Source: Octopus sinensis
Lineage: Eukaryota
DNA: 64,000 nt
Direction of reading: 5' to 3'
NCBI RefSeq assembly: GCF_006345805.1
Contig: NC_042998.1
Coordinates: 76,632,001-76,696,000 of the forward strand
Shown: positions 1 to 64,000 of the stretch, piece after piece
How the letters are laid out: each line of letters opens with the position of its first letter
How positions within the stretch are numbered: the stretch's first letter is position 1
Position numbers and translations under genes: made by a program
The notes under the pieces: generated by a model
The model's database searches: none
What the model was told of the DNA's origin: nothing
What the model saw: only the letters and a program-made list of their open reading frames with translations

Positions 1-38
1 TCTATCTATCTATCTAATCCATCCATCATCTATCTATA

Positions 39-102
<64 letters not shown>

Positions 103-110
103 CATCCATC

Positions 111-149
<39 letters not shown>

Positions 150-157
150 CATCCATC

Positions 158-212
<55 letters not shown>

Positions 213-235
213 CATCCATCATCTATCTATCTATC

Positions 236-305
<70 letters not shown>

Positions 306-411
306 ATCTATCTATCTATCTATCCATCCATCATCTATCTATCTATCTAGCTATCTATCTATCTACCTACCTACCTACCTACCTACCTATCGATCTATCT
401 ATCTGTCTGCC

Positions 412-444
<33 letters not shown>

Positions 445-560
445 GCTGTCTGTCTATCTGTCTGTCTGATCATGTGCCTGCCTGTCTCCTCTTTATTTAT
501 CTGTCTGTCTGCCTGTCTGTCTGCCTGTCTGCCCGTCTGTCTGTCTGTCTCTGTACCTAA
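1..560. repeat. Compound tetranucleotide microsatellite (TCTA)n/(CCTA)n/(TCTG)n
   Basis: Directly visible tandem units. Confidence 0.95.
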
Positions 561-729
561 TGACACTTAAAATTTCCTCACTTTCATTTCGATTCCTTTT
601 CACATTTATTTGTAATTATTTTACTTTGTTAAGAACGCGTCTTACAAGCATACAATGAGCAAACACCTCATGCACCCAGAAGTACACACGCACACATACA
701 AACACACATGCACACACATACCCACGCAT

Positions 730-824
730 AATATATATTATATATATATATATTATATATATAATATATTATATATATTATGTATATAATATGTATATAT
801 ATATATATATATATATGTATATAA

Positions 825-872
<48 letters not shown>

Positions 873-935
873 TATATATATATATATATATGTATAACCC
901 AGCATGTATATATATATATATATTTACATACACAC
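730..935. repeat. (TA)n microsatellite, one of many in the window
   Basis: Directly visible; explains the YI-repeat pseudo-ORFs. Confidence 0.95.
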
Positions 936-1139
936 ACACACACATGCACATATCGGTGCTCCAGCGTTGCCTTGGTTCCGATAGCTAAAGAAAACCCCAA
1001 AACTAAAGAACTAAGATATGCATGCGCACATGTTTTCACAAATATACACAAACACATGCATTCAGTGAAAAAAGTCTGTGTATATGCACGCGAGCACATG
1101 TAGATACATAGACACATGTATCTTTTGGTATAAGGCATG

Positions 1140-1183
<44 letters not shown>

Positions 1184-1613
1184 AATAAATAAAATATATG
1201 CATACATACATACATATATGTACGTACCTACATCTACATGTATATATACATGCATATATATATATATATACATGAGTACAGGACACCACAAGTAACGTAG
1301 AACTCAACGAGAAACGAAAACATAAAAACAAACTAGGAAACGGACTTTTTTTGACAACGAAAAAACAGAGTACAAGACAAGCAATACAAGGAATATTCCC
1401 CTTCATCAGCTGTCCCTGGTTCGACTCAGTGCGTGTTTCGAAGAGATATATGTGTGTATGTGTATTTATGCATATGTATGTATGTATGTATATTTACATA
1501 CACACACACACACTTATAGATGCCTAGCTTTACTAAATGTAAACAAACAAGGAGAAATGGCACGAGCAACAAAAGCAATCAACGACGGTAACCGCGTCAT
1601 TGTATACATACAG

Positions 1614-1739
1614 GTTACCGGCGAATCGATACGCACATGGGGAAAACAACAACAGAGCAGCAGCGGCAGTAGCAGCAGCAGTAGCAGTTGTAGCAGCAGT
1701 AGCAGTAGCAGCGGCTATAACAATAACAAGAACAAGGAG
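1614..1739 (+). CDS. Weak candidate 126-nt phase-0 exon (VTGESIRTWGKQQQSSS...YNNNKNKE)
   Basis: catacag| acceptor, GAG|GTAAGC donor, open frame, length divisible by 3; but weak pyrimidine tract and largely an AGC/AGT microsatellite. Confidence 0.2.
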
Positions 1740-2104
1740 GTAAGCCTCTCTTGACCAATCGACATCGCATCTCGGGTTCGCGTTAAGTTGTGTTTGTTGT
1801 CCTCTCCAATAACCGTGGCGTTGTTGGAGATGTCACAATATCGCATGTTTGATGTTCAGTCAAAATGCAACCAAGAATATAAGTATAAATGCAACACCTT
1901 CAAGAGTATGCACAACGAAAACAACCAAGAATAAACAAACAGTGTGTTAGCAAGTGCTCTTTTTTTAGGGTATCATTCGACCACTAAGATTAGCAGTCAA
2001 ATCTCCTTCAAATACATGTATTACGTCTTAAAGAATGTGAAAGCATACTGAGTAATTTTCTCCGAGAAATATTGCGTTCGAACAACAACAACAACAACAA
2101 CAAC

Positions 2105-2160
<56 letters not shown>

Positions 2161-2161
<1 letters not shown>

Positions 2162-2277
2162 CTTATCTACTACAGGCATGAGGCCAGAAATGTTCGTGGA
2201 GGGGTTTAGTGGATTACATCGACCACAGGTCTCAACTGGCACTTATTTTATCGACCGCAAAATGATGAAAAGCAAAT
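2161..2277 (-). mobile_element. SINE family A, 3' fragment, next to (AAT)n at 2107-2160
   Basis: Similar to the core and tail of the copies at 17611-17823 and 58812-58971. Confidence 0.65.
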
Positions 2278-2354
2278 CCATAATGAAAAATTACTAAGGT
2301 CCATATTATATTATATATATACACGTGTTTGTGTGTCCATATATATATATAATT

Positions 2355-2391
<37 letters not shown>

Positions 2392-2954
2392 CACCTGGGC
2401 GTGTATGTGTATATGTGTGTTTCTGTGCATATAAATATATATTATATATATATATATATAATATATATATATGCACAGAAACAATATATATATACACGTG
2501 TGCGCGTATGTTTGTGTGTGTGTATGTATATATATATATGTTGCTATTCATATACATACATATTAATATGCGTGCGTGTGTGTATACATGTGTGTGTATA
2601 CATGTGCATGTATAAATGTATATATGAATATATTTAGAAGTATGCACAATATACATACATAATATGCATACACACAATATTCCACATAAACCTACATACA
2701 CCACTCTGTATATGTAAACAGAAACATGTAGGCTGAGCTTCTGTCTATATCCTTCTCTTTTAGTTTGAATATTGAGAATTGCGCAATTATGTGTGTGTGT
2801 GTGGTGTGTGTGTGTGTGTGTGTGATAGTCTTTTGCAATTTCAATTTGCCAAATTCCACTCGTAAATTATTAAGCAACCGGCGGCTGTAGTAAGATACTT
2901 GCTCAAGATGCCTTGGCGCAACAAGCATCGGGAAACCACGTGTTGCATACCTGC

Positions 2955-3030
<76 letters not shown>

Positions 3031-3111
3031 CACGCTTGTGTGTATTTTACACGATGTTATATATCTATGTAAGCATTATATATATTATATATATATAATA
3101 TATATATATAT

Positions 3112-3151
<40 letters not shown>

Positions 3152-3519
3152 TATTAAATACGCAAATATGTATATATCTATATATATATATACTATATAT
3201 ATATAGATATATATATCTATGAATACACGCAAAATATGAAACATTACTTCTTAACCATTCTGCATAGGAGAGAGAGGGAGAGAGCGAGAGAGTGAGAGAG
3301 AGAGAGAGAAGGGGGACAGAGAGGGTGGGATAGGGTGAGTGTGACTGAGAGAGAAGGAAGGCGGGGAGGGCGATTAGGAAGAGGAGAATGGATGAAAGTG
3401 AGAAAATAGAGAAAGAAAGAATTATAGAACAATCAAATATAATTACTTCAATTATTTTGGCTTAACTAATTTCAAAAAACCGAACAGGTGACTTTTTGCC
3501 GTTGAGCCGTTGCTGGAGT

Positions 3520-3735
<216 letters not shown>

Positions 3736-4305
3736 GGTAGTTTTGTTTGTGGTTGTTAAAAAAAAAATCAACATCAGCCTAATAATAGTCATTGTCGTTG
3801 TCGCCAACATCATCATTATCATCATTGTCATTATCATCGCTGTCATCCTACTTCACCTCCTCCTCTTCCTCCGCAGTATCATCATCATGAACACCATCTA
3901 TCCGGCCATCCATCCATCCATCCATCCATCCATCCATCCATCCATCCATCCAACCAGCCATCCATCCATCCATGCCGCCACGACTTTGTCATCATTTCAC
4001 TATCTTCTTCATCCTTACTTAGAGAATATATTGCATTTAGCTTCAACTGATATCACCACTAACATTCCCCCCCCCCACGACCACGACCACCACCAACTCC
4101 ACCACAACCATCACCACCATCACCACCATTACAGACATCATCATAGACAACATCATTCATCATCATCGTAATCATCATTTATCGTCATCAAAATTCTAAA
4201 TGAAAAAGACCAAAAAAAATAAAAACAAACAAACAAAATAACATAAAAGGGAAATTGAAGTTTTCATGCAATAGGAAAGGGTCTCAATGAGGGGTTGCAC
4301 AAGGT

Positions 4306-4405
4306 NNNNNNNNNNNNNNNNNNNNNNNNNNNNNNNNNNNNNNNNNNNNNNNNNNNNNNNNNNNNNNNNNNNNNNNNNNNNNNNNNNNNNNNNNNNNNNN
4401 NNNNN
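4306..4405. other. Assembly gap, 100 N
   Basis: Run of N. Confidence 1.
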
Positions 4406-4987
4406 AAGTTCTGTATGCTCGAGTAATTTCTTTAAGATCGTCTTCTCTCCTTACGAGAACTCTTTTCAAATACTTTCATACAATTAGACTTTGATTTATG
4501 GGCCTGATCTTGGGAAGAGGTTCAACGGCACGAACATGGGCCACATTTGGCAATGTGAGAAGTTCCTGGCTGTCTGGTAATAAGATGCTTCACCTAAGTT
4601 TGAGGACATCTTCCTACAGGGAAAAAGTGACAGAAAAACCAGTCATTAAAAATATTAATGAGCCACGCTTTAATTGAATGGTAATATTGCACTGGTAGAC
4701 GATGGAGTGAATGACAGTCATTCAAACTCACAGACATCCTAAGCATTCTACCACCACCTACATAAAAAGGTGTAGAGCAACTGGGCTTGTGCAACACAAT
4801 GTTTTTTTAATATCCAACAAGGCGTCAACCCATTGTTTTTAGAGGCTTGAATTATTTCAGGGTAGTACCCCTGTTTCATCCTTATGGCGCATTTGGCAGA
4901 TGAGGAACCTTTTACTCTTATCACACTTAAACTGTTTATCTTCATTCACACACACACATACACACACACTATATATGTATATATATT

Positions 4988-5073
<86 letters not shown>

Positions 5074-5150
5074 ATATAATATAAGAATATATGTGTGTGT
5101 CTGCATGTGTGCGTATGTATTTATGTGTATGTACATAATATATATATATA

Positions 5151-5790
5151 CTGGAGGATCAGTTGATTATGATTTTATTCAACATATTACCCTCTCAGAG
5201 TCACTCACTTATTGCAGCGGTCATTCAGGTTTTCTAAGTCCTTTGAGAGAACTCGGAACTCGTGATACCCTTAAAACAAGGAATTTTTCAGTACCCCATC
5301 TTTGCTGCTCTGGACATTTGCGTCGAAATCTGTTTCTGAACTCCTTCAAAACTTCTGACCGTTTGGTCAGAAGAAACCCAGTGGATGTAGATGATGAACT
5401 TACTGTTGAAAAAGAGATCATCATAAGCTTTCAGGTGGACTTGCAGTGCCTGACCTCTTGTGGCAGCGAAACAGACGCTCGGCTCATACAAGTTAATCTA
5501 TAATCAATGTAGAGTATTTCATAAGTTTTGTAGCATTTTCTCCCAGCTTAACACAAAACTCTATTGCTTAGTGAGCTTCCAAATTGTTGTCACGTCCCAA
5601 CTGCATTCTACAAACTAGTCAGCTGTAATATGCAGTGTTTAGTAGGGTGTGGTCACAGTCCTGCTGGTACAGCCATCTCCTTCAATCTGGAATAAGAGAA
5701 AAGTGAGCAGGTCAGCTTATTAAGATGTATGGTAATGATGTACTAAAATTACAATAATTTGGGATGGTTATAATTGCCTCTCTTAAAAAA
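5151..5790 (-). mobile_element. Degraded, internally deleted mariner (Tc1/mariner) transposase relic
   Basis: Minus-strand translations give AIEFCVKLGENATKLMEIL...CMSRASV (mariner N-terminal HTH) and FFNSKFIIYIHWVSSDQ / VLKEFRNRFRRKCPEQ (catalytic-domain segment); element end preceded by TA at 5149-5150. Confidence 0.75.
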
Positions 5791-5959
5791 GGCGCGAAAC
5801 GTCTGGAATGTATCTCGCACGTCCGTGCACACGCGCGCGCGCATTCACACTCATACACACATACATACACACACGCACATGTATATATATATATGTATAT
5901 ATCTGTAAGAATTTGCGTCCCCTGCAACCGTCTGAGGATCAGTGTCATTCTTTTTCTGT

Positions 5960-6115
5960 TCCCGTAACATAGCGGTTCGTCAATTAAGATCGATAGAATA
6001 AAATAAGTACTGGAAGTTTAAAGAATAAGTACTGGGGGGGGGGATTTATCCAACTACAACCCTTAAAAGTGGTGCCCCAGATGGCCCCGGTCCAATGACT
6101 CTAAAAAGTGAAAAA
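5960..6115 (+). mobile_element. SINE family B, 3' half
   Basis: cccgtaacatagcggttcg...aataagtactgggg...ggtgccccag...gtccaatgact matches the 3' half of the copies at 32890-33290 and 43615-44010. Confidence 0.65.
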
Positions 6116-6799
6116 TAAAAAAATTAAAAGATACAATTTCTTACCAAGAAACGGATTATTTATTCGAGTGAGTGAATAAGAATCAAAATCAGAGGTTGAA
6201 AAAAAGACAGATAAAACAGGGAGAGAATGGGATAAATGAATTGAAACAGTAGAATTCATAGAGTAGTTAATTGGTTGAGGGGCCGGTTGCCACAAATGAA
6301 GAGTTTATTTCTTAGACAAGTGTGTAATAGTGGTTAAGAAATTGGATTTGTACTGGTAAAATGTCAACCGTTTTCGGTTACTATTTTGTTTCTCTTCTAT
6401 TATCTCACCAACAGTCCATTGACTATTATGGTATATGTAGCTGTGGAGAGTTAGTGCAGTTTTATGTCAGAACAATTGCCATAGTATTTCATAACAGAAG
6501 AAGAATTACAAAAACGAGTTTCCTCAATATGTTCCGTAATTGAGCGAACCTAATATTTGGTGAATATACAACGTTCATGTAGCACAGTCACAATATACAA
6601 CTATCAGTATTAATACACAAAGATAGCAGGAGGAGGTCATTCACTAAACACAGATTTCGATAAATTTATCTGATATCCCTGCTAGTGGAATACAGCTTAA
6701 AGAAGGTTCATTGTAATATATAGCATGGTCCCAGTATGGGTGCAGCATACTAAGTAGACCAAATAAAATAATAACACTTTATCTATGCATACATGCATA

Positions 6800-6861
<62 letters not shown>

Positions 6862-7033
6862 CCAACACACACACATATGCAATAAAAATTGAACTCAGTG
6901 TTATTAAATGTACTTTCAATTTAGTGTATTCGGTAGTAATCTCTTTCGCTTAGACACCCACATATGCATATATGTATGTAGATATATATATAAATATATG
7001 AAAGAGTGGAGTTGAACGACGAATTAACAAAAT

Positions 7034-7130
7034 TCCTTTATTTTCGACATATGTTTCGAAGGCTGCATATTCATAATTGCGAAGGAATAAGGAGTATATT
7101 ATGCCGCTTTCTCATCAGGAAAGCAAGGAA
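7034..7130 (-). ncRNA. Type I hammerhead ribozyme, mirror copy in the left arm
   Basis: tcatcag at 7112-7118 and gacatatgtttc at 7046-7057 are the reverse complement of the core above. Confidence 0.78.
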
Positions 7131-7664
7131 CTTATGTCAACAGCAAGATGCACAAAAAACTTTTAGATGACTGCTCACACGGAGCCCATAGTGATAATGA
7201 GTGTCTCTTTAAAAAATTCCTTTATAAGGAGTGACGTCAAAATGGTTGGATGTAGAAGAATCTAGAAGGTTCTAAAGGTTCAAGGGTTCAAACGAAGTAG
7301 AAGAGAGGCATAAGAATAGGAAGGTGAAAGGGTGCAGTTCAAATGAATGGTGAATTTTCTTTTGTGAATGAGTGTCTGTGTGTGTGACTGTATATAACGG
7401 CATTAATGTGTGTGTGTGCGTGATTGTGTTTGTGGATGGGTGGGTGTCAGAAAACAGACACCCACCCAGGTGAACGGTTTGTGTCTGTGTTTGAATGTGC
7501 TTACTATAGATAGAAGGAAAGAGAGAGAGAAAGATTCTTCTACATCCAACCATTTTGACGTCACTCCTTATAAAGGAATTTTTTAAAGAGACACTCATTT
7601 TCACTATGGGCTCCGTGTGAGCAGTCATCTAAAAGTTTTTTGTGCATCTTGATGTTGACATAAG

Positions 7665-7762
7665 TTCCTTGCTTTTCCTGATGAGAAAGCGGCATAATAT
7701 ACTCCTTATTCCTTCGCAATTATGAATATGCAGCCTTCGAAACATATGTCGAAAATAAAGGA
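7665..7762 (+). ncRNA. Type I hammerhead ribozyme, minimal palindromic stem III
   Basis: ttttc-CTGATGA(7678-7684)-stem II gaaagcggcata/tatgcagccttc-GAAA(7739-7742)-catatg-TC cleavage after 7750-gaaaa; canonical G10.1-C11.1 and A15.1-U16.1 pairs. Confidence 0.8.
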
Positions 7763-7933
7763 ATTTTGTTAATTCGTCGTTCAACTCCATTCTTTCATAT
7801 ATTTATATTTTAAAAAAAACATAAATTTCCACACGAAAGCACGTAACTTCAAACGTGTCTTCTCTGATGTGAATTTGCTACCCAGGTATCGGTTAACCGA
7901 ATTATCCATAACAAGATAATTCATTCAACTACT

Positions 7934-7976
<43 letters not shown>

Positions 7977-8059
7977 GGTGTATATATCTGTCTGTCTGTG
8001 TCTTTATATTTATATATGTATATACATATGTATGTGTGTGTGCATACATATATATATTT

Positions 8060-8125
8060 TTTTTTCTTTTACTTGTTTCAGCCATCCGGCTGAGGCCATG
8101 CCGGGGCACCGCCCTTGTTGCTACC
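8060..8125 (-). mobile_element. SINE family B, tail fragment
   Basis: acttgtttcagccat...ggccatgccggggcaccgcc matches the family B terminus. Confidence 0.6.
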
Positions 8126-8139
8126 CTCTCTAAGTCCAG

Positions 8140-8365
8140 TTTGCCGTGGCTGGCCACTGATCTAAGAGAGAGTTTGTAGCTGCTGCCCTTAGGTTACCTT
8201 CGTACCTTGCAGTGGGTTCATCTGGGATCCCGGAAAGCAGCTTATCTAGATGTTTTTTGAAAAAGTCCACATCCGCATCATGTAGATCTCTTAGTTTTCT
8301 TGGCAGTTTGTTGAAAAGCTGAGGGCCCCTGAACCCCAGGCTATTACAGTATCTGCTCCTTACTC
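8140..8365 (-). mobile_element. CR1/L2-like LINE, 3' end of ORF2
   Basis: NSLGFRGPQLFNKLPRKLR...FFKKHLDKLLSGIPDEP is a typical CR1-group ORF2 C-terminus. Confidence 0.75.
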
Positions 8366-9541
8366 TATATATATATATATATATACACGCACACACACAC
8401 ACGTATATACATATACGTATGCACATATTTATATGCACATGTGAGTACATATGTGGAAAACAAGGTGGAGAAAGCAGTGCTCGAATACCATAGGCAGAGC
8501 ACATTATAGTTTTATTAATATTATTGAAGTGTAAAGAATTTTACAAATTATTACTTGTGGTTTCATCAACTAGACGTTTTTAAAATGGTGCAGTAATTAT
8601 CATTGAGCGATTGTCAAATTATAATTTTCCTTAAAATCAATGGGACACGGGGTGTGACTATTCAAATTTAGTGAAATATGTTTGATATTGCGAATGGCGG
8701 TTACCGGAAAATGAAATGATAATTAAAAGCGAGTAAAAGTTGAATAAAACTGAATAACATAACCGCATATATACATGATGATAGCCAAAATAAGTACAAT
8801 AAACAACATATTGTTTGAGGAATTCAGAATTAAAGGAAACTGGACGATAAGAACAAATATAAAACAAGGTCGAATGAGCATCACAAAACAAACACATAAA
8901 TGAATAAAGAGTATGCTATTGTCAAAAGAGTCAGTACATGACAAAATCATTATTAATATATGTACATAAATTTTTCTAGGATGCATATGGGACATGTGCG
9001 TGCGTGCGTGCGTGTGTGCATGTGTGTGTGTGTGTGTGTGTGTGTATAAACAAAACTGTCCGACGAACGGGAACGTGTAACACTGAGTAACAGCTTTTGT
9101 CATATTTTTGCTGCTTTTTAATAAAGTGTATATATATATATATATATGCATATATTTTATACATATATATACATATATATACATATATATACACCACACA
9201 CACATACACACACACAGGTGCACACATACGCACATTCATAGACATATAATATACATAAAATATACAATGCATTTATAATAAATACCTACCTATACACACA
9301 CACACACATACACATATATATACACATATATACATATATATACTTTTATATATATATATACATAAATAAATATATATATATATATATGTATATGTATGAA
9401 TGTGTGTGTGTCTGCGTGTGTTTTTATTTGTAATGTATCTGTATGTAATATACATGCATGTACATGTATATTATATACATATGTATATATATTATGTATA
9501 CCTGCATATTGATTATACAAAATATATATCATGCTTATATG

Positions 9542-9575
<34 letters not shown>

Positions 9576-9616
9576 AAGAGACATATATATATATGTATAT
9601 ATATATATTATATATA

Positions 9617-9698
<82 letters not shown>

Positions 9699-9972
9699 GC
9701 GTTTTTGCGTGTATAACAGATATATATATATAAGCATATACATATGCATATGTGTACGCACATTCATACATGCATACATATATACATACATGCACGTATG
9801 CATGTATGTATACATATATATATATACACATATAAATATATGGAATATATTTTTAATCCATACTTAATACACACACATATCTGCATAGATAGATCTGTAG
9901 ATAGATAGATTATGAAATATTTATATTTGACAATATATGTATCTACACACAAATACAAATACAATTATTCTT

Positions 9973-10080
<108 letters not shown>

Positions 10081-10116
10081 GCCAGGTATATACACGTATA
10101 TAAATATATATATATT

Positions 10117-10181
<65 letters not shown>

Positions 10182-10675
10182 GTGTGTGTGTGTGTGTGTG
10201 TTTGTATTTGTGTGCTTGTGTGTATAACATGCATAGTGTATAAAACGTATGTATAATATGGAATATATGATATAAAATATACATGGTAAATTATATATCA
10301 CACATACAGATATCTTGCATGTTTCGCATATATGTGTATATATATATATACTTGTGTGTGTGTGTTTTGTTAACTTCGATATCCGTAATTTCCAAGTTCA
10401 ATTTAATACAAAAAAATAAATAAATAAAATGTGATATTCTAGTTTGCCTAAATTGATTTTAAAAGATACTGCTATTCTTTCTTCAGTCGATCCGGACATG
10501 TTCATTCATCCAGAATTATTTTAGCCAACTAATTCTGAAGATGGTTAAATTCAAGTTTGGTAATTACAAATGAACGAATATAGAAATAAAATGTGACTTC
10601 AGCTATGGCCTTCGCATTTATCTGTGACTGTTAAACTTCAGCTACACTATGACCTAGAACTAAAAACATATCTTG

Positions 10676-10713
<38 letters not shown>

Positions 10714-11295
10714 CTATATAAATATATATATGTTGGCTGTTTTATATATACCTCTATATATATATTGGCTGTTTTTCTACTTCGTATTTCGAGCATTTCA
10801 AGATACGTTTTCAACATTACATTTGTTCCCGCAAAGCGGATTAAAAAAGAATTGGGTCTATGCGGAGAGTAAAAGTTGGTAACAAAAACAAGACAATGGA
10901 AACAGACAGGAAGTGCTGCTAAGCCTAGCCGAGTTGAGTTGGTGAACGCGGAGAAAAAAAGCTCTGACAAGAGACAGAAGAATGCATCCAACCCCTGTAA
11001 CTGATCAGAGAGAAAGAAGGAAATTCAAGTTAGGAGAAGAAAGTTGGCCGACAGTCACGTGCGAGCCACGAGAGAGCAAGGGCGGAAGAGTGAGGGAGAG
11101 AGAGAGAAGGACAAACAAAGAACGGCGTAGGGGTGGAGAAAAGAAAAATGAGAGAGGAAAATGAAAGCGAGAGAAGAGGAGATAAAGAGAATAGAGAAAG
11201 GAAGAGAGAGGAAAAAGAGAAAAAGAGATAGAATGAGAGAGGAAACGAAAGACGGGGAAAAAGGACAGAAAGAGTGACGCATCGATATTATTAAA

Positions 11296-11389
11296 ATAAA
11301 ACTTACTTGGAAATGGATGCGTGGCGTTCAATCATATAATAATATAAATATGATTGAACGCCACGCATCCATTTCCAGGTAAGTTTTAT
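11296..11389. repeat. Fold-back hairpin, 42-bp arms (41/42 match) with 10-nt loop
   Basis: 11296-11337 is the reverse complement of 11348-11389. Confidence 0.9.
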
Positions 11390-11464
<75 letters not shown>

Positions 11465-11476
11465 GAATATATATAT

Positions 11477-12240
11477 ATACAAGTAATAAGAGAGGGGCCA
11501 CATGTGGTCACCCTAACGCTAGAAATAGATCCGCGGATCTATATGTTGCGGATCTATTTCTAGCGTGTGAGTGACCACATGTGGTCTCTCTCTTATTACT
11601 TGTATTAATATTTTTTACTTTATCACAGTTTTTTTACGCTAGGCCACTTGGTGTTTTAAATTGATGTTATTAACTAATATTCAATTTTTTTCACCCTTAT
11701 TGTGATCTTAATTATAAATTAATATGTTCTCAAACCGGCAGTAAATTACTGGGGTAGTATGTCCATCCGGTATTGTCAACGCGCCAAAAATGAGGATATT
11801 TGAACGTAACTGCAAGTATAATCGGCTGTGCCATTCGCCTTTGCTCGGCTTCGTATGGATTTTGGCGTTCGGTTCAGCAAATTAAATTTTTGATATACTC
11901 TACCGATGATTCGAAAATGATTTGTAAGTAAATTTACACAATCTATTAACGATGAAACAATTGTATAGAGTTAATCCATTTTTTCGTTATTTTTCATTTG
12001 TCCTGCCCGCTTATATTCTTGGCGTGTTGAATTAATGCTTGAGAACAATTCTTTAGTGGTGGATTCCCTTTGCGGATCTATTTCTAGCGTTAGAGTGATC
12101 ACATGTGGTCCCTCTCTTATTACTTGTATTAATAATTTTTACTGTATCACAGTTTTTTTACGCTAGGCCACTTGGTGTTTTAAATTGATGTTATTAATTA
12201 ATATCCAATTTTTTCACCCTTATTGTGATTTTAATTATAT
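11477..12240. mobile_element. Unclassified ~760-bp element: ~170-bp direct repeats (11548-11717, 12072-12238) plus an inverted partial copy (11477-11534)
   Basis: gcggatctatttctagcgt...cacatgtggt...tattacttgtatt occurs twice directly and once inverted; (TA)n on both flanks. Confidence 0.6.
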
Positions 12241-12344
12241 ATATATATATATATTGACACACAACCACACCTTCGTACATACACACACACACACATATAT
12301 ACATATATGTATGTATGCATGTATGTATGTATATGTATGTATGT

Positions 12345-12530
12345 ATATATGTATGTGCGGTAAGAAGCTTGTTTCTCAACTACATGGCCCCGGGTTCAAT
12401 CTCATTGCGTGGCACTTTATGCAAGTGTCTTCTACTATAGCCTCGGGTCGACAAAAGCCGTGTGATGTGTAAAGGATAAGGTAGACGGAAACTGAAAGAA
12501 ACCTGCCGTATATATGTATATATATATATA
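12345..12530 (+). mobile_element. SINE family B, 5' half (tRNA-like head), interrupted in its central (TA)n
   Basis: gtgcggtaagaagc...gggttcaatc...gcaagtgtcttctactatagcctcggg...gtagacggaaactgaaagaa. Confidence 0.8.
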
Positions 12531-13009
12531 TCTTTATATATATAAAACTGAGAATGTGTGTGTATGTGTGTCTGTCTGTGTGTTTCCCTAAAACTTGAGA
12601 ACTACACAACCAATTTCATTCAAATTTTACACATGCCTTACTTAGGGTCCATGTAGTTTCATGGGCAAAAAATGTTCAACTTCTTGCCTAGAGCGAGCCC
12701 ATAGCAATATCATATCTTCTCCACTATTTCAGTATTACGTGTTAAAAGTGAAACAAAACCGTTTCTCTATTTTATGTCAGATACTTTCACTTTAACTATA
12801 AAAATAATAATAACAATTGAATTATATGTAGTAAGTAATAATGAAAATCAAACTAAAGTATAATGTAATCGTAACACAACAAAAGTAAAAATAGCAATTG
12901 GTATAAAATTGCATCAATGATTTGAACTTGAATAAGTGGTTTCACATGAATGGGAATAAATTGAAAATAAAATTAGCGTGCAGAAATGGAATAGTCCAGA
13001 TGGATAATA

Positions 13010-13067
13010 AAAAATTAAATTAAAGAAAAGTCTATTGTCTATAAAGTATACAATGTAGAGAAAAAAG
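13010..13067 (+). pseudogene. Decayed ORF1-like paralog, 5' piece
   Basis: Translates *IKEKSIVYKVYNVEKK, aligning with WFHRRTIKYKVF of the 13227 ORF. Confidence 0.55.
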
Positions 13068-13226
13068 GTCGCGTTTTTTTGCGCTCTGTAAAATTCGGTT
13101 AAAAAAGAACAAAAAGTGAATTGTGGTTGCGGAATTGGAACGTCGGTTGGTGCGGTTTCGCGTCGCACTGGTTCTGTGCGTCGCACGTTTTCTGTTCGGG
13201 AGGCCGTTTTTCGGTCTGAGGCGACT

Positions 13227-14198
13227 ATGAGCCGCCTCTACCAAACGGATGAGATGGAAGGGAGAAATTTCTCTGAAAATTCGTCGACATCTGAGGAGGA
13301 GTTGGCGGTGAAAAAAATGGAAAGCACCTACGCAGGTATAACGAAGAAGTCAACAGAAAAAGAGATAGACCTGGCTAAGTTGACGGACTTCCAGGAGTTC
13401 ATGAAGGAGGAGGAGAACGGAGAGGTTGAGCTGTTGCCTCTAGCAGGGCGCGGAGACTGGTTCCATCGTAGAACCATTAAATATAAAGTATTTATGAATG
13501 GAGGTAGAAAAATGGAAGTGATTAACATGGAAGCAATTGAAGAGGCTTTCAAACAGACAGGAGAAGAAATTGTGTACATGACAAAAGGATTAGAATATGG
13601 AACCATAACGGTACAATTTAAAAGTGAGAAAGCAGCCAGGAATATAGCAGCCAAGGTGGTGAGTACAGAAAAGTTTTACTTGTTCCCCTCGTATTTGAAT
13701 AGAAGGACCACCAGAATTAGGGTGGAAGGAATACCTCCACACCTAGAGGGCGAATTAATAACGGCTGCGGTTATCAAAGGAAATGAAGATAAAGTGGACA
13801 TCCTCCACGCCATTATGAAATATGAAGGCGTGAGAGGTGCCACACTAGTAATAAACATACAGACGGAGGCGGAAGTTATAGAAAAGCTTACGGACAGTAT
13901 AAAAACTGGAAATATTATTATGAGAGTGTGGGTGGAGGGTAGGGCGCCCAGGTGCTACAAGTGTGGCCTGAGGGGTCACATAAGAGCCTACTGCCCTCCC
14001 CCACCAAAGGAAAAAGAAAAGGAAATTGTCGCGGAAGCCCCAAAAGAGGAAGAAACCAAAGAGAACCAAAGGGAAAAAGAAACGACAGAAGAAGAGGAGA
14101 TGCAGCAGAGTGGGAAGAAGGAAGAAAAAAGAGAAAAAGAAGAAAAAGAAAAACTGTGCGAAGCCCCAACCCACCCCAACACCACCCGCACCCTCTGA
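13227..14198 (+). CDS. LINE ORF1/gag-like nucleic-acid-binding protein (RRM-like region plus one CCHC zinc knuckle), L1/Tx1-like
   Basis: First ATG at 13227 of the 13116-14198 ORF; motifs TYAGITKK, RRTTRIRVEGIPP, RVWVEGRAPR-CYKCGLRGHIRAYC (CX2CX4HX4C, 13953-13994), then an E/K-rich tail. Confidence 0.8.
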   Translation: MSRLYQTDEMEGRNFSENSSTSEEELAVKKMESTYAGITKKSTEKEIDLAKLTDFQEFMKEEENGEVELLPLAGRGDWFHRRTIKYKVFMNGGRKMEVINMEAIEEAFKQTGEEIVYMTKGLEYGTITVQFKSEKAARNIAAKVVSTEKFYLFPSYLNRRTTRIRVEGIPPHLEGELITAAVIKGNEDKVDILHAIMKYEGVRGATLVINIQTEAEVIEKLTDSIKTGNIIMRVWVEGRAPRCYKCGLRGHIRAYCPPPPKEKEKEIVAEAPKEEETKENQREKETTEEEEMQQSGKKEEKREKEEKEKLCEAPTHPNTTRTL

Positions 14199-14583
14199 AT
14201 CCCACCCTTCCCCTGCAGACAGTGAACCCACCCTCTCCCCTCCAACAAGAAAACAAAAGAAAAATACAGACAGACAAGAGTTTGAAAACGAACCCAGGCC
14301 GAACATTTATATTGTGACTGAACAGAAAGAGGTTGCAAGGGTAATGGAGGAGTATGAATGGTATGAAATGGATGGGACCAGATATGCAGTGCTGGAAAAG
14401 AAGAATATAGATGAGTTTGTGTTGAGGTGTGAGAGGGAGAATTGGGAGGTGAAGGATACAAGAATGAGCGATGAATTCGTGGAATATATGGAGGACAGTT
14501 TCGGAGTAAGAATGGATATGGATGGTCTTCGTATTGGGAATGAACATTCAGGTGACAGTGAAAACAAAAGGACAGGTAAGTGA
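14150..14583 (+). CDS. Probable +1-frameshifted C-terminal continuation of the ORF1-like protein
   Basis: Frame of ORF 14026-14583 becomes protein-like after the A-rich run (PQPTPTPP...VMEEYEWYEMDGTRYAVLE...); removing 1 nt near 14115-14155 gives one 451-aa ORF from 13227. Confidence 0.6.
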
Positions 14584-14724
14584 TGCTGGCGGAGGGGGCC
14601 GTTAGCATCGCTTTCATATTATCATTTTTTCATTTTCATTTGCTCATAAATTTAATCATATTGTTCTATGTCCCCCATGTTTTGTTATGTCCGCCATTCT
14701 TCGTAGCCCCTGGTGGGTAATAAA

Positions 14725-15060
14725 GAAATAACATGGAGGAAAGCACCTTCGAAAAGTGTCTTGGTGCGACTATGAAAGATATCTAACCAGAGGCGGTAAA
14801 TTCGCCACAATAGAAGCAAGGTTCGAGTCAACGGAGCGTGCAAGGGAGTACTCGACTCGAACTTGCAAAGTGGAAATATTTTATTTTACCTTTATATCTG
14901 GGACGTAGGACGTCCCGGAAAAAATTTTAAATGCCCCCCCCCCCCCGAAGTAGAGGTAGGCTGGATTGTAGCCACACTTCTATACAAGAGGGAGGACAAG
15001 ATACAATTGATCGAAATTAGAAGAGACGGGCTAACAATTCCAGTCTGTTATATATTTTGA
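14725..15060 (+). pseudogene. Decayed ORF1-like paralog, 3' piece with several frameshifts
   Basis: YLTRGGKFATIEARFESTERAR vs YMTKGLEYGTITVQFKSEKAAR; PLYLGRRTSR vs PSYLNRRTTR; PPPEVEVGWIVATLLYKREDKIQLI vs PPHLEGELITAAVIKGNEDKVDIL. Confidence 0.7.
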
Positions 15061-15219
15061 GTATTGTTATCACTAGCGATATCAAGATATAACTTTGTAT
15101 TTTGTATTTTATGTGTAGATGTATATATATAGATGTACATGTAATATGTACACATATATATACACATATATACATGCACTAGCACTATGACCCGGCAACG
15201 ACGGGTCTTTAATGCTAGT

Positions 15220-15425
15220 ATGTATATATTTATGTATGTGTCTGTGCTTGTTCCCTCGCCATCGCTTGACAACCGATATTTGTATATATAGCGGTTCGGC
15301 AAAATACACTGATAGAATAAGTATTAAGCTTACAAAGAATAAGTGCTAGGGTAGATTGTTCGACTAAAGGCGGTGGCCCAGCATGGTCGCAGTCAAATGA
15401 CTGAAACAAGTAAAGGAATAAAAGA

Positions 15426-15430
<5 letters not shown>
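15220..15430 (+). mobile_element. SINE family B, 3' half (continuation of 12345-12530)
   Basis: gtgtctgtgcttgttcc...catcgcttgacaaccga...gcggttcggcaaaa...gtcaaatgactgaaacaagtaaagg. Confidence 0.8.
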
Positions 15431-15456
<26 letters not shown>

Positions 15457-15480
15457 AATCATATTCATGCATAGAGATAG

Positions 15481-15511
<31 letters not shown>

Positions 15512-15754
15512 AAGAGAGAGGCGTCCATACATACGTACTCACATACATATAAACACTCACATATTCATACATAGAGAGAAGTCACAAAAAACAAAAGACG
15601 AAGATAGGTGGTGTAGACAACAAACAGATGTATTAGTTTACATACATACATACATACATGCATACATACATACATACATACATACATACATACATACATA
15701 CATACATACATACATACATACATACATACATACATAGTCACTAATAATAAAAAG

Positions 15755-16210
15755 GAATACTGTTGGAATGTCCCAGTGAAATCCTCAATAAAATGTAAAT
15801 ATAAGTAACTGGCATTTTATTTGGGATAGAGAAGGAAAACTACAGTTGTGGAAATCAGCTGCCCAGCGGATGTTAACCTAAAGCTAAAGATCAGCGAGAA
15901 AGAAAATACCTGTACTGGATTATTGAGGAATCTACAGCTACACTATGCAGATTTCAAGTTCAGGTTTATACCAGTAATTTTTGCGGCGCTGGGATATGTA
16001 ACACACGAAATACCAATCTTGAGGAATTAGGCTTCTCAAAACCAGGAAAAAAGCGGATTCGAATACTACAGATCCAAGCCATCACAGGAACTGTAAAAAT
16101 CTGTAAAACTTTCCAGAAGTTTATCATTTAAGTATAAATGAGCATGTCTAGACATGCAACTATATGCATAAGAATGCATACATAAAACAAAACATAGAGA
16201 TCTGCACACC
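15755..16210 (+). mobile_element. RLE-type (R4/Dong/NeSL-like) LINE, 3' end, between (CATA)n arrays
   Basis: VEISCPADVNLKLKISEKENT...LRNLQLHYADFKFRFIPVIFAALG...GTVKICKTFQKFII*: restriction-like endonuclease C-terminus. Confidence 0.8.
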
Positions 16211-16444
16211 CGCACATACATACATACATACATACATACATACATACATACATACATACATACAACATACATACATACATACATACATACATACATACGA
16301 AAACATCCTGTTAATATTGTTGAAAATCCAATAAAGGTAAAGTTTTTTTAATACTTTAAGCCCGAAACACGATCATGTACGCGGTTAACCTAAGTTGTAA
16401 TTCACTTTCCTTCTGCTACTGGCCTATGTGTAGTGTGCCGAACA

Positions 16445-18430
16445 ACTTTTGATAAACAAAGCTGTACTGTCAGCGGTGTAAAAAAAATCATACGAACTTT
16501 ACAATAGTATGGCTTGATTATAGGAAGACATTTGACTCTATTCCCCACTCATGATTGCTGAAGAGTCTCCATTTGGCAAAAGTGCCTACTATCTTAGTTG
16601 CTGCCATTGAGAGGCTCACAAAGACATGGAAAACAATTCTTACACTTAGAACTGAAAGCAGAATGATCGTCTCCAATGTTATAAATTTTCCAAAGGGAAT
16701 ATTCTAAGGAGATAGTCCCTCAGTAATTTTGTTCATCTTGGCATTAAATCCATTATCATTCATGCTACAAAAAGCAAATGGCTACATACCAGGGTCTGCA
16801 ACTACTAGAAATATCTATGTAACCCATGGTTTCTTTGTGGATGATCTCGAAATATATGCTAAAATATTAACACTGCCGAAAAAAAAAACCCAGCTAGAGT
16901 GAACAACATTTTCAGTTGACATAAGAATAGAATTTGGCCTAAAGAAATGTTTATATTTGATTATTGAACGGGGAAAGTCAGTCCCTGTGACTCAAAGACC
17001 TGTGTATCAATAGTCTCACTATCTCTCCTTTCCTACGCAAAGAATGCTACAAATACCTAGGCATTGATGAGACTATATTATACGAAGGTACTGTGAATAG
17101 ATATAGAATGACCTAAGGATATTAAACCAGACTTAGAAAAATATGGCAGTTAGAACGTGCCTCTTATAACAAGACAATATCCCGCAATACATTTGCTGTT
17201 TCCAGCATTTGGGATACTTGACTAGTATCTAGTAGAAATCCACAGACGTTAAAACCTGCAAGATACTGACATCAACTGGAAATCTCCACAGGAATAGTGA
17301 TATCAACAGACTCTACTTAAAAAGAGATAAAGGAGTTGGATGTTTGAGAACAGTGCTGAGAGACTTCGAATGTCGTATAGTCTTTCTCAGATAGCACTTG
17401 CTAAAAAACAGCAACAAGAATAACTTAGTACTGAAAAGTGAAGATAACAATATCCTACGCGTTAGGAGCGAACTCCTCAGGAAGCACTCTCTTCCTGATG
17501 ACCTCACATACAACCTCCAAAACAGCTGAAGAAGACCTGGATGTGAAACACTCAGCATATGAAAAACGACCATGTATGGGTATGTTTTCCGAAAACTGAA
17601 GAAGACAGCAACATTCTTTTCTACTCTAGGCACAAACTTTTGGAGAGCTGGGCCCTGTCGATTAGATCGACCCCAGTGCGCAAATGGTATTTAATTTATT
17701 GACCCCGAAAGGATGACAGGCAAAGTCGACCTCGGCGGAATATGAACTCAGAACGTAAAGAAAGACGAAATACCGCTAAGCATTTTGCCCGGCGTGCTAA
17801 CGTTTCTGCCAGCTCGCCGCCTTAGAAGACCGCAGTATTGGCATGAAGCGAAGCCTCTCTTGGAATCGTGACTGCTACATCACAGGACACTTCGATGGCT
17901 ATGCATTTCCAATCCCAAAATTGGAGATTGCTACAAAACAGCTAATAAAGAAAAGAGCCAGTCCTTGCAGTTATAAGATGCAACAGAAAATGTAGTTTAT
18001 GTGATGTTTCTGTGGAATACATCACACACGTGATTAGCAGCTCCCCCAAAGTATCATCAATATATTACCTCCTTATGCGACACGACGTTGCCGCAAAAAC
18101 AATACACAATGCCATCCGGAAAAAAAGACTGTCCTGGAATAAATATAGAAACTCGCCCTGTTATTTAATATATACACAAACATCAACACAAGGAATATTG
18201 ATGGAACATTTCCATCAAACCACCTGGCAAGTGCAAGCATAACAGCCCAGATATTATTGTTTGGGACAGACAAAAAAAGTATGTAAAGTATGGGGGTCCG
18301 CTGTCCTTGCTGATGTGAATATCTCTGAAAATCAAAGAGAAAAAGGAAAACTATGGACAACGGCTTCGAAACCTTCAGCTTCTATATTCAGATTACAAAT
18401 TTACATGTATACCAACAATAGTTAGTGTAT
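16445..18430 (+). mobile_element. Degraded RLE-type LINE (RT, zinc knuckle and RLE), same family as 55500-57270
   Basis: WLDYRKTFDSIPH (16510), GIF*GDS, FFVDDLEIYAK (16831), YKYLG, VEYITHVISSSPK...MRHDVAAK, QPDIIVWDR; many stops and frameshifts. Confidence 0.85.
17611..17823 (-). mobile_element. SINE family A, full length, inserted in the LINE
   Basis: Head aaggcggcgagctggcagaaacg, B-box gagttcatattcc, core and tail; probable 11-bp TSD agaagac[a/c]gca at 17600-17610 and 17824-17834. Confidence 0.9.
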
Positions 18431-19042
18431 ATATATATTAGAGAGAGATTGGGAGAGAGGGAGGGAGAAAGAGAGGAAGAATGGGTGTATTTTGACAATG
18501 ACATGCATAAGGTGCATAACTGAATGGGAAATATAAAAAAAATTATTTTAAATATTTATTATAGATCTGTGTGCGCGCGCAATTGTGTGTTTGTTTAAGT
18601 GTGTGCGCATGCGTATATGTATGTGTATTTATATGCATATATACATATCGTTATATGAGCAATATTTTTGTTAGAGTAGCCGCTAATTTTTAGTAATACA
18701 GTCCATGATAAAATTTGAAGCTGTGATTGATTGACTGTCTCTAGGTATAAAGAAAAATTACTTTATCTAGTACCTTCTTCCATTTTTGAACCCGTAGTGC
18801 TCGTGTTGTGTGGGATATGTGACTGCTATTTCTAGCAGTTTGAGCAACCGTCAGCTGCTGTCAAGTCTGTAGAGTATATCTGTCTACTCTCTCTGTCTCT
18901 GTCTCGCTCTCGTACTAAGTAAAGGTTCTGCAAAATGGTCTTTTTTTTTTGTCGTTTTCGTTGTCAATGATGGTTGTCACAGTACATGTACATATGTAGA
19001 TTTGGTATTGTTGTTGCTGTTGTCAGTATTAGCTATGCATAT

Positions 19043-19260
19043 ATTGATTTCAAATTTTAGCACAAGGCCATCAAGTTCGAGTTATAGTATAAGTCACTTA
19101 TATCGATCCCAGTGTTCAATCAGTACTTATTTTATCGATTTCGAAAGGATGAAAAGCAAAGTCGACCTCGGCGGAATTTGAACTCAGGACATAGAAACGG
19201 ACGAAATGTCGCTAAGCATTTTGATCGGCGTGCTATAAAGATTCTTCCAGGTCACCACCT
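19043..19260 (-). mobile_element. SINE family A, diverged full length
   Basis: gtcgacctcggcggaatttgaactcag core with head and tail. Confidence 0.8.
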
Positions 19261-20821
19261 CAGTTATGCTTATATTAGCTATGGTTGTATTAGCGAAATC
19301 CAAAGTAGTGAAATGTATATTTTGCAATCTACATATACTAATTACAAATATGGCGACATAAGTTGATCTAAGCGTCATTTCTGTGTTATTGAACCCTCAT
19401 AAATCCTTCCAAGCGACTTACGGGCGGAGGTTGCTTGTACATCTCGTTATTTTATGCACAGATACAGCTATATTTATCGGCAAGGTTTTCTGAGACTTGC
19501 TGCTGTATTAAGGATTTTGATCTCTGATAAATGATGTTTTAGAAGTCAACGTATTTCTTTTTTTTTTTCTAAATTTTCTAGTGTGTTCTTTTTAAATATA
19601 GCAATTTGTGTGATCTCAAGGAAATTTGGTGTCTATATCTGTAAGTTCGAATGATCACCTCAGTTCCTTGTAAGCTGGTACACATTCACACAAACTTGCA
19701 CATAACTACACATACATACATACATACATACATACATACATACATACATACATACATACATACATACATACATACATACGTACAATCTATATACAGTAAT
19801 GCTTCGATATATTTGTTCCCGGAGATTACTCGCAAAACGGAAAATCGTAAACCAGAACAATTATTTCTCAAAGTAGCAATGAAAATTTATGCCGCCATTT
19901 CATCCGTTGCTGTGTAGATGCGTCAGAACCAGTGTTGTCACATGTTGCGACGCTGCCACAGACGAAATCGCTGTTTAACCTTTTAATATTTATCATAAAA
20001 TAAAACTGGTAAACCCGTGGTCTCGTAAAGTGAGGCATTACTGTATATTCACACAAACATACATATACCTATAAATACATACGTATGTAAATACATACAT
20101 ACATACATAAATGCATGCATACATACAAACTGTACCGTCAGCGATAGATGTACTAGCATGGAGAACTGCCTAAAAATGTCTCTAAGCCTTTCCCTGAAAC
20201 TATGTCGATCTAAAGAAGCTTAGTTCTTTTCTCTTTTGTTTCAAATAAAAGAGATGTCTTTACTTACCAACATTTATACCGGAATTAAAAAGTATTTTTC
20301 ACTACTTGGAATTTCGCTTATATGATCTATATGACATCGATTGTATCACTACCGTATCTGTGAACTATCATAAAATATATTTAGCCGCATCATTTAATTT
20401 TCTCTTAGCAATAAAATCAGGATGTTCTCCGATACTGTAAAAAAAAAAAGAAAAAAAAGAGAGAAGAATGGAGAAGATTTCACAATCGACTTCATGAACT
20501 GGCTACAAAATGGAGAGCTAAAACGGTTGCTGCAAAAGGCATCTTTCTATGTTTGGAAAATGGCTGTCACAGATAGCCATTGATATTCTGATTTCTGTGA
20601 TGCTCGTCTATACTGAAAACTGGGCAGGGGCTGCCACAGGGATCGACAAGAATACAAACTGATAGCGCCAGCACAACTATAACACGACTCCGTCGAATTG
20701 GTATCTCTGCATAATGACTCAACTCAGATAACTATGGAAGATACGCAACTGAAAAATATCTTACAACCATAGTTTGAGAGCAATTTTTCAACTTCTGCAA
20801 ACTATCTTCAAGCAATAGAAT

Positions 20822-20856
<35 letters not shown>

Positions 20857-21052
20857 CATTCTTACGACACACACGCACACACATATGTATATGTGTGTGT
20901 GCGTGTGCGTGTGCTTGTATAAGCATTTATACGATGCAATTTTCTCTATACATAATGCCATCTATATTTCTGCCTCTCATTCGTTCTGTCTCTCTGAATC
21001 CGCAATCCCCAAAGTAAACTGCAAGAATAAGGTTAAAACTACACGTTATATG

Positions 21053-21139
<87 letters not shown>

Positions 21140-21649
21140 TGTGTGTGTGTGTGTGTACCAGTAATCGGAGTTAAGACGGTTTGTATGTATACAATGTATG
21201 TCACTAATATATTAGTTTCCGTCTTATAAAAGTTTAGATAATAGCGGAGAAACAAGTGACTTAATTTTTACTATTTGTTCAGGAAGTCTGGTTTGTTTAC
21301 TTATCGATTGATCGACTACTGCTTTCCAACTTTCGAGAACCAATATCAAACAACTGAAAAATGTTTTGTTCAAATTATATCAAACTATTTTTTTCTTTTT
21401 TATCTTATTTATGAAAGGTTATTACAAATGAAAATGTAGAGACAAGCATAAAACATGAGTGTAAAAAGCGAAAGTGACGAGTGTTTGTTTGCATGTAGCT
21501 GTCGAGGAGATATGGAAGTCTAACGGGCACAGATATGTTTTGTTAGAGAGGAAATAAGCCCACAGCGTACTGTGATAAGTACGCAATTGAACAAACACCG
21601 CATCCTCTTCCCAGTATGTCCAGATTTAAATAAAAAAAATTAATGCTCC

Positions 21650-21890
21650 CTTTTAAAGTCTAACCAGGTTCATGGACCCGGTTTCCCTGTTTCAATGGCA
21701 TATGTGTTCCCCAGCTGGACGGGACGCCAGTCCATCGCAGCGTTACTCATTTTTGCCAGCTGAGTGGACTGGAGCAACCTGAAATGAAGTGTTTTGCTCA
21801 AGAACACAACGCGTCGCTCCGTCCATGATCCGAAACCACAATCTTACGACCATGATGCTGACACCCTAGCCACTGAGCCACGCGCCTCCA
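21650..21890 (-). mobile_element. SINE family C: tRNA-like head plus V/Meta-like central domain
   Basis: Minus strand: ggcgcgtggctcagtggctagg...gagtaacgctgcgatggactggcgtcccgtccagctgggg...gaaaccggg; domain name is from recollection. Confidence 0.7.
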
Positions 21891-22238
21891 CATGTCCAGA
21901 TTTAGAGATGCAAATATACAGTCATTCGAAAATCCGAAAAAATTCCGAATCATTTCAGATAACGGATAAACTGCAGAAATCCAAAAGAATAACGTACCTA
22001 TTCATTACCAGCTTTAATCTCATAAATCATAAGTTACTATCTGTTTGGCAGATATCAGCCTGCCTCGGCAAATGATTTATTTGCTGATTTCTATAAAGAA
22101 GACCCTGTATTCATGTTAGAACCATCGGCTTGACTGAGGAGGCACACATTAGGGTGGAAACCATGTGGTTTCTCAAAGTTCCTTTACACTGCTGAATTTC
22201 GTGTGTTTTGTAATCACATCGTCTAATACAAATACACC

Positions 22239-22385
<147 letters not shown>

Positions 22386-22529
22386 GGTATTTATGTATAT
22401 GTATAAACATACACGCCCATGCACACATACGTATTAATACATAATTCAACACACCATTTCTGCGTCTGTAAAATGGTCACTATAGAACATTAAGTACAGC
22501 GAACAACTTAGCGTGCAATTCGCCGGAGG

Positions 22530-22604
<75 letters not shown>

Positions 22605-22720
22605 TATATAATATATATTGAATTGCTGGCATAGCTGTTATTGTATGTGCGGAATAGATTTTATAGGACACCATTTGATATATATTATATATATAGATTT
22701 ACAAAGAGAAATATATATAT

Positions 22721-22769
<49 letters not shown>

Positions 22770-22770
22770 T

Positions 22771-22846
<76 letters not shown>

Positions 22847-22889
22847 AAGAGAGAACCACACACACACAAACAAGATAGTTTTATGTCTA

Positions 22890-23180
22890 ATATCATGGAA
22901 TCGACCGGATTATCGGGTACTGTTCTACACAAATGGTCGGAATGTGTTTCTTTGCATTTTTGTAGCCTAAGTATGTCACGCCGCTGGTTTGCCGCGTAAG
23001 CCAACATTAATCCAATGAGTGAAATACCATTTTGTCTCGGGGTTACTCATGGGCAGCTGTGTGGACTGGAGCAACTGGAAATGAAGTGTTTTGCTCATAA
23101 ACATAGCGTCACCGGTCTGGGAATCGCGACCATGATATTGCGATAGTGAGTGCAATACCCCTTACCACTGAGTCACACAC
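22890..23180 (-). mobile_element. Family C-like SINE head joined to a different 3' segment
   Basis: 23030-23180 matches the head and middle of 21740-21890; it diverges after atgagtaac. Confidence 0.55.
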
Positions 23181-23366
23181 CTTTTATGTCCATTGTACAG
23201 TATAAATTATAAAAAAATATTAAATACATAATTAGAAATATTTCGTTTCTAAATCTCTCAGAGAGATTTATATAGTAGCAGCACGATGTACCCGAGGAGA
23301 CCCAGACTGATGGGTCGAAAGATGTGTTGTACCTAATAAAGATCTATTACAAAATCCATTTCCAAT

Positions 23367-23430
<64 letters not shown>

Positions 23431-23652
23431 TGAGAGAGAGAGAGAGAGAGGGAAAGAGAGAGAGAGTGAGAGAGAGAACTATGCTCAAACGCATTGCATA
23501 TTTAATACATAATCTCAAATACATCCCTCATATATATGTATTTATATATGTATATATGTGTGTGTGTCTGTGTGTATATATGCATACATGCATACACACA
23601 TACATACATACATACATGCATACATACATACATACATACATACATACATACA

Positions 23653-23683
<31 letters not shown>

Positions 23684-23920
23684 TCCCCACACTGTTCCGG
23701 TTGCGGTTACACTGTGGTACGTCGACACCTTGAAAGGTTTTCGTCGGTCATTTGATTCAACGAGTTTTTTTTTTTTTCTCTCCAGGCAGGTACTTACTTT
23801 ATTGATTTCGATTTTGGTTGGAGTGAGGTTTCGAATTTGATCCATGTCAACATTGAACTGACCTAGTAGAAACGTAACTGCATATTTTGTACTCTAATAT
23901 ATACGTATCCATCGATATCA

Positions 23921-23990
<70 letters not shown>

Positions 23991-24020
23991 ATATATATAT
24001 ATCTGATATAGATATATCTT

Positions 24021-24530
24021 TTTCTGGTGGAGGCCGGTTTATAGACTTACCCTGGGTTTCTCGCTATAAAGTTTACCTTTATGGTGTATCTTTAGACCCT
24101 AAGACCAGTTGGCCTATGGACTCTTTAAAATATGGAGTGGGGAAATGATACATACAAACACCCACAATGGGGATTATCTCCCTTTGCTGTTGGTCATCAG
24201 CTTTCGGCTATGCCGTCGTCCTTCAGCTACGCCACCTCTCGGCTATGAGGGTAAAATTTAGGGGTTTATCTCCCACTCTCAGCAGCAATCAATTTCCAGC
24301 TGTGATATAATTATCTGTAATACCGCTCTTTTTATAAGGGCAATATAATGATGAGAGTGGGAGAAAACCCCCCACCTTTTACCCTCATAGCCGACAGGTG
24401 GCGTAGCTGAAGGGGGACGATACAGCCGGAAGCCGATGACCAGTAGCAAAGGGATATAATCACCATTGTTTGTAGCTGTATCGTTTATGGCGAGAAACCC
24501 AGGATAACACTATAAACCAGCCTTCACCAG

Positions 24531-24535
<5 letters not shown>
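24021..24535. mobile_element. MITE-like fold-back element in (TA)n
   Basis: 24021-24070 pairs with 24484-24533 and 24155-24280 pairs with 24352-24474; the left arm has an extra ~85 bp. Confidence 0.7.
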
Positions 24536-24618
<83 letters not shown>

Positions 24619-24954
24619 GTGTGTGTTTGCGTATGTATGTATGTATGTATGTATTTGTATATCTGATAAGTTTCCGCATAGTTTTTACGTAGCAATTACA
24701 TTAAGCATGTCAGTCTAATCATGTGTTATTTATTTTATAATCGGCGTTATGGCGTTTTCTATATGAAACTTGCATCCCTTCATGGATTTTTTAAAGGTAT
24801 TTCACTGTATTTCTGGTGCGTTAATTATCTCATCGTATTTATGGTATGTTAATTATTTCATCGTATTTGAGGTGCCGTGTGAGTGCGCGCGCGCGCGCGC
24901 GTGTGTGTGCATCTAACTACTTCCCTCTCCCACTCTGCCTTTGTATAAGCGTAG

Positions 24955-25100
24955 ACGTGGCTGTGTGGTAAGAAACTTGCTTCCCAACAACATGGTACCG
25001 GGTTCAGTCCTGCTGCGCTGCACCTTAGGTATGTGTCTTTTACTATAACCTCGAGCCAACCGGAGCTTTGGTAGACGGAAACTCAAAGAAGCCTGTCGTA
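24955..25100 (+). mobile_element. SINE family B, 5' half, interrupted
   Basis: gtggctgtgtggtaagaaacttgcttccc...gggttcagtcc...gtagacggaaactcaaagaagcctgtcgta. Confidence 0.8.
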
Positions 25101-25630
25101 AATGTAAACTTCTTTTGATCAAGGTATCTTTAGCCCGAGGAGTAGCTAGCGGATTACCTCTCGTTTGGATGATTACTACTATCTATGAACCCAAACATAT
25201 GTAGCCTGGATATCAGGCTACATATCATCCGAACGTGGGTTAATCCCCTACCTACTCCTCGGGCTAAAGGTACCTTAATCAAAAGAAGTCTTCATTGTCG
25301 TCAAGGGATTCCATATTGATCTGCATGAGATTCGATTGCAAATGCGTGGAATTCATACAGATTGGGAAGAAAAGTATATTAGTGAAGAAATAAGCCACTC
25401 CACTCCCAAATATTACTGCTTCACTACTATGCTTTTTTCAGTTTCTATGTCTCCTACGCATTCCCAATTGATTCTCCTGCGTGTCAAAATGGGATTCCTT
25501 GACGACAATGTAAACCTCTTTTGATTAAGGTATTTTTGACTCGACGAATAGCTAGCATATAATCTCTCGTTTGAATAATTACCACTTTCCAGGTTCTGCC
25601 AGCTATGAAACATATGTAGCCTGGATTTTA
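25101..25630. repeat. Compound (nested) palindrome inside a ~770-bp insertion
   Basis: 25101-25210 pairs with 25212-25296; 25205-25395 pairs, more diverged, with 25405-25630. Confidence 0.65.
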
Positions 25631-25894
25631 TCTACTCCATTCCTTAATTTTAGATTTCTATTAGCATAGACAGCAGCGCCTGCTGCTAACCTTAACCTAT
25701 AAAATAATTTTTTCAGCTTATCGAACTTCGATACGGAAAAAATATACAACCTTTGACGTCAAAAACCCAACTATTGTTCCTGAATGTTGTTTTTTTTATA
25801 CGTTGTATGGACTGCTTGAAGCTTACTATCTCCCTATATCTTGATCCGTAGATCTTACCTTTACACAACACACACACACACACATGTGTGTGTG

Positions 25895-26090
25895 TGTATG
25901 TGTACCACTGATTGACAACCAGTGTCGGTGTGTTTATGTTCTTGTAACTTAGCGATTCGGCAAAGGAGTCTGATAGGATAAGTACCAAGTTTAAAATAAT
26001 GTACTGGGAGTCGATTCATTCGACCCCAAATTCTGCAAGACGGTGCCCCAGTCTGGCCGCAGTCTCACCACTGAAAGAAGTTAAAGGTAA
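25895..26090 (+). mobile_element. SINE family B, 3' half (continuation of 24955-25100)
   Basis: gattgacaaccagtgtcggtgtgttta...gtaacttagcgattcggcaaa...ggtgccccagtctggccgcagtc. Confidence 0.75.
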
Positions 26091-26159
26091 GTATATACAT
26101 ACATACATAGATGTTTGTATCTGTTTCGTTACTACATACATACATACATACATAATACA

Positions 26160-26229
<70 letters not shown>

Positions 26230-26664
26230 GACCTTAAAAATGTAAACTGCAATTTAGTAATTGAAGATAATCCGGTAGAAATGATCTGTGTATTATTAAA
26301 ATGTTTTACATCATATTGTAATGTATTGAGTTGTTTTTTGTCTAAACGGCCTTAACATTTAGAATAAGATAAAAACACACACACATAAACACACATTTAC
26401 ACCTTTTCACCTGGCTTCAAAATATCTTATTGAATATGATACAAAAATTTTACAAGTTTTTGAGAAAATTCATCACCATTTATCTTGTAATTAAAATATA
26501 AAGAAATAATAAAAAATATATATAATTAGAAAGGAAATTTAACTCAAACGAATGAGCATAAATATTTCGTAAGTTTAGAGTATTGATACTGCATGTATAA
26601 AATTGTGTATATATCAAATATTGCAATTTAACTTCATGTTTTCAAAATCATATTATGTTACTAA

Positions 26665-26960
26665 AATTGCTAAAAATGGCCCACTGGTTAGGGCAGCGGA
26701 CTCGCGGTATCAATTACCAGACCGAACGTTGTTTGTGTTTATTGAGCGAAAACGCCTAAAGCTGCACGAAGCTCCGGCAGAGGGTGGTGGCGACCCCTCT
26801 TGTACTCTTTCGCCCTAACTTTCTCTCACTCTTTCTTCCTGTTCCTTGAGTAACGCTGTGATGGACTGGCGTCCCCTCCAGCTGGGGGGAAAACATACGC
26901 CACAGAAACCGGGAAACCGGGCCCATGAGCCTGGCTAGGCTTGAAAAGAGCGCATATAAT
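26665..26960 (+). mobile_element. Family C SINE variant with altered 5' half
   Basis: gagtaacgctgtgatggactggcgtcccctccagctggggg...gaaaccgggcccatgagcctggctaggc matches the reverse complement of 21655-21750. Confidence 0.7.
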
Positions 26961-27002
26961 ATATAAATATAAAATTGCCAAAAAAATATAATAGAACTGC
27001 CA

Positions 27003-27072
<70 letters not shown>

Positions 27073-27119
27073 AACTACTTTCTACTATACACCCATGTCC
27101 TGAAACTTTTAGAGGGGTG

Positions 27120-27421
27120 ATCATAGCGTTACGTCAACCTCAGGGCGCAGCAGGTACTTATTTCATCGAACCCGAAATATTAATAATCCTTTCTACAATA
27201 GGCACAAGGCCCGGCAATTGGGTGAGGGGGACAGTCGATTACATCGATCCTAGTACACAAATGATACTTACTTTATCGACTCCGAAAGGATGAAAGGCAA
27301 AGTCGACACCCAGTGGTATTTGAACTCAGAACGTAAAGACAGACGAAATGCCGCTAAGCATTTCGCCCGGTGTGCCAGCTCACCGCCTTCAATAATAATA
27401 ATAACAATAATAATAATAATG

Positions 27422-27484
<63 letters not shown>

Positions 27485-27670
27485 TTAATAATAATAATAA
27501 CAATAATAATAGCTTCAATTTTTTTCCACGAGGGCAGCAATGGGGGAGAGGATGAGTCGATTACAACGACCCCAGTGTTCAACTGGTACTTGATTTATCG
27601 ACTCCGAAAGGATGAAAGGCAACTCAACCTCGGTGGAATTTGAACTCAGAACATAGCGACGGGCGAAATT
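27120..27670 (-). mobile_element. Cluster of three family A SINE pieces within (TAC)n/(AAT)n arrays
   Basis: Pieces near 27120-27180, 27185-27390 (near full) and 27520-27670. Confidence 0.8.
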
Positions 27671-27674
27671 CAAT

Positions 27675-27763
<89 letters not shown>

Positions 27764-27791
27764 GATAATAATAATAATAATAATAATAATG

Positions 27792-27822
<31 letters not shown>

Positions 27823-27965
27823 TAATAATAATAATAATAATAATAATTTAAGAAGAATGCATTAGAACCACAAGGTCCAAGGTTCAGTCCAACAGTATGG
27901 CACTTTGGGCAATAACAATAATTAATTCATTCGTTTTAATCATAATGATAATGCTGTCTAGATTT

Positions 27966-27998
<33 letters not shown>

Positions 27999-28628
27999 CT
28001 AAAACATTGTTGCAATCCTTATCATTGGAACTGGGATAAAAACCACGTCGAAAAGTAACGCATCGATTTTAGAAAAATCTTGTACACTTTTACTGCTTCG
28101 CTTACTGATTGTATTTTTAAAGTTAATGCTAAATGATCACATTCTTCCCTTAAAACCCTGACTTTTCGAGGATGCCACTTAGATTTTATTTACATAGGCA
28201 AGTGCACTGATATGCATAACGTGAATTATAATTTGGGTAACGAAGCAATGGGATTCGAAACAGTTGTCCTTAAACTTTCTCAATTCTTATTAAGTTTAAA
28301 AAAAAGAAATGTTCATATTTGTAGGGTAGATAAATGTTCTTTACAATCCCAAGTAAGTATATAAGGCACCTCTTATATCTGTATTCGGTACAAGATTCGC
28401 TGGGTTTCTTCTGTTAATATTTCTTCTGTTGACACGTATGTATTCAACAACAGAAGTATTTTCTTCATCACAGGGTCACCTTTCATGCGATGACATAGTT
28501 TATTGTTTTAGCAGCAACATCGAGCCACATTAAAAGGTAGCAACTTAATGACATTTTAGAACAGCTACTGCTGACATATGTAGTAAGTTCCGCAGAAATG
28601 TGACGTAATCGACATCTTCAGTCACTAC

Positions 28629-28712
28629 TTGGGGCTTTATAGATTTCACTGTTCTTCTCTATTAGGTATTTTGGGGCTTTATAGGTTTCACTGTTCTTCT
28701 CTATTAGGTATT
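28629..28712. repeat. 42-bp tandem duplication, 1 mismatch
   Basis: ttggggctttatag[a/g]tttcactgttcttctctattaggtatt twice. Confidence 0.9.
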
Positions 28713-29833
28713 TTGCAACAATCACCTTCCCATGGACTGCAAAAACACAAAAACATAACCTTCGAAATGTGACGTGATATAACGTCCGCATGACCAAGAG
28801 CCGTTTATTTCCTATCAATGATAGTATCATCCTTAAATTTATGGGAAATTTACATATGATTAACAAATTATTTTCGGTGTGCAGAGTGTATACCACTCAG
28901 TTATGGGGCTAACTTTTCTTAACATTGAAGAGATAAAAAGAACAACAAAAAATTTTAGTGCGTTTTTCATTGATGATATACGCTAAGCTACTAAATCTAG
29001 AGTCGCATGGAAAGCATTTGAGAAGTAATTCTTGAGAGGCTCATAATCCCTAAGATATTGGTCACTTCCTTTTGAGCGGTTAGTTGATGTATTTATTTTT
29101 GCTGCTGTTGTATCAACACACACCAAACATATATAGCGCATAAAAACGTTATACATGCCAGCTGCTACGCAGAGGAACGGAAGTTAGCTATGTATGGTCC
29201 ATTGCCGGACATATTTACTTGTCAGCCGCTGTTGAGATTCGGACTTCAATCTTTTGCTATTCTCTGTCAAATTGTGACGAACGTGCTACACATGAGAAAG
29301 AAATCCAATACTCTGATGCAATGAATATCGTTTTTTTTCTTTGCTGCAAAGGTTTTTTTTCTATACCTTTGGCGGGGCGTGAGTGAGATAAAATATTCAA
29401 CAAACAAGATATACAATTTGTTTATATCAAGAAAGCATTTTATTACATATTTTCGCAGAGTAATAAATAATCTAGTATTTACAAAATATCTTAAAAATAT
29501 GAGTTTGCATTTGGAGTTTGAAGGGTTGCAAAAGAGAGCTATAATATATACGGGGTATACATACAATATAATATAATATAATATTATATCATATTGTATA
29601 TGTATATACATGTTAGAGATAATGAAGTAAAAAGAGGAAGGCATAGACAGAGAGACAAATACGGATTTATCAAAAGAGAGTTTATGCTGACAGTCATTTT
29701 ACGTCTTAAGCAGTAAAATAGTAAAAATAAATAACTGCATAAACGCTGGTGTGTCCATTTGTCAATTCGGCGATGATATATGTGAAATACCATTTTCTTT
29801 ATTTGTCGCATTAGATTCTAAAACAAGAATATG

Positions 29834-29880
<47 letters not shown>

Positions 29881-29884
29881 TATA

Positions 29885-29945
<61 letters not shown>

Positions 29946-29954
29946 GATAAATAA

Positions 29955-30095
29955 ATAGGCGTGGCTGTGTGGTAAAGTTTGCTTCCCAACCGCTGGGTTC
30001 CTGATCAGTCCCACTGCATGTCACTCTGGGCAAGTAACTTCTGTTCAACCTCGGGCGGACCAAAGCTTCTTTGGTAGTAGACAGGAACTGAAAGT
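29955..30095 (+). mobile_element. SINE family B, head fragment
   Basis: ggcgtggctgtgtggtaaagtttgcttcccaacc...cctcgggcggaccaaagc. Confidence 0.75.
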
Positions 30096-30104
30096 ATATA
30101 ATAA

Positions 30105-30295
30105 TAATGGTTTCAAATTTTGTCACAAGGACAGCAGTTTTAGGGAAGGAGATGAGTCGATTACATGCTCAACTCCGAAAGAATGAAATGCAAAGTCGAC
30201 CTCGGCGGAATTTAAACTCAGAACGTAGCGACAGACGAAATATCGCTAAGCATTTCTCCCGGTGTGCTAACGATTTTGTCAGCTCGCCGCCTTAA
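30105..30295 (-). mobile_element. SINE family A
   Basis: gtcgacctcggcggaatttaaactcagaacg...gctcgccgcctt. Confidence 0.8.
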
Positions 30296-30439
30296 TAATG
30301 ATTTCTTTATTAACCACAAAGGGTTTACATTAAAAAAAAACCCATTGTGGATAGCACAAGACAAGCAGTATATGGGATTACATGAACGTCGTGTAAACAG
30401 TGAAAGACAATGGAATATAACAACAAAATTCCCCCAAAA

Positions 30440-30512
30440 GAGAGAAATCTCCTAGGACTGTTCGTGGAAACCACACAAATACACGGCTGTCCTGACATCA
30501 GGCTCGCCACCT

Positions 30513-30574
<62 letters not shown>

Positions 30575-30704
30575 ATAATAATAATAATAATAATAATGAT
30601 GATAATAATAATATTTTTTACTGGAAGCACAAGGCTTCAAATTGTTAGGACTGTTCGTGGAAACCACACAAATACACGGCTGTCCTGACATCAGGCTCAC
30701 CACC

Positions 30705-30761
<57 letters not shown>

Positions 30762-30790
30762 TTTTTTACTGGAAGGACAAGGCTTCAAAT
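30440..30790. repeat. Tandem duplication of a unit containing a microsatellite
   Basis: taggactgttcgtggaaaccacac...caggctc.ccacctta-(microsatellite)-atattttttactggaag.acaaggcttcaaatt twice. Confidence 0.85.
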
Positions 30791-30973
30791 TTTGGGGGAA
30801 GGGATTAAGTCGATTACATCAACCCCAGTGCGTAACTGGTACTTATTTAATCGACCTCGAAAGGACGAAGGGCACAGTCGACCTCGGCGGAATTTGAACT
30901 CAGAACGTAGCGTCAGACGAAATTGCGCTAAGCATTTCGCCGGCGTGCTAACGATATTGACAGCTCGCCGCCT

Positions 30974-30975
<2 letters not shown>
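30760..30975 (-). mobile_element. SINE family A, full length
   Basis: Head, core and tail present; followed by a (TAC)/(TGC) array. Confidence 0.85.
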
Positions 30976-31062
<87 letters not shown>

Positions 31063-31086
31063 TTGCTGCTGTTGCTGCTGCTGCTG

Positions 31087-31122
<36 letters not shown>

Positions 31123-31146
31123 ATACTACTACTACTGCTGCTACTG

Positions 31147-31177
<31 letters not shown>

Positions 31178-31179
31178 AA

Positions 31180-31690
31180 GTATGGACTTGACAGAGCAAA
31201 CAATTGGTACGACTACAAACCTGAAGGCATTCTCGAAAATAGAAATGCAAAGATACTATGGGATTTCATGATTCAGTGCGACCATGAGATTGAGAACAGG
31301 AAACTGGACAGTCTTAATTAAGAAAGAAAACAAACTACGCGGCATCATAGACATAGCATGCCCCGCTGACAACAAGGTATGCGATAAGGAAGAAAGAAAA
31401 GTCGAGAGATATGACAGGTTAGCTTGGGAAGTTAAGCAGTTGTGGTCGATGAAAAAGGTAGCAGTAGTACCAATAATTGTCGGAGCCCTGAGAACAGTGA
31501 GCAAAAATCTCGAGAAGTACGAACAAATAGGGGCTGCAATAAGGATGGAGCACTTGCAGAACACAGCACTGCTTGGAACCGCTCGAACACTCAGGAAGGT
31601 GCTCGAAAAATAAGAGGTGTTACCTTAGTTCACTGTTAGTGAACAGCTGACACTGTAGTACATCTGAAGCGTTAGAAGCTGTGCAAAGAC
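31180..31690 (+). mobile_element. RLE-type LINE 3' end (second family) with (AAC/AAT)n tail
   Basis: NWYDYKPEGILENRNAKILWDFMIQCDHEIENRK...IDIACPAD...EERKVERYDRLAWEVKQLW...VVPIIVGAL...LLGTARTLRKVLEK*. Confidence 0.85.
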
Positions 31691-31715
31691 AACAACAATA
31701 ACAATAACAACAATA

Positions 31716-31798
<83 letters not shown>

Positions 31799-31844
31799 TG
31801 ATAAGAAGCCAACTTGTACAAATATAAAGCAAAAGTCAAACATA

Positions 31845-32330
31845 GAATTATAATAATGTCTTGATATAAAAGATAGCTACAGTAAATATTCTGCTCAATA
31901 CCACAGATTTGCTTGTCAGTTGTTTGACTTTAACCAGTTAAGCATGTCCCTTAGTGGCTGACGATATGTGCATCTCTGATCACGAGCAGAAGTATTATGG
32001 GAGCATCATAGCCATGTGTTGAGAGGGATTCTTTGGAGTTTGAATAACTCACCTCTGAAAACATGGGTGGTTCGTTCAACATCCTTAAACAACCCTTATT
32101 CAGGAACTTTTTGAGCGGGATGGTTTACTCGACCACAAGAAAATTCTAACTGGGCCCCACCTGCAAGGTCATGCGCTGTTTATCTTGATATGAGATCACC
32201 ATGTCGCGCACATATGGTTGCGAAGTATGTGCCTAGTGTATCGTTATCAAACGGGTAGTCATGATGAGTATACTGGGCTTCGTATATTTTACCCCAGTGT
32301 TACTTTGATGGCATGCACTGCTCCCTCACT
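31845..32330 (+). mobile_element. ~500-bp dispersed repeat ending in (AAT)n, copy 1; probable 3' region of an (AAT)n-targeting LINE
   Basis: Near-identical to 32402-32805 and 45303-45840; fixed right end ctcact/cc|aataat, variable left end. Confidence 0.7.
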
Positions 32331-32401
32331 CAATAATAATAATAATAATAACAACAACAACGACAACAATAATAATAATACTAATAATAATGATAATAAT
32401 A

Positions 32402-32805
32402 AATGACCAAATGCAGTACCAGGCAGTGGCTCTCATGGCTTCTGATCTCAACTGATTGGAAGTGTTATCCATGTACATTGTTTTGTCTTGGTATAAAAGA
32501 TGGGCTACAGCAAATATTCTGCTGAATACCACAGATTTGCTTGTCAGTTGTTTGACCTTAACCAGTTGAGCATGTCCCTTAGTGGCTGAAGATATGTTCA
32601 TCTCTGATCACAAGCAGAAGTAATGGGGGAGCATCATGGCCATGTGTTGAGAGGGATTCTTTGGGGTTTGAATAATTCACCTTTGGAAACATTGGTGTTT
32701 TGTTCAACATCCTTAAACAACCCTTATTCAGAGACCTTTTGAGTGGGATTGGTTACTCGACAAGAAGAAAATTCTAACTGGGCCCCACCTGCCAGGTCAT
32801 GTGCA
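32402..32805 (+). mobile_element. Same ~500-bp repeat, copy 2, 3' incomplete
   Basis: Shares gtataaaagatgggctacagcaaatattctgct...ctaactgggccccacctg. Confidence 0.75.
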
Positions 32806-32889
32806 ATTACATGGTACAAATAACCAAATGCAAAATGCAGTACAAATAAGTGAAGGTAGTGCAGCTGTGGTAGAAAATTGTAAAAAGAG

Positions 32890-33023
32890 GTGAAGGCGTG
32901 ATTCCCAGCCACATGGTTCCGGATATAGCCCTGATGCGTAGCACCTTAGGTTAGTGTCTTCTACTATAGTCTCGGGCCGACCAAAGCGGATTTGACAGAC
33001 GGAAACTGAAAGAAGTCCGTCGC

Positions 33024-33067
<44 letters not shown>

Positions 33068-33290
33068 GTGTGTGTATGTGTGTGTGTGTATATGTGTGTG
33101 TGCCATCGCTGCTTGCCAACCGGTGCTGGTTTGTTTAAGTTCCCGTAAATTAGAAGCTCGACAAAAGAGCCCGACAGATTAAGTATCAGGCTTAAAATAT
33201 AAAGTCCTGGCGTCGATTTGTTCGCCTACAAATTCTTCAAGGCGGTGCTTAAGTATGGTCGCAGTCTAATGATTGAAGCAATAAAAAGAT
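32890..33290 (+). mobile_element. SINE family B, near full length with central (TA)/(TG) microsatellite
   Basis: Head 32890-33025, microsatellite, tail 33100-33290. Confidence 0.8.
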
Positions 33291-33663
33291 ATATTGTAAA
33301 ATATTAAAGACTAGAATAAGAATAATAAGCAAGTGTTTAAATGTTACGCTGTGTCTAGGTATATGTGTGTGTGTGTGGTGTGTGTGTGTGTGTGTGTCTA
33401 TGCAGCATGTTCTTATAGATTTGTGGGGGGAGTTTGGTTTATGTGGGTGTGTCCATGTGTGAATATATGCGTGTTAATATGTTAATAGGTGTTTGTATAT
33501 AGTGCTGGGTGGAGTTAGGAGCGAATGTTGAACTGCGTAGGCTTTTGTGTCTTTCTCTCTGTCTCTGTTTGCTTGTCAGTTTGTATATATATATATATAT
33601 ATATAATATATAGATATATATATATATATATACACACATAGAAAGAAAGAGATATCATATATA

Positions 33664-33729
<66 letters not shown>

Positions 33730-34127
33730 ATATATATATATATATATATACCTATCATACATACATATACTTACACACATGCATGTTTACATGTGTATGT
33801 GGCAATTTGTTTTGCTAAAAGTGTCTAGATGAATGAGTACGTTGGCAAGAATTTGCGTTGATGTTTACGTATGCATGCATGCCTTCCTGTAATCGTGTAA
33901 AATAAGAACTGCTTGTGTACGTGGGTAGATGCATATACAGTGGCTGTGAGTGCAGTTCTTGGAAGATCTTGGGCAATGTGCTTTCGTAGAATTATGTGGA
34001 GAGTATGGGTGATTATTAGGGTGAGTGGGCGAACGTCAATGCGTTTTAGTGGAGGTCAAGTTTCTGTGTTTACGTGTGTGTATATGGTGCGTGTATATAT
34101 ATACATATATATATATATATATAATAT

Positions 34128-34173
<46 letters not shown>

Positions 34174-34209
34174 ATATATATATATATATATCTATATATA
34201 TTCTGTTAT

Positions 34210-34560
34210 TCTGTTACTTGTTTCGCCACTTGACTGCAGCCATGCTGGAGCACCGCCTTTCGTTGGGCAAACCGACCACAGGATTTATTCTCTGTAAGCC
34301 TAGTACTTATTCTATCGTGTTGCTTGCGTAACCGCTAAGTTACGGGGGCGTAAACACACTAGCACAGACACAGACACACAAACACAAACACACACACATA
34401 CACACACATACATACACACACATATATACGACGAGGTTATTTCAGTTTCTTTCAGATACACTCACAAGATTTTGGTTGGCCCGAGGGTATAGTAGAAGAC
34501 ACTGAACCCGGCACCATGTGGTTAAGCAAGCTATTTACCACACAGCCAGTCCTGCGCCTA
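34210..34560 (-). mobile_element. SINE family B
   Basis: Tail 34210-34380, (CA)n, head 34430-34558. Confidence 0.8.
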
Positions 34561-34729
34561 TGTATATGTATATATATGGGTCTCTCTCTCTCTCTATATA
34601 TATATATGCATATAAATATATGGGTGCAGATGTACGTACATATTTTTGCATCTGTATGCATGTTTGTACATATATATATATATATGCATGTTTGTACATA
34701 TATATATATATATAGATATGTGTGTGTGT

Positions 34730-34815
<86 letters not shown>

Positions 34816-36737
34816 TATATATATATATATATATATATACACCTCTTCTTTCCATATATATGTGTATATATATATAATATATATCTTATATACACTTATG
34901 CACACACACACACTCACGCACACATATCTATATGTATATGCATGTGTATATTATATCTATATATATATAGATATAATATAGAAATATATAATATCACAGA
35001 ATATATCACAGAATTAGCAGTTAAACGATATAACGTGACTTTTTGTTTTTTTGTGTTTTTTCCATTCTGATACTTCCTTTCTATTTTTGTTTATTTGTTT
35101 TATCCTTTCTCGTGCTTGTTTTCCTTTATTTACTAAATACATCCATATACATCTGTAATATAATACTGCAGTCGAATGTAAGCATTTTAAAACAGTGAAT
35201 ACATTTGCTTATGTAGTCCGTCGTACACTATCCATGGAAAAATCCAAGACAACCCATCTTTCGTATACGTTTGATAATAAGCTTGCTTAACCAAGAAGCC
35301 TACTAAACAAGAATCATAATGCGAAACCTTCATTGCCTCATATATTTCTATTAACTCACATATCATTAACATAATATTTCAACGACTTTAGAATTTTGTT
35401 TGCATCACGTATCCCACACCCACATTCAGTTTGATGGAATGTATCAATCATATTTTTTATCTTATAATTTTTCTTTTGAATCTGGAGATTTTAAATAACT
35501 AAGAAAGTTTCAATTAACACATCTAAAAAGTTGCCGACATCACATATATTTTTCACAAAATAGTTATCGTTTGTTAATTTTTTAAACTGATACAAACAAA
35601 AATGCTATGTTAATATCATTTTACTTCAGTTTCTGTTGGAAATGCGTGGAGAAGTTATTGATTGCTCCTCGTCTTTGTCGACTTGCAAGTTGATATATAA
35701 TGTTGGTAAAGGAATTCGTTTTAACAAAAAGAATTTGTTATGATATTTTAAAGTCCTTACAAAATTTTATTTTTCAGTAGCCAGCTTTTTATTGTATAAA
35801 ATCATCATAGGCAAGCCCTGTTATTCCATCGAATTAGACAATACGAGCATGTTGTACAAATTGCCCTGAAGAATAATTATGGGTAGAATCGTTAAAAAAG
35901 GTCAAACGACTGTGCTCATAGAAGTTTACCATTTTAGTATGAGTTTTCATGGAACTCATTTGTTTCAGACAACTTTGTAGAATGTTATACAGATATAGAA
36001 AATGATTATTACATAGATATAGAAAATGGTATAAACTGTCGATTATACAATAACACAGTTTTCATACTTTTCATAATTCTCTTTGGAAAATCAATAAACA
36101 TTTAATTTTTAATAATCTGTTTTGTATGGGATTTTGCTTTGTTGAATTGGGTCTTTGATATTTTTGCACGGAATGAATGAGTTTTCCTTGTTAAAGTATT
36201 CCATAAACTTTTACTATAACGATAATATTATGCAAATGTTGTTTCTTGCAAGTTGATTTAGATTTTTCCTTGAAATCTCATAAAATAAAATATTTTAGAA
36301 ATATAATGTATTAACGAAAATAAATATATATTATATATTACATAGATAAATAATACGCTTTAAATAATGGATGCATTATGATAATTTTAAATTTAGATGT
36401 GATATTTAAAAAAAAATTGTCCAGTAATATATTATTATATATGATTTCTCTCTATATCCCCATGAGTGTAAATCTAGATGTGATGGGTGAATATAAATAA
36501 CGCGTTTGAATTCAGAATGCTAGGAATAATCAAAAAAACATTTAATTCAATAAAAATACCATTTGATGCTGTTTTATCTGTCTCGCTGTCTTCAATGCCT
36601 GTTTCCCTCCTCATTTACCTCGTCTCTGTTGAACTCAGTCTCTCCATCTTTCTGTTTCTATAGATTTATTACCTCTTAATTCATATACATACATGCATAC
36701 ATACATGTATGCATATATATATATATATATATATATG

Positions 36738-36772
<35 letters not shown>

Positions 36773-39169
36773 ACATACATATATATATATATATATTATA
36801 TATACATACATATACATACACACACATGTATATACATACACCAATTTAACCTTTCTGTCCCTTCTCTTATTCTTTCTCTCGCTCTACTTTGCTTACTCTT
36901 GCAACTATCAACAATTTTTTATCTACGTTTTCTTTTGCCTAACTATCTTTTCCTCTCTCTATCTCAATGTTCCTTTCTCTATGATTTATCATCTCATTCT
37001 GGCCTATTTTCTATTTTCCTTTACTTCCTTCATTGTCACTGTGACTATGCCTCTTTTTTTGACTCGTTGATTTTTGACTAGTTCAATAGATGAGCTAGCA
37101 CGCTCTCTTATTTTATACATTTTATACAAGAAATCGTGACTTACAAATTTCTAACTCCAACTCTATCGGTACCTCTGTTTTTCTCTCCCTTTTTATTATT
37201 AACACTCTTAAGTGCACTATAGAGTAGACTTAAATATTTTTGGCCAACACTGCATGCAGAGACAAATGTAAACGTCTTGTCAGTGTATTATCGTAGACGG
37301 AGAAAGGTTGTGTCTGTGGGTGTAATTTCAGTCCCGTTCAAGGATTTCATTTTAAACTGAGTACCTTGACAGACATAGAACTTAGAAACAGATTTGAAGC
37401 ACCAGTAATTTATAAACCAAATTATCTACCAATAACACACGATGTATGCAAACTGGTCTATCCAGTTTAATCTCTTAGTAATAGTGGGTTTATAAGCAGT
37501 ATTTCAATTGTCAGTTAGAGTCTACGCAGTCGCTGATGAAATTTTAATGTAGGATTGGATCTAGTTCAACTGATCCATCTTTCACTGTCCATGAAGATAT
37601 CGTTTATACAGACAACGTGTTTACATCTGTTTATAAATACAGAGTTGACTGAAAATCTATAGATGTATTCTGCAGTCAATTATTGCATTGAAACAAGACA
37701 TCCAGCTGCCAAGTATACAATATGCATGCGAATTAGCCCATCCACTTTACATCGAACATTTTAGTATAAAAGTGGGTCTTTAAGTTGTTCTGAGCATTCA
37801 CCTTAATTAATTCCGTTGACATTTACAGAATATACTCAGATCGTAACATAAGACTGAAAGGAATTCGGGGCTGATCCGGTTTTCTCATCTATATATACAT
37901 ATATATATATATACTGTGTATACCACTGTCTACACGTACAATATTCTTTTTAAAAGAATCTTTAAGTCTATTGTATAGTATATAATAGCGTTAAAAAGGC
38001 CATTAAAGCACAAGTAATCCATTTTCTCTTCATACCTCAGTCCATCTGATTACTACTGCTCTGTCGTTATGCCCCCCATTAATTCTAACGATCTCTAGGT
38101 CTATACCAATAAATTGTAACTATCTTATCTCACAGCGTTTCATTTTTCTTTTATAGTCTGTCACCTCTCTGTCTGCTTATTTAACCGCGAATGAATCTGT
38201 CTGTACTTCTTTATGCCTATAAATTTCAATGAGTATCTTCACTTGTCTTTTGTCCATTTAAACATGCTTGCATTTACTCCCCTCTGTCTAACGTAGTTAA
38301 TTTTTCGGCTATCTGTATTTCTGAGTACCTGCTGTCAATCTATCTATGAACCTCCTACACTTCTGTTTGTCTCTGTCTTACCTTTTAATTATTTTGAGAT
38401 CCCTATTAAAACTATTTTGCTATTCTGGCAAACTAAGAGCTTTTGAAGTTGTCCATTATACACTATGATATAAAGAAAAAATTTGGCCCTCATCCTCTCC
38501 TTAATGATCACTAGTACGGCCTCTGTAGAACCAAATCTATGACTCACTCTCCTATATTCATCATGTTTCTTTCAACGCATGAGAACTTTAACGAAATTAA
38601 TGGCCGTGCATGCGACAACAGGGACAAATTGCTCACCTCGGGCTCCTTTTATCTCTTATGTGTATGTCAAATATGAAACACCTGAACACTATTCAGGCCG
38701 AACATCTACAAAGCTGACTGGGAACCGATTCGAAACGGAAGATACTGAAGCAAAACTGGCCCAAAAGTTTTTCTTTAAAAGACAATAATATGAAAATTAA
38801 AAAACTTATGTCAGTAATGCAAGCCACGTGCATTATATTTGTCTCAAAGAGACAATACACTCAAGAACATTATTTGTAGATACAGGTGAGTCCTTATGGG
38901 ATGAAGAATGATCTCAGATTGTTTAAATAAACGACTTAATGAAAACAAGGAGTCCCCTTTAAAGTGGCAACTTCATCGAAAATCAAGTTTCTCCCATGAA
39001 AAGGAGTGGGAAGAAAGAGGCATTAAAGTAACTCTAAGTGAATCCTGATGACTTCTAAATAATTGTAAAAGAGTCCGTTTCGGTGCGTAACAGTATAACG
39101 CTTTTGTTTGAAGAAAATAGCTCACCAATTGCAGACCCTTGAAGGATAAGTGAAATACTAAAATAAACA

Positions 39170-40090
39170 ATTCCAACGTATTTTCACTTCCCCACTGAGA
39201 AATATGCAAATGAGTTCTTGAACATCGCACATTACACAGGGAGGAAGCAATCATAGATTACATCAATATAAAAGTAATATCGGCCATTGATGAAACGAAC
39301 TTGAAATCAGCATCAGGCCCTGATGGTTTCCCAGTGATTATTTGAAAAACATGCAAGCAAGCTCTTGTTAAATAACTGTAGAACTTCCTTGCATGTGGCA
39401 AACTTCACAAAATGCTAAAAAGTATAGAATATGCCCCGTCCATAAATGTTGATGTGATAAATCTCTTTTTTGGAAAATCCTTCGAAGTGTTTGATCGCGG
39501 GATGGAGTTACAAACTACGTGACCTTAGTATAACTGGAGAACTCTGAGTATAGCTGCATGAGTTGCAACGGAGGTTGTTCTCTCCAAAGAGACATCCATT
39601 CTATGCGGAGCCCCTTTGGAAACTGTACCGGGACCTCTACTATTTTGGTGGCTTTCTCACATATGTTCTTAGACAAACAAACAGCCACTCACACTGGGTA
39701 CACGGATGACACAAGAATCCAGATGATAACTCGAAACTAAAAACTACAGACTGGTTAGAATGTGATATTCAAATGAGCTGAAGAAAATAATTTGCAATTC
39801 AATTCAGGAAACTTTGAAGCAGTCCGTTCTCAACCCGCAAAAGGTTTGGAATCAGAAAACAGACCACAATCAAGGAATTTTGCAATCTTGAAGTAACAGT
39901 TTGTACTTGATGTGATGGAGTCACATTTGATACGTGGTCATATGAGTAATGATGCATCGCTCTGTGTGTATATTACAAAGACAAGAATAATGTTCAAGCA
40001 ACTGACTGGTTGGGTTCAGCGATCATTCAGAAAAAGAAAACAAACAGAAAAACTTGGCTCAGTAAAATATTTATTCTCAGTTGCCCGGAC
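39170..40090 (+). mobile_element. Highly degraded CR1-like LINE RT region
   Basis: Fragments SASGPDGFP, CPVHK, QFNSGNFEA and a GWVQRSF-like segment; many disruptions. Confidence 0.55.
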
Positions 40091-40193
40091 GTCTAATTAT
40101 GGTTGCCACATAGCGTCAAACAAACAACAAATCGAAGACGTGAAAGATAGGTAGACATATATAGCTACATACATACATACATACATACATACA

Positions 40194-40260
<67 letters not shown>

Positions 40261-40335
40261 AAAAGTATGTTTGTATATAAATATGTATGTATATATATAT
40301 ATAATTTAAATACATATATAAATACATACATATAT

Positions 40336-40372
<37 letters not shown>

Positions 40373-40999
40373 TTGGGGAAGGGGGAAAGAAAGTAAAGAA
40401 TAAACTACCAGAGGTAAAAAGAGTGTGAGTGTATGAGTGTGTGAGAGAAAGAGAGCGAGAGTGACAGGAACTGGAGGAGAATAGTTTTGATTTTAGATCG
40501 AGTCTTACTGTAAAGTTGTGTCTTGTTACCTAATACCACCAAAAGCCTGAGACTGTTGGTTTCACGCGCCAAATTATGACTATCAATTTACAACTGTTAA
40601 TTAAAATCACACATTGATTCTCTTTATCGCTTTCTCTCTCTACTCTCTCTTTCTCTTTCTCTCTTGTTTTAGTCATAATATCTGCCTAATAATTTTATCG
40701 TTGCAGCGAATAACTAGACTACAATGTTTTCAGTTTTGTGAGTAAAAAGAAAAAAAAAAAAAAGAAAGAGAAAAAGCACTAAGAAAGAGAAAAAGCAATA
40801 ATTATTTTTACCTTTGATTCAGAATCAAACATGTAGAAAGAATAGGTGCACATCCGATAAATAACCCCTAGAACTTAACTAGTTCTTATTTTATCAACTC
40901 TCCAAAGACTGGAATGCTAAGATTAAACCAAAAAATTATATTTAAACCATTGGGGGATTTTTATACATTAGACAAGCGGTATCAAAAATGAAGACACAT

Positions 41000-41242
41000 T
41001 GATTTCAAATTTTGGTACAAGGCCAGCAATTTAGGGGAAGAATGAATTCGATTTTATCGATCCTCAGTCCTCAACTTGGTACTTAGTTTATCGACACCGA
41101 AATTGGTACTTATTTTATCGACCCGAAAGGATAAAAGGCAAAGTCGACTTCGGCTGAATTTGAACTCAGAATGTGAAGACGGGCGAAATACCGTTAAGAA
41201 TTTTACCCCGCATCCTAACGATTCTGCTGTCTTGCCGCCTTT
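41000..41242 (-). mobile_element. SINE family A with a small internal duplication
   Basis: ttggtacttagtttatcgac / ttggtacttattttatcgac repeated; head ends tgccgccttt. Confidence 0.8.
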
Positions 41243-41758
41243 GCAATTAAAGGAATGTCTGTAGATAAATAGCAATGAATAGCACTAACAATATAGTGCA
41301 CTCACCTAAGGTAATTCGGAGTCCCCTCACACAATATCCTTAATTACACGGACAACCAAGACAATTTCAACTTCCAAGTATTATTGCAGCCTACATTTAC
41401 GTAGTTCAAGTAGGGTTACTTAGCAATGCCATTTTTACCACTGACACCCAGAAATGGTATGCTTTAAAGCCCCGCCTTTCTCTTTATGTAGGACGTGATA
41501 TACGTAAAGAAGAAATCGTAGGCTTTTAATAGCGCCTACTATAAACCTCTTTTATTTTTTTTGCTAAGATCAGCAGACACAGGAAGACAAATCGCTCTAA
41601 TTTTTATTTTAAAACAAGGTGATGAATCGAACCTTATTATACACTCGGCTGCTGGCTAGATTCCTTCCGCACGAGGTAATTGTTATCAGCAATGCCCACG
41701 TCTGCACTGTTTTGTCTCTCGAGAAAGGTTCTTTGCTGTCAGTTGCCATACAGTTTCA

Positions 41759-42150
41759 AAGGCAGCGAACTAGCAGAAACGTTAGCACGCTGGGCGAAAT
41801 GCTTACCGGTATTTCGTCTGCCGCTACGTTCTTAGTTCAAATTCCGCCGAGGTGAGCTTTGCCTTTCATCCTTTCGGGGTCGATAAATTAAGTACCAGTT
41901 GCGCACTGGGGTCGATGTAATCGACTTAATCCGTTTGTCTGTCCTTGTTTGTCCTCTCTGTATTTAGCCCCTTGTGGGTAGTAAAGAAATAGGTATTTCG
42001 TCTGCCGCAACGTTTTGAGTTCAAATTCCGCCGAAGTCGACCCTGCCTTTCAGGGTCGATAAATCAAGTACCTGTTGCGTACTGTGGTCAATCTAATTGA
42101 CTGGCTCCCCCTCCCCGAGAATTTCGGGCCTTGTGCCTAGAGTAGAAAAG
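41759..42150 (+). mobile_element. Nested or tandem pair of family A SINEs with two different tails
   Basis: ggtatttcgtctgccgc at 41808-41824 and 41992-42008; first unit ends tagccccttgtgggtagtaaagaaata, second ends ccttgtgcctagagtagaaaag. Confidence 0.85.
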
Positions 42151-42704
42151 TAGCTATACAGTTGTTTTCGTAAATTTTTTTTCTTCCCAAAAAACAATAC
42201 CAGGTCAATAATATTTTCTTAGATTGGCACGAAATGACGAACTTTTTGGAAGTAGGGGTCTAGATAGTTATCTGGAAAGGCAAGTACCTCGTGGCCGATT
42301 CTTATGTTATCTACCACGAAATGATGACATGTAAAATTAACTGCAAAAAGTAACGTAACAAAATACTGCAAAACATTTTGCCTGCTCCCTACTCATTGCA
42401 CCCCTCACCGGCTTACACTGAAAATATTTTTGATATGAAATATTTTCATATTATTTATCTTCTCTGCAGTTTAGTTATACGCAAATTTATTTATATCACT
42501 TGCACTCCGTAATCTTGCTTTCTTCTTTGTAACGCCCATTACTCTATCAATAAGTGACACTGCAGCTTTTATGCACAAAGCTGAGTGTATCTCCAACGAC
42601 TTAATCTTGCAATCTGGGAAGGTTATGTCATATATATACATATACATACATACATACATACATACATAATACATACATACATATATATATATATATATTA
42701 TATC

Positions 42705-42736
<32 letters not shown>

Positions 42737-42843
42737 TTGTTAGTGTTTTGTGTGAATCTTTCTCTCTTCACCGCGCTCTATGTTTCTGTCTCTCTGTCTG
42801 ACTCTGTCTTCTGTCTCTTCTCTCTCTCTCTCTCTCTATCTAT

Positions 42844-42880
<37 letters not shown>

Positions 42881-43614
42881 GGTGTGGTGTGTGTGTGCGT
42901 GTGCGTGTGCGTGTGTATGTGCACGCGTCTGTGTATGTTTATGTATATGTCTAGGTATATGTATACATCTATATATTTGAATATAGCATCTTCTAGACTG
43001 AAAAGTAAAATATATGTGGCCCTGCTTATCTGATTTTGATAATTTAAATGGCCTGCACATGTTTGTTACATTGAATTAAAGCAGTGAATAATAGCGCCAG
43101 CTTAATATCTGTTTAATGCTTGTTTGTTCTCATGTGTATATAATAGATTTTCACACAAACACACATACACACTCACACACACATATACAACATGCATATA
43201 CGTACACACAAGTGCATGCGCATGTGTGTGCAAGAGGATGCATGTGTATGAGATGGACTTTAAATTTTCGGTGTCTGTGGCTTCTAAGTCAAACTACTTG
43301 TAGTCAAACTATGAAGTTACGGTCTATCAAATGTCATATATATTTCACCCGACACACACACGTCTGGGTGTCGAAACCATAATATTTTCCCGTAGAGGAT
43401 GTGGGAGCTGATGATGGGATGTTTACGTCCGTTTAAATCAAAATTGCTGTTGTTCATGTAGTTGTGTACACGTTCCAGTTTTTAGCTCAATGTCGAATGT
43501 GTTCTTCAGCATAGTGATTGTATCACCATTTGTCGCGTTAGTTTCACCTTTTGCTTGGAATGGGATCGGGTCTAGTTTTATTGCTTCTGTTGCTTCTCCA
43601 TTCTACATCAACAC

Positions 43615-44010
43615 TTACTCTTTTACTCTTTTACTTGTTTCAGTCATTTGACTGTGGCCATACTGGAGCACCACCTTTTTAGTCGAGTAAATCGACCCCA
43701 GGACTTATTCTTTGTAAGCCTAGTACTTATTCTATCGGTCTCTTTTGCCGAACCGCTAAGTTACAGGGACGTAAACACACCAACATCGGTTGTCAAGTGA
43801 TGTTGGGGGACAAACACAGACACACAAACATATACACTTACACACATATATATGATGGGCTTCTTTCAGTTTCCGTCTACCAAATCCACTCACAAGGCTT
43901 TGGTCTGCCCGAGGCTATAGGAGAAGACACTTGCCCAAGGTGCCACGCAGTGAAACTGAACCCAGAACCATGTGGTTCGTAAGCAAGCTACTTACCACAC
44001 AGCCACTCAA
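43615..44010 (-). mobile_element. SINE family B, full length and well preserved
   Basis: Head agtggctgtgtggtaagtagcttgc, B-box gggttcagtttc, tail gtcaaatgactgaaacaagtaaaaagagtaaaagag. Confidence 0.9.
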
Positions 44011-44554
44011 ACTTATATTTGTTGATCTTGATGGAAGTTTTAAAAAGTTCTTATAAACAGGAGATCAGTAAACTTGAGATGTTAAAATTATTGAATCAGA
44101 TATTGTTTTTACGATATGACCGATTGTAATATACATACAGTCATGTATATATATATATACAGAACCACCCAGCGAACACCCACCATGGGTCATCACAATT
44201 GCTTAAGGTAAAAATGAATTCCTCGCTCTTTCGGAAACATCAATCTTCTGTATTGACTGCTTTCCACCACTTTGATCTGTTTTTTGTGTTGAATACGTAT
44301 CGCCACCGTGGGCCACTGCATCGAACACTTTGAACATATAGCATGAATGAACTTACTTCAGACTATATATCAACTATACATGAACTCTAAGATGTGTATT
44401 ATAAATGAATTTCTTGTGTTTGACGGCATGAGCTGTCTTTTTTTATATATAACTTTTTTTGATAAGGTTCATTTCAGGAACTGAAACATGTTATAATGTA
44501 TATATAAAAATAAAAAATTGTATAATATAGCAGCATTTTCGAACTTCATTTTTT

Positions 44555-44625
<71 letters not shown>

Positions 44626-44907
44626 TGAGGTTCTGTTGAATTAGATATCTAAGTTGAAGCACCCCTGATCATGCGGTATTATCCGTACAACTCAAAGGTG
44701 AATAAAATCAAAATAAGCAACAGGATATCAAAAAGTGATGCCGTACTACCGTTTCGAACGATTCCATTTAATTGAACAATGATTGCATTGTTCAATTAAA
44801 TGGAGTCGCTTGAAACGGTCGTGCTGAATCACCTCTTGATATCCTGTTGCTTCTTTTGATAACACACACACAAACAAACAAACACACACACACACACACA
44901 CACACAC

Positions 44908-44973
<66 letters not shown>

Positions 44974-44974
44974 T

Positions 44975-45050
44975 ATATGGGTGGGCTGAAAAGTTCATGA
45001 GCTGACTATGAAGGAATGACGCTAGAACCGTGAAAGCTTGCCTGCATTAT
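44975..45050 (+). mobile_element. Mariner-like terminal fragment
   Basis: gggtgggctgaaaagttcatgagctgac resembles mariner TIR starts. Confidence 0.4.
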
Positions 45051-45054
45051 TTCC

Positions 45055-45175
45055 CTTGAAAGGATGAAAGGTAAAATCGACAACTGCAGAATTTGAACTC
45101 AGACAGTAAGGATGGACGAAATGCCGTTAAACATTTTGTGCAACCTGCTAACTATGCTGCCAGCTTGCCGCCTTT
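45055..45175 (-). mobile_element. SINE family A, 5' fragment
   Basis: gaaaggatgaaagg...gaatttgaactcag...gcttgccgcctt then (AAT)n. Confidence 0.7.
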
Positions 45176-45253
45176 TAAATAATAATAATAACAACAACAA
45201 CAACAACAATAATAATAATAATAATAATAGTAATAGTAATAATAATAATAATA

Positions 45254-45302
<49 letters not shown>

Positions 45303-45305
<3 letters not shown>

Positions 45306-45838
45306 GTGTTTCTCATGGCTTCTGATTTTAACTGATTGGAAGTGTTATCATGTACGTTACTTTGACTTGCTATAAAAGATGGGCTACAGCAAATATTCTG
45401 CTCAATACCACAGATTTACTTGTCAGTTGTTTGACTTTAACCAGGTCACCATATCCCTTAGTGGCCGACGATATGTGCATTTCTGATCACGAGCAGAAGT
45501 AGTGGGGCAGCATCATAGCCGTGTGTTGAAAGGAATTCTTAGAGGTTTGGATAATTCACCTTTGGAAACATGGGTGGTTTGTTCAACATTCTTAAACAAT
45601 CCTTACTCAGGGACCTTTTGAGCGGGATGGGCTACTCGACTAGAAGAAAATTCTAACTGCGTCCCAACTGCAAGGTCATGAGCTGTTTATCTTGGTATGA
45701 GATCACCATGTCGCGCACATATAGTTGTGATGCATGTGCCTGGTGTACCCTTATGAGACTGGTAGTCATGGTGGGTATACTGGGCTTCGTATATTTTACC
45801 CCAGTGTCACTTTGATGGCATGCACTGCTCTCTCACCC

Positions 45839-45840
<2 letters not shown>
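45303..45840 (+). mobile_element. Same ~500-bp (AAT)n-flanked repeat, copy 3
   Basis: Aligns along its length with 31845-32330; (AAT)n on both sides. Confidence 0.8.
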
Positions 45841-45903
<63 letters not shown>

Positions 45904-45998
45904 TGATAATAATAATAATAATGATGATGATGATGATGATGGTGATGATAATAATGATGATAATAATAATAATGATAATAATAATAATGATAATAATG

Positions 45999-46056
<58 letters not shown>

Positions 46057-46069
46057 TAATGGGCGCATA

Positions 46070-46970
46070 TCTATAGAAGGTCCGTTCATTTGCGCCACTC
46101 TCCCGCTTCATCCAGTTTCTTACAAATTTACGGAGGAGAAGCATTTTCCTCTCCACCTTCGCTTTCCTTTTCAAGTGGAACATGGTTATGGCTAAGCCGA
46201 AAAGTAAGTCTTTGTCTCTAGTCAATTTAGTTTTGACCACCATACAAAACCTCCTTCGTAAAATTCATCAGATAGAGGAAAACTACCTCCCTTTCGAATC
46301 AGGAGAAGGAGGTGTGGCGATCTCACGATGGAATCAGTCAATCGTTGGGACTGTCCCACATATTTTAACTACAGGATTCAGCAATTCTCGAACATCGTAC
46401 GAACGCGTGCAGAACGGTTTCGTCGCTCTACGTGCAGCTCGGAAGGTGCAGATGATGGTTCTGCAGTGTCTGTAGAATTTATCTCGAACTGCAGATTCCC
46501 CACCCTCAATACCCGGTAGCATTGCCTGGTCAAGGATTTCTGAAAATTACCCCTGGGTCCCAGATACCAAAAGTTCTCCGGAATGGTTTACTCTGGTGAT
46601 TTTCAGCGATGTCTAGATTCTCCCCGAGATCATCGTTGATTTTATCTACTACTAATATTCTATAATAATGCCATGCACTAAAATCTATCTAGCCATGAAA
46701 AGGGGCAAGGCACGTCGGTTGGGCAGTAATATCTGGCGGGAGCGAGCATGACCTACTCTCAACCTTACGCGTGCATTGCTTACTCTCAGCCTTTCTGTAT
46801 TAGCTTCAATTTCCAGCTCGTTATCGCCTCCCAATTCTTGACGAACTGGAGATCTGGACCAAACAAAACCTCGAACAATTTAACCTGTCAATCCGTCTAG
46901 CGCCTATACTGCTTTTGAATATGGATCTGCCTCTCTAGTCACCAAATTCAAGACCTACCGACTTCTCCGG
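46070..46970 (-). mobile_element. L1/Tx1-clade LINE ORF2, degraded C-terminal region
   Basis: NFQKSLTRQCYR...AVRDKFYRH (zf-RVT-like), SDETVLHAFVRC (knuckle), FHLKRKAKVERKML...FVRNW. Confidence 0.7.
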
Positions 46971-47199
46971 GTTAATATTTGCTTAGTTGATATATTATAA
47001 ACTGTTGGTGTATTAAAAATAATTGCTTCTAATATAGGCACAATACTTGAAATTTGTGATAGAGAATTAAGAGAATCATGGAAGGCAAAATTCATCGGAG
47101 TGTCATTTGAACTCAGCTCAGAACGTAAAGAGCGAGAAGGAACGTTGTAAGGCATTTGGTACGATACTCCAACGGTTTTGCCAATCCGTTACACTTAGC

Positions 47200-47370
47200 G
47201 CATTAAAAACAAAAACTGCAACGTCACTGCTTGGACAATCAGACGTTGAGTCTTGCTTATTATACAAAATGAACTTGTTCAAAAACCATTACAAAACAAA
47301 GAAAAAAAAATCTCTCGCATGCATTATTATGCTGTCTATAAACGGAACAAAACAAAACAAAGCAATACCA
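47200..47370 (+). repeat. ~150-bp dispersed direct repeat, copy 1 (copy 2 at 50815-50962)
   Basis: aaaactgcaa.g..actgct.ggacaatcagac.ttgagtcttgcttattata.aaaatgaacttgttcaaaaa shared. Confidence 0.85.
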
Positions 47371-47893
47371 AACAAAAAGTAAGGACCAAAGTATCAAGTT
47401 AGAGTAAGTTTCAAATTGGAAGAAAATTTTTTTTTAAGAAAATGGGGTCAAATTCAGGCGCAAAAGAAAAGGAAGCTAGATACATTTCCAAAATAGCTGC
47501 ATTGGAAACACCGTAAAGTTACCGTTGATATGATGAAGGGATAATATATTCTGAATTAAGAGTTGTAATTTCAGCAATAAAATTATCTCGATAATATATA
47601 CATCACAGAAAAGTAAATAGGCTAATGTTAGATAAAGGAGGCAGTATAGATAGTAATATAGTGATATCGCCAATTGTTGCACTGGAAGTGCTAAATAAAA
47701 AAAAAATAGATATAAATTTATAAAGGATAAAATTATAAAAATAAAATTAACAGAAATAGTTAAATATTGAATGGAGATGGAAATCGTATTTATTTGAAAA
47801 TATATCAAAATAAGTGTATAGCAAGTGAAAATATAATCCCACATGTTTTACTTCACATGTGTGTCAGTGTGTGTGCGCAGGTGTATGTGTGCA

Positions 47894-48012
<119 letters not shown>

Positions 48013-48039
48013 ATATCTATCTATCTATCTATTTATCTA

Positions 48040-48089
48040 TCTATCTAATAAAATTTTTCGTATCTTCTATCTTTATGTATCTCATTAGC

Positions 48090-48125
<36 letters not shown>

Positions 48126-48220
48126 ATAGATACGTGGAATCAGAAGCAGTACATAACACATACATACATACATACATACATACATACATACATACATACA
48201 TACATCTATACCATCTATCA

Positions 48221-48251
<31 letters not shown>

Positions 48252-48326
48252 TTATCTATCTATCTATCTAATAAAATTTTTCGTATCTTCTATCTTCTTC
48301 TGTATCTCATTAAGCTATATATATAG

Positions 48327-48371
<45 letters not shown>

Positions 48372-48412
48372 TACGTGGAATCAGAAGCAGTACAAACACA
48401 TACATACATACA

Positions 48413-48420
<8 letters not shown>
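48040..48420. repeat. Local tandem duplication of a ~230-bp microsatellite-rich unit
   Basis: ctaataaaatttttcgtatcttctatc and gatacgtggaatcagaagcagtaca each occur twice. Confidence 0.85.
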
Positions 48421-48462
<42 letters not shown>

Positions 48463-48473
48463 ATAATAATATA

Positions 48474-48530
<57 letters not shown>

Positions 48531-48620
48531 GTAGGTCCTGGGTTGAGTCGGGGTTAACCACAGTAAATAAGGTACTCAATGAAACAGTTCTAGTCCTGTA
48601 GAAGCTCCTTCTATAAAATA

Positions 48621-48686
<66 letters not shown>

Positions 48687-48689
48687 TAT

Positions 48690-48762
<73 letters not shown>

Positions 48763-48826
48763 ATATATATATATACTATATATATATATATATATATACA
48801 CATATATATTTATTATATATATACAG

Positions 48827-49229
48827 AGATGCAGCACGGACTTTGTCAGTGAACAGGTCGCGGATTTTAGCGACGAAAATATTTTGACAAATTAAACTAA
48901 ATGTTGAAGTGAATCGAACGGCTTTTTGTGTTTTCTTAAATGGCTTATAAACACCTTCCACGCTCTGCAATTGTTTTCGTTTCAGCACACGATCTCAGAT
49001 CAAATTACTTATATATATATATATAGGGAGATGTACTAGCATAGCAAGTAATTTGATCTGAGATCGTGTGCTGAAACGAAAACAATTGCAGCGTGGAAGG
49101 TGTTTATAAGCCATTTAAGAAACACACAAAAGCCGTTCGATTCACTTTAACATTTAAGTTTAATTTGTCAAAATATTTTCGTCGCTAAAATCCGCGACCT
49201 GTTCACTGACAAATATCCGTGCTGCATCT
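48827..49229. mobile_element. Fold-back element with 184-bp inverted arms and 35-nt spacer, possibly Penelope-type
   Basis: 48827-49010 is the reverse complement of 49046-49229 with few differences; spacer is (TA)n + gggagatgtactagcatagc. Confidence 0.7.
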
Positions 49230-50369
49230 GAAAAAGTAACAGTTAGTTCGTCATATATATGTACGTATGTATGTGTGTATGTAGGCATACATGTGTGTAT
49301 GTATGTATGCATGTACGTACATACTCCTGTGTATGCACGTATGTATGTATGTATGTATGTATGTATGTATGTATGTATGTATGTATGTGTGTGTATATGC
49401 ACGCACATACACACTATAAACATAAAGCTACAAACCTGTAGCGATGGACAGATGTAGAGTGACCACTCATCACAACAATATCAAATTTCAACTTCCCCCC
49501 GCCGAAGCCTGGAAGTGATTCACGACCCCCTACTCCCAAAACTGTACCCTAAAACCTATTATCAGATATTTATCTCTATATCACAGAACTTTTGTTTTAC
49601 TATTGTGCGTATGTATGTATGTATGTATGTGCGTATGTATGTATGTATGTGCGTATGTATGTATGTATGTATGTATGTATGTATGTATGTATGTATGTAT
49701 GTATGTGTGTATGTACATACGTACGCATGTGCGTATGTATGTATACGCGCACGTATGCATGTGCCCATGTATGTGTGTGCGTACATGTACGTGCGTATGT
49801 ACGTGTGTATGCCCATACGTAGGTATGTATGTATGTTTGTACTCATGTGCTACGTATGTATGTGAGTGTCTAGGAGAATGGGCAGACGTGTCTGTGAGAG
49901 TGTGTACATGTGTATGTGTATGTGAACGTATGTCCGTGTACTGGCATGTGTCCGTCCAAGTTGTGTACATGACTGTTACTTTGTTGAAGGTTGTATACAT
50001 ATTCACATATATGTTTGTATAGACGCACATACACGCATATATATATATATGTGTGGATGTGTGTTTGTTCCTCTCATTACCGTCTAACTGTGAATGAATA
50101 CAACGCCTAACTGCAACTGTACGTATCAAACAACGTACGCTCATACGGTTATATATAACTGCACATACGCATTGCAACATGTATGTAAGGACTACAAGTA
50201 AACGGAGAGAGAGAGAGAGAGAGAGAGGGGTGGTTATAGAATAGTCCTTCTGAATGGGATCTGGATGTTACTCCATTCGGACTTTCGGTTGAGAGTAGAT
50301 TTGTATTCTTGTATACAAACAGCTTCTGTGACCTGTCTCAACATTGCATCGGTGGGATGTGTTGAGAGG

Positions 50370-50404
<35 letters not shown>

Positions 50405-50571
50405 GCACAAACATGCACGCATACTCACATATGCTGTGTGTGTGTGCATGCATGTCTGAACATCCTGAACGTCCTTGTTTTCTTTGTATCGTCTATCTGG
50501 ATGTTTTGTTGTCCCTTTTTGTATCATCTAGTTGTCCGGATGTTTTGCGCTCTTGTCCATTTTGTATTTAT

Positions 50572-50606
<35 letters not shown>

Positions 50607-50660
50607 GCACAAACATGCACGCATACTCACATATGCAGTGTGTGTGTGTATGCATGTCTG
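50370..50660. repeat. Local duplication of an ~80-bp microsatellite-flanked unit
   Basis: atatgcacaaacatgcacgcatactcacatatgc at about 50401 and 50603. Confidence 0.8.
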
Positions 50661-51181
50661 CGCATTTTGTGCATATATATATTTGTATAACGATATCTAT
50701 TTATTCGTCTCTCTGTCTCTTCGTCTCTATGTATATAGAGAGAGATAGGGGAAGGTATGATTGGATGATCTCCACGCGCCAATATATGCAGTTTATAGAG
50801 CCATAATGGGGCAAATTAAAAACGAAAACTGCAAGGTTACTGCTCGGACAATCAGACATTGAGTCTTGCTTATTATATAAAATGAACTTGTTCAAAAAAC
50901 ATTATAAAAAAACGAATCTCTCAGATGTCTATAAAAGGAACAAAACAAAACAAAGCAAAAACCCCATACTGGCTCTATAAACTGCATATATTGGCTGCAT
51001 CCATAGTGTCACTTCATGTGCTGCCGAATAATGAAACATGAAACAACCAGAATAAAGGAGTACCAGTTTATGCCCATATTCTTTTCTCTTATCACACACA
51101 TATACACACATAAATGCCTGATGTACACCTGCATGTGTATGTGTGTATTTACATGTATACATGCATATATTTGTAATTGCG

Positions 51182-51213
<32 letters not shown>

Positions 51214-51216
51214 ACA

Positions 51217-51254
<38 letters not shown>

Positions 51255-51305
51255 ATATGAATGTATGTATCTATGATGTATGTATATATATTCGCCTTGT
51301 CTTAC

Positions 51306-51412
51306 CTTGGTCCTCAATTTCTTGATGGAATCGTAATATAGTCAACGTCTTCAACATTTTGAGATCTAAAGGAGATCGTCTCCCAACATGTTTGATTACA
51401 GACAATTTGTTC
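51306..51412 (-). CDS. Candidate 107-nt internal exon (NKLSVIKHVGRRSPLDLKMLKTLTILRFHQEIEDQ), product unknown
   Basis: Strong acceptor cacttccccccccttttcttattctcag|, donor AAG|GTAAGA, one open frame, non-repetitive sequence; no recognisable homology. Confidence 0.35.
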
Positions 51413-52596
51413 CTGAGAATAAGAAAAGGGGGGGGAAGTGACCTCCAGAACAGGACAAGTAATTTAATTTAAATATCGCGATACAGTGATTGACATATTT
51501 GACCAGGGCTTGATTTGAACTCAGAGCCGGCACACAGAGCCCGAACCATTACCGCAAAGCAATGTATTCGACAGCCTGGCGAGTCTGCTAATTGGCCACA
51601 TCACAATATTCAATTTTACCTCGGTTTACACATATTCCTTTTGCACGAATTCCTTTTAGTCCGGTTTTGGTCTTGGTCGATTTTTCTTTAGTCCATTAAT
51701 GTACAAAAATACCGTTTCGTCGTTCATATTTTGGTTTTTCATTTTCTTTTCATTATATTCTCATTTCGCCTCTTTGACACTGAGGAAGGCCAAACTCTAA
51801 ATTAAAATTTAACTTGTAAATTAAAGAAAAAAAGAAGAGAAGAATATTGCTAAATAGTTTCAAGATTAAATGATAGCATCAAAATCAACAAAGTCAACAT
51901 TTCTGGAAATCAATATATATATTAATCAACTTTGAAATAGAAGAGCTGAAACAAGAATTGCAAAGCAGTTCAATGGACTCGAAGTAACATTCAGAAAAGT
52001 AAAAGTAAATGGAAAACATTAGAGCCAGCATAGTCTCTGGGTCTTCATTAACTATAAAACACACATCATACATGCAGGGTAGCGTAGTGGACATAGAGGA
52101 TAAAAGTAAAGTCTATTATTTCGATAGCAGTTAAAACCCAGTATTACGGTAGTACTCGAGCGCAGGCACACACACATACGCGTGCACAAATATTAATGTG
52201 GGTTTTATATCAAGTTATAATAAAAACAATAATGTGAAAAATTACTGAATACTTTTTGTACAGTATATATTTATTATACTTTTAGAAGAAGACTTGTGAC
52301 AATGTCGTTGTAGGGTGAGTTCTGATGGAAAGATTTCAAAGAAGATTTTATTGTTGAACGTTAGAGTTGTGTTCTTGTTCGGTCAAGCATGTAAAACTTT
52401 ATAAGCCGGTGTGCCTCTATCGGTGTGTCAGCTTCAGGTCTTGGGGTTGTTAGTACAGAAATTTGGTTTTTATGTTTCTGGTTTCGCAAAACACACACAT
52501 TGATATAAACACACATACACACACAGTCACACATACATATATATTTGTGTATATGTGTTTAAATAAATGTAAACAAGCATGTAAGTACATATACAT

Positions 52597-52674
<78 letters not shown>

Positions 52675-52852
52675 GTGTGTGTGTGTGTATATATATATTT
52701 ATACATATATTTGTGTATATCTATATCTATCTATCAATCTATTTATCTATTTATCTATCTATCAAGTCTCATATATACGTGAAACATGTACATACGTACA
52801 TCCACATAAGCATGCATGTGTATATGCATACATACATACATACATACATACA

Positions 52853-52885
<33 letters not shown>

Positions 52886-53529
52886 TAAACTATCTTTTGT
52901 CTTTCTAATGAAAATTGTCTTGTTTAACCAAAAAAGTAACAAATCAAAGAAAAGCGAAAAATTCAAATATCAAAAATGAACAAAATCAGAACAAAACAAA
53001 ACAACAAAACCAAACGAAAAAAAAAACGAAAAAAAAACTCCCAGATATCCTGTAATTTTTCAGATGAGATAACTGAAGACTGCAGAAATATTGTAAACCT
53101 GTCAAATACATATTATCATGAAGGAAAAAAAATAGTGTAGATTTGATATCAACGATGGTAATGTTTGGGTGATGACGACGACGATGATGATGTTGTGTCG
53201 GTGATATGTGACAATCGTTACGTTGATGGTGATATTCGAAATGATGATGATGATGATGATGGTTATGATGAGGTGTTGGTGGTGGTGACGATGATGATGT
53301 TGGATTTAGTAGTGATGGTGCTACTGTTGATGATGATAGTGATGACGATGGTGACGGTGGTGTTGGTAATGATGGTAATTGGTGGTTCTGTTAATCAATG
53401 GAGTATTGCGTTAGTAGCATTGCCGTTGATGCCAGTAATATTACAGAATATGACGATGAGAACGACAAGGGTGATGATCCCTTAGGTACTCCCACTCCCC
53501 ACATTCACGCATTCTTTCACTTATCTTTC

Positions 53530-53765
53530 ACTTATCTTTATTACCCACGAGGGGCTAAACATAGAAGGGACAAACAAGGACAGACAAACGGATTAAGCCG
53601 ATTACATCGACCCTAGTGCGTAACTGGTACTTAATTCATCGACCCCGAAAGGATGAAAGGCAAAGTCGACCTCGGCGGAATTTGAACGCAGAACATAACG
53701 GCAGACGAAATACGGCTACGCATTTCGCCCAGCGTGCTAACGGTTTTGCCAGCTCACTGCCTTTC
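53530..53765 (-). mobile_element. SINE family A, full length, tail-2 subfamily
   Basis: Minus strand ends ttgtccttgtttgtcccttctatgtttagcccctcgtgggtaataaagataag. Confidence 0.88.
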
Positions 53766-54159
53766 ATTCTTTCACTTATCGCCATTCTTTCCCTCTCACG
53801 CTTTCTCAAACTTTCACTTATTCATACGCACTCATATTCACTCACTTATATCCATTAATAAATTCGTCCGTACTTATTCACCTGTACACGTTCATTCATA
53901 TCACTTACTCACAACCCTATCATAACTTAAGATATTTCTACACTCATTCCTCAGTCATAGCTCTCTCAGAGACACTCATATTTACAATCAATTATTTAGG
54001 CTCTGTATGTTCTATTGCAATTTATTTTCTCTTTCCAACTTGGTTAGGAATTAAAATCTAATTATACATATTTAAATGTCGACAGACCATATACCGGGCC
54101 ATTCTTCTTGACATTGTTTCTAGATGGTTCTGCTGGTTACTTTACTACATACATACTGG

Positions 54160-54355
54160 TTTCAAATTTTGCACAAGGTCAAAAATTTCTGTCGATTTAC
54201 ACAGACCCCAGTTTTCGATTGGTACTTATTTTATCGACCCCGAAAGGTTGTAAGGCAATGTCGACCACGGCGGAATTTGAACTCAGAACGTAAAGTCGGG
54301 AGAAATGCCGCAAAGTAATTTTTCAGGTGAGAAATTCTGCTAGTTCGTCGCCTTA
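54160..54355 (-). mobile_element. SINE family A, diverged
   Basis: gtcgaccacggcggaatttgaactcagaacg core. Confidence 0.7.
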
Positions 54356-54384
54356 CTTTACTTATATATACTTACTTATATAAA

Positions 54385-54520
54385 TATGCTGAAGAGCGTA
54401 GGCTCGAAATGTAATAGACCTTTTCAGTTTTCCAGAGCGTCAAACTAACACGCTTGTTGTTCATACACATATCTTCGTCTTTAGTTTTTCCATATATTTA
54501 GACTATATTAATATATACAT
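54385..54520 (+). mobile_element. Penelope-like terminal remnant with degenerate hammerhead-like core
   Basis: ctgaagagcgtaggctcgaaatgta (54389-54413); stem II register non-canonical. Confidence 0.35.
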
Positions 54521-55214
54521 GGAGACATGCACACACAAACACACACTCATAAACACACGCACACACACACACACACACACACACCACACACACACACACA
54601 CACATACACACTTGCATATGTATATGCTTGTACGCCTTTGTGGTTGTCTGTAATGTTTCTTTCCTTGTCTTTCTTATTTTCCTTATACTTTTTCCATTTA
54701 TTTATTTGTTCTTTTCGTTCTTTTTCATTGACATTTTTCATTCATTCATTCATTCATCCTCTCCGTGTTTGTCTCGATTTAACATTTCATTTCTTCTTTT
54801 TCTTTTCTTTCCTTCATTTTTCACTCTACTAATTAATAAATTTTTATCTTTTTCTCCCCGTTTCATTCTGATGTATTCTTTTCCGCTTTTAAGATATTTC
54901 CTTTATTCGCAGTTGACATAACTCGTCGCTCGGTCTAATACCGCCGCAAGCCGTTGTTTGTCTCTAAGAGTCCAAGCAATTATTTCCAGGTCTCTGGCTT
55001 GAAGATAGCTTGATATCGTGGTACATTATTTTTATCAGAACTAAATTGATACGCGGTTCATTCCCTCACTTTTCTCCACTATTCTATGTGGTCCTGAACA
55101 GAGTTATGTGCTCTACTCTTTTCCTGCTGAATGAGTCATGGAAAGGGCGACTCCCTAATGTCGGTCGTCTCTTACTCTTCACCATTTTGTCAGGTCCGTT
55201 AATCCGTGTACTAA

Positions 55215-55520
55215 CTTTGCAATCTGTTCATTATTTTTTATTTGTTTCAGTCATTGTAATGCCGCTTTGCTGGGGTACCGCCTCGATAGGTTTAGTCGAA
55301 CAAATCGACTCCTGTATTTACATGGTCCCTTTTGCTGAACCGCTAAGTTAAGGAGGCATGAACAAACCAACACCTGCTGTCAAATGGTGGTGGGGATTAA
55401 CAGAGGTACAAAGAAAGGCTCGCGTAGACGTACATATGTATGATAAGTTTCCACACAGTTTTCTCCTCTTAAAAATCCTCCACATGGAATTGCTGGGCTC
55501 AGAGCTGTAGAAGACACTTG
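55215..55520 (-). mobile_element. SINE family B, diverged
   Basis: tttgtttcagtcattg...ttttgctgaaccgctaagtta...gtagaagacacttgacc. Confidence 0.7.
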
Positions 55521-57270
55521 ACCGCACAGTGAGAGTGAACGTAAAACCACGTGTGAATTATTTTAGCGATAACGTCGTGCCGCATAGGGAGGTAGTACCG
55601 TGACGACATTTTTGGACAGCCGCTAATCACATGGGTAATGTCTTCCACAGAAACGTGGCATAGCCTACACATGCGGTTGCACCTTGGCATTTCAAGAGCG
55701 TCACTGTCTCTCTTGTTCACCAGTTACTTTGTTGCATTCTCCCGTCCCTGGATTGCAGCCGCATAGCCTTCAAAGTGTGGTGTGATGTAGTGGTCTTGTG
55801 TCCAAGAGCAGCTGCGCTTCGTGTCAATTCTACTGTCTTCTTCAAGCTTCCGGGAAACATACTCATGCATAGTCCTTTTTTTGTATGGGTGAGTGCTTTC
55901 CATCCAGGTCTTCTCTGAGCTAAGAGAGCCCAGCTGTTTTGGGATGTTATAGGAGGTCATCAGTTTGAGAGTGCTTCTTGAGGAGTTCACTGCCAACTCG
56001 TACAATGTTGCTCACTTCACTTTTCAGGACTTCATAAATATATTTATCTTTGCTGCTGTTGTTTAGCAGATGCTGCCTGGGTGATACCATACGATATCCG
56101 AAGGACGTCTGCACTGATCTCAGGCCTCTACCACCTTCATTTCTTCTTAGGTAGAGGCTGTCAACACTACTATTTCTGCGGAAGTTCCCAGTTGTCAGGA
56201 CTTTTCGGGTTTGGATATCTATAGTGTGGATTTCCTCTATAGATCAATCAAGTATCCCAAATGTTGGGATCAGCACTGGTACTGGAAATGCATTGTTGGA
56301 TATTGTTTTGTTGTGAGATGAGAGTTCCGACTGCCATATTTTCCTAAGTCTGGTGTAATGTTCTCGGGTAACTCTGTCTTTATTCATAGTGTCTTCATAT
56401 GATACATTTTCGTCTATGCCTAGGAACTTGTAACATTCTTTGTGTGGAATGGGGGAGATAGGGAGGCCGTTGATGCACAGGTTTGGGGTACTGACTTTCC
56501 TCGTTTTATAACCAAATATGAACATTTCTTTTGGCCAAGTTCCATGCCTATATTAGCTGAAAATGTTATTAATTCCAGTTGTTTTTTGACATTGCTAACA
56601 CTTTTAGCATAAATCTTGAGATCGTCTACAAAGAAATCATGAGTTACATCGATATTTCTGGCAGTTGAAGATCCTAGCAAGTAACCATTTGTTTTCTGCA
56701 GAAGGAACGATAATGGATTCTGTGCCAAAATGAAAAGAAGTACAAAAACACTATCTCCGTGGAATATTCTCATTGTAATGACCATACTATTAGAAACAAT
56801 TATTCTGTTCTCAATTGTAGCTGTCCATGTCCTAGTGAGTCTCTCTATAGCAGCAATTAAGGTAGTGGGCACCTTTTCCAGATGTAGGTATTTTAACAGC
56901 CGTGAATGAGGGATATAGTCGAATGCCTTCTTATAGTCAAGCCATAGTGTCACAAGGATTCTGCGTTGCTTTCTTACTCCAGACAATACTGCTTTGTTTA
57001 TTAAAAGTTGTTCGGCACATTCTCACACTCCCTTTTTTCCGCCAGCCTGTTCATCAGTCACAATGTTATTCGACTCACAATGGTCCTGGAGGAATTAGTT
57101 GAGGCAACTTATGCACAGTTTGTACATAATGTTTAGGCAAGCAATGGACCTGTAGTTTCCTGCCTTCATTTTTGGCAACGAGATTTGTTCTTCTTGTAGC
57201 AAGCCAATGTGGTACATCAGTCTGACCTCCCATAGTCCTTTTGAAAATACACATCGATTGCCTTCTGGTT
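55500..57270 (-). mobile_element. Degraded RLE-type LINE (RT to zinc knuckle)
   Basis: WLDYKKAFDYIPH, IFHGDS, FFVDDLKIYAK, YKFLG, CRLCHVSVEDITHVISGCPKMSSRYYLPMRHDVIAK; 5' side abuts (CATA)n. Confidence 0.88.
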
Positions 57271-57659
57271 TCTATGCATGTGTGAATGTATGTATGTATG
57301 TATGTATGTATGTATGTATGTATGTATGTATGTATGTATGTATGTATGTATGTATGTATGTATGTGTCTATATATGTATGCATGTATGTTATGTTATATA
57401 TGTATGTATTTATAAATATATATATATATATATATGTATACACATACACACACAATATATATATATGTGCGTGTGTGTGTGCGTGCGTGTGTGTATGATA
57501 CCTTGCGTAAGTGTCTTGAGTGATTCACAATTAATGACTGTTGCTGCCTATTACTTTACGTGGAAACAAACAAACACACACACACATTATGTATGTACGT
57601 ACGTACGTACATATGTATGTATGTATGTATTTATGTATGTATGCATGTATGTATGTATG

Positions 57660-57717
<58 letters not shown>

Positions 57718-58811
57718 CATACATAAATACATACATTTATATGCATATATGTATATATACATATGTATGAATTATGTGCGTATGTGATGTGTGTTTGTGT
57801 GTGTTTGTATGTGTGTTCATAGCATTTTATGAAATTGGATGCCTCATTTTACTCAAACTTATCAGTTATTTCCCATAATTATTTTGCACCTTGTCTTTCT
57901 GGTGTATTTTTTCCAAATAAATATCTCGTATATTACACTTTTACCATAATCTTTTTTACACTTAGATCAAGTAAAAGCTTAGTGCGATATGTTCTATCTT
58001 GACTTTCATTTTGTATTTCAAAGAATGTATAAATTTATAAATACCAAACATATAAAACAATATTATAAGGACAGACACGAATATACTTTATTGAAGAATA
58101 AAAAAATAAAGATTATAATCGCAATTTTCTTTTTTGAGTTCAATTTTTGTGTCGGTACTTAATCTCTAAATTTGAGATATTTACTGTATAAAGTTAACAA
58201 TAACATAGTTTTATCAGAAAAATATCTTTCTAAGCACTCATTTAATCCGTTGCAAAATGTTTCTTTATACGTAATAAAGTTAATTTTAGTCTATCAGGTT
58301 ACGTAAGTTTCGTCCTCCTTTAAGTAACTTGATAAAAGTTTTATTTTTTAAATATTTTTCAATTTCCATCACAATGTTTTTTTTTTGTGTATTTCTCTTT
58401 AAATTGTGAATCACATTATATGCATCGTAACAGTTCTAATGTTTTCTAGAAGGCTTTTAAAATTCCTATTGGTAACAACTGTAATTGTAAAAATTATACA
58501 GCTTATATTTTTTCTTTTCATTTATAATGTATATATTTTCGTCGTGGTTTGATATGTTCTTATAAATGCAATAACATCTTTCTGAACCGCTTTATATTTA
58601 AACAGTCTTTCTCTTCAATTTTACTCTATTAATATATTTATAATTAAAATATATCTATACACTATGCTGTTATTTTTCTTTTGTCTAATATTTCGTAGTT
58701 TATATAATTTGTTAGGTATCTGATCCATTATTGTTTCATGCCATTATAAAAAGTACCGTTTAAAAATTTGCCTTAGAAATATATATTGATATCGTAATAT
58801 TTGAGCCTTTA

Positions 58812-58971
58812 TTAAGGCGGCGAGCTGGCAGAAACGTTAGCACGCCGGGCGTCGACTTTGCTTTTCATCTCTTCGGAGTCGATAAATTAAGTACCAGTTG
58901 CATACTGTGGTCGATCTAATCGACTGGCCCCCTTCCCCAAAATTTCGGGCCTTCTGCCTAGAGTAGAAAAG
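58812..58971 (+). mobile_element. SINE family A, internally deleted, with a 16-bp TSD
   Basis: aatatttgagccttta at 58796-58811 and 58972-58987, with a third copy at 59008-59023; B-box region missing. Confidence 0.88.
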
Positions 58972-59259
58972 AATATTTGAGCCTTTACATAGCTATAAAT
59001 AGCTATAAATATTTGAGCCTTTACATAGCTACAAATAGGTATGTAAAGCACTCTGCATTAACAGGCTAGTTACTGCGGTATGCATCCTGAGATAACATCT
59101 CCTATAGACATTCTTTGTTGAAGACAATAAATATCGGAGTGAGACGAAAAATCGCCACATCAGCGACCAGCGCGAACGCCATGTGTATTTCTTTTATTTT
59201 GAGCCTTCATATATATTACTAAATATTTACTTGTTTAGTGTATTTACATTTAATTTTTA

Positions 59260-59330
59260 TTTACTCAGTCTCCTGATAAACCACGGTATCTTGATTTTGG
59301 TACCAACGAAATATAGTCTACTAAATATTT
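59260..59330 (+). ncRNA. Degenerate hammerhead-like motif, likely inactive Penelope remnant
   Basis: ctgataa (59273-59279), ggtatc/ggtacc stem, gaaa-tatag-tc (59308-59318); deviates from CUGAUGA consensus. Confidence 0.3.
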
Positions 59331-59827
59331 AAATCATAGGAAACAATTCAATTTTAAGATTATAGTTTTTTGTTCCACAATTCCACTCACTAATTTATAT
59401 GTGATATTTTATCAGTAGTTCACCGGCGACGCGTTCTTGTATAGGCCTTTCTTAAAATCCTTAGTAACAATACTACAGTAGCTATTTGTTTTTTTTAGGT
59501 TACGTTAATTCAGTTTGAGTTGAGAGTGGGCATGAGTATACAGTTAGAAAAATTCGCTTCGAAAGTCCTCTCCTATTGCAATTGCCATGGATGACCAATG
59601 CTTTGTGATAGAAATGTTGGTTGATGAAAAAGATGTATGTATATATCCCCCCCACACACACTACACACACACACATACACACACACATGCATACACATAC
59701 ACACACACAATCCCTTATCGTTTTCTTTTTTTTAACTTTTATTCATTCTCAAGTTTATCTTTGAGTTCTTTAAGTGGCTGGACATACATAGCTTCTTTTT
59801 GAAGTTGTCACCCCGGGAATATATATA

Positions 59828-59863
<36 letters not shown>

Positions 59864-59914
59864 TGTATGTATGTATGTATGTATGTATGTATGTATATAT
59901 ATAAGTTCTGTGGA

Positions 59915-60420
59915 AGCTATTTTCCTTAATATATATGTATGTATGTCTGGATCAATCTGTACCAAATTTGACTGTCTGGAAATTACGTCAGTTTTTTTTT
60001 TTACTTTAAAGCTAGACGATTCTGAAACGCTCTTTAATAGAGGTTTAAAGACAAAAGAAACCATAAGGTTTCTAAATAACGAAAGGTCTTCATACGGACA
60101 CACGCTTGTACACGGTAGGATATCTTTCAATTTATAAGATAAACTTTATAAATTTGAAGTTCAATATTCCCATTAGATATCGACATGAGTTATTCAAATA
60201 ATTGTTCTACACTCGATATTTCATATTTAAATCTGATGTGATTATTTCTACTTGGATATTGGCCCCACTTCAGATTCGAAATCGAATCTTCAATTTCCCC
60301 CTAGCCATACGACCTATTGTTCTGCACGGTCAAACCACTGAATCAATCTGTACCAAATTTGGGACGAAGGTTTTTTATTATACGGGGAAGGTTCTAGTGT
60401 GGTGGGGTGGGGATGGGTCA
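59915..60420 (+). mobile_element. Possible Helitron-like non-autonomous relic
   Basis: atcaatctgtaccaaatttg at about 59951 and 60342 resembles the core near 12600; no clear 3' CTAG hairpin. Confidence 0.3.
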
Positions 60421-60819
60421 CTAAATTTATAACGTTCCCTGTCAAAGTACGTTTTGCTATGTCCATAAACAAACCATAATCTCTCAACGTTGTTGGACTT
60501 AACCTTGCTTCTCCTTGCTTTTTCTCATGAGCAATTATATGTATGATGTTCGCAAGTTGGCAGCCCCAAAACTCTTTTTCTTTGTACACTAATTAAAGTA
60601 CACACTGAAAACATTGTATATTTAGAAGTTTGATTTTGATTTTGATTTTTCCAGTTTCAGCTAATGAGCTGTGGCCATGCTGGGGCCAAGTTCTACAAAA
60701 TTAACTGTGATTGATTTCAGGATTTGTTTTAATAACTTTATTTATACTCACGTGATCTGATAAAATTTTTCTGAAAATATATTTTTTACCAGAATAAATA
60801 TATTTATTTCCTCTCTCTC

Positions 60820-60934
60820 TCTCTCTTTCTCTCTCACTCTCTTTCTCTCTCACTCTCTTTCTCTCTCACTCTCTTTCTCTCTCACTCTCTTTCTCTCTAA
60901 CTCTCTTTCTTTCTCTCTCTCTCTTTCTCTCTCA

Positions 60935-60960
<26 letters not shown>
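60820..60960. repeat. CT-rich minisatellite (ctctctttctctctca)n
   Basis: Several 16-bp units visible. Confidence 0.85.
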
Positions 60961-60977
<17 letters not shown>

Positions 60978-62747
60978 CAATATGTGTGGCTAATTCGCTA
61001 TCTCACGACCAAAAGGTAGAAATACATACGTCATTAAAGGGACAAAAGGCATTAGTCAACAGCAGTATTGCTAGAAATAAGAGTAAAAAAAACTCAATAG
61101 CCACGAAAGCACTATCTTAATGAAGTGACAAGGGAGGCAAGCTCCCTATCGTCGCAAATACAGTCAGATCATCGACTATTTCGCATTTTGATGCTTAATG
61201 CATGTTCATTAGTGGCTCTCACGACGTCTTGGGTTAAACTCTGGTCACCTTGTCAGCTTATAAGATTTCCGTTGAAATCATACACTGATTTCATAAATAT
61301 TACCGGTAAAAGTGAAAATTATAAATAATATGGATGTGTGGTGTGTATACACCCCCACACACTCACACACCCCACCCCCACCCCCACCCCCACCACCACC
61401 CACACACCCACCCACACACAAGATGTAGGAATGATCTGATATTTTATATCGAAAGGAAAGATCAAAGAAACCTGATTGGAGAGATTCTCCACAAGAATTT
61501 TGTAGTAAAAGATCTCTTCACTTCAGCACGAAATGACGTATATAATGAAAACTACTAAAGATATGTCACACCAACTATTTTAAGTTCAGACCTCTACATA
61601 GTAGCTAAACCTGGTAGAAGTAGCAGCTAAATCTCCATCAAAACATAATCCGACAATTCTGCGTATTATGTAGTTTGAATGAGAAACTCTAACTAAGGAT
61701 TAAGATTATTAACCCCACAAAGAGGTAAAAGAAGAGAGACAGCATAGTGAAATTTTTGGCTGACTGTCATCCTGTACTCCCCTTGTTGCTAGCGAAATGG
61801 TATATGCCGGCTGTGTGAGCAACTGGTTGTTTTAATAGCGGAACAAACGGGGGAATTCCATTAGAAAAAAATTTTAATCGATTTTCTCGATAACTATGGG
61901 TGCTATGAAAAAATGCAAACTGCATTCCAATCTATGCACCCATCACCATATGTGAGCCTTTTTTTACGCGAATCCACCCAGCCATTTGGCTGTGAACCTC
62001 AAGAAAGAAAGAATAGAACGATTGCCCATGTCCAATTTATATTATAGATATACACCAGCGTCCGTTTGAATAAATATGTAAATATACATTTTTCCACCTC
62101 CACTCCAGCCCAAACTACATTCATAAATACCAATCACAATTCTTCAATATATAGATTGCTTTATCGAACTTGACATAATCGAAAAAGAAGACATTAAAAA
62201 AAAATTAAGACAATGCACAACATAATGACGCATACACCATATCTCACAAAAAAAACAACTAACCAGCCAAACCATTATTAATTCTCATATCCTGAGGGAA
62301 ATTCAACTCCATCCCACCCTTTAAACTCTCACTAATAGTGACGTGGAAAGAGACACATACTCATATGACATGTATGTCACATATGTATGTGTGTGTGTGT
62401 GTGTGTGTGTATGTACGTATATATATATGGACAGAAACAAATACAATACTAGTACATTGAATTTTAAAAATTAAAGAAAGAGGGAAAAAACCTAGTAAAA
62501 GAGACACTGTTTTAATTCCTATTTGTCTTTCAAATATTATTTTCAATATTCTTCTTATTCAATACAACTGTATGACAATAAAAATTTTACCCGTTACACG
62601 TTAAAAAGACAAGTAGAAATGTATATTTTTATTATGTTTTATTTTTGTTCTAATTTTACATTTTGAAAGAATTTTGTAAAAGTGTTGATATGTGGAAAAG
62701 AAAGGGTGAATACATGTGTATGTATGTATGAGTGTTTATATATATAG

Positions 62748-62802
<55 letters not shown>

Positions 62803-63482
62803 ATATATATACATATATGTGTGTGTGTGTGTGTGGTTAGTTTGATTTAGAAAAATATACGGATACATTCATTTATATAAACATATATATAATGTGATAC
62901 CAAGATGATAGAGATAAATATAAATATAAATATAAATACAAATACACATGAATATCTACTGTGTTACATAACAACAGAAACGTACGCACAAATAAACTCA
63001 TATTTACAAGCATTCCTATTGATAGATATATATATATCGATAGGTCGATGGAATGAAATTAAGAAAGACATCTTAAGAAACAATAGACATATACAAGATT
63101 GATATAGAGCGAAAGATTGAATATAGTAAGTACACATATTGAAGCACCGATATACACACATATACATATGCACACATGTCATGTGCACACACACACACGC
63201 ACAAATTTATAGCTATATATGTATACGTATCTGTGCATATGTGCACATTTGGACGCTCACACATACATACATATTTCAGTACATGCATGTCTGGATGCGT
63301 GTATACATACGCACATATATATGTATGTGTTTTTGCATGTGTGTATGTATGTATGTATGTATGTATGTATGTATGTATGTATGTATGTGTGTATGTATGT
63401 ATGTATGTATGTATGTATGAATTTACATATGCGTATATAATTACCTGTCTGTCTCTCTGCCTATCTATCTGTCCATCCATCC

Positions 63483-63568
<86 letters not shown>

Positions 63569-64000
63569 TCTTGATAGTGATCGATAGATGGAAAGCCATA
63601 CATAGATATTGTGCGATAGAGGAGCAGATAGATAGGGAACGTTTAAAGTAGCTTGTCGAAATATGAAGATTAAGAGTGAGAGGCGAAAATAGAAAACTGA
63701 AATGAAATGAAGAGAAAAACCTAGAATATGACGCAAAGGGAAAGATTGAGAAGGGAGAGAGAGAGAGAGAAAGAGGAAGAAAGGGAGAGAGAGGGAGATC
63801 GAAAGAGAGAGTAATAAAGAAAGTATGATATAGAATGAAAGGAAAACAGATGATGAGAGAGCTGTCTATGGATATTGACGGAATGATGCTTAGATATTAT
63901 TACAAGCGACAATATCAATTAATGAACTGTTGACAAAAGAAAAATCTGAGGTGTTGGTTATCACTTCAATAATCATATTTAAAATCTTACTTTACAATTT

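What the first reader, a model, noticed from the sequence alone, without database searches (positions are those of the whole stretch)
12345..15430. Four-level nest: SINE > Helitron > decayed ORF1 gene > ORF1-only retroelement
Seen in the sequence: a family B SINE head (12345-12530) and tail (15220-15430) are separated by exactly one Helitron-bounded unit (A|TC at 12531; hairpin + CTAG|T at 15218). Inside lies LINE-ORF1-like coding DNA and no Rep/helicase. Established: non-autonomous Helitrons capture gene fragments and insert between A and T without a TSD. Inference: a rolling-circle DNA transposon is carrying retroelement gag-like cargo, a cross-class composite that could spread an RNA-binding ORF1 protein by rolling-circle transposition.
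Basis: partly seen in the sequence, partly recalled or inferred. Interest (0 to 1): 0.85.

Follow-up and report, generated by a model that had tools for sequence, protein, structure and literature searches.

The report
Half-LINE nested in split octopus SINE
A short repeat (SINE) in what is almost certainly an octopus genome is split by a 2.7-kb stack of mobile DNA: an old LINE fragment holding a younger 'half-LINE' that encodes only the RNA-binding ORF1 protein. The outer shell's ends look like a Helitron's, but one copy cannot prove that, and the nest as a whole is an ordinary kind.

Summary
Joining 12345-12530 to 15219-15440 rebuilds a complete SINE matching the intact copy at 43619-44000 (-). 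The insert (12531-15218) starts A|TC. It ends with a 19-nt GC-rich palindrome, 11 nt, then CTAG|T. It holds no Rep/helicase. Three of the four nest levels are well supported. A decayed ORF1 fragment (A: ~12910-13066 plus 14730-15030) aligns colinearly to the family profile across a 1.65-kb insert (B: 13068-14722). B is an internally deleted LINE. It has a 5'UTR and a tandem-RRM-like plus CCHC ORF1 with one frameshift in an A-run. A TGATG stop/start overlap leads into about 10 ORF2 codons. Its 3' tail is the same as the tail of a second SINE family in the window. B therefore resembles mammalian HAL1 and moved by reverse transcription in trans. The Helitron label meets every canonical terminal criterion, and the 3' signal is rare in the window. 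It is still a single copy in a (TA)n target, so 5' TC, the A|T site and 'no TSD' are weak. The terminal stem-loop could instead be LINE A's own 3' end. I put Helitron at about 0.45. 'Helitron spreading ORF1' is unsupported. This is a new member of known kinds, of low to moderate interest.

The parts
12354..12530 (+). SINE ('family B') head, running up to its internal (TA/TG)n microsatellite
   Evidence: Aligns to the intact copy 43996-43858 (-) at 80% identity
12531..15218 (+). Outer inserted unit (2688 bp). It has Helitron-type termini, and its body is LINE A plus LINE B
   Evidence: Absent from the intact SINE copy; the joined flanks rebuild the SINE. No other copy in the window
12531..12605 (+). 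Left terminus: TC start, a TA run, then a TG-rich stretch that resembles the SINE's own middle body (unexplained)
   Evidence: Sequence. The local alignment to the SINE body beats 300/300 shuffles only when the TG microsatellite is included
12910..13066 (+). Decayed LINE A, ORF1 N-terminal part. It has stops and a frameshift and ends with ...KSIVYKVYNVEKK at 13028-13066
   Evidence: Maps to family profile positions 56-76. Adding it to the downstream piece raises the score from 98 to 109 bits, with contiguous profile positions
13068..14722 (+). LINE B: an internally deleted, ORF1-only 'half-LINE'. GC is 44%, against 28% for the A-side flank 12531-13067
   Evidence: Interrupts A between profile positions 76 and 80. 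GC values
13227..14198 (+). B ORF1, first frame (323 codons, no stop): N-terminal region, two RRM-like domains, CCHC knuckle (13953-13994), K/E-rich linker
   Evidence: 219 homologues, all named ones from octopods. Foldseek top hits are tandem-RRM proteins at 2e-5. The family profile matches the zinc knuckles of retroviral nucleocapsid (gag-derived) proteins in the PDB at 4e-7
14120..14182 (+). Frameshift zone in A-runs. The reading frame moves +1 relative to the closest relative
   Evidence: O. sinensis XP_036368115 (P0001) aligns at aa 1-~170 in one frame and aa 179-241 in the next, E = 4e-7. This could be a real mutation or a homopolymer assembly error
14182..14583 (+). B ORF1, second frame (133 codons from 14182, no stop), ending at TGA 14581-14583
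14574..14585 (+). ORF1/ORF2 junction AGGTAAGTGATG: stop TGA overlaps ATG (TGATG)
   Evidence: The same AGGTAAGTnATG sits at the same place in Logan contig L001. There it opens an ORF reading MSICLGCLNVKGLRSNWKQGRFLN, which is AP-endonuclease-like by motif only. It is the only match in the window
14583..14612 (+). ORF2 stub (about 10 codons, MLAEGAVSIA...); the rest of ORF2 is deleted
   Evidence: no Pfam hit
14695..14722 (+). B 3' tail TAGCCCCTGGTGGGTAATAAAGAAATA, shared with the 3' end of a second SINE family
   Evidence: BLASTN 14704-14730 vs 41965-41991 (92.6%, E = 1e-5) and vs 53557-53535 (95.7%). These hits are the 3' ends of SINE copies 41773-41987 (+) and 53750-53525 (-)
14730..15030 (+). 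Decayed LINE A, ORF1 middle part (profile positions 80-179) in three successive frames. It stops before the CCHC knuckle
   Evidence: hmmsearch of raw frames gives 5e-8 and 1e-3; frame-corrected gives E = 1e-31
15031..15188 (+). Non-coding, TA/CA-microsatellite-rich stretch between the end of A homology and the terminal hairpin
   Evidence: No family homology; no other copy in the window
15189..15207 (+). 19-nt GC-rich palindrome. It is extended by CTAGCA (15179-84) pairing with TGCTAG (15213-18)
15215..15218 (+). Terminal CTAG (CTRR), 11 nt after the palindrome and followed by host T
15219..15425 (+). SINE ('family B') tail
   Evidence: Aligns to 43840-43619 (-) at 78% identity
43619..44000 (-). 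Intact reference copy of the same SINE, serving as the paralogous 'empty site'

Best explanation
Shown: a SINE copy was broken in its internal (TA/TG)n microsatellite by a 2.69-kb block. The body of that block is the 5' part of an old, heavily decayed LINE (A). It holds about 180 codons of a tandem-RRM/CCHC ORF1 in sense orientation. A is itself interrupted at about codon 95 by a much younger element, B (13068-14722).

B is a 'half-LINE'. It keeps a 5'UTR and a full ORF1 that is open except for one frameshift in an A-run. It also keeps the TGATG stop/start junction into ORF2 and about 10 ORF2 codons. It then jumps directly to about 110 nt of 3'UTR, and the last ~28 nt of that are the same tail carried by a second SINE family in the window.

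[quoted passage not shown] B reached its place inside A in this way, not by DNA-level 'capture'.

Inferred for the outer shell, about 45% likely: a non-autonomous canonical Helitron. It would have picked up a fragment of LINE A and inserted between A and T of the SINE's TA run by rolling-circle transposition. The 19-nt palindrome and CTAG would be its termination signal. When B entered, before or after that move, cannot be told from one copy.
For: Split SINE and exact rebuild.

A is split by B: the family profile aligns colinearly across the junction (positions 57-179, E = 6e-35), and adding the upstream piece gains 11 bits.

The family is a LINE ORF1. The architecture is tandem RRM-like (Foldseek 2e-5 to IMP3 RRM12, then Raver1, UP1 and NONO) plus a CCHC knuckle. 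That is Type I ORF1p as defined in PMC5203782. In relative L001 the same gene is followed, after the same AGGTAAGTnATG junction, by an ORF starting ...CLNVKGL....

B's tail equals the SINE-2 tail.

B is young: 0 stops in 323 + 133 codons and 44% GC, against 28% GC in the flank that carries decayed A (12531-13067), and A has several stops and frameshifts.

Helitron hallmarks as listed in PMC4067079 are all present: 5' TC, 3' CTRR, a 16-20-nt palindrome about 11 bp from the end, an A|T site and no TSD. The 3' signal occurs at only 3 ends in 128 kb. There is no Rep/helicase inside. Helitrons are annotated as recently active in O. vulgaris (PMC13282606).
Against: The termini are single-copy in every sequence I could search. 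PMC11417382 warns that TC/CTRR-based Helitron calls have many false positives, and the one mention of mollusc hosts places them in an HLE2 subgroup (b). The target is a TA microsatellite, so 5' TC, the A|T site and absence of a TSD carry little weight. An 11-mer, TATGTATATAT, flanks both sides but occurs 42 times in the window. CTAG is part of an extended palindrome that has CTAG on both sides. A lies in sense orientation and its predicted 5' end falls near the left boundary, which would also fit A being the inserted element. The AP-endonuclease reading of the 24-aa L001 peptide rests on a motif only, with no Pfam or PDB hit. B has no clear TSD and no poly(A).
Confidence: 0.45

Rival explanations
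1. The outer unit is not a Helitron. LINE A is itself an internally deleted LINE derivative: a 5' region plus half of ORF1, joined to about 190 nt of its own 3'UTR. That 3'UTR ends in a stem-loop followed by a TATG/TA microsatellite tail. A inserted into the SINE's matching microsatellite by target-primed reverse transcription, and B later retrotransposed into it. The CTAG and TC are coincidental.
For: A is in sense orientation. Extrapolating from B (159-nt 5'UTR, about 250 nt to the YKV motif), A's 5' end falls near the left boundary. B shows that head-plus-tail deletion derivatives exist in this genome. The terminal structure is a 40-nt imperfect hairpin ending exactly at the boundary and followed by (TATG)-like repeats. 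From established knowledge, this is the layout of stringent-type LINE/SINE 3' ends. LINEs make up about 13% of the O. vulgaris genome, and far more recent LINE insertions than Helitron insertions are annotated there (PMC13282606).
Against: It needs CTRR, the 11-nt spacing and 5' TC to be chance, roughly 1/64 times 1/16 before allowing for boundary slack. No SINE or LINE in the window shares this 3' end. No TSD can be demonstrated.
Confidence: 0.3
2. The block is not one unit. The SINE's internal microsatellite is a fragile or favoured site, and it accumulated several independent insertions, deletions or double-strand-break 'filler' DNA. The hairpin-CTAG is then the end of a small separate fragment or a chance motif.
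For: A second copy of the same SINE (24960-26090) is also interrupted at the same microsatellite by about 770 bp of unrelated, MITE-like DNA. The left end of the insert carries a stretch resembling the SINE's own body. A is truncated at about 15030, and unrelated microsatellite-rich DNA follows it.
Against: The hairpin-CTRR-T signal is rare (3 ends in 128 kb) yet sits exactly at the boundary. The joined flanks rebuild the SINE without loss.
Confidence: 0.2
3. One reading: a Helitron carried B as cargo when it transposed, and so spreads a working ORF1 gene by rolling-circle transposition. This is a subset of the Helitron scenario.
For: Helitron-type ends. The B ORF is nearly intact. Non-LTR retrotransposon fragments have been reported inside DINE-1-like elements, which that paper assigns to the Helentrons (PMC4067079).
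Against: B has its own retrotransposition signals. B is far younger than A, which surrounds it, so a later insertion is the simpler order of events. B has a frameshift. No second copy is available to show co-mobilisation.
Confidence: 0.08

Closest known systems
HAL1 ('half-L1'), ORF1-only non-autonomous LINE-1 derivatives of mammals (PMC5753468, citing Smit 1999 and Bao & Jurka 2010)
   Same: B keeps the 5' region, ORF1 and the 3' end of a LINE and has lost ORF2. It must be mobilised in trans.
   Different: The host is an octopod. ORF1 is Type I (RRM + CCHC), not the coiled-coil/Transposase_22 type. The LINE clade is undetermined. Family copy number was not measured.
Type I ORF1p (RRM(s) + CCHC knuckle) of plant L1, Tx1-group and Jockey-superfamily LINEs (Khazina & Weichenrieder 2009, as summarised in PMC5203782; PMC4120745)
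   Same: Two RRM-like domains are followed by one CCHC knuckle, and the gene lies immediately upstream of ORF2 with a stop/start overlap.
   Different: No Pfam RRM or ORF1 model detects it. It has a long K/E- and P/T-rich linker plus about 130 further codons after the knuckle. Some relatives share a C-terminal domain, but the window copy does not match it significantly.
Canonical non-autonomous Helitrons (HLE1) that carry captured host or TE fragments (definition in PMC4067079 and PMC11417382)
   Same: 5' TC, a 19-nt palindrome 11 nt before a 3' CTAG, an A|T site, no TSD, no Rep/helicase, and an internal segment of foreign origin.
   Different: It is a single copy with no known autonomous partner. 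The terminal CTAG is part of a longer palindrome. The target is a microsatellite, so the signals are weak.
LINE-SINE pairs that share a 3' tail, such as eel UnaL2/UnaSINE1 (established knowledge; SINE composition reviewed in PMC5786205)
   Same: B's last ~28 nt equal the 3' end of a second SINE family in the same window.
   Different: Only about 28 nt are clearly shared. Only 2 of 14 SINE-2 copies in the window retain that tail. The full-length partner LINE was not seen.

Membership tests
Canonical Helitron (HLE1), non-autonomous | 5' end starts with TC | tested here: met
   12531-12532 is TC. The evidence is weak because it interrupts a TA run and the boundary could slide by several bases.
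Canonical Helitron (HLE1), non-autonomous | 3' end is CTRR, with a 16-20-nt palindrome about 11 bp upstream | tested here: met
   The 19-nt palindrome is at 15189-15207, followed by 11 nt ending in CTAG at 15215-18. The motif occurs at 3 ends in 128 kb, against 0.8 in shuffles.
Canonical Helitron (HLE1), non-autonomous | Insertion between A and T without a target-site duplication | tested here: inconclusive
   A|...|T is present, and the joined flanks rebuild the SINE. In a TA/TATG microsatellite, however, a short TSD can be neither seen nor excluded.
Canonical Helitron (HLE1), non-autonomous | Several genomic copies share both termini, and an autonomous Rep/helicase partner has the same ends | not testable with these tools
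   No octopod genome is searchable here. There are no copies in the window or in the prokaryote or viral collections.
Helentron / Helitron2 (HLE2) | 12-16-nt (sub)terminal inverted repeats and insertion between T and T | tested here: not met
   The only inverted matches between the ends are TA-microsatellite matches. The site is A|T.
LINE ORF1, Type I (RRM + CCHC) | At least one RRM fold | tested here: met
   The AF2 model (pLDDT 60-83 over aa 80-240) shows two RRM-like alpha/beta units, the first beta-alpha-beta-beta-alpha-beta. The 16 Foldseek hits at E <= 1e-3, and most of the top 50, are tandem-RRM proteins, with the best at 2e-5. Model confidence is moderate and the alignment had only 2 sequences.
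LINE ORF1, Type I (RRM + CCHC) | CCHC zinc knuckle | tested here: met
   CYKCGLRGHIRAYC lies at 13953-13994. Pfam zf-CCHC scores only E = 0.061 for this copy, but 2e-6 to 3e-4 in four of the ten long relatives scanned. The family profile matches the zinc knuckles of retroviral nucleocapsid (gag-derived) proteins in the PDB at 4e-7.
LINE ORF1, Type I (RRM + CCHC) | Encoded directly upstream of an endonuclease/RT ORF2 in full-length elements | tested here: inconclusive
   In L001 the gene is followed by an ORF starting MSICLGCLNVKGLRSNWKQGRFLN. This fits the N-terminal AP-endonuclease motif only from knowledge, and the contig ends after 24 aa. There is no Pfam or PDB hit.
HAL1-like ORF1-only LINE derivative | ORF1 retained, ORF2 deleted, authentic LINE 3' end retained | tested here: met
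   ORF1 runs 13227-14583, the ORF2 stub is about 10 codons, and the 3' tail is shared with the SINE-2 3' ends.
HAL1-like ORF1-only LINE derivative | Amplified as a family of its own, with TSDs, and derived from an identifiable partner LINE | not testable with these tools
   There is only one copy in the window. Exact-protein look-ups found nothing. The TSD is unclear.
SINE ('family B') | Short, multi-copy, with head and tail colinear with other copies | tested here: met
   There is one intact copy and at least three further copies in the window. The origin of the head was not established: ARAGORN finds no tRNA and Rfam gives no relevant match.

The most novel reading that the evidence does not exclude
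The outer unit is a true canonical Helitron that was mobile with B aboard. In octopods, rolling-circle transposition would then disperse a potentially coding, retrotransposition-competent half-LINE. Each Helitron landing would seed a new source locus for ORF1 protein and for further reverse-transcribed copies. This would be a functional link between two transposon classes, not a passive nest.
Probability: 0.07. Interest if true: 0.55.

Novelty: new member of a known kind. Interest (0 to 1): 0.25.

Why it matters
The locus gives a clean, dated stack of insertion events in an octopod genome, in the order SINE, then outer unit with old LINE A, then young half-LINE B.

It also documents an ORF1-only LINE derivative outside mammals. 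Its ORF1 belongs to a family that octopod genome annotations list as many separate 'uncharacterized' genes, so part of that apparent gene family is probably transposon ORF1.

In addition, it links one SINE family to its likely LINE partner through a shared 3' tail.

If the Helitron reading were confirmed genome-wide, it would add a canonical (HLE1-type) Helitron family with retroelement cargo to cephalopods. Fragments of non-LTR elements inside rolling-circle elements are already known, so this would refine annotation rather than change concepts.

Tried and rejected
- **Word-indexed protein searches.** All three failed. Searches returned nothing. One search, run with a 32-sequence alignment, returned one protein. 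Only the exhaustive HMMER search found the family.
- **Exact-protein look-ups.** The two window ORFs were tried with three start choices and are not on record. Neither other copies nor the orthologous locus could be fetched.
- **Metagenome scan.** A scan with the long subfamily (A4) returned only CCHC-knuckle matches.
- **Scans for the 3' terminus.** Exact scans of prokaryote genomes and viral contigs gave 0 hits, as expected.
- **Single-sequence AF2.** The model was too poor to use, pLDDT 36.
- **C-terminal domain.** A visually suggestive similarity between the window's second-frame region and relatives was rejected. Neither phmmer nor a profile built from P0009/P0011/P0136 gives any hit. The frameshift therefore rests only on P0001 and on the length of the open frame.
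- **ORF2 stub.** Pfam and PDB searches of the 24-aa L001 ORF2 start and of the window ORF2 stub returned nothing.
- **SINE-like stretch in the left terminus.** Treating it as a long TSD or second SINE copy is inconclusive. It is significant only when the TG microsatellite is included.
- **TSD from the flanking 11-mer TATGTATATAT.** Rejected, because the word occurs 42 times in the window.
- **Rfam matches in the region.** All are below gathering thresholds and lie on microsatellites.
- **Helentron-type terminal inverted repeats.** Only TA-repeat matches were found.
- **GTAAGT...TAG intron (14576-14706).** I considered and dropped it. The GTAAGT is better explained as part of the conserved ORF1/ORF2 junction.
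Full report
**Source and context.** The window is AT-rich (GC about 30-40%), full of microsatellites and interspersed repeats, and has no tRNA genes. Every named relative of the ORF in the finding comes from an octopod: Octopus sinensis, O. vulgaris, O. bimaculoides and Argonauta hians. The best is XP_036368115 at 57% identity. The window is therefore almost certainly octopod nuclear DNA.

**Observation check: the split SINE.** The SINE head (12359-12503) and tail (15219-15425) each hit one uninterrupted copy on the minus strand at 43996-43619, at 78-80% identity. A global alignment of the joined flanks (12345-12530 + 15219-15440) against that copy is colinear from first to last base. The break lies in the SINE's internal TA/TG microsatellite. 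The 2688-bp insert has no second copy in the window.

**Observation check: the termini.** The insert begins A|TC at 12530/12531. It ends with a 19-nt palindrome (15189-15207), then 11 nt, the last four being CTAG, then T. The end folds far better than shuffles, z = -5.6. A scan for 'GC-rich 6-bp stem, short loop, 3-15 nt, CTRR, T' finds only three ends in 128 kb. Two of them are this hairpin read on either strand, and shuffles give a mean of 0.8. The scan was designed after seeing the case, so it is a guide rather than a p-value. No ORF in the insert other than the ORF1 family hits any Pfam model, so no Rep/helicase is present.

**What the coding DNA is.** The ORF at 13227-14195 (323 aa) has only a sub-threshold zf-CCHC Pfam hit and no word-index hits. 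The exhaustive HMMER search finds 219 relatives, 31 of them at E <= 1e-10. An AlphaFold model built with one relative has pLDDT 60-83 over residues 80-240 and shows two RRM-like alpha/beta units, the first with beta-alpha-beta-beta-alpha-beta order. The 16 Foldseek hits at E <= 1e-3, and most of the top 50, are tandem-RRM proteins: IMP3 RRM12 at 2e-5, then Raver1, UP1 and NONO. The family profile matches the zinc knuckles of retroviral nucleocapsid (gag-derived) proteins in the PDB at 4e-7. RRM(s) plus CCHC is the definition of Type I LINE ORF1p (PMC5203782).

Context supports a LINE origin. In Logan contig L001 a relative of this gene is followed, after the sequence AGGTAAGTcATG, by an ORF beginning MSICLGCLNVKGLRSNWKQGRFLN. 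From established knowledge this fits the N-terminal motif of AP-type LINE endonucleases. No tool could confirm it on 24 residues. The window has the same junction, AGGTAAGTGATG (14574-14585). Here the ORF1 stop TGA overlaps an ATG, but only about 10 plausible ORF2 codons follow.

**The inner element B.** Relative to P0001, the reading frame shifts by +1 within the A-runs at 14120-14182. The second frame stays open for 133 more codons up to the TGATG. ORF1 is therefore complete apart from one frameshift, which may be an assembly error.

After the ORF2 stub comes about 110 nt of non-coding DNA ending TAGCCCCTGGTGGGTAATAAAGAAATA (14695-14722). This stretch matches the 3' ends of two copies of a second SINE family, at 41773-41987 (+) and 53750-53525 (-). 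Identity is 24-26 of 27-29 positions, and the BLASTN E-value within the window is 1e-5. A shared 3' tail is the classical mark of a LINE and the SINE it mobilises.

B (13068-14722) is thus an internally deleted LINE that keeps its head, ORF1 and tail. It is a counterpart of mammalian HAL1 (PMC5753468). I found no convincing TSD and no poly(A).

**The decayed paralogue A.** The family profile hits 14777-14881 (5e-8), 14874-14918 and 14941-15027 in three successive frames. I took each piece in its own frame. The downstream part then aligns to profile positions 80-179 at E = 1e-31, and the upstream piece ending at 13066 aligns to positions 56-76. The joined sequence aligns contiguously over positions 57-179, with the score rising from 98 to 109 bits.

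A stops at about 15030, before the knuckle. It carries several stops and frameshifts, and the flank that holds its upstream part (12531-13067) is 28% GC against 44% for B. A is much older than B.

**The outer shell.** Every canonical Helitron terminal criterion listed in PMC4067079 is met. Helitrons are annotated as recently active in O. vulgaris (PMC13282606). Several points cut the other way:

- The termini are single-copy in everything I could search.
- TC/CTRR-based calls are known to give many false positives, and the one mention of mollusc hosts in PMC11417382 places them in an HLE2 subgroup.
- The TA-microsatellite target empties 5' TC, the A|T site and 'no TSD' of most of their weight. 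The flanking 11-mer that could be a TSD occurs 42 times in the window.
- The terminal CTAG pairs with an upstream CTAGCA in a 40-nt hairpin that has CTAG on both sides.
- A stem-loop directly followed by a microsatellite is also how stringent LINE 3' ends look.
- A lies in sense orientation, and its extrapolated 5' end falls near the left boundary.

I therefore rate the outer shell as follows: Helitron about 0.45; A being a head-plus-tail LINE derivative with its own 3' stem-loop about 0.3; a composite of several events at a fragile microsatellite about 0.2. The last option gains some support from a second copy of the same SINE (24960-26090), which is interrupted at the same spot by unrelated DNA.

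**The 'cross-class cargo' inference.** Even if the shell is a Helitron, B does not need it. B carries its own retrotransposition signals and is far younger than the A sequence around it. The simplest history is that B retrotransposed into A. Whether this happened before or after the outer unit landed here is undecidable from one copy. Non-LTR retrotransposon fragments have already been reported inside DINE-1-like elements, which PMC4067079 assigns to the Helentrons, so the composite would not be a new principle.

**Verdict.** The nest is real. Its two inner levels are now well characterised: an old LINE ORF1 fragment split by a HAL1-like half-LINE that shares its tail with a SINE family. The Helitron level remains a plausible but untested label. 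The idea of ORF1 being spread by rolling-circle transposition has no support. This is a new member of known kinds, with interest about 0.25.

Noticed in passing
window 24960-26090: A second copy of the same SINE is interrupted at the same internal microsatellite by about 770 bp of unrelated DNA. That DNA contains palindromic, MITE-like units (about 25103-25310, with a related unit at about 25505-25620). The SINE's centre therefore looks like a recurrent insertion or breakage site.
   Followed up: partly
window 25661-25687 (- strand): This is the only other hit of the 'GC hairpin + CTRR + T' scan in the window (CAGCAGgcgCTGCTG...CTAA|T). It lies inside that second SINE's insert but not at its boundary.
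   Followed up: no
window 14574-14585 and L001 1846-1859: The ORF1/ORF2 junction reads AGGTAAGTnATG in both the window element and a relative that is only about 21% identical. AGGTAAGT is also a perfect 5' splice-site (U1) consensus. With only two sequences, conservation is not established.
   Followed up: partly
window 41773-41987, 41993-42097, 53525-53750 and 11 further partial copies: A second SINE family has at least 14 copies in 64 kb. Most stop at about position 155 of the 226-nt query, and only two keep the 3' tail shared with element B. At 41993 a partial copy follows directly after a complete one.
   Followed up: partly
window 12557-12602: The left end of the insert contains a TG-rich stretch plus ACTTGAGAAC that resembles the SINE's own middle body (GTGTCTGTG...CCC...ACTTGACAAC). 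Its significance depends on the microsatellite part, and its origin is unexplained. It could be captured SINE DNA, a 5' transduction, or a shared LINE/SINE body.
   Followed up: partly
window 16555-16902 (+) and 56420-56986 (-); also 15848-16030 (+): These are fragments of one reverse-transcriptase-bearing element family (…FFVDDL.IYAK…). One lies just downstream of the split SINE, next to an ORF fragment (EISCPADVNLKLKISEKEN…) that may belong to the same element. They were not classified and are not related to the ORF1 family.
   Followed up: no
P0040, P0093, P0133 (octopod database proteins): Some annotated octopod proteins fuse this ORF1 module to unrelated parts, such as C2H2 zinc-finger arrays or cysteine-rich LDL-receptor-like repeats. 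One member is named 'EPM2A-interacting 1-like'. These are probably gene-model chimeras with transposon ORF1.
   Followed up: no
window 4306-4405: A run of 100 N, which is an assembly gap.
   Followed up: no
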